Source of the DNA: Candidatus Saccharimonadota bacterium
GTDB lineage: Bacteria > Patescibacteriota > Saccharimonadia > Saccharimonadales > SLHW01
Direction of reading: 5' to 3'
Length of the DNA stretch: 30,066 nucleotides
Assembly: GCA_007132685.1 (NCBI GenBank)
Contig: SLOC01000057.1
Location: forward strand, 1 to 30,066
Part shown: positions 1 through 30,066 of the stretch, piece by piece
Layout: each line of letters starts with the position of its first letter
Numbering within the stretch: the stretch's first letter is position 1
Position numbers and translations under genes: made by a program
Notes under the pieces: generated by a model
The model's database searches: none
What the model was told of the DNA's origin: nothing
What the model saw: only the letters and a program-made list of their open reading frames with translations

Positions 1-9
1 GGTAATCTG

Positions 10-18
10 TGCTACACT
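10..18 (+). promoter_or_regulatory. Extended -10 element (TGcTACACT), 6 nt before ATG 25; probable leaderless mRNA
   Basis: TGC-TACACT at 10-18, ATG at 25, no room for a Shine-Dalgarno sequence. Confidence 0.5.
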
Positions 19-24
19 TTTGCC

Positions 25-975
25 ATGGCAAAGAGAGACAACACCAAGAAGTCGGGGGGCAAGCAGGCTTCGAAAGCACGTGCTCGGAAAACTAGCGCGG
101 CTTCTACTTCCAAAAAACGAACCACTAAAGGTGCAGCGAAAAAGCGCACTACAACCAAAAAATCAACCACTAAAAAACAATCTGCTAAACAGTCGGTCGG
201 CATGAACGCTCGGATAAAAGCATTGACATCTGAACTACACGGTCTACGAGGACTACATGTGCTGTCAGCCGCGGTATTCGCAGGCTTAATCGCATTTGTT
301 TATACCGTAATGGAGGCAGTCGAGCGCACTAAGGTGATTAGCTACGCAGCAACAGATGCCTTGCGTGAAGACGCACTGGCGCCAGCGATCCAGAACTTCC
401 TAACGATTGACCTTCGCCACCTGTTAGCAGCTGGCTTGGGAGTCGCTGCTGTATACAGTCTGTTTATAGCGACAAGAGGCTGGAATAACTACATTTCCCG
501 AGCAAAGAAGGGCACTGTTGTCAGCCGATGGCTCATCGCGGCTATCTTAGGAGTTATCGGGCTGAAGGTTTCTTTCTTGTTGGTAGGTGTATTTGACGTA
601 TTACTACTAAGCGTATTAGCAGTTATGTTGATTGGCGCAACCTATCTCGCATATCGAGCAGACGTCGAAACAGTCAAAAAACGTAAAGCGAACCTATTTT
701 TGACTGCCGTGGTTACGGCTGCGGTCGTGGTGCTTGCGGCAGTAGTGTTTATCGCTACTAGCATGTGGCACGGCGTTACACTGCCGATCAGCAACTATAT
801 AGTCGTCGATTTCTTCGCACTTGGGCTACTTGGGTATGGCGTTAACCAGCTCTTTAGCCTCAAGAAGCGCAAAGGATTTGCTAAGTCAGAGGAAGTTGAG
901 CGTAACTACGTTTTGGTTACGACAGCTGCAACTGCGTTGTTCGCTGGCACCTTGATTATCGCGTTTATTTCGTAG
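25..975 (+). CDS. Heliorhodopsin-like 7TM protein lacking the retinal-binding Lys, with a Lys/Thr/Ser/Ala-rich N-terminal tail
   Basis: About seven hydrophobic helices after a basic tail. SRW...GVFD matches the heliorhodopsin TM3 pattern RWxEY...GIxD without gaps. LP..Y...VNQLFSLKKRKGF...ERNYVLVTTAAT matches the TM6-TM7 pattern P..Y...QY.K.GKW..Y..GERxYIxLSLVAK. Confidence 0.65.
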   Translation: MAKRDNTKKSGGKQASKARARKTSAASTSKKRTTKGAAKKRTTTKKSTTKKQSAKQSVGMNARIKALTSELHGLRGLHVLSAAVFAGLIAFVYTVMEAVERTKVISYAATDALREDALAPAIQNFLTIDLRHLLAAGLGVAAVYSLFIATRGWNNYISRAKKGTVVSRWLIAAILGVIGLKVSFLLVGVFDVLLLSVLAVMLIGATYLAYRADVETVKKRKANLFLTAVVTAAVVVLAAVVFIATSMWHGVTLPISNYIVVDFFALGLLGYGVNQLFSLKKRKGFAKSEEVERNYVLVTTAATALFAGTLIIAFIS

Positions 976-1005
976 AGGCAGTAGCCTAGCTATAAAAAGA
1001 AAACA

Positions 1006-2265
1006 GTGAGTCAAGCCGAAACGATAGTTAAACTTGAAAAGCTCGTCCACGGTGGTCAAGCGCTAGCGCGCTTAACCGATGGGCGAGCTGTTTTTGTGTG
1101 GGGCGGACTTCCAGGAGAAAAAGTACAGATACAGCTGCTAAAACAAAAGAAAGATTATGCTGAAGGGGTGGTAGAAGAGGTGATTAAACCTTCTCCTGAG
1201 CGTATTACACCGAAAGACGCTGCCTACCTGAGTACAAGTCCGTGGCAAGTGATGACTATTGAAGCTGAGCAAAGAGAAAAACAAGATATTTTGGTTGAAA
1301 CTCTAAAGCGAGCTGGCGTAGCACACCAGGATGATATTTCGGTACGCACGCCTCGTAAAACGTGGCAATATCGCAATAAAATGGAGTACAGTTTTTATGG
1401 AGATGCGGCAGGGCTGCACCTTGCACTATTTAAGCGCGGCACACATCGTAAACAGATTGTTGAGAGAAGTTCACTTGCGATGCCGGCAGTTGACGACACG
1501 GCAAATCGCATTAGATTAGTGCTTGCCGATGTAGGCGTGCGGGCAGGCAGCTTAAAGACGCTTATTGTGCGTGCCGACCAGAAAGGGAATACCACTGCGG
1601 CATTATTTGTAAAAGACGAAAATTTCCCAAAAATCAAAGACCTAGCTGCTGTCTGTCAAGGGCTAGTAGTCTACTACTCGACACCCAAAAGCCCGGCCAG
1701 TGTGTTGACCAAGGAGCTGTATAGGCATGGCGAGACTATTTTGCAAGACGAGCTGCTTGGTCACACCATTCGGTATGATGTGACGAGCTTTTTCCAGGTA
1801 AATATTGACGAGCTTTTACCTGCGGCGAGCACGATAGCTGAGTACATGGGTGTAGATGGAGAAGTCGTAGACTTCTACGCTGGAGTTGGTACTTTCGCGG
1901 CGATTGCAGGCGCATCCAAAATGGTAGAGCTGGATTCTGTAAATATCCAGCTTGCGCGGCGTAATGTGGCGAAGAGTTGCGAAGTAGTCCATGCTTCAGC
2001 AGAGCATTCGCTGGAACATATTCCCACGGGAGAGCATACGGGTTTGATCGTTGACCCGCCAAGGGCTGGTTTGCATAAAAATGTGATTCAACAGATTCGT
2101 CAAAAACAACCAGACCGGATTGCCTACCTGAGCTGCAATCCAGTTACTCAGGCTCGAGACCTAGCACTACTTCAAGACAGGTATGCTGCTGTAGCGATAA
2201 ATGGGTATAACTTTTTTCCTCGTACCCCACACATTGAAAGCCTGACGCTATTGGAGCGAAAGTAG
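1006..2265 (+). CDS. rlmD: 23S rRNA m5U methyltransferase, RlmD/RumA (TrmA) family, with TRAM domain
   Basis: N-terminal TRAM (GGQALAR..VFVWGGLPGE), YRNKMEY, SFFQVN, DFYAGVGTF, VDPPRAGL, catalytic YLSCNP, FFPRTPHIES. GTG start. Confidence 0.82.
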   Translation: MSQAETIVKLEKLVHGGQALARLTDGRAVFVWGGLPGEKVQIQLLKQKKDYAEGVVEEVIKPSPERITPKDAAYLSTSPWQVMTIEAEQREKQDILVETLKRAGVAHQDDISVRTPRKTWQYRNKMEYSFYGDAAGLHLALFKRGTHRKQIVERSSLAMPAVDDTANRIRLVLADVGVRAGSLKTLIVRADQKGNTTAALFVKDENFPKIKDLAAVCQGLVVYYSTPKSPASVLTKELYRHGETILQDELLGHTIRYDVTSFFQVNIDELLPAASTIAEYMGVDGEVVDFYAGVGTFAAIAGASKMVELDSVNIQLARRNVAKSCEVVHASAEHSLEHIPTGEHTGLIVDPPRAGLHKNVIQQIRQKQPDRIAYLSCNPVTQARDLALLQDRYAAVAINGYNFFPRTPHIESLTLLERK

Positions 2266-2961
2266 ATGAGCACCCATCGGTTTTTTATTAACCAAAAACT
2301 TAGCCGGAACAAGCGCTTAAGCGTAACTGACGAGGCGCTCCTTCATCAATGGCGAGCTGTATTACGACTTACACCGGGTGCGAGAATTATATTGTTCGAC
2401 GGAGAAGGGTCCGAGGCAATATACGAAGTGGGCTCACTTACGAAAAAGCGTGCCGACCTGATTTTGCAATCGGTTACTAAGCCTGTGCTGCCAAAGCGAA
2501 AAGTGCATCTCGCTTGGTCGCTGCTTAAGCGTGAAAATAACGAATTGATTATCCAAAAAGCGACGGAGCTTGGCGTGAGTCAACTCATCCCGATTATGGC
2601 TGAGCGATGCGTTCGATCACATGTATCGAATACGCGCACCGATAGATGGCAGCGTATTGCTACAGAAGCAGCTGAACAGTGCGGTCGTGGCGATATACCG
2701 CTCATCAGTGGAGCTGTATCACCAGCTGATTTGATAAATAGCCAGCCACGCGAATCGTTAATCGTGTGCCGAGTTGGCAATCAGCATCAACAAAACTTTA
2801 TCGGGGACTCAGGCATTACTGTGCTCGTTGGTCCGGAAGGAGGCTGGTCGCCTAATGAAGAGCGCTTGTTTGACGAGCATGAGGTGACATCATTGTCACT
2901 AGGGCAGTTCACGCTACGAGCTGAAACTGCTGCCATCATTGCCACCTCGAAGCTGCTCTAG
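2266..2961 (+). CDS. rsmE: 16S rRNA m3U1498 methyltransferase RsmE
   Basis: HQWRAVLR, IIQKATELGV, EAAEQCGR, VGPEGGWS and LRAETAA motifs. Directly abuts the upstream stop codon. Confidence 0.95.
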   Translation: MSTHRFFINQKLSRNKRLSVTDEALLHQWRAVLRLTPGARIILFDGEGSEAIYEVGSLTKKRADLILQSVTKPVLPKRKVHLAWSLLKRENNELIIQKATELGVSQLIPIMAERCVRSHVSNTRTDRWQRIATEAAEQCGRGDIPLISGAVSPADLINSQPRESLIVCRVGNQHQQNFIGDSGITVLVGPEGGWSPNEERLFDEHEVTSLSLGQFTLRAETAAIIATSKLL

Positions 2962-3032
2962 CAATTACTATGCATAAGAGGTATACTTACGCAGTAGACG
3001 ACCTATAACAAAAAAAGGAAAACAAACACGCT

Positions 3033-5003
3033 ATGGGTCTACAGCAAAACAAAATTGCTTCGTGGCTTGCGCACATCGTGCGATCCTTTCGATTGTTGCC
3101 CAAGCACAAAAAACTCTACGTGTTTAGCGGGGTACTAGTTGGCTATTCGGCTCTTTTGCTGCTGGTACAGTTTGTGTTGCCGAAAACCGTCGTGTTCTCT
3201 TATGGTGATCCGACTTGTGTAAGAAGTGTTGTTTTGTTGCCAGAGCTACATGCTGCCAACGGTGATGATTTGACGGTGTGGACTGAGAACGAACTGACTA
3301 TTGGCAACTACCCAGTCGCTGCTCGTTCGCTCTGTGTTGAGCCTAAAGTGACCCCCGAGCCAGGCAAGCAGCTTTCATCATCTGTTACGCCACGATATTT
3401 ACCGTTTCTTAGTCAGCGCCTGCAAGTAGAGATACCCTCGTACCCAAAACCGCTAAAAGAGCAAATTCAACCTGTTATCGAGTTGGCAGTTCGTGATGAG
3501 CTAGTGTTGGCGTTCGATAATGCGGATAGTTTCTTCGAGTACAAGATACAGGTAGACGATCAACATCAAAAATGTGAAACATACGGAGTTATACTAACGT
3601 GCAATCTTGCCAAGCTCGCGCTTGAGCAATCAAGTGAATACGAGGTGGTTGTCGATCGACTGTTTGGTGGTGTGCCGATTGAGTCGATTGCCCAAAAACG
3701 GTTGCGCACACTTGACCCGCTGGAGGTTACGAGCAGCTCTATTGACGTAGACGAGACAGTGTACGAGCAGCCAGACAATATAACATTGTCGTTCAATAAA
3801 CCGATTCAAGAGCCACGACCTAGCGCAGTGGTAGTCACTGATGAGTCGGGGTCACCAGTTGTGCACGAACTCCGTCTTACAGGTGAAAAAGAACTGACAA
3901 TACAGTTTGGCGATGTGCTGGAGCGAGAAACAACGTACAATCTTGTACTGACAACTGACCTCATAGCAGAGGACAATGCGCTTCTTAGGGAGCGCTGGGA
4001 GCTGCAATTTAGTACATCGGGGGGACCTTCGCCTCAAAACAGCACCGTTTTTGGCAACGGCATTAGCCGAAATGCCGAGCTGAGTGTGACGTTTGATCAA
4101 GAGCTGGATGAAAACCAAGACTTTAGCGAATCTGTGACACTTACCATTAATGGAAGCGTTGCTGATGCGCAATTATCTGCTCGTGGCGATCGATTGATAG
4201 TTGCAGCTGGTCAGCTTCCGCTTTGCTCTAAGTTGGAACTTAGGGTGGAAGGCGAGATTGTTAGCAAGCATGACGTGGGTGGTGAAGTTGCTTGGTCAAC
4301 CAGCGGAAGAGTGACATGTCGAACCACTTCGGTCATTGGTCACTCAGTGAGTGGTAGGCCAATTTATGCGTACACGTTTGGCGACGGACCTAACACCATT
4401 TTGTATGTCGGCGGCATGCACGGCAATGAGTACAGCAGTGTATTATTGCTTAATGCTTGGCTACGGGAGCTGGACGCGCACCCTGACCGAATCCCAAGCG
4501 ATAAAAAGTTAATCGTCATACCTGATAGCTGTCCTGACTGTGTCGCGGCACGGAGTCGGTTCAACGCAAACGAGGTTGACCTTAATCGCAATTTCCCAAC
4601 AGATGATTGGCAGTCAGAGGTATTTGTTCCTGGAGAAACCAGCATGCCAGAAGGCGGTGGCAGCCAACCTTTATCCGAACCGGAAGCTAAAGCACTTGCA
4701 GACCTAGTAAGGCGTGAACGACCTAAGCTCACGCTGACATACCATGCTGTTGCCGATGTGGTGATTAGCAATGACGCACCGCAATCCATTGATTGGGGTA
4801 GGGAGTACGCCCATCTGTCTGGTTATAATTTCTCAACTACCAACAACATAGAAAACATATTCAGCTACACCGCGACCGGTGCATTTGAAGACTGGATCAA
4901 AGACGAACTTAACTTACCGGCACTACTCGTGGAAATGGCTACCATGGGCACTAGCGAAATACAGCGAAATCGCAGCGCTCTTTGGTACACGGTAGGCTTG
5001 TAG
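3033..5003 (+). CDS. Membrane-anchored surface protein with Ig-like (SbsA/Big_5-type) repeats and a C-terminal M14 zinc carboxypeptidase (MpaA-like) domain
   Basis: N-terminal TM helix; Ig-like segments (ITLSFNKPI, LSVTFDQEL); M14 motifs GGMHGNE, RFNANEVDLNRNFP, SEPEAKAL, TYH, LLVE. Confidence 0.8.
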   Translation: MGLQQNKIASWLAHIVRSFRLLPKHKKLYVFSGVLVGYSALLLLVQFVLPKTVVFSYGDPTCVRSVVLLPELHAANGDDLTVWTENELTIGNYPVAARSLCVEPKVTPEPGKQLSSSVTPRYLPFLSQRLQVEIPSYPKPLKEQIQPVIELAVRDELVLAFDNADSFFEYKIQVDDQHQKCETYGVILTCNLAKLALEQSSEYEVVVDRLFGGVPIESIAQKRLRTLDPLEVTSSSIDVDETVYEQPDNITLSFNKPIQEPRPSAVVVTDESGSPVVHELRLTGEKELTIQFGDVLERETTYNLVLTTDLIAEDNALLRERWELQFSTSGGPSPQNSTVFGNGISRNAELSVTFDQELDENQDFSESVTLTINGSVADAQLSARGDRLIVAAGQLPLCSKLELRVEGEIVSKHDVGGEVAWSTSGRVTCRTTSVIGHSVSGRPIYAYTFGDGPNTILYVGGMHGNEYSSVLLLNAWLRELDAHPDRIPSDKKLIVIPDSCPDCVAARSRFNANEVDLNRNFPTDDWQSEVFVPGETSMPEGGGSQPLSEPEAKALADLVRRERPKLTLTYHAVADVVISNDAPQSIDWGREYAHLSGYNFSTTNNIENIFSYTATGAFEDWIKDELNLPALLVEMATMGTSEIQRNRSALWYTVGL

Positions 5004-5014
5004 CTTTTTTCAGC

Positions 5015-5023
5015 TGCTACAAT
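5015..5023 (+). promoter_or_regulatory. Extended -10 (TGcTACAAT), 8 nt before ATG 5032
   Basis: Motif and spacing read directly from the sequence. Confidence 0.5.
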
Positions 5024-5031
5024 AGAAGGCG

Positions 5032-5802
5032 ATGAGTTATTCTCGTAGTCAACCGTATCGGCCTGGCCAAACCAGCCCGTATAAATTATCTCGATCTAAG
5101 ATTGAACTGTTCATGCAGTGTCCGCGCTGCTTTTGGTTGGATAATCGGCTCAGAATTAAGCGCCCAAACACCCCGCCATTTCGGATAAATTCGGCGATTG
5201 ACGAGCTGTTGAAGCGAGAGTTTGATCGCTACCGAAGTGAGAAACAGCCACATCCAATTATGCGTGACAATGATGTCAAGGCCGTGCCATTTGCTCACAA
5301 AGATCTTGATAAATGGCGCGCGAACTTTACTGGCGTAGCGACAGTACATGAGCCAACCAACTTGTACATTTTCGGTGCATTAGATGATGTTTGGATTGAT
5401 GATGAACAGCAACTACTCGTCGTTGACTACAAAGCGACTGCTAAAGACCGGGAAGTATCAATCGATGCTGATTGGCAGATTGCGTACAAGCGGCAGATGG
5501 AAGTGTACCAGTGGCTGCTTCGGCAAAACGGCTTCACGGTATCTGATACCGCGTATTTTGTGTACGCCAACGGACGCCTGGATCTCGATAGCTTTGATAA
5601 TAAAGTTGAGTTTCAAACCAAGCTTATCCCTTATGTAGCCGATGCTTCCTGGGTAGATGATACGCTACATAAAATAAAAGAAACCTTGGAGGGTGACATT
5701 CCGTCGGTTGGTTCGGCCGCTATGGGCGGCCCATGTGATTATTGTAGTTATGCGCGTTCGCGCACAGAGATGACTCTACAGTCAATACAGGACAAATCAT
5801 AA
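5032..5802 (+). CDS. PD-(D/E)XK nuclease family protein (RecB/AddB/Cas4-like fold)
   Basis: LSRSKIELFMQCPRCF start, GALDD, VVDYKAT, YKRQMEVYQWLL and C-terminal CDYC. Confidence 0.8.
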   Translation: MSYSRSQPYRPGQTSPYKLSRSKIELFMQCPRCFWLDNRLRIKRPNTPPFRINSAIDELLKREFDRYRSEKQPHPIMRDNDVKAVPFAHKDLDKWRANFTGVATVHEPTNLYIFGALDDVWIDDEQQLLVVDYKATAKDREVSIDADWQIAYKRQMEVYQWLLRQNGFTVSDTAYFVYANGRLDLDSFDNKVEFQTKLIPYVADASWVDDTLHKIKETLEGDIPSVGSAAMGGPCDYCSYARSRTEMTLQSIQDKS

Positions 5803-5849
5803 GAATCTCTGCACATGAGTGCAATGATGATTTATACTAGGAGATAGAA

Positions 5850-7106
5850 ATGTTGGATATTCAATTTATACGGGACAATCGAGCGGTGGTTCAGCAGGCG
5901 GCGGACGCCAAAGAAGTTTCGGTATCGATTGATGAATTGCTGGCTCTCGACGAGCAACGCAGGGAAAAGCTGCAACAGGTGGAGGCGCTGCGCGCTAAAC
6001 GCAATGATGTTGCTGCCAAAATGAAGAGCGGCAAGCCTGATGCTGCGCAAATTGAAGAAGGCAAGCGAATCAAAGAGGAGCTCTCCGGATTAGAGGCTGA
6101 ACTACAAGAAGTGCTTACAGCTTATAACGAAAAGATGCTATTGGTGCCAAACGTCATGCACGAGTCAGTGACTCACGCGCCCGGCGAAGAGGGCAACATG
6201 GTCGTTGAAACACTTGGCGAGAAGCCGGAATTTGGCTTTACGATTCGCGATCACCAACAAATTGGTGAAGCAAAAGACTGGATAGATATCGAGACAGCGG
6301 CCAAGACCTCTGGATCACGGTTTTATTTTCTCAAGGGCGACTTGGTGCTCCTAGAACAGGCACTGGTGGCGTGGATTTTTAAAAAGCTCGTTTCCAAAGA
6401 TTTTACACCGGTGAGTGTACCGACATTGGTCCGGGAAGAGATGATGGAAGGAACCGGTTTTTTCCCGGCGGAACGCAACGAAATCTACTCAGTTAATCCA
6501 GACGAAGACAATCTATTTCTCGCTGGTACATCCGAGGTGCCGCTCACTGGTTTGCATCTAGTGAATGAGCTCAAAGAGGAAGATTTGCCGAGAAAATACG
6601 TCGGGTATTCGACTTGCTATCGCCGAGAAGCGGGTAGTTACGGCAAAGATACCAAAGGTATTTTCCGCGTTCATCAGTTTAATAAGCTGGAGATGTACTG
6701 TTTTGCCCACCCGGATACTTCCTGGGATATTCATGAAGAGATGCTTGCTATTGAGAAGGAGATTTTATCTGAGCTCGGGCTGCACTACCAAGTAATAAAC
6801 ATTGGTTCTGGTGACCTTGGTGCGCCTGCGGCGAAGAAATATGACTGTGAAGTCTGGATACCAAGCCAAGAGAAGTATCGTGAATTGACCAGCTGTTCAA
6901 ACGTGACGGACTTTCAGGCAAGACGAACCGGCATTAAATATCGAACAAGCAGCGGCGAAAAAGCTTATGTACATACGCTCAATGGTACGGCCATGGCGTC
7001 TACACGTACGTTGATTGCCATTATGGAAAATTATCAAACAGAGGAGGGAAATGTGATAGTTCCAGAAGTATTACGACCATACATGGGAGGAAAGGAGCAA
7101 ATATGA
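5850..7106 (+). CDS. serS: Serine--tRNA ligase
   Basis: MLDIQFIR start, coiled-coil arm, LAGTSEVPL, STCYRREAG, FRVHQFNKLE, ELTSCSNVTDFQARR, HTLNGT. AGGAG upstream. Confidence 0.98.
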   Translation: MLDIQFIRDNRAVVQQAADAKEVSVSIDELLALDEQRREKLQQVEALRAKRNDVAAKMKSGKPDAAQIEEGKRIKEELSGLEAELQEVLTAYNEKMLLVPNVMHESVTHAPGEEGNMVVETLGEKPEFGFTIRDHQQIGEAKDWIDIETAAKTSGSRFYFLKGDLVLLEQALVAWIFKKLVSKDFTPVSVPTLVREEMMEGTGFFPAERNEIYSVNPDEDNLFLAGTSEVPLTGLHLVNELKEEDLPRKYVGYSTCYRREAGSYGKDTKGIFRVHQFNKLEMYCFAHPDTSWDIHEEMLAIEKEILSELGLHYQVINIGSGDLGAPAAKKYDCEVWIPSQEKYRELTSCSNVTDFQARRTGIKYRTSSGEKAYVHTLNGTAMASTRTLIAIMENYQTEEGNVIVPEVLRPYMGGKEQI

Positions 7107-7480
7107 TACAAAAGTTTGAGATAACCGCGAAGAAAATCGAGCTCACCGAGGAGCTTAAGAAATATATCACGAGAAAAATTGCCAAACTTGACCGCTACTT
7201 ACCGCGTCAGGCACGTGAATCAGCTCACGCCGAGGTCATCATGAAGGAAGCAGGTGGCAGCAAAGGAAAAAAGACCTACACGTGTGAGGTCGTACTGCAG
7301 GTTCCCGGAGAGACGATTACTGTGTCGCAAGCGACCATCAACCCGTTTGCTGCGGTTGATATTGCCGAAGATACGCTCAAAAATCGTATTCGTAAATACA
7401 AAAATACCCACGGCACTAACCGCTTGCATAAGCGAGTGCTTTCTCGTATGAAGCGTCGCACTGGCGGCCGGCTCGATTAA
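7103..7480 (+). CDS. hpf: Ribosome hibernation factor, short HPF/RaiA type
   Basis: IELTEELKKYITRKIAKLDRY, CEVVLQVPG and FAAVDIAEDTLKNRIRKYK. ATGA overlap with the serS stop; sits upstream of secA as is usual. Confidence 0.88.
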   Translation: MIQKFEITAKKIELTEELKKYITRKIAKLDRYLPRQARESAHAEVIMKEAGGSKGKKTYTCEVVLQVPGETITVSQATINPFAAVDIAEDTLKNRIRKYKNTHGTNRLHKRVLSRMKRRTGGRLD

Positions 7481-7636
7481 TTTTTGTTTGCCATACATTT
7501 TTGCCTCGCACATCAACTGATAGTGCGCTACAATGGGGACTAGTATTTTTATGCACTTGCTGGGTGGGTGAGTATTCAGTCTTGAACTGTGCATAAAGCA
7601 AACAAGATAAGACACAGGAGATACTACCGAAGCGAT

Positions 7637-10237
7637 ATGAAGCGAATAGTAAAGCACGTGCTTGGCGACCCACAAATCAGAACATTGCGTCGCCTGAGAA
7701 AGCGCCAGAAAGAAGTCAATGCCAGAGCCGACACCTATAAGAAGATGTCGGATGCCAAACTCAAGAAGCAGACCGCTGCATTAAAGAAGCGCCTTAAAAA
7801 AGAATCTCTCGATGCGATATTGCCTGATGCGTTCGCAGTAGTACGAGAAGTCGCTGACCGCACCGTTGGCATGCGCCACTTTGATGTACAGATTATCGGC
7901 GGCATCGGGCTTCACGAAGGGAGCGTGACTGAGATGAAGACTGGTGAGGGCAAGACTCTCGTCGCAACCGCGCCAGTATATCTCAACGCACTTACGGAAA
8001 AAGGCGTGCACGTGGTTACCGTCAATGATTATCTAGCACAACGTGACGCTGGCTGGATGGCGCAAATCTATGACTTTTTAGGTTTGAGTGTCGGTGTTAT
8101 CATCGCGAACGAATCTTTTGTCTACGACACCTCATTTAGCAATGACGATCATGATGATCCACGGTTCAAGCATCTCAAGCCATGTACTCGCCGTGAGGCT
8201 TACGAGGCCGACATCACCTATGGAACGAACAACGAATTCGGCTTTGACTATTTGCGTGACAATATGGTGCGCGAAGTTGGGCAATTGCGCCAACGTGATT
8301 TGCACTATGCGATTGTCGACGAAGTTGACTCGATTCTGATTGACGAGGCTCGAACGCCGCTTATCATCTCTGCGCCTTCAGTGACGAGCGGTAGTGCCTA
8401 TGCACAGTTTGCCAAGGTAGTCCGCCCACTAAAGCGCGACGAGCACTTCGAAGTCGATGAGAAGCGCAGAACTGTAATTCTTACCGACGAAGGGGTTGAA
8501 AAAGTCCAAAAAACACTTGGTGTCGATAACATCTATGGGTCTGAACACATTCGTACGATTTACCACCTCGAACAAGCGCTCAAGGCAGAGGCAATCTTCA
8601 AGCGAGACAAAGACTACGTGGTTACCAATGATGGTGAAGTAGTAATCGTCGACGAATTTACCGGTCGTCTGATGCACGGTCGCCGTTATAATGAAGGCCT
8701 ACACCAGGCAATTGAGGCAAAAGAGGGCGTCGAGGTACAGCAGGAGTCCATGACGCTAGCGACCGTATCATTCCAGAACTACTTCCGTTTGTACGAAAAG
8801 CTAGCTGGTATGACCGGTACTGCTATGACCGAGAGTGAAGAGTTTCATCAGATTTATAAGCTCGATAGTGTAGAGATACCACCGAACAAGCCACTGATTC
8901 GCAAAGACCACCCAGACAGGATTTATCGAACTGAGAAGGGTAAATTCCGGGCTATTTTTCGGCAAGTGCAGGCGCTCCACCAAAAAGGCCAGCCAGTGCT
9001 AATCGGTACTAATTCGATTGAAAAGAACGAATTACTCAGCGAATGGCTGAAAGACGAGGGTGTCCCGCACGAAGTCCTAAATGCAAAAAACAACGAGAAA
9101 GAGGCGGCGATTGTTGCCAAGGCCGGTCAAAAAGGTGCCGTAACGCTAGCTACCAACATCGCTGGTCGTGGTACCGACATTGTGCTTGGTGAAGGGGTCA
9201 AAGAGCTCGGTGGCTTGTTTGTACTCGGTGCGGAGCGTAATGAATCACGCCGCGTTGATAACCAGTTGCGTGGTCGATCCGGTCGTCAAGGTGACCCGGG
9301 CGCGAGTCAGTTCTACGTGAGCACGGAAGACCACTTGATGCGAGTGTTTGGTGGCGACAAAATCGGCAACTTTATGAATCGCATGGGCGCTGATGATGAG
9401 ACGCCAATCGAGAGCCGCTTTATCAGCCGTAGCCTGGAGGCAGCACAGAAGCGCGTTGAGGGATACAACTACGATGCTCGTAAAAACGTGGTGAAATACG
9501 ACGACGTAATGAACCGACATCGTCGTGCTACCTACACTATGCGCCGGGAAATACTTCTCGAAACAGATATCAAAAAGCGTATTAAGATTTTCATCGAAGA
9601 AGAAGCGGGTAAAATGGCAGCTTCACCACTACTCACAACTGAAAAGTTTGAGTCAATCGTGACTCACGTGTTCCCGCTCGATGACCCGGCGCTGGATCGC
9701 TTGTTCGACACTGACGCCGATCTATTTGAGAAATCCTTAGTCAAGGAGGCAAACGAGGCGTATGACGAGAAAGAATTTGCCTTCACACCGGAAATTATGC
9801 GTAAAGTTGAACGCGATGTGTACCTGCAAATCCTGGATAATTTATGGATGCAACACCTTGAGAACATGAGCCACTTACGTGAAGGTATCCACTGGATAAG
9901 TGTTGGGCAGCGGGATCCGTTGGTCGAATATCGTCGTCAGGGTCAGCGCTTGTTTGAGGAAATGCAAGGAAGTCTACGCCACGATGTACTTCGTACGCTC
10001 TTCCACGCTGAACCGGTCAGCAAGGAACAGCTCGAGCAGCCAGTAGAGACCGAACTAACCAAGGCGGCTCGTCACTCAGTAAGTAATGCGAACCAAATCC
10101 AGCGCTCTGAACAACACTCCGAGTCTGAATACACCTCCAAGCGTAAAGAGGTTCGCCAGAAGCAACGCCAACAACAAAAACGCAAGAAGACGCGCAAAGC
10201 CGAGCGACAACGCAAAAAAGCCCACCGCAGAAAGTAG
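7637..10237 (+). CDS. secA: Preprotein translocase ATPase SecA (start placed at ATG 7637 rather than GTG 7589)
   Basis: EMKTGEGKT, VNDYLAQRD, DEVDSILIDEARTPLIIS, ATNIAGRGTDI, DNQLRGRSGRQGDPG. No C-terminal SEC-C Cys motif. Confidence 0.98.
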   Translation: MKRIVKHVLGDPQIRTLRRLRKRQKEVNARADTYKKMSDAKLKKQTAALKKRLKKESLDAILPDAFAVVREVADRTVGMRHFDVQIIGGIGLHEGSVTEMKTGEGKTLVATAPVYLNALTEKGVHVVTVNDYLAQRDAGWMAQIYDFLGLSVGVIIANESFVYDTSFSNDDHDDPRFKHLKPCTRREAYEADITYGTNNEFGFDYLRDNMVREVGQLRQRDLHYAIVDEVDSILIDEARTPLIISAPSVTSGSAYAQFAKVVRPLKRDEHFEVDEKRRTVILTDEGVEKVQKTLGVDNIYGSEHIRTIYHLEQALKAEAIFKRDKDYVVTNDGEVVIVDEFTGRLMHGRRYNEGLHQAIEAKEGVEVQQESMTLATVSFQNYFRLYEKLAGMTGTAMTESEEFHQIYKLDSVEIPPNKPLIRKDHPDRIYRTEKGKFRAIFRQVQALHQKGQPVLIGTNSIEKNELLSEWLKDEGVPHEVLNAKNNEKEAAIVAKAGQKGAVTLATNIAGRGTDIVLGEGVKELGGLFVLGAERNESRRVDNQLRGRSGRQGDPGASQFYVSTEDHLMRVFGGDKIGNFMNRMGADDETPIESRFISRSLEAAQKRVEGYNYDARKNVVKYDDVMNRHRRATYTMRREILLETDIKKRIKIFIEEEAGKMAASPLLTTEKFESIVTHVFPLDDPALDRLFDTDADLFEKSLVKEANEAYDEKEFAFTPEIMRKVERDVYLQILDNLWMQHLENMSHLREGIHWISVGQRDPLVEYRRQGQRLFEEMQGSLRHDVLRTLFHAEPVSKEQLEQPVETELTKAARHSVSNANQIQRSEQHSESEYTSKRKEVRQKQRQQQKRKKTRKAERQRKKAHRRK

Positions 10238-10249
10238 AGTCAAGAAGCC

Positions 10250-11545
10250 GTGCAACACAGTGTTACCGAACTTACCTTATCTAATGGCGCTAAAGGACTA
10301 TTAATTCACATCCCGACAGCAACGGTGATGTATAGCGAGTTTAGCTTTCGGGCAGGTGAATATCTTGTAGATAGAGACAAGTGGGAGACGCCACATATTA
10401 TGGAGCACATGGTGCTCGGCGCTAATGAGCTCGTACCTAAAGCGCGTCAATTCCAGGCTGAATTTGAGAAAAACGGTGCTTACAGTAACGCCAGTACCAG
10501 CAGCTACGACATTAGTTACGAGGCAGAGTGTGCTGACTTTGAGTGGGACAGGATACTAGATTTACTCAAAATTGCGATAACTAAACCGCTGTTTTTGCCG
10601 GAGGAGTTTGATGCGGAGTTTGGCAACGTGCGCGAGGAGCTCAACTCCCGATCGAACAATCATTTTCGCAACCTGAGCCTAGGCATGCGCAAACAATTTG
10701 GTTTTTACGCGCTAACTGACAAAGAGCGCCTCAAGCTCATGAACAACGTGACGATAGACGACATTCGCGAACACTTTACCAATACGCACACTACTCGAAA
10801 TCTTCGTTTTATTATTGCCGGCAAACTGCCGATGAAACGACGTAAGTTAATCCGTAGTTTGCTTGAGAATATGGAACTACCAGAAGGGGAAGTGCGAGCG
10901 CCGCTGCCAAACGAGGAGCCGCAGCCTTTTACAGCACCACTATACATTCATAACCCAACCGTCAAGAACATGTACTTTTACCTGGATACATTTATGACTC
11001 GTCAAATGCGTGACCCAGAACAAGACGCACTCAACTTAGTCAACAATATGCTCACGGCTACGTTGTATTCCCGTATTCTAGGTACCGCCCGCGAAAAAGG
11101 ACTGGTCTATGGCATGAGCTCTGGCGTTAACCAGACTAAGCTGGCGAGCAATTGGTGGTTTGGCTCTCAGGTAATGCCGAAGAATGCCGAAGCTTTATTT
11201 GAGATTATTAGCAGGGAACTACAGGCAGTGTTTGAAGGAAAGATCAGCGAAGAGGACACACAGGCCGCTAAACAGTACGCGCTTGGACGTTTTCAGCGCA
11301 GTGGGCAGACGGTTGCCGGGGTTGCGATTGGTTACGCGAACCGATATTTCTTTGATGACCAGATTGATGATTATTACAAAATGCCAGAACGGATACGCGC
11401 TGTGTCTCGCAATCGGATCGTAAGTATTACGCAGAGCATGTTCCATGACAATATCTGGGGTGTTGGGGTGCTCGGCAGTGTTGGCAAGGAGTATACGAAA
11501 AAGCTCGAAGATATCGTCGCGCCACTCTGGCAACTTGGAAAATAG
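10250..11545 (+). CDS. M16 family (insulinase/pitrilysin-like) zinc peptidase
   Basis: Inverted zinc motif HIMEH, NASTS, VREE, REKGLVYG and RY. GTG start. Confidence 0.87.
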   Translation: MQHSVTELTLSNGAKGLLIHIPTATVMYSEFSFRAGEYLVDRDKWETPHIMEHMVLGANELVPKARQFQAEFEKNGAYSNASTSSYDISYEAECADFEWDRILDLLKIAITKPLFLPEEFDAEFGNVREELNSRSNNHFRNLSLGMRKQFGFYALTDKERLKLMNNVTIDDIREHFTNTHTTRNLRFIIAGKLPMKRRKLIRSLLENMELPEGEVRAPLPNEEPQPFTAPLYIHNPTVKNMYFYLDTFMTRQMRDPEQDALNLVNNMLTATLYSRILGTAREKGLVYGMSSGVNQTKLASNWWFGSQVMPKNAEALFEIISRELQAVFEGKISEEDTQAAKQYALGRFQRSGQTVAGVAIGYANRYFFDDQIDDYYKMPERIRAVSRNRIVSITQSMFHDNIWGVGVLGSVGKEYTKKLEDIVAPLWQLGK

Positions 11546-11580
11546 TACCTGCTCTCACTCTGTACAAAGCACAACAAGTA

Positions 11581-11589
11581 TGTTATACT
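11581..11589 (+). promoter_or_regulatory. Extended -10 (TGtTATACT) upstream of the M48 peptidase gene
   Basis: Motif lies in the intergenic gap, followed by an A-rich leader without an SD. Confidence 0.5.
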
Positions 11590-11620
11590 CGCGCCTAGCG
11601 TTAATCAAAAACAAAAACCT

Positions 11621-12457
11621 ATGTCACCACAGCAACCGCCAACGTCCACCTCTGTATCGTCATCGTCTCCGCCTCAACAGCCCAACTTGTTGAAAGTTGC
11701 CAAAGAGCGCATGGATGCAGTTGTTCTTATGCTGACAGCCATGTTTTTAGGCGGGCTGTTTTTATTGAGCGGGGTAGCGCTAGACATAGGGCTGATTATT
11801 TTCTTTGCAATAGTGCTCGGAGGAATCTTATTCTATATCAGATTGTTCCAAATCGGCTTTTTGGGCAATGCCCTCCGGGTTCAGTCCGGTAAGCACGCGC
11901 ACCTATTAGAGATGGTTAACGAGATTTCAGCTACTCTTGCCATGCCAACGGTAGATGTTTTTATTACGCAGGATCCTTACTTGAACGCATTTGCAGTAGG
12001 GTACCACCACCCATACACTATCGTGCTACACTCAGCGACCGTCGACGAGTTGACACCAGACGAATTAAAAGCAGTTTTAGTACACGAAATGGGGCACATT
12101 AAATACAAACACACTATTATCACTGCCTATACACAGCCGATGAGCGTGCTTGTGCCAGTGCTCGGCCCGATTGTGGCCTGGTCTTTTGGTTTTTGGTCAC
12201 GGAGAGCAGAACTAACGTGTGATCGGCTCGCAACGGCATACGTCGGCAGCCCTCATACGGTCGCATCAGCGCTGATGAAAAATCATGTTGGCTCGAAATT
12301 TGCTGCCTACCTGACTGAAGAGGGAGTATATCAGCAGGATGTCTACAGTAAGGGGGCTATGCGTCAATTGTCACAGTCGCTGTCAACTCATCCTTTCTTG
12401 GTTACTCGTGTTAGAGAAGTTATGGAATTCGCAAAACGTAGCGGAATAGTACAATAA
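11621..12457 (+). CDS. M48 family (HtpX/Ste24-like) membrane zinc metalloprotease
   Basis: Two N-terminal TM helices, LNAFAVG, ELKAVLVHEMGHIK, SRRAELTCDR and STHP..RV. Confidence 0.87.
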   Translation: MSPQQPPTSTSVSSSSPPQQPNLLKVAKERMDAVVLMLTAMFLGGLFLLSGVALDIGLIIFFAIVLGGILFYIRLFQIGFLGNALRVQSGKHAHLLEMVNEISATLAMPTVDVFITQDPYLNAFAVGYHHPYTIVLHSATVDELTPDELKAVLVHEMGHIKYKHTIITAYTQPMSVLVPVLGPIVAWSFGFWSRRAELTCDRLATAYVGSPHTVASALMKNHVGSKFAAYLTEEGVYQQDVYSKGAMRQLSQSLSTHPFLVTRVREVMEFAKRSGIVQ

Positions 12458-12483
12458 AAACAAAAACAAAAAGGAAATAATCT

Positions 12484-13512
12484 ATGCCACCGCAACAAAC
12501 ACCAGGAAATTCAGTACAACCAGGGGGTCAGCCGCAGCAGTCAGGCACTCCTCCGCCAACCCCGAATGGCGCACTGCCGCAGCAGCCTGCAAGCCAACCA
12601 TCAGCACCACAGCAGCCACCCCAGCCAGCAGCACCGCCACCCCAGCCTCAAACACCAACACCTGCACCAGTACCACCTGTCTCGGGGCCTAGTGGACAGC
12701 AGCCTGCAAGCCAACCACCAGCAGCACCACAGCAGCCAACCCAACCACCACCGCCACCCCAGCCTCGACCTCCTGTTCCAGCACAGGGTGCACCTGGGCA
12801 ACAGGCAGTTCAACCACAGCAGTTCAACGCTGGGCAACAAAACTTCCAGTACCCAGCTACACCAAAACCAAATAAGCTCAAGAAAGCTCTTCTGGTAGGT
12901 GGTGGTGGCCTCATCGCGATTCTGTCATTAGTCTTTGGTGTCATGTTTGCCTTGGGCTTTGTTGGCGGCATTTCCTACGATGAGCTTACGCGAACGGCGA
13001 CCACTTCAGATACAGAAGAAAACATATCAATCAGACACCCAGTTGAAATGAAGGAAGTCTACATAGGCTCAACCGGTATGGAGTTAACCCACTCAGACGA
13101 AGAGAGCGGCGGTATGTATAGTCAAGTGTATATTGACAGTATATTTCTCGGCCAAGGACTTGGGGATGTTCGTGACGAATTAACAAGCAACCTTACAGAT
13201 AACGAGAGCGAACTGTATCAAGAGATAGTACGTGATTTTTCAAATCAGCCCGATGAGCGTCGAAATTTCGAGATTGGCGACTTCCGAGAAGTTGACATCG
13301 ATAATATCGAAGGCATCCTGGCGTCAAGCGTTAGTTTCGATATCCCTCTCGCTACAGATGAAGATGAGTATGTTCCGGTGAGCGGAGAAATTATGTATGT
13401 TTTCGGTGAAGAGAAACTTTTCATCGTCGTTGTCACAGCGCTGGATGAAGTATATCGAGGTAATCAGTCGATATTTAATGAAATGATTGATAGCTTGCGC
13501 TTTGAATCATAA
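12484..13512 (+). CDS. Pro/Gln-rich single-pass membrane protein with an acidic C-terminal domain (possibly PsbP/DcrB-like)
   Basis: About 125 aa of P/Q low complexity, KKxLKK followed by a TM helix, then a D/E-rich globular domain. Confidence 0.6.
   Translation: MPPQQTPGNSVQPGGQPQQSGTPPPTPNGALPQQPASQPSAPQQPPQPAAPPPQPQTPTPAPVPPVSGPSGQQPASQPPAAPQQPTQPPPPPQPRPPVPAQGAPGQQAVQPQQFNAGQQNFQYPATPKPNKLKKALLVGGGGLIAILSLVFGVMFALGFVGGISYDELTRTATTSDTEENISIRHPVEMKEVYIGSTGMELTHSDEESGGMYSQVYIDSIFLGQGLGDVRDELTSNLTDNESELYQEIVRDFSNQPDERRNFEIGDFREVDIDNIEGILASSVSFDIPLATDEDEYVPVSGEIMYVFGEEKLFIVVVTALDEVYRGNQSIFNEMIDSLRFES
12580..12766 (+). repeat. Imperfect direct repeat of about 70 bp (12580-12649 and 12697-12766) inside the P/Q-rich coding region
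   Basis: Both copies start with an identical 21-mer cagcagcctgcaagccaacca and end in ccgccaccccagcctc. Confidence 0.85.
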
Positions 13513-13517
13513 ATAGT

Positions 13518-13526
13518 TGCTATACT
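13518..13526 (+). promoter_or_regulatory. Extended -10 (TGcTATACT), 7 nt before the prfB GTG; probable leaderless mRNA
   Basis: Motif and spacing read directly; no SD. Confidence 0.55.
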
Positions 13527-13533
13527 ACACCTT

Positions 13534-14622
13534 GTGAAACAGTTAGCAATAGAATGCAATACATTACTCAACGAGGTGCAGGATGCTATAAGCAGCCTCA
13601 AAATTCGCGAACTTGAAACAGAGCGCAACGCGCTCGCTGACGATATGGCGTCTGCCGACTTCTGGAACCATAATGAAATGGCAGCGAGAAAATCCAAGCG
13701 TCACGCTCGGCTTGAGGAGCAAGTGACGCCATGGCTTGAGCTAGAGCAGCAACTAGCTGAGCTGGTGGAGCTTACTGCGACAGGAGACGAGTTGCTTACC
13801 TCAGAAATATCTGAGCAACTGGCACGCCTAGAGCAGCGGTTAGCCAAAATGAAGCAGCAGCTTATGTTCCGTGGCAAATACGATAACTACGATGTTATCT
13901 TAACCATTCATGCAGGAGCAGGGGGAACTGATGCTCAAGATTGGGCTGGGATGCTGTTGCGTATGTATAGTCGATGGGCGAGCAAGCAGAGCAGTGTAGA
14001 GGTGAGCCTTATAACCGAATCAGCAGGTGATGAAGCGGGGATAAAAAGTGCCTCACTAGAATTAATTGGTCCATTTATGTACGGAAAACTGCAGGGCGAG
14101 CATGGGGTGCATCGACTCGTACGGCAGAGCCCGTTTAATAGTGATAACTTACGTCAAACGAGCTTCGCTATGGTAGAAGTTATGCCAAAAGTTGATGAGC
14201 CAAAAGCAGTGGCTATCGATGACAAAGATATTAAAATTGATGTATATCGGAGCGGGGGGCGCGGAGGCCAATCGGTTAACACGACTGATTCGGCAGTTCG
14301 GGTAACGCACATCCCCACCGGCGTTACCGTTACTATTCAAAATGAACGCTCACAGCTACAAAACAAAGAGGCAGCACTGACGATACTTCGATCTCGGCTT
14401 CTGCAGCTCTCGCTACAGCAACACGTAGAGAGAGTCGAAGAGCTAAAAGGTCCTTCGACTTCAGCAGAGTGGGGGAATCAGATACGTAATTACGTCCTGC
14501 ACCCATATAAGCAAGTCAAGGATTTGCGAACCAAACATGAAGTCAAAGACCCAGACAGTGTACTAGATGGCAACATAGATGAATTTATAGACGCCTACTT
14601 AGAGTACAGTTTAAAGAGTTAA
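13534..14622 (+). CDS. prfB: Peptide chain release factor 2, continuous ORF
   Basis: GAGGTDAQDW, GEHGVHRLVRQSPF (SPF motif), GGRGGQSVNTTDSAVR, QNERSQLQNK, WGNQIRNYV. Confidence 0.97.
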   Translation: MKQLAIECNTLLNEVQDAISSLKIRELETERNALADDMASADFWNHNEMAARKSKRHARLEEQVTPWLELEQQLAELVELTATGDELLTSEISEQLARLEQRLAKMKQQLMFRGKYDNYDVILTIHAGAGGTDAQDWAGMLLRMYSRWASKQSSVEVSLITESAGDEAGIKSASLELIGPFMYGKLQGEHGVHRLVRQSPFNSDNLRQTSFAMVEVMPKVDEPKAVAIDDKDIKIDVYRSGGRGGQSVNTTDSAVRVTHIPTGVTVTIQNERSQLQNKEAALTILRSRLLQLSLQQHVERVEELKGPSTSAEWGNQIRNYVLHPYKQVKDLRTKHEVKDPDSVLDGNIDEFIDAYLEYSLKS

Positions 14623-14663
14623 ATTATAATAAAATTATAATAGTATTATAATAATATTATAAT
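14623..14663. repeat. Four copies of the palindromic 8-mer ATTATAAT at an 11-bp period
   Basis: Copies start at 14623, 14634, 14645 and 14656, separated by the 3-nt spacers aaa, agt and aat. Confidence 0.9.
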
Positions 14664-14854
14664 GTAAATTTATTAACTATATCTCGATAGTATTCTGTTG
14701 GCGGCTGTAGTTGGGCCTTGTCGGGCGATATCGAGCTAACAATATGTAGTATGCAAAACAATGAATCTATAGAGGGGTGTATTGTATGTATAGAAAAGTA
14801 GAGTATATTGTCGATTGTATTATGTATTCCGTGAATATATAATAAACTACGCTT

Positions 14855-15535
14855 ATGATTTTATTAGACCGTGTTTCGAAAGTGTACGGCAAAGAAGTGT
14901 CGGCACTTGACAGAATATCTTTGCATGTCGAGCAGGATGAATTCGTTATCATTATTGGTAGTTCCGGCGCCGGAAAGTCTACACTACTCAAGCTGTTAAC
15001 TCGTGAGGAAAAGCAGACATCTGGCAAAATTGTGATTGGCAACATTGATTATGACAAGCTAAAAGATAAAGAGATACCGTATTTACGTCGTAAAATCGGT
15101 GTAGTCTTCCAGGACTTTAAGCTACTGCCGAATAAAAACGTCTTTGAAAATGTAGCGTTTGCGCTAGAAATCGTTGGTCACTCTAGCCGAGAAATCAAAC
15201 ATACTGTACCGAAGGTGCTCAATGTTGTCGGGTTGCGTGGCAAAGAGAAGCGGATGCCGGCTGAATTATCTGGTGGTGAACGACAGCGAGTGTCGATTGC
15301 CCGGGCAATTGTACGTCAACCGAAGATATTAGTAGCAGATGAGCCGACCGGAAACCTTGACCCTCGCCACGCGTGGGATATTATCCGTATCTTAGAGAAA
15401 ATTAACCGATTCGGTACAACAGTACTGTTAACAACCCATAATCAAGAGATAGTAAATAAGCTGAAGCGACGAGTGGTAACAATCCAAGATGGTCGCATTG
15501 TGAGCGATAAGGCTCACGGAGAGTATAAGTCATGA
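14855..15535 (+). CDS. ftsE: Cell division ABC ATPase FtsE
   Basis: GSSGAGKST, LRRKIGVVFQDFKLL, LSGGERQRVSIARA, ADEPTGNLDP, TTH. ATGA overlap with ftsX. Confidence 0.95.
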   Translation: MILLDRVSKVYGKEVSALDRISLHVEQDEFVIIIGSSGAGKSTLLKLLTREEKQTSGKIVIGNIDYDKLKDKEIPYLRRKIGVVFQDFKLLPNKNVFENVAFALEIVGHSSREIKHTVPKVLNVVGLRGKEKRMPAELSGGERQRVSIARAIVRQPKILVADEPTGNLDPRHAWDIIRILEKINRFGTTVLLTTHNQEIVNKLKRRVVTIQDGRIVSDKAHGEYKS

Positions 15536-16488
15536 AGCGAGATAGAAGTCTAAAGCGTTGGTTGATTACGGTAGCCCGGCTAACACTGGGTGGTATCCGC
15601 AATCTCTTTCGTAATGCGTGGTTAAGTATCGCGGCGATGGCGGTGATGTTCGTAGCGCTAGGGATACTGTTCTTTACGGTGGTACTTAACGTGACGACGA
15701 GCAATGCCATTACTGAATTATCGAGAAATCTTAAAGTCTCGGTCTATCTCGAAGATGATATAAATGATGAGCAGCGCTTTGAGCTGGAAACTGCCTTGGC
15801 TTCGAGTCCTTATACCGCGGATCTAGAATATATATCCAAAGATGATGCTCGCGCCCGTTTTGTTGAAAACTTCCGCGATGACGAGGCTTTGCTTGAAGGG
15901 CTATTCTTGGTAGGTGACGATTCATTGCCCGCATCATATGAGGTGAGCGCGATGAGCCTAGATGATTTTGATCGGATTGAGGCGATAGCTACAGAAGAAA
16001 GATTTGAGGAAACAATCGAAAGCATTACACTTGGCCGGACTGATGCTCGCGCCACGATAGAAAGAGCTGCATCAGCCCAGGCGTTTATTACGAGCGCTAG
16101 CGCACTCGCGGCGATTATTTTTACCGTTATATCAGTTTTGATAATTTTTAATACAATTCGAATCGCGATATTTACCCGAAATGAAGAAATCCGAAACATG
16201 AAGCTGATTGGCGCGACACCGTGGTACATCAGAGGTCCGTTTATTGTTGAAGCGAGCATGTATGGAGTCATATCAGGGCTTCTAGCGGTGTTGGCGGTCT
16301 ACGGCATTATCTATAGTATTGGGCCGAATATCGCTAATCAGGACGAATTTAGAGCGACCTTCGAACTCTTTACGCAGACGAGCACCGTTTTGCTGGCGAC
16401 TATTGCAACGGTAGTAGCCGGGATTATCGTCGGTGCGTTCTCGAGCTTGCTGGCGATGCGCAAATATTTGCGCTTAAAACACTGGTAG
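15532..16488 (+). CDS. ftsX: Cell division permease-like protein FtsX
   Basis: RNLFRNAWLSIAA, large extracellular loop, IFNTIRIAIFTRNEEIRNMKLIGATPWYIRGPF. Follows ftsE. Confidence 0.92.
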   Translation: MKRDRSLKRWLITVARLTLGGIRNLFRNAWLSIAAMAVMFVALGILFFTVVLNVTTSNAITELSRNLKVSVYLEDDINDEQRFELETALASSPYTADLEYISKDDARARFVENFRDDEALLEGLFLVGDDSLPASYEVSAMSLDDFDRIEAIATEERFEETIESITLGRTDARATIERAASAQAFITSASALAAIIFTVISVLIIFNTIRIAIFTRNEEIRNMKLIGATPWYIRGPFIVEASMYGVISGLLAVLAVYGIIYSIGPNIANQDEFRATFELFTQTSTVLLATIATVVAGIIVGAFSSLLAMRKYLRLKHW

Positions 16489-16518
16489 ATCCGCAGCCGG
16501 CCATTCGGGTAAAAGCGC

Positions 16519-16547
16519 TTGTGCTCACAAGGGTTTTCCGCTATAAT
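16519..16547 (+). promoter_or_regulatory. Sigma70-type promoter TTGTGC-N17-TATAAT for the CHAP hydrolase gene
   Basis: Perfect -10 at 16542-16547; the -35 lies inside the palindrome CTTGTG-ct-CACAAG. Confidence 0.5.
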
Positions 16548-16587
16548 TGCGCCCAAGTCTAAAACATAAAAAGACGCTCAAGCAAAA

Positions 16588-17799
16588 ATGAAAACAAAAA
16601 AGGAACTACTCGCTGTTTTACGTCGTCGCCTCACTACGGCTGTGCTTATAGGCGCAGTTGCTGCCATTGGCTTAAGTAGTTCGTTGAGTGTGTTCGGGCA
16701 AGGCTTACAGGAGCTGCAGTCGGAGTCTGCCGATATTTCTTCTGAGATGCAGGAAGCGAGCGAGGAGGTGGTGCGACTCCGTGATCAAGCTACTGACCTA
16801 GAAGAGGCGATTGAGGAGCTTGATGAGCAAATCGAGGAATCAGACAAGGAGATCAAGCGCATCAGCAAGGCCATCGATGAACTGCAGGAAGAGCTCGACG
16901 AAGCCCAGAAGCACCTCGAAGCGCAGCAAGCGCTACTCCGAGCGAATATGCGTACGTTGTATAAACGAGGTGGCGTATCAACCGTTGAGTTGTTAGCGTC
17001 AAGCGAGAGTTTCTCTGAGTTTATCGACGAACAAGAGTATCTTGAGCGCTTAAAAGGAGCGATTCAAGAGTCTACACGGGCGGTGTATGACATTCGGCAG
17101 GCAATAAAACGCCAGCACACCGAGCAACGTGAGTTATTGATTCAGCAAGAAAGCATACAGGAGTCACTCAACGAGCTACGCGAAGAGCGACAGAAGCTGC
17201 TTGATGATAATTTGGATGAACAGCAACGGCTCTGGGAATATACCCAGAACTTGGCGGAGCGACAGCGCCAGATCAACCAAGAGCTCATTCGAATGAGCCA
17301 TGTGGTTACCACTGAAGGAACTGGTAGCTACCCATGGGCAAATGCACTATGCGCATATACTGATTTACCGACTGGTCCCTGCCGACACCCGACAGACAGT
17401 TGGGGCGATTTCGAATGGTATGTTGACGACAAAGACAACCGGCGTGACCAATGGGAGTTTTTCTATCGAAACTGTACCTCGTATGTAGCTTGGAGAAGTG
17501 CGCAGGATGGCTTTGATATCACACCACTTGGACCGGGCAGAAGTGGTTTGGGTGATGCTGGTTCATGGCACACCAATGCTTCGCGGTTCGACGAGTTAAG
17601 TGTTGGCAATGAACCACGTGTTGGCTCGTTTGCGGTGTTTGCCAACGGTCCGTTTGGTCATGTTGCTTATGTCGAGCGAATTGCGGGTGACAGAGTTCTC
17701 GTAAGCGAGTATAATTTGTTCGGCGACGGTAAATATTCCGAACGATGGATTCCGAGATATCAGCCAACGGCATACGTCTACACACCTTATTCTCGATAA
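16588..17799 (+). CDS. Secreted coiled-coil plus CHAP-domain peptidoglycan hydrolase (PcsB/CwlO-like architecture)
   Basis: Signal-like N-terminus, long heptad-rich region, CHAP motifs NCTSYVAWR (Cys), GDAGSW, GHVAYVE (His) and VSEYN. Confidence 0.87.
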   Translation: MKTKKELLAVLRRRLTTAVLIGAVAAIGLSSSLSVFGQGLQELQSESADISSEMQEASEEVVRLRDQATDLEEAIEELDEQIEESDKEIKRISKAIDELQEELDEAQKHLEAQQALLRANMRTLYKRGGVSTVELLASSESFSEFIDEQEYLERLKGAIQESTRAVYDIRQAIKRQHTEQRELLIQQESIQESLNELREERQKLLDDNLDEQQRLWEYTQNLAERQRQINQELIRMSHVVTTEGTGSYPWANALCAYTDLPTGPCRHPTDSWGDFEWYVDDKDNRRDQWEFFYRNCTSYVAWRSAQDGFDITPLGPGRSGLGDAGSWHTNASRFDELSVGNEPRVGSFAVFANGPFGHVAYVERIAGDRVLVSEYNLFGDGKYSERWIPRYQPTAYVYTPYSR

Positions 17800-17890
17800 T
17801 AAATAGTTACCTTAGGTAAAGGGGGATTTAGCAGGGTAATGCATAGCAACTACTGGCGCGAGCTGCGCCAAAAAATCAGGCGCTTTTCTA

Positions 17891-17919
17891 TTGCAAACAT
17901 AAGCGCTGCACGATATAAT
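17891..17919 (+). promoter_or_regulatory. Sigma70-type promoter TTGCAA-N17-TATAAT for the M23 gene
   Basis: -35 at 17891-17896 and -10 at 17914-17919; supports the start at ATG 17959. Confidence 0.65.
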
Positions 17920-17958
17920 AGAAACACTCCTTCCAAAACAAAAACATCGGCGAAATAT

Positions 17959-19128
17959 ATGAAAAACCTACTTGCATCGGTCACACCCCTATTTAAGCGG
18001 CAGTTAACATTTGTCGTCATAGCAGGCTTTGTGGTTGGTAGTGGTGCGTCGATTTTGTCGCTACCGGGATTTGGTGGCGCACAAAGTATCAATGAGCTAC
18101 GAGAGCAGACCGAGCAACTTGAGCAAGAGATTGAAGAAACCCAGGAACAGGTAGAAGATCGTCGGCGTGAAGCAGCGAGTCTGGAGCGCACAATCGCCAA
18201 TTATGACAGCCAGATTAGCGCGGCAACCCAGAAGATTAATGAGTTAAACAACGAAATCAACCGCCTAGAGCGCGAACTAGACAAGGCAGAGGTTGAACTG
18301 GAGCGACAGAAAGAGCTGCTCCGGATGAATATGCGTGCGTTGTACCGACGTGGCGGAGCTTCAACAGTTGAGCTGTTGATTGCGAGTGAAAGCTTTTCGG
18401 CATTTATCGACGAACAAGAGTATCTAGAGCGACTAAAAGGTGGCATACAGGATGCGGCCAATGAGGTCATGGCGCTTCAAGAACAAATGGAAGAGCAAAA
18501 AGAAGAGCAGGAAAGCCTGCTTTCACAGCAAGAAGTAGTAAAGGCGAACCTAGCGAGTGCGCGGGCCGATAGAGAGAACTTGCTACAGAAAACTCGCGGT
18601 GAAGAGGCACGATTTAGAGAACTCGTAAAAGAACTTGAAGATATGCGCAGAGAAGCCGAAGCGGCGCTAGCGCGAGCGATAGCTGCTGGCTCCTTCCGTG
18701 AGTCACCGGTTGGTCCGGTATCGGCTGGCGATGGTGTCGGCACAATCGGTAACTCCGGGTTGTCCAGTGGGCCACACTTACACCTAGAGGTTCGTATTAA
18801 TGGATCAGATGTTAATCCAGCGTCCTACATACAGGTTCCAGCGGTGAGTCAGCCGCCGACGTGGGTAAGCCAGGGTTACGGGGTGCGCTCGGGAATTTAT
18901 GCTCGGGGCTATCACCCAGGCATTGACTACGCGGGTCCGATTGGTACACCGATTCGAGCAATTGATAGCGGTATGTTGTATCGTGGCTGCTCGAATGATC
19001 TTTTAGGTACCTCGGGTAATCCGTATGGCTACGTAGCAATCGTTGAGCACAATAATGGCGCCGTAAGTATATACGCGCACATGGATGGTGGCCCTCCAGC
19101 TTGTAGTGGCACCATCTCTCCGTGGTAG
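17959..19128 (+). CDS. Secreted coiled-coil plus circularly permuted M23 metallopeptidase (start placed at ATG 17959)
   Basis: Signal-like N-terminus and coiled coil. GNSGLSSGPHLHLEVR comes before HPGID and YAHM. Confidence 0.85.
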   Translation: MKNLLASVTPLFKRQLTFVVIAGFVVGSGASILSLPGFGGAQSINELREQTEQLEQEIEETQEQVEDRRREAASLERTIANYDSQISAATQKINELNNEINRLERELDKAEVELERQKELLRMNMRALYRRGGASTVELLIASESFSAFIDEQEYLERLKGGIQDAANEVMALQEQMEEQKEEQESLLSQQEVVKANLASARADRENLLQKTRGEEARFRELVKELEDMRREAEAALARAIAAGSFRESPVGPVSAGDGVGTIGNSGLSSGPHLHLEVRINGSDVNPASYIQVPAVSQPPTWVSQGYGVRSGIYARGYHPGIDYAGPIGTPIRAIDSGMLYRGCSNDLLGTSGNPYGYVAIVEHNNGAVSIYAHMDGGPPACSGTISPW

Positions 19129-19211
19129 CTTGTCTTTGAGCTACTGTAGAAGTTGCAAAACATTCTTAACTTTCCAAATCGCTTCTGTATAATGGGGTGG
19201 TCGGAGGATAT

Positions 19212-20444
19212 ATGAAGTCAGGTGATACAAAAAAAGAACCTCGCAAAGATAGTGATTCGACCTCTCGCCCGAAGTGGTCTTGGCGTCAAATAGGGATTGC
19301 AGCTGCCATCTTTTTCGTTGGTGCTGCGTTTGGATTTGGACTGCACGACAGTCCATTGCTTGACCGTCCAGCTGCGCCAGAGCATGAAGCACTGCCTCGT
19401 AGCCTTGATTATTCGAGCGTAGATGAAGTCTACGATTCGCTTAGAGAAAACTTTGACGGTGAGCTGTCAATCGAGGAATTACTTGATGGGCTCAAGCGTG
19501 GGCTCGCGCAAGCAACTGGTGATCCATACACTGAGTACTTAAACCCTGATGCCAGTCAGGAATTTGATGATGATTTAAGCGGTACTTTTAGTGGCATCGG
19601 AGCTGAACTGGGGCGTGATGATGAAAACGTTATTATTGTGGCACCGTTGAGCGGCTTTCCTGCAGAGGACGCAGGGCTGCAGTCGAGAGACGTGATACTG
19701 CAGGTCGATGGCGAGTCAGTAGCCGGCAAATCAATTACTGAAGTGGTTCAGAAGATTCGTGGCGAAGTCGGCACGGACGTCACCCTAACGGTTGCGCGGG
19801 ACTTTGAGCGACTAGAATTTACCATTACTCGCGAAACGATTACTATTCCGAGTGTTGAATTTGAGATTCTCGATGACAACATCGGCTATCTGGATGTTAG
19901 TCGTTTTGGCGATGATACGGTGCAGCTGGTCCGTCGCGCCTACCAAGACTTTATGACTGTTGGCGTGGATGGCATCATACTTGATTTGCGAACTAATCCG
20001 GGAGGACTCTTAAATGTGTCTGTCGAGTTAGCCGACTTGTGGTTGCCGCGAGGTGCGGTGGTTGTAGAAGAGCGAAGAGCTGGCGAGGTTGTCAATACAC
20101 TAGATTCACGAAGTGACCCACTTATTGAAGGTATTCCGACGGTTGTGCTTGTGAATGAGGCAAGCGCGAGCGCGAGCGAGATTGTGGCTGGTGCGCTGAG
20201 TGATCACGGGGTGGCGACGGTTATCGGGGCAACGACATTCGGTAAGGGAAGTGTGCAACAGTTGGATCGGTTACGTTCTGGTGGCACGCTTAAGGTCACT
20301 GTCGCTCGTTGGCACACGCCGGATGGTCTCAATATTGACCAAGAAGGCATCAAGCCGGATATCGAAGTTGAGCGTACACAAGAAGACTTTGAAGCAGAGC
20401 GAGACCCGCAACTTGAGCGCGCTGTTGAGGAATTGACAAGATAA
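19212..20444 (+). CDS. S41 family C-terminal processing protease with PDZ domain (CtpA/CtpB-like); start placed at ATG 19212
   Basis: TM anchor, GDPYTEYL, FSGIGAEL (PDZ), LDLRTNPGG, SASASEIVAG (Ser), TFGKGSVQ (Lys), GIKPD. GGAGG at 19203-19207. Confidence 0.93.
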   Translation: MKSGDTKKEPRKDSDSTSRPKWSWRQIGIAAAIFFVGAAFGFGLHDSPLLDRPAAPEHEALPRSLDYSSVDEVYDSLRENFDGELSIEELLDGLKRGLAQATGDPYTEYLNPDASQEFDDDLSGTFSGIGAELGRDDENVIIVAPLSGFPAEDAGLQSRDVILQVDGESVAGKSITEVVQKIRGEVGTDVTLTVARDFERLEFTITRETITIPSVEFEILDDNIGYLDVSRFGDDTVQLVRRAYQDFMTVGVDGIILDLRTNPGGLLNVSVELADLWLPRGAVVVEERRAGEVVNTLDSRSDPLIEGIPTVVLVNEASASASEIVAGALSDHGVATVIGATTFGKGSVQQLDRLRSGGTLKVTVARWHTPDGLNIDQEGIKPDIEVERTQEDFEAERDPQLERAVEELTR

Positions 20445-20506
20445 CTGCTTGCACGAAGGTAAAATTGCAGGTAGCATACATACGTATATAACGGAGAGGG
20501 AAAGCG

Positions 20507-22120
20507 GTGGCAAAACAACCGACTAAGTATGTTTTTGTAACTGGTGGCGTGTTATCTGGACTCGGCAAGGGTATCACCGCTGCCTCCATCGGCAACCTTC
20601 TGAAAGCTCGTGGACTAAAAGTAAATATTCAAAAGTGTGACCCATATCTGAATGTTGATGCCGGCACGCTTAACCCGGCAGAACACGGTGAGTGCTTCGT
20701 GACGGTCGATGGCGCTGAGACCGACCTTGATCTCGGGCACTACGAACGATTTCTAGATCAAGAGTTGACGCAGGCAAGTAGCTTGATGAGCGGACGAGTG
20801 TTACGCAACGTCATAACCGGTGAACGTGAAGGTAAATATCTCGGTAAAACAGTACAATTCATCCCGCATGTCACTGATGCGATTCAGCATGAAATCCAAA
20901 AAGCTGCCAAGGGTTATGACGTGCACATTGTTGAGATCGGTGGCACTGTCGGCGACTATGAGGGTTTGAGTTTTCTCGAGGCGATTAGAGAGCTGTCATT
21001 TCAGGTTGGACAAGAGAATAGTCTGTTCGTACATGTGGTGTACATTCCGTATCTCGGAGCCAGCAAGGAGTTTAAAACCAAGCCAGCACAAAATGCCGTA
21101 CGCGATTTGCGAGGGCTCGGAGTTAGTCCGGACATTTTAGTGGTCAGAAGTGAGGATAGTGCCGATGAAGCAGTGGTTAATAAATTGAGCCTGTTCTCTG
21201 GCGTGTATCCAGATTCAATTGCATTACTGCCGAATGCACGTTCAATCTACGAGGTGCCTATAACACTGGAAGATACAAACATTGGCAAGGTTATTACCGA
21301 AAAACTCCACGTAAAAACTAAGCGACCCAATCTTTCATCTTGGCGTTCTGTCGTCGAGCGAGCTACTACTGACTATAAGCGAACGGTTACCGTAGGTCTG
21401 GTTGCTAAGTATCTTGATAATCAAGACACTTATATGTCGGTTGTAGAAGCGCTGCAATCAGCCGCTATGTGGAACGATACGAATATTAAGATTCGTTGGA
21501 TTGATGCTGAGCGAATAGATGGGCGACGGCCTGTTTCCCGATCGGTGGCTGGCTGTGACGGCATTGTAGTGCCTGGTGGTTTTGGCGTGCGTGCACTAGA
21601 CGGCAAGATACGCACTGCACAGTATGCGCTTAGGCAACATCTACCGTACTTGGGTATATGTCTAGGATTGCAGATGGCGGTTGTCGCGGCGGCTCGTAAT
21701 AGTGGTGTTGAAGAGGCAACGACAGCTGAAGTCGATCCTGAAGCAAAACACTTGGTAATCAACACTATGCTTGATCAGCGAGGCAAAGAAAACACGGGTG
21801 GAACCATGCGACTTGGGAATTATGCATGCGAACTGGAGAAGGATTCACGGGTTGCCAAGCTGTACGGCAAACGGCGGATTGACGAGCGCCACCGTCATCG
21901 ATACGAGTGTAATAATGACTATCGTGACCAATATGAGTCATGGGGAATCCGACCGGTTGGCATCAATCCGGACAAAGACTTAGTAGAGGTGATAGAGGGC
22001 GTAGACCACCCGTTCTTTGTCGCTAGCCAGTTTCACCCGGAGTTTACGTCACGTCCGAATCGACCACACCCGCTATTTGATGGATTCATAAAGTCACTGC
22101 TTGCAGAGCAGAAGAAATAG
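20507..22120 (+). CDS. pyrG: CTP synthase
   Basis: KYVFVTGGVLSGLGKG, DPYLNVDAGT, EFKTKPAQ, VPGGFG, GICLGLQ, RHRHRYE, SQFHPEF. GTG start. Confidence 0.98.
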   Translation: MAKQPTKYVFVTGGVLSGLGKGITAASIGNLLKARGLKVNIQKCDPYLNVDAGTLNPAEHGECFVTVDGAETDLDLGHYERFLDQELTQASSLMSGRVLRNVITGEREGKYLGKTVQFIPHVTDAIQHEIQKAAKGYDVHIVEIGGTVGDYEGLSFLEAIRELSFQVGQENSLFVHVVYIPYLGASKEFKTKPAQNAVRDLRGLGVSPDILVVRSEDSADEAVVNKLSLFSGVYPDSIALLPNARSIYEVPITLEDTNIGKVITEKLHVKTKRPNLSSWRSVVERATTDYKRTVTVGLVAKYLDNQDTYMSVVEALQSAAMWNDTNIKIRWIDAERIDGRRPVSRSVAGCDGIVVPGGFGVRALDGKIRTAQYALRQHLPYLGICLGLQMAVVAAARNSGVEEATTAEVDPEAKHLVINTMLDQRGKENTGGTMRLGNYACELEKDSRVAKLYGKRRIDERHRHRYECNNDYRDQYESWGIRPVGINPDKDLVEVIEGVDHPFFVASQFHPEFTSRPNRPHPLFDGFIKSLLAEQKK

Positions 22121-22136
22121 TACTATCATAAGCTCT

Positions 22137-22523
22137 ATGGAAGAACAGACAAATCAGAAGAAGGTGCTACTAGTTGAAGATGACGATGCGCTGGCGAGTG
22201 TGTATGAGACTCGTTTGCAAGCAGAAGGGTTTGACTTACGACGTGTGCCGAATGGCGAGGACGCATTGGCCGCTGCGCTTGAGTACAAACCAGATTTGAT
22301 TTTGCTTGATGTCATGATGCCTAAAGTCAGTGGATTTGACGTATTGGACATCTTGCGTAATACGCCAGAAACAGCGAACGTAAAGGTGATTATGCTCACC
22401 GCACTGAGTCAGGACACTGACCGCGAACGCGCTGAAAGTCTCGGCGTAGATGATTACTTAGTGAAGTCCCAAGTTGTTATCTCTGATGTCGTGGACAAAA
22501 TTCGCGAACACCTAAACGCATAG
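22137..22523 (+). CDS. Stand-alone response regulator receiver protein (start placed at ATG 22137)
   Basis: VLLVEDD, PDLILLDVMMP (phospho-Asp), MLTA, DDYLVKS. No output domain. Confidence 0.9.
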   Translation: MEEQTNQKKVLLVEDDDALASVYETRLQAEGFDLRRVPNGEDALAAALEYKPDLILLDVMMPKVSGFDVLDILRNTPETANVKVIMLTALSQDTDRERAESLGVDDYLVKSQVVISDVVDKIREHLNA

Positions 22524-22576
22524 CCTTACAATAACCAAATTACAGGTAGCAAACAACAGGCTACCAGTAGTGTATA

Positions 22577-22605
22577 TTGACAAAAACTCAAATTAATGCT
22601 AATAT
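22577..22605 (+). promoter_or_regulatory. Near-consensus sigma70 promoter TTGACA-N17-TAATAT with extended TG
   Basis: TTGACA at 22577-22582, TG at 22597-22598, TAATAT at 22600-22605; upstream of three small ORFs. Confidence 0.65.
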
Positions 22606-22636
22606 CTATTGCTAAGACCCCCTTAAAATAAATACT

Positions 22637-23002
22637 ATGAATAAATCATCGGAACAAGGACCGCTACCACCCCCAGAAGAGCCTAAGCTATCGATTAGCC
22701 AACAGGCTCCGGAGTCTAGTTTATGGGGCGCCGACAATCTCGTCGACGAGGCAGAAAGACGCGCTGCAGGCGCAGGTCATGCCGCAGCCGGTGACACTCT
22801 CGAGGGTGATGAACGAGTCTCTGCCAGTCAGCTTGATGAAGTAAGGGCAATCGCTGCTGGTGAAGCCGCTGCTCGCAGTGATGGTAGTGAGCGGGATTCC
22901 TTTCCTGAATTGACGGCGCAAGTTGAGCGAGACGGTGCACTCCACGGGAAAGATAAAGATATAGTAGGCTGGATTGCTCGTGGAATTACTCGAAACAAGT
23001 AG
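22637..23002 (+). CDS. Hypothetical protein, acidic, likely largely disordered
   Basis: 121-aa ORF filling the gap after a clear promoter; no recognisable motif. Confidence 0.6.
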   Translation: MNKSSEQGPLPPPEEPKLSISQQAPESSLWGADNLVDEAERRAAGAGHAAAGDTLEGDERVSASQLDEVRAIAAGEAAARSDGSERDSFPELTAQVERDGALHGKDKDIVGWIARGITRNK

Positions 23003-23019
23003 CCGAGCTAAGGAAATTT

Positions 23020-23325
23020 ATGAGCGAAGCAGATAAACCAAGTAATGAGATTCCATATGATGAGAGTGGGCACACGCTTTCTGCAGGGGTGCGACGTGCT
23101 GAGGCAAAAATTGCTGATGATATCGCAAACCAACCAACGTCAGACGTAATAAACCACGGACACTATGATATTGCTGACCATCCGATAGTTACCGGAGAGA
23201 GGTCGCTCCATCAGAGGGCGCTTGAGCGTGCTGGCCAAGTTGGTCGTGCTATTGTTAGATATGTCGGGGAAGCCGATAGGACTACAGGACTGCAAACTTG
23301 GAGCCCAAAGCAGAAGGACAAATAA
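23020..23325 (+). CDS. Hypothetical protein
   Basis: 101-aa ORF with AAGGA upstream; no recognisable motif. Confidence 0.6.
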   Translation: MSEADKPSNEIPYDESGHTLSAGVRRAEAKIADDIANQPTSDVINHGHYDIADHPIVTGERSLHQRALERAGQVGRAIVRYVGEADRTTGLQTWSPKQKDK

Positions 23326-23374
23326 GAAGGTATTTACATAAACCCTTCATATCAGTATCAAGGATCATCAAACT

Positions 23375-23773
23375 ATGCCTGAACATCTACTTCCACCATC
23401 ATCTGAACACAACGAAGGGCAATCATCTAACCCACTTGATGGGTTGAGGCCAGTGCCAAATGTCGACGTCGCAGATATAAGCAGCATTGAGGCGGCGCAA
23501 AAGGTAGTTCGACGTAATCTCAAGCTCCCGCCTATGCGGCACATCGGAGAATGTTATGGGCGCATTACGACCCTTGAAAGGGTTATTCAGGAAACAGATG
23601 GACTAACAGATGATGTATCCGTCCAGGCGAATCTGACTGCTCAGACACAAGTGCGAAGCATTCTGAGCAACATTCAAGAGACTTACGGAGAAGACGCACT
23701 CTGGCGTTATCGTAGTTTGCTTGATAAAAAAGCGGAGTTAGCCGCTGTACGCCAAGAACTGATACAGAGCTAA
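23375..23773 (+). CDS. Hypothetical protein with disordered N-terminus and helical C-terminus
   Basis: 132-aa ORF convergent with rpmA; no recognisable motif. Confidence 0.6.
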   Translation: MPEHLLPPSSEHNEGQSSNPLDGLRPVPNVDVADISSIEAAQKVVRRNLKLPPMRHIGECYGRITTLERVIQETDGLTDDVSVQANLTAQTQVRSILSNIQETYGEDALWRYRSLLDKKAELAAVRQELIQS

Positions 23774-23780
23774 GCGCAGT

Positions 23781-23813
23781 AAAAACGACCGCCCTTAAAG
23801 TTGGGTGAACGTT
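23781..23813 (-). terminator. Possible weak intrinsic terminator downstream of rpmA
   Basis: Imperfect stem (aacg..caccc / gggcg..cgtt on the minus strand) followed by a T run, lying between convergent genes. Confidence 0.3.
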
Positions 23814-23830
23814 ATCTGATAAACCAATAG

Positions 23831-24103
23831 CTATTCGACGACGACTTCGGTGCGGGGAGCTGATTTGCCAGTAAACTTCTTAATCTTACGGTTCTTGTAA
23901 CGAACAGTGCCGTCAGTTTTGGCGTGAATCGTGTAATCACGGCTCATGAAAGTACCTTTACCAGCGCGCTTAGTAGCGCCAGTTTGTCGGACGATTATTT
24001 GGCCGGTCTTGACTGGTTGGCCGCCGTAGAGCTTGATGCCGAGGCGCTTGCCGGCACTGTCCCTGTTATTCTTACTTGAGCCACCTGCTTTTACTTTACT
24101 CAT
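23831..24103 (-). CDS. rpmA: 50S ribosomal protein bL27
   Basis: KAGGSSKNNRDSAGKRLGIK, IIVRQTG, RDYTIHAKTDG. AGGAG SD upstream. Confidence 0.97.
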   Translation of the reverse strand: MSKVKAGGSSKNNRDSAGKRLGIKLYGGQPVKTGQIIVRQTGATKRAGKGTFMSRDYTIHAKTDGTVRYKNRKIKKFTGKSAPRTEVVVE

Positions 24104-24119
24104 TTAGGATTCTCCTGTC

Positions 24120-24267
24120 GCCAAATGCCTGCTTAGATGCGGAGCATCTAACTCCGCATTTGGCTCGTCGCGCCTGCTGCTTCAGCCACTTTCGCTACTC
24201 CCTCGACGTATGCTTGATACGTCTCGGTGCGTTGCGCGTGACTTCATTGCATTCATCGACGCACGAG
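24120..24267. other. Highly palindromic intergenic element upstream of rpmA (structured leader or dispersed palindromic repeat)
   Basis: Stems: 24120-28 with 24156-64 (9 bp), 24133-40 with 24144-51 (8 bp), 24205-11 with 24217-23 (7 bp), and 24223-34 with 24257-67 (bulged). Confidence 0.7.
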
Positions 24268-24294
24268 AACCCTAAACAGTTTTTGACTATTAAA

Positions 24295-25509
24295 TTACGA
24301 TTTATAGTTCCTAGTGAGGACTAAGAGTTCACGGCCGACGATTTGTCCTTCTCTATGGTAGATAAGGTCCTGATTTTCAGCGTGAACAAAACTCTGACGA
24401 GTATAGCCCAATCCCTCCAATTTATCAAGGGTTTTTAAGTGGTGCTTCTTCTCATTGATTATCCAACAAGGCACTGCGATGCACATTCGAAAGCCTGGTT
24501 CAGTTTGTCTTGCGACGTTCTTGAGAAACTTTCGATGGATAGTATCGACATCTTGCATAACTTTATTGAGGGTCTTTTCATCTGGCGAGGCAGAGAAAGG
24601 GCGGCCTAGGTAGGCCTCACAAGCGATAGTGTCGAAGGGGAGCTCCCATTCATGAGTAGTGGCATCTGCAGTAACAGTGGTGTATTTTAGATTTTTGAGA
24701 TCGAGACTGTGAGCTAGCCAAGCTAAGTTTGCTTCAGTGTACTCAATCATACGCTTTTCGATATCGCTGCCGTAGGCAGTAAAACCCATCAAAAGCGCTT
24801 CTTGCAATATTACTCCCGTGCCACAAAATGGATCTAGAACAGTCAGGGATATAGGAGCCTGCTCATAAGCAGAGCCTTTGACTTGCTTCTGCTCTCGGCG
24901 TTCTGCTAGATTGATGATGATTTGGGCGAGCTTTGGTGGCAGCATACCGACTTTTGCATCGCGTTTAGGGCGTTTTTGGTCGCGGGCAGTGTAGCTGTCG
25001 ATATCCTGTACAGCTGTAGTTTTTCCGATATATAGCTGGCCATCTTTACCTTGGGCGAGGACAATTTCTGCACCGTTGTCATCAGTGAAGTGATTGTGCA
25101 GTACCTGCGCGCTAGAGAGTGCGAGCGACTTATTGGGTACGATGCGGATTGAGTGACCATGTTGTTTCAGGGTTCGCTTAAGCGCAAAAGTGGTTTTTTG
25201 GAGTTGCCCCAGTGAAACGTTTATACCATAAACACTGATGCCTAAGTGCAGCTTCTTATCGGGCATATCAGCAAGCTGGGTAGGGAGCGTTTCTTTGAGG
25301 TAATGCTCGATGTCTTTCCAGGATTTTTGTGTAGTGACAGCGTAGAGGCGGGCAATTTTTTGGGTGCCGCCGAGTTGAGAGATGTCCGGCTGCCTATCAA
25401 CGAGGGCGATATCTTGTTTGATTGGTGTTACAGCGCCAGCGCCGTAGCGACTTTCGAGCTCTGCCAGGCTGATGGCTGGCTGTCTCCCTAAAATACAGAG
25501 TGATTTCAT
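24295..25509 (-). CDS. Trm11/TrmG10-like class I SAM-dependent (t)RNA methyltransferase (start 25509 preferred over 25518)
   Basis: LCILGRQPAISLAEL start, RDQKRPKRDAKVGMLPPKLAQIIINL, VLDPFCGTGVILQEA, GSDI, ACEAYLG. Confidence 0.7.
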   Translation of the reverse strand: MKSLCILGRQPAISLAELESRYGAGAVTPIKQDIALVDRQPDISQLGGTQKIARLYAVTTQKSWKDIEHYLKETLPTQLADMPDKKLHLGISVYGINVSLGQLQKTTFALKRTLKQHGHSIRIVPNKSLALSSAQVLHNHFTDDNGAEIVLAQGKDGQLYIGKTTAVQDIDSYTARDQKRPKRDAKVGMLPPKLAQIIINLAERREQKQVKGSAYEQAPISLTVLDPFCGTGVILQEALLMGFTAYGSDIEKRMIEYTEANLAWLAHSLDLKNLKYTTVTADATTHEWELPFDTIACEAYLGRPFSASPDEKTLNKVMQDVDTIHRKFLKNVARQTEPGFRMCIAVPCWIINEKKHHLKTLDKLEGLGYTRQSFVHAENQDLIYHREGQIVGRELLVLTRNYKS

Positions 25510-25516
25510 AGATTTC

Positions 25517-25522
25517 ATTGTA
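25517..25522 (-). promoter_or_regulatory. -10 element TACAAT, 7 nt before ATG 25509; probable leaderless mRNA
   Basis: The hexamer overlaps the first ATG (25518), which implies the second ATG is the real start. Confidence 0.45.
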
Positions 25523-25589
25523 CCGCGAATTAGTACTACAATCAGATAATAAATATCGGAGGTTTCTGCGTTATACTAAAAAATGACCT

Positions 25590-26633
25590 ATGACTAGAGA
25601 CAAAGTAGCCCGCCAAAAGAAGATAAAGGCGATTATCACAATCGTCACACTAGTGGTATTGGCTCTAGTTACTTACGGTATTCGCGATCAAATCGGCGAA
25701 ACGATTGAAAACTTACGCACTGCTAACCCGTGGCCAATCCTGTTGATTGTTCCGTTAGCGTTCGCCAATCACTATGGTTTGGGCAAGCTTTATCAGGGGG
25801 TTTTCCGAATTTTGGGAGATCGTTTTCGTACCCGTTCGATGGTACGGCTTAGTTTTGAAATTAATTTTGTAAACAATGTCTTTCCTTCAGCTGGCGTTAG
25901 TGGATTCTCTTACATCGGTCTACGAATGAGAGGCGAGCATGTTGCAGCTGGCAAATCAGCGCTTGTCCAGGTGATGCGCTTTGCATTGGTGTTCATTTCG
26001 TTCCAGTTGTTACTAGGGCTTGGGTTGTTATTCTTGTCCCTCACAGGCGATGTCAATAACTTTGTCATTATGGTGACCGCCTCGCTGGTGACCTTGCTTT
26101 TTGTCGGCACTGCACTGGCGCTGTTTATCATCAGTAGTAAGGCGCGGATTAACGGTTTCTTTACCGGGCTGACGCGTATTGCTAACCGGTTGATTCAGGT
26201 ACTTCGACCGAAGAATCCAGAGACGATCAACATCAGTCGAGTAGAGAAGTTATTTACTGAGCTACACAATAATTATCAACTGGTTCGACACAACCTAACG
26301 AACCTGAAGAAGCCGCTGTTATTCGCATTTTTGGCGAATCTCACGGAGGTATTATCGATTTTTGTCGTATTCTGGGCATTTGGTGAACCGGTTAATATCG
26401 GTGCGGTAGTCATAGCGTACGCTGTCGCTAATTTCGCTGGCATTATGTCGATTTTGCCAGGAGGAGTAGGTGTTTACGAGGGCTTGATGACAGCGGTCCT
26501 CGTCGCCACCGGTGTGCCGGTGGCGATTAGTCTGCCGGCAATCGTGACATTCCGTATTATCAGCATGGCGACGCAAATCCCTATCGGGTATTACTACTAT
26601 CAGCGTAATCTCAGCGAGCAGACGCACATATGA
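25590..26633 (+). CDS. Lysylphosphatidylglycerol synthase TM-region / flippase-like membrane protein (UPF0104/AglD2 type)
   Basis: Multi-TM protein; NFVNNVFPSAGVSG and PGGVGVYEGLM...FRIIS motifs. Confidence 0.8.
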   Translation: MTRDKVARQKKIKAIITIVTLVVLALVTYGIRDQIGETIENLRTANPWPILLIVPLAFANHYGLGKLYQGVFRILGDRFRTRSMVRLSFEINFVNNVFPSAGVSGFSYIGLRMRGEHVAAGKSALVQVMRFALVFISFQLLLGLGLLFLSLTGDVNNFVIMVTASLVTLLFVGTALALFIISSKARINGFFTGLTRIANRLIQVLRPKNPETINISRVEKLFTELHNNYQLVRHNLTNLKKPLLFAFLANLTEVLSIFVVFWAFGEPVNIGAVVIAYAVANFAGIMSILPGGVGVYEGLMTAVLVATGVPVAISLPAIVTFRIISMATQIPIGYYYYQRNLSEQTHI

Positions 26634-27760
26634 ACAACGACCCGATTTATTCGCCGACCGACTTCGTAGCGGTATTTAATCAAACATTGGAGTTTGCCTA
26701 TCCTTCGGTGTTATTGCAAGGGGAGCTGGCTGATTACCGCGTCAGTAAAGGTAAGTGGCTATATTTCAAGATAAAGGACGAGCACGCCTCTGTTCAGTGT
26801 TTCGGCACTGTTATGCAACTACGGCACGAATTGCAAGAGGGTATGATGGTGCAACTCAGGGCTCACCCGCGGCTTCATCCGCTATATAACTTTAGCTTGC
26901 AGGTGCAGTTTATTCAGCCTGTCGGCGAAGGCGCTATCAAAAAAGCGGCTGATATATTGCGTGAAAAGCTACAAAAAGAGGGATTGTTTGACCCGGCCAA
27001 GAAAAGACCCTTGCCATACCCACCCAAGAAGGTTGGCTTGATTACTTCAGAAGAATCAGCAGCTTATCGTGATTTTACGAAGGTGTTAGCAGAGAGGTGG
27101 CCAGGGGTAGAAATCGAGCTTTATAGCGTGCAAGTGCAGGGGGAGCCTGCCGTTAATCAGATAGTACAGGCAATCGAGTTCTTCAGTGCGACGAATAGTC
27201 CCCCAGAAGTGATTGTCCTAACGCGGGGTGGCGGCAGCATGGAAGACCTCGAGGCATTTAGTACTGAGCCAGTCACTCGAGCAGTGGCTGCGAGTAAGGT
27301 GCCTACCATTGTGGCGGTAGGCCATGAAGTCGACGTGAGCCTAGCTGAGTTGGCAGCCGATTTGCGCGCAAGCACACCGAGCAATGCTGCAGAGTTGTTG
27401 GTGCCGAGCCGGCAGGACGCCCTACAGCAACTAGCAACACTTACTGATAGGGCGGATAGTTATCTACTCACCACTTTAACTAAGCAAAAACAGCAAATTA
27501 CCGACAGTATCGCTAGTCTTGTGCGAGCAATCTCGTTGCACCTCAAGCAACAGCGCCAAGATATGAAGAATTATCGCCAGTTACTGGAGTTACTGCACCC
27601 GCGCAGCGCCCTCGAGCGGGGTTATGCAATCGTATGGAACGAGGACGGCGCGGTCGTGCGCAGCAGTGACACTCTGTCGTCTGACGACAAGGTCACAATC
27701 GAGCTGGCTGATGCGCGGATAAAGGCCCTGATACAATCAACACATAAGAAGAAGGAGTAG
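26630..27760 (+). CDS. xseA: Exodeoxyribonuclease VII large subunit
   Basis: OB-fold (QGELADY, YFKIKD), EGLFDPAKKRPLP, VQVQG, TRGGGSMEDL, AVGHEVD, RASTPSNAAE, LERGYAIV. Confidence 0.96.
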   Translation: MNNDPIYSPTDFVAVFNQTLEFAYPSVLLQGELADYRVSKGKWLYFKIKDEHASVQCFGTVMQLRHELQEGMMVQLRAHPRLHPLYNFSLQVQFIQPVGEGAIKKAADILREKLQKEGLFDPAKKRPLPYPPKKVGLITSEESAAYRDFTKVLAERWPGVEIELYSVQVQGEPAVNQIVQAIEFFSATNSPPEVIVLTRGGGSMEDLEAFSTEPVTRAVAASKVPTIVAVGHEVDVSLAELAADLRASTPSNAAELLVPSRQDALQQLATLTDRADSYLLTTLTKQKQQITDSIASLVRAISLHLKQQRQDMKNYRQLLELLHPRSALERGYAIVWNEDGAVVRSSDTLSSDDKVTIELADARIKALIQSTHKKKE

Positions 27761-27765
27761 TACAT

Positions 27766-27975
27766 ATGGCAAAAGAAACAATTGACTACAAGAAACTACA
27801 AGCAGAACTAGAAGTGATTGTTACCGAACTGCAATCGGGTGACCTAGCGATTGACGAGGCGATGAAACGCCACGAACAAGCCCAAGAGATTATCAAAAAG
27901 TTAGAAAAATTCTTAGATGAAGCCGAGCAAAAAATTACCAAGCGGGGTGACTTACGCTCAAGTGAAGGGAAGTAG
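27766..27975 (+). CDS. xseB: Exodeoxyribonuclease VII small subunit
   Basis: 69-aa helical protein, LEVIVTELQSGDLAIDEAMKRHE, directly after xseA. Confidence 0.9.
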   Translation: MAKETIDYKKLQAELEVIVTELQSGDLAIDEAMKRHEQAQEIIKKLEKFLDEAEQKITKRGDLRSSEGK

Positions 27976-27984
27976 GTAGTCCTA

Positions 27985-28482
27985 GTGGCAACGGCAATTG
28001 TGCTGGCAGCGGCACTAATATTTCTGTTTGGATTTGTGGTGCTCATCGGCGCCCCGTACGTACCGACCATGAAGGCGCAGTCAAGTGCCGCATTTGACTT
28101 ACTAAAGTTACAACCAGGCGACTCATTGTTGGAGTTGGGTAGTGGTGATGGCCGAGTAGTCAAGGAAGCAGCCAAGCGGGGCATCTATGTTACGGGTATC
28201 GAGCTTAATCCAGTGCTGGTCATCTGGAGTAAACTTATTACTTGGCGCTATCGAAAGCTCGTGACGATTAAGTGGGGAAATATCTGGTCGACGAAGCACT
28301 GGCCACAAAAAACAGATGCAATGTATGTCTTCTTGCTTGATAGATTCATGCATAAATTGGATAAAAAAGTTGCACAAACATACACTGGCCAGCCGGTCAA
28401 ACTCGTTAGCTACGCCTTTGAGATTCCTGAAAAGAAACCCAAGCAGGAGAAAGACGGGCTCTATTTATACCAGTATCGCTAG
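27985..28482 (+). CDS. Small membrane-anchored class I SAM methyltransferase, FAM173 (ATPSCKMT/ANTKMT)-like
   Basis: N-terminal TM, GAPYVPT, ELGSGDGRVV, GIELNPVLV, YVFL..FM.KL, VSYAFEIP. GTG start. Confidence 0.72.
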   Translation: MATAIVLAAALIFLFGFVVLIGAPYVPTMKAQSSAAFDLLKLQPGDSLLELGSGDGRVVKEAAKRGIYVTGIELNPVLVIWSKLITWRYRKLVTIKWGNIWSTKHWPQKTDAMYVFLLDRFMHKLDKKVAQTYTGQPVKLVSYAFEIPEKKPKQEKDGLYLYQYR

Positions 28483-28501
28483 TGTAAATCTCTAAAGCTT
28501 A

Positions 28502-28510
28502 TGCTATTAT
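28502..28510 (+). promoter_or_regulatory. Extended -10 (TGcTATTAT), 9 nt before ATG 28520
   Basis: Motif and spacing read directly; no SD. Confidence 0.45.
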
Positions 28511-28519
28511 TACTTCGAA

Positions 28520-29275
28520 ATGCCACCTAACAACCAACCAACAGCCCCACCTCCGAATCAGCAGTATCAGGCGCCGCCAGCACCTCAAGGCCCGCCGCCG
28601 CCTGATTATAAATCGGCATCGCAACAGGCGCATGACCATCACAAACTCTATTTATTGTTAGCAATCGTGTTCGGTGTACTGTTCTTGGGTGCAGCCGGGT
28701 TCGGCGTATGGGCTTTTATAGAGCGTAACGAATACAAGAACGAGACCGAAGGCATCGTAGCTAGCGAGGTTGAACAAGCAGTAGCTGAAAACACCGAACA
28801 GCTCGAGGCCGAGTTTACCGAGCGGGAGAAAGAGCCGCTTAGTTCTTACAGTGGTCCGGCCGCGTTCGGTTCCGTAACTGTCGAGTATCCGAAGACCTGG
28901 TCGGCGTTTGTCGATGAGTCAGGCAGTGGGAGCACCCCACTCGAAGGATACTTCCATCCACGGTTTGTCCCTGATCCATCAGGTGATACGTTAATCGCGT
29001 TGAGCGTAGAAGTAGTCAATCGCACATACGACAGGGCCCTGCAACCATTTGAACGCGCTGCTAATCAAGGCAGGGTAGAGATTTCGCCGATAGAAGCGGA
29101 AAATGTCGATGGCGTGCTTGGCACGAGAGTCGATGGTGAGATAGAGCGCGACGTCCAAGGCAGTGTCGTACTGTTTGAGTTGCGTGACAAGACGCTTATT
29201 TTGACGACCCAGTCGACCGAATTTCTTGGTGACTTTAACAACATCATCCTCGCTAATTTAGAATTTAACCCATAG
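28520..29275 (+). CDS. Single-pass membrane protein with a Pro/Gln-rich N-terminus and an acidic extracellular domain (possibly PsbP-like)
   Basis: MPPNNQPTAPPP... tail, TM helix, short coiled segment, then VTVEYPKTWS...LRDKTLILTT beta-rich domain. Confidence 0.62.
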   Translation: MPPNNQPTAPPPNQQYQAPPAPQGPPPPDYKSASQQAHDHHKLYLLLAIVFGVLFLGAAGFGVWAFIERNEYKNETEGIVASEVEQAVAENTEQLEAEFTEREKEPLSSYSGPAAFGSVTVEYPKTWSAFVDESGSGSTPLEGYFHPRFVPDPSGDTLIALSVEVVNRTYDRALQPFERAANQGRVEISPIEAENVDGVLGTRVDGEIERDVQGSVVLFELRDKTLILTTQSTEFLGDFNNIILANLEFNP

Positions 29276-29356
29276 CCCTCGATAGTAGGTTGTTTACTGC
29301 TAGCCGAAGCACTTAGCCATTAGTAGCATCTGGGTGTTCACTGCGGTATACTGAGA

Positions 29357-30066
29357 ATGTATAACGGGGGTAAAAACACCAACAGGATTATGACGTTCGA
29401 GCAAAAAAATGTACCAATGACGGAGCCGGTCGCTCATGAACGATCGCTCGCGTTGCAGCTACAGCAAGCACTTCTGCAGATATCACAATACGCTCAAGGC
29501 AGCACCGTCGATGCTACCGCGATAGAAACCACGGCTCGACGGACGCTTGATTTGATTGATTGTTATCTCGCGGGCTCTTGCGCACCGAACCAGCTTAAAC
29601 TGCAACTTGAGCCGGTTGCACTCGGATCAATCATGCAAGACGCTATGCACCAACTCTACCCAGCTGCTCGCCAGTATGGCTGTCAGTTGTGGCTTAAGTC
29701 TGCTGGTAAAACTGATTTGGTGTATACCGATAAGTCACTTGCCAAGCTTGCTTTTGTCGGACTTGGCCACAGTCTGATAGAAGAAGCCGCCAATCGAGAT
29801 GCCTCACGTCGAGTCGTGTTTGCGATTAAGCCGCACCGCAATGGTCCTATGGCAGGGGTGTTTTCCCCAGGCATGGCTATCAGGTCGCGCTCCCTCCATC
29901 AGCTTAAGGCGTTGCGCGGGCAGGCTACCCGACAATCAGGTGATTTTAGCGGAACAGCCACTGGCGTAGTGCTTGCTGATAAGCTGCTCGACAGGATTGA
30001 CCGTCAATTGTTTGCCACGAGCTTCCAGAGACTTAAAGGGTTTGCAGTGACGTTTGATAAAAGCAC
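29357..30066 (+). CDS. Degenerate histidine-kinase-like protein, truncated by the window end; start uncertain (29357, 29390 or 29417)
   Basis: Hand translation, absent from the ORF track: ...LQLQQALLQISQYAQ...IETTARRTLDLIDCYL...LQLEPVALGSIMQDAMHQL...LAFVGLGHSLIE...GTATGVVLADKLL...GFAVTF. This follows the DHp-CA layout of kinases without canonical motifs. Confidence 0.55.
   Translation, partial: MYNGGKNTNRIMTFEQKNVPMTEPVAHERSLALQLQQALLQISQYAQGSTVDATAIETTARRTLDLIDCYLAGSCAPNQLKLQLEPVALGSIMQDAMHQLYPAARQYGCQLWLKSAGKTDLVYTDKSLAKLAFVGLGHSLIEEAANRDASRRVVFAIKPHRNGPMAGVFSPGMAIRSRSLHQLKALRGQATRQSGDFSGTATGVVLADKLLDRIDRQLFATSFQRLKGFAVTFDKS

Follow-up and report, generated by a model that had tools for sequence, protein, structure and literature searches.

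What is left for a heliorhodopsin (HeR) to do once the lysine that carries retinal has gone? This question is raised by the first gene of a 30,066-nucleotide stretch of DNA (here called the window, meaning the whole stretch at its full length), which starts at the first base of its contig (C29) in a 588-kb genome that is 78% complete. The host is a Saccharibacteria (CPR) bacterium whose DNA was matched in soda-lake and salt-lake metagenomes, and the closest named relative, Candidatus Saccharibacteria bacterium isolate CSSed165cm_172, has a protein that is 66% identical. An earlier note, made from the letters of the window, had described the gene as encoding a HeR-fold protein that lost its photochemistry residues and was repurposed for a role other than light sensing. 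Our analysis indicated that the gene very probably encodes a functional HeR-fold protein unable to form a retinal Schiff base, that it is the positional orthologue of the canonical HeRs of other Saccharibacteria families, and that it stands at the most diverged end of a natural series, along which lysine, counterion and pocket were repeatedly lost under purifying selection. The features to which the text refers are the following, with the evidence for each in brackets.

10 to 18, + strand: extended -10-like box TGCTACACT, with the hexamer TACACT at 13-18; the box ends 6 nt upstream of the ATG
25 to 975, + strand: coding sequence of the 316-aa heliorhodopsin-fold protein, an intact open reading frame with the stop codon included
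25 to 201, + strand: disordered tail rich in Lys, Thr, Ser and Ala, residues 1-59, predicted to be cytoplasmic (pLDDT, composition)
238 to 972, + strand: seven-transmembrane heliorhodopsin-fold domain, residues 72-316 (pLDDT, Foldseek, hhalign)
277 to 279, + strand: F85, at the site of the TM1 His (His23 of 48C12; all 22 canonical HeRs of the order have His here)
328 to 411, + strand: long beta-hairpin in the TM1-TM2 (AB) loop, residues 102-129 (AF2 strands, conservation)
457 to 459, + strand: S145, at the site of the TM2 His (His80 of 48C12; alignment)
526 to 531, + strand: R168-W169, kept equivalents of Arg104-Trp105 in RWxEY, at the cytoplasmic end of TM3 (alignment)
535 to 537, + strand: I171 (codon ATC), at the site of the counterion Glu107, the E of RWxEY (MAFFT, hhalign)
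898 to 909, + strand: E292-R293-N294-Y295 (ERNY), at the cytoplasmic end of TM7, with E292 equivalent to Glu230 of 48C12 (alignment)
931 to 933, + strand: T303 (codon ACT), at the site of the Schiff-base Lys241, the K of SLVAK (MAFFT, hhalign)

The assignment to the HeR fold, which had been proposed by eye, was upheld by both profile and structure comparisons. The protein encoded at 25-975 matched the Pfam family Heliorhodopsin (PF18761) with an E-value of 1.6e-7 and 31.4 bits, above the gathering threshold of 26.7 bits, and the match spanned positions 8-234 of the 242 in the profile; in the genome search the score was 31.6 bits, the lowest of all HeR matches in the order. The NCBIfam HeR equivalog (NF038020) was not reached (30.8 bits vs a cut-off of 100), and the best phmmer match of the protein to PDB sequences, TaHeR, had an E-value of only about 1. 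Thus, the plain sequence is too diverged, and profile and fold comparisons were needed. When the family profile was compared with the canonical HeRs of the same order, hhalign gave a probability of 99.07% and an E-value of 1.4e-18. The AlphaFold2 (AF2) model, which was built on 12 homologues, contained seven helices together with two strands at residues 102-114 and 117-129, and pLDDT over 10-residue blocks was 73-96 across residues 71-316, with a dip to 58 at the hairpin turn (residues 111-120). All of the top 10 Foldseek matches of this model in PDB were heliorhodopsins (48C12 and TaHeR), with a best E-value of 3.6e-8 and target TM scores of 0.75-0.83, and type-1 rhodopsins followed well behind; the type-1 family (PF01036) had no match in the window protein. 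A long AB beta-hairpin is a hallmark of heliorhodopsins, and in the close family of the window protein D111 and A119-P120-A121 of this hairpin were invariant. The distribution of charge followed the positive-inside pattern (net charge of +21 in the tail, and BC, DE and FG loops rich in Lys or Arg), and the N-terminus would accordingly be placed in the cytoplasm, which is the inverted topology of HeRs.

We then mapped the residues of the retinal site from two independent alignments, a MAFFT alignment of 53 HeR matches from 61 related genomes and the hhalign alignment, which agreed with each other. Reference positions were those invariant in the 22 canonical HeRs of the order, and 48C12 residues were named after Kovalev et al. 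(10.1101/767665). TM3 and TM6-7 aligned to the HeR pattern without gaps, as had been suggested; in both alignments the Schiff-base Lys corresponded to T303 and the counterion Glu to I171, and the two His of TM1 and TM2, which the earlier note had thought to be replaced, were indeed Phe (F85) and Ser (S145). Most of the remaining pocket had also changed: 48C12 residues Ser76, Asn101, Tyr108 and Ser111 were replaced by A141, V165, A172 and L175, respectively, Pro172/Trp173 by V235/V236, Ser237 by T299, and Trp246/Gln247 by G308/T309. In addition to R168-W169 and E292, the residues kept were Y156 (Tyr92) and D191 (Asp127, at the dimer interface), and acidic character was maintained at D213 (Glu149). 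The ERNY motif itself was typical of a divergent subfamily, whether its members bore the Lys or not. These residues show that the chromophore side is gone, whereas the polar cluster on the cytoplasmic side and the dimer elements on the extracellular side have been kept. TM7 of the window protein had no Lys or Arg at all. K181, the sole Lys inside a helix, was considered as a relocated Schiff-base Lys and rejected, as it was not conserved among close homologues. Judged from its residues, covalent binding of retinal by the window protein is impossible.

The loss of the Lys was not confined to this protein. HeR matches were found in 48 of the 61 genomes of the same order, and the maximum-likelihood tree separated 22 canonical copies, each of which had both Glu and Lys, from a divergent group of 30 copies. 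Less than half of the divergent copies (13) kept the Lys, and in the other 17 this residue was T, A, L, V, Q, Y or R. The tree required seven or more changes of the Lys state. The stem leading to the clade of the window's genus was very long (1.54 substitutions per site), and the branches after it were constrained. When 1.84 billion cluster representatives (50% identity) were searched with a profile, at least 753 relatives were retrieved, 140 of them with E-values of 1e-30 or below. Among 161 aligned database proteins the Lys was absent from 63, and the commonest pairs of residues at the counterion and Lys positions were Asp and Lys (54 proteins) and Glu and Lys (21 proteins, four of which were canonical anchor sequences that we had added). 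Arg occupied the position of the Schiff-base Lys in 20 of the 161 proteins (P0012, P0018, P0050 and 17 others), often with the counterion Asp or Glu kept, and such a fixed Arg-carboxylate pair might mimic a protonated Schiff base. The remaining Lys-less proteins in this alignment had small or aliphatic residues at the Lys position.

The window protein belongs to a divergent, ERNY-type group of HeR-like proteins of Saccharibacteria and other CPR bacteria, in which the ERNY motif, Phe or Tyr in place of the TM1 His, Ser or Pro in place of the TM2 His, and a basic N-terminal tail are common features. Most members of the group keep the Lys (98 of the 161 aligned proteins) and an Asp or Glu counterion, whereas the clade of the window has lost both, plus Pro172/Trp173. 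The window protein shares with the canonical HeRs (48C12, TaHeR; PF18761) the seven-transmembrane fold, the long AB hairpin and the equivalents of the RW of RWxEY, Glu230, Tyr92 and Asp127; its topology would likewise be N-in, and its gene has the chromosomal position of the canonical copies of sister families. It differs from them in lacking the Schiff-base Lys, the counterion Glu, both His and most of the pocket, and in adding a basic tail of about 70 residues.

This slot was conserved in the order greA ... aspS ... (ornithine/DAP decarboxylase) - msrA - HeR - TRAM RNA methyltransferase - rsmE - (M14 peptidase) - PDDEXK nuclease - serS - hpf - secA, and the order of the gene block was kept across many families (window 1-10237, loci L054-L099). 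The divergent HeR copies occupied this slot, and Lys-less copies were found there in the window's genus and in at least 11 further families. In five genomes (G045, G057, G014, G023 and G011) the slot held fully canonical HeRs (290-313 bits, with Glu, Lys and both His), and canonical copies located outside it included those of G004, G005, G049 and G001a. Since the slot is common to canonical HeRs and the window gene, the latter is a positional orthologue and not a stray paralogue; neither this relation nor the wide recurrence of Lys loss in the order is part of the earlier note. In one of the five genomes, a 65-aa open frame (G057:C22:12134-12295) matched only the last 54 positions of the HeR profile (74.6 bits) and may be a remnant of a second HeR copy.

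The most constant neighbour was msrA, which directly adjoined HeR in about 16 of the 23 loci examined; in about five loci it lay on the opposite strand, divergently oriented, yet still next to HeR. HeRs have been linked to oxidative-stress defence in earlier proposals (PMC8612252), with which the adjacency of msrA is consistent. Because the whole region is syntenic, this adjacency is by itself weak evidence. A complex prediction for MsrA with the 7TM domain (residues 60-316 of a 98%-identical copy) scored 0.00 against a mark of 0.34 and gave no verdict. With the window's proteins as queries, the TRAM methyltransferase and RsmE were not found in G004, which has only a canonical HeR. The TRAM methyltransferase was also absent from the slot in G003 (G003:C3, L056), and a search of the whole of G003 with the window's protein as query found none.

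Upstream of the window gene, no Shine-Dalgarno sequence was present between the -10-like box and the ATG. Of the upstream regions of 31 orthologues, about 27, read by eye, had a box of the form TGnTA(T/C)A(G/C)T at 6-7 nt from the ATG, and in one related locus (L057) the spacer from msrA to HeR was 47 nt. As for the proposal that the gene has its own promoter, the extended -10 box and its conservation among orthologues speak for it, but the window begins at a contig end, so that only 24 nt lie upstream and the matter is not decidable from the window alone. From these sequence features, the gene is probably transcribed from its own extended -10 promoter into a leaderless or near-leaderless mRNA. 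A search for RNA runs that contain this stretch of DNA listed none. The start of the protein was conserved as well, with the N-terminus MAK(R/K) across the orthologues of the frame at 25-975. Elsewhere in the window, boxes of the type TGnTAnAnT without a Shine-Dalgarno sequence were seen 4-8 nt before the start codon of several other genes (5010-5034, 13512-13536, 19180-19199 and 29338-29359), and mRNAs with no leader or a very short one may be common in the host organism.

The long N-terminal tail was another feature that changed along the series. Residues 1-71, which precede TM1, had a net charge of about +21 and a pLDDT below 50. Median tail length and charge were 7 aa and about +1.5 in the non-syntenic canonical HeRs, 19 aa and +6 in the syntenic canonical HeRs, and 49 aa and +14 in the divergent copies, and the tail reached about 71 aa and +21 to +23 in the window's genus. 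The N-termini of the orthologues (L012-L043) show that the basic tail is confined to HeRs of the syntenic lineage and that it lengthens as the photochemistry residues vanish.

Analysis of selection revealed that the gene is maintained. Compared with a copy of 98% identity from a metagenome contig of 140 kb (L057), the gene showed 20 nucleotide differences, 15 of them synonymous and 5 non-synonymous (binomial p 4e-6). Among the four Lys-less species of the genus, between which synonymous sites were saturated, NG86 dN/dS was 0.08 in the 7TM domain, 0.11-0.16 overall and 0.25-0.33 in the N-terminal tail. The frame was intact in all four species (315-319 aa) and in close cluster representatives. 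The view that the gene has an intact reading frame and does not look like a decaying pseudogene was therefore supported by the low dN/dS, the excess of synonymous differences and the intact frames. A recently inactivated relic, drifting toward loss, might have been suspected from the Pfam score, the lowest of all HeR matches in the order (31.6 bits), but a dN/dS of 0.08-0.13 in the Lys-less genus clade (within the limits of NG86), the 315-319 aa frame intact in four species, and the conserved promoter box and start codon make such a relic extremely improbable.

Since covalent binding of retinal is impossible and most pocket residues are replaced, a role independent of light, as had been proposed in general terms, is supported; lipid or ligand sensing and scaffolding, which the earlier note named, are candidate forms of it. 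The explanation that we favor as a whole, and consider somewhat more probable than its contrary, is that a HeR-fold protein unable to bind retinal covalently has been retained as a light-independent scaffold or regulator. A more specific form of it, which we put forward tentatively and at a little less than even chances, is that the window protein still performs a light-independent half of HeR function, acting in the membrane as a dimeric scaffold or regulator. Its working surface would be the polar cluster that faces the cytoplasm (Y156, R168, W169, D213 and E292, to which R293 and N294 are added). The conserved basic loops on the cytoplasmic side would share in this role, and the basic tail could bind partners in the cytoplasm, for example proteins, nucleic acid or anionic lipid. 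Isomerisation of retinal would modulate the cytoplasmic surface in canonical HeRs, whereas in the window protein this surface would be locked in one state. According to one report (PMC9529153), HeRs bind cytoplasmic enzymes such as glutamine synthetase, and AbHeR, which holds retinal, regulates in a light-dependent manner the glutamine synthetase encoded next door. The conserved neighbour of the window HeR is msrA instead of glutamine synthetase. The best-conserved residues of the Lys-less members lay on both membrane faces, namely the extracellular hairpin, G188, D191, G250 and Y258 together with the cytoplasmic cluster; thus, the cytoplasmic face is not uniquely singled out.

Several other functions were weighed against this scaffold or regulator. 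In the Lys-less genus clade, the polar residues R101, H132 and D262 (DNA 325-327, 418-420 and 808-810), which are charged or titratable, lay toward the extracellular half, a hydrophobic region in canonical HeRs. R101 and H132 were invariant or nearly so in this clade and D262 was present in 13 of 14 members; together with Y93, Y144, S246 and W153, each occurred in 12-14 of the 14 and was almost absent from Lys-retaining relatives. These polar gains hint at a new rather than a retained function, and the emptied pocket with the new extracellular-half residues could bind a ligand other than retinal or provide a path for ions, as in a neofunctionalised receptor or transporter. The very long stem (1.54 substitutions per site) followed by constrained branches, the clade-specific R101, H132, D262, Y93, Y144 and S246 that Lys-retaining relatives lack, and the exchange of bulky pocket residues for Ala, Gly, Val or Thr would all fit. 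On the other hand, no transporter-like or receptor-like partner genes were found nearby, and other Lys-less lineages of the order have no residues of the R101/H132/D262 type, so that such a reading covers the window's genus only; we regard it as unlikely. Light-independent lipid scrambling or membrane organisation, with the fold kept by a lipid-scavenging episymbiont, is quite unlikely in our opinion. Opsin folds are able to scramble phospholipids in the absence of retinal. This function would agree with the strong constraint on a 7TM domain without a chromophore site, with the very small genomes (0.6-1.2 Mb), with the retinal-independent scramblase activity that one report describes for a proteorhodopsin (PMC10730872), and with the proposal that Lys-less FArhodopsins act in membrane microdomains (PMC10308929), but the conserved cytoplasmic polar cluster and the basic tail would be left unexplained.

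The content of the carrier genomes bears on the other two possibilities. A silent subunit that forms a heterodimer with a canonical HeR and tunes it, as proposed for Rh-noK beside proteorhodopsin (PMC10308929), would be in keeping with that precedent, with the retained D191 at the dimer interface and AB hairpin, and with the canonical HeRs that the genus mates G001 and G003 also carry. Only three of the 17 genomes with a Lys-less copy (G001, G003 and G034) had a canonical HeR alongside it, however, and where present the canonical copy was at a different locus. In the other 14 carriers there was no further PF18761 match and no PF01036 match; 12 of these genomes were at least 90% complete, including G002 (99%). 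The lack of any other opsin match in 14 of 17 carriers argues against a silent subunit, which we consider highly improbable. In G003, a type-1 rhodopsin match (58 bits) adjoined the non-syntenic canonical HeR outside the msrA slot (G003:C26:5691-6257 and 6529-7260). Continued photoreception, with retinal held non-covalently or with another chromophore such as a carotenoid and no Schiff base, might be imagined for a host from soda and salt lakes, the more so as a carotenoid-binding site has been proposed for most HeRs (10.1101/2025.11.27.691015). Against it, the Lys, the counterion and the two His have all been exchanged, and so has most of the pocket (P172/W173, Y108, S237 and W246). Moreover, the BCD family (PF15461; retinal synthesis by carotenoid cleavage) was not found in the host's own genome, which is 78% complete, although it was not matched in the control genomes either. 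A photoreceptor of this kind is very unlikely. Type-1 rhodopsin (PF01036) likewise had no match in the host's genome or in the control genomes.

The light-independent scaffold or regulator has parallels among type-1 relatives without the Lys, namely Rh-noK, haloarchaeal opsins without a retinal site and freshwater FArhodopsins (PMC10308929). As in those proteins, the opsin fold has remained under selection after loss of the Lys, and a non-photic role has been proposed for them (PMC10308929). They belong to PF01036 and have a topology opposite to that of HeRs, whereas the window protein is a HeR by sequence and fold; and Rh-noK is arranged in tandem with a working pump, but the window gene is flanked by msrA and RNA methyltransferases, usually with no other opsin in the genome. 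Heliorhodopsins have been reported to be common in Saccharimonadia in a survey that screened for the SxxxK motif (PMC9166423), and in a 2026 survey two of 13 uncharacterised rhodopsin-like cluster representatives were without the Lys (PMC13739731). Our search of the literature outside subscription journals found no paper on Lys-less heliorhodopsins or on a linkage of HeR with msrA. Within the literature searched, Lys-less HeRs appear to be new, and Lys-less type-1 opsins are already known. Surveys based on SxxxK only (e.g., PMC9166423) would leave a substantial share of CPR HeR homologues unreported: 17 of the 30 divergent copies in the order and 63 of the 161 aligned database proteins would escape such a filter.

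A broader and more speculative view, which we think rather doubtful, is that the main role of the syntenic Saccharibacteria HeR is independent of retinal, with light as an optional modulator that many lineages have discarded, and that in the window's genus the new polar site of the extracellular half (R101, H132, D262) and a histone-like cytoplasmic tail make up a non-photic 7TM receptor or tether. If true, this would mirror in bacteria the transition of an opsin into a chemoreceptor. For the family as a whole, one locus provides a natural series of orthologues, from fully canonical to retinal-incapable, all under purifying selection. The function still left in the Lys-less members should correspond to the light-independent core of HeR function, which becomes directly testable if members of the series are compared for their partners, localisation or activities. 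The retention of a Lys-less orthologue under strong purifying selection suggests that part of what heliorhodopsins do is independent of light.
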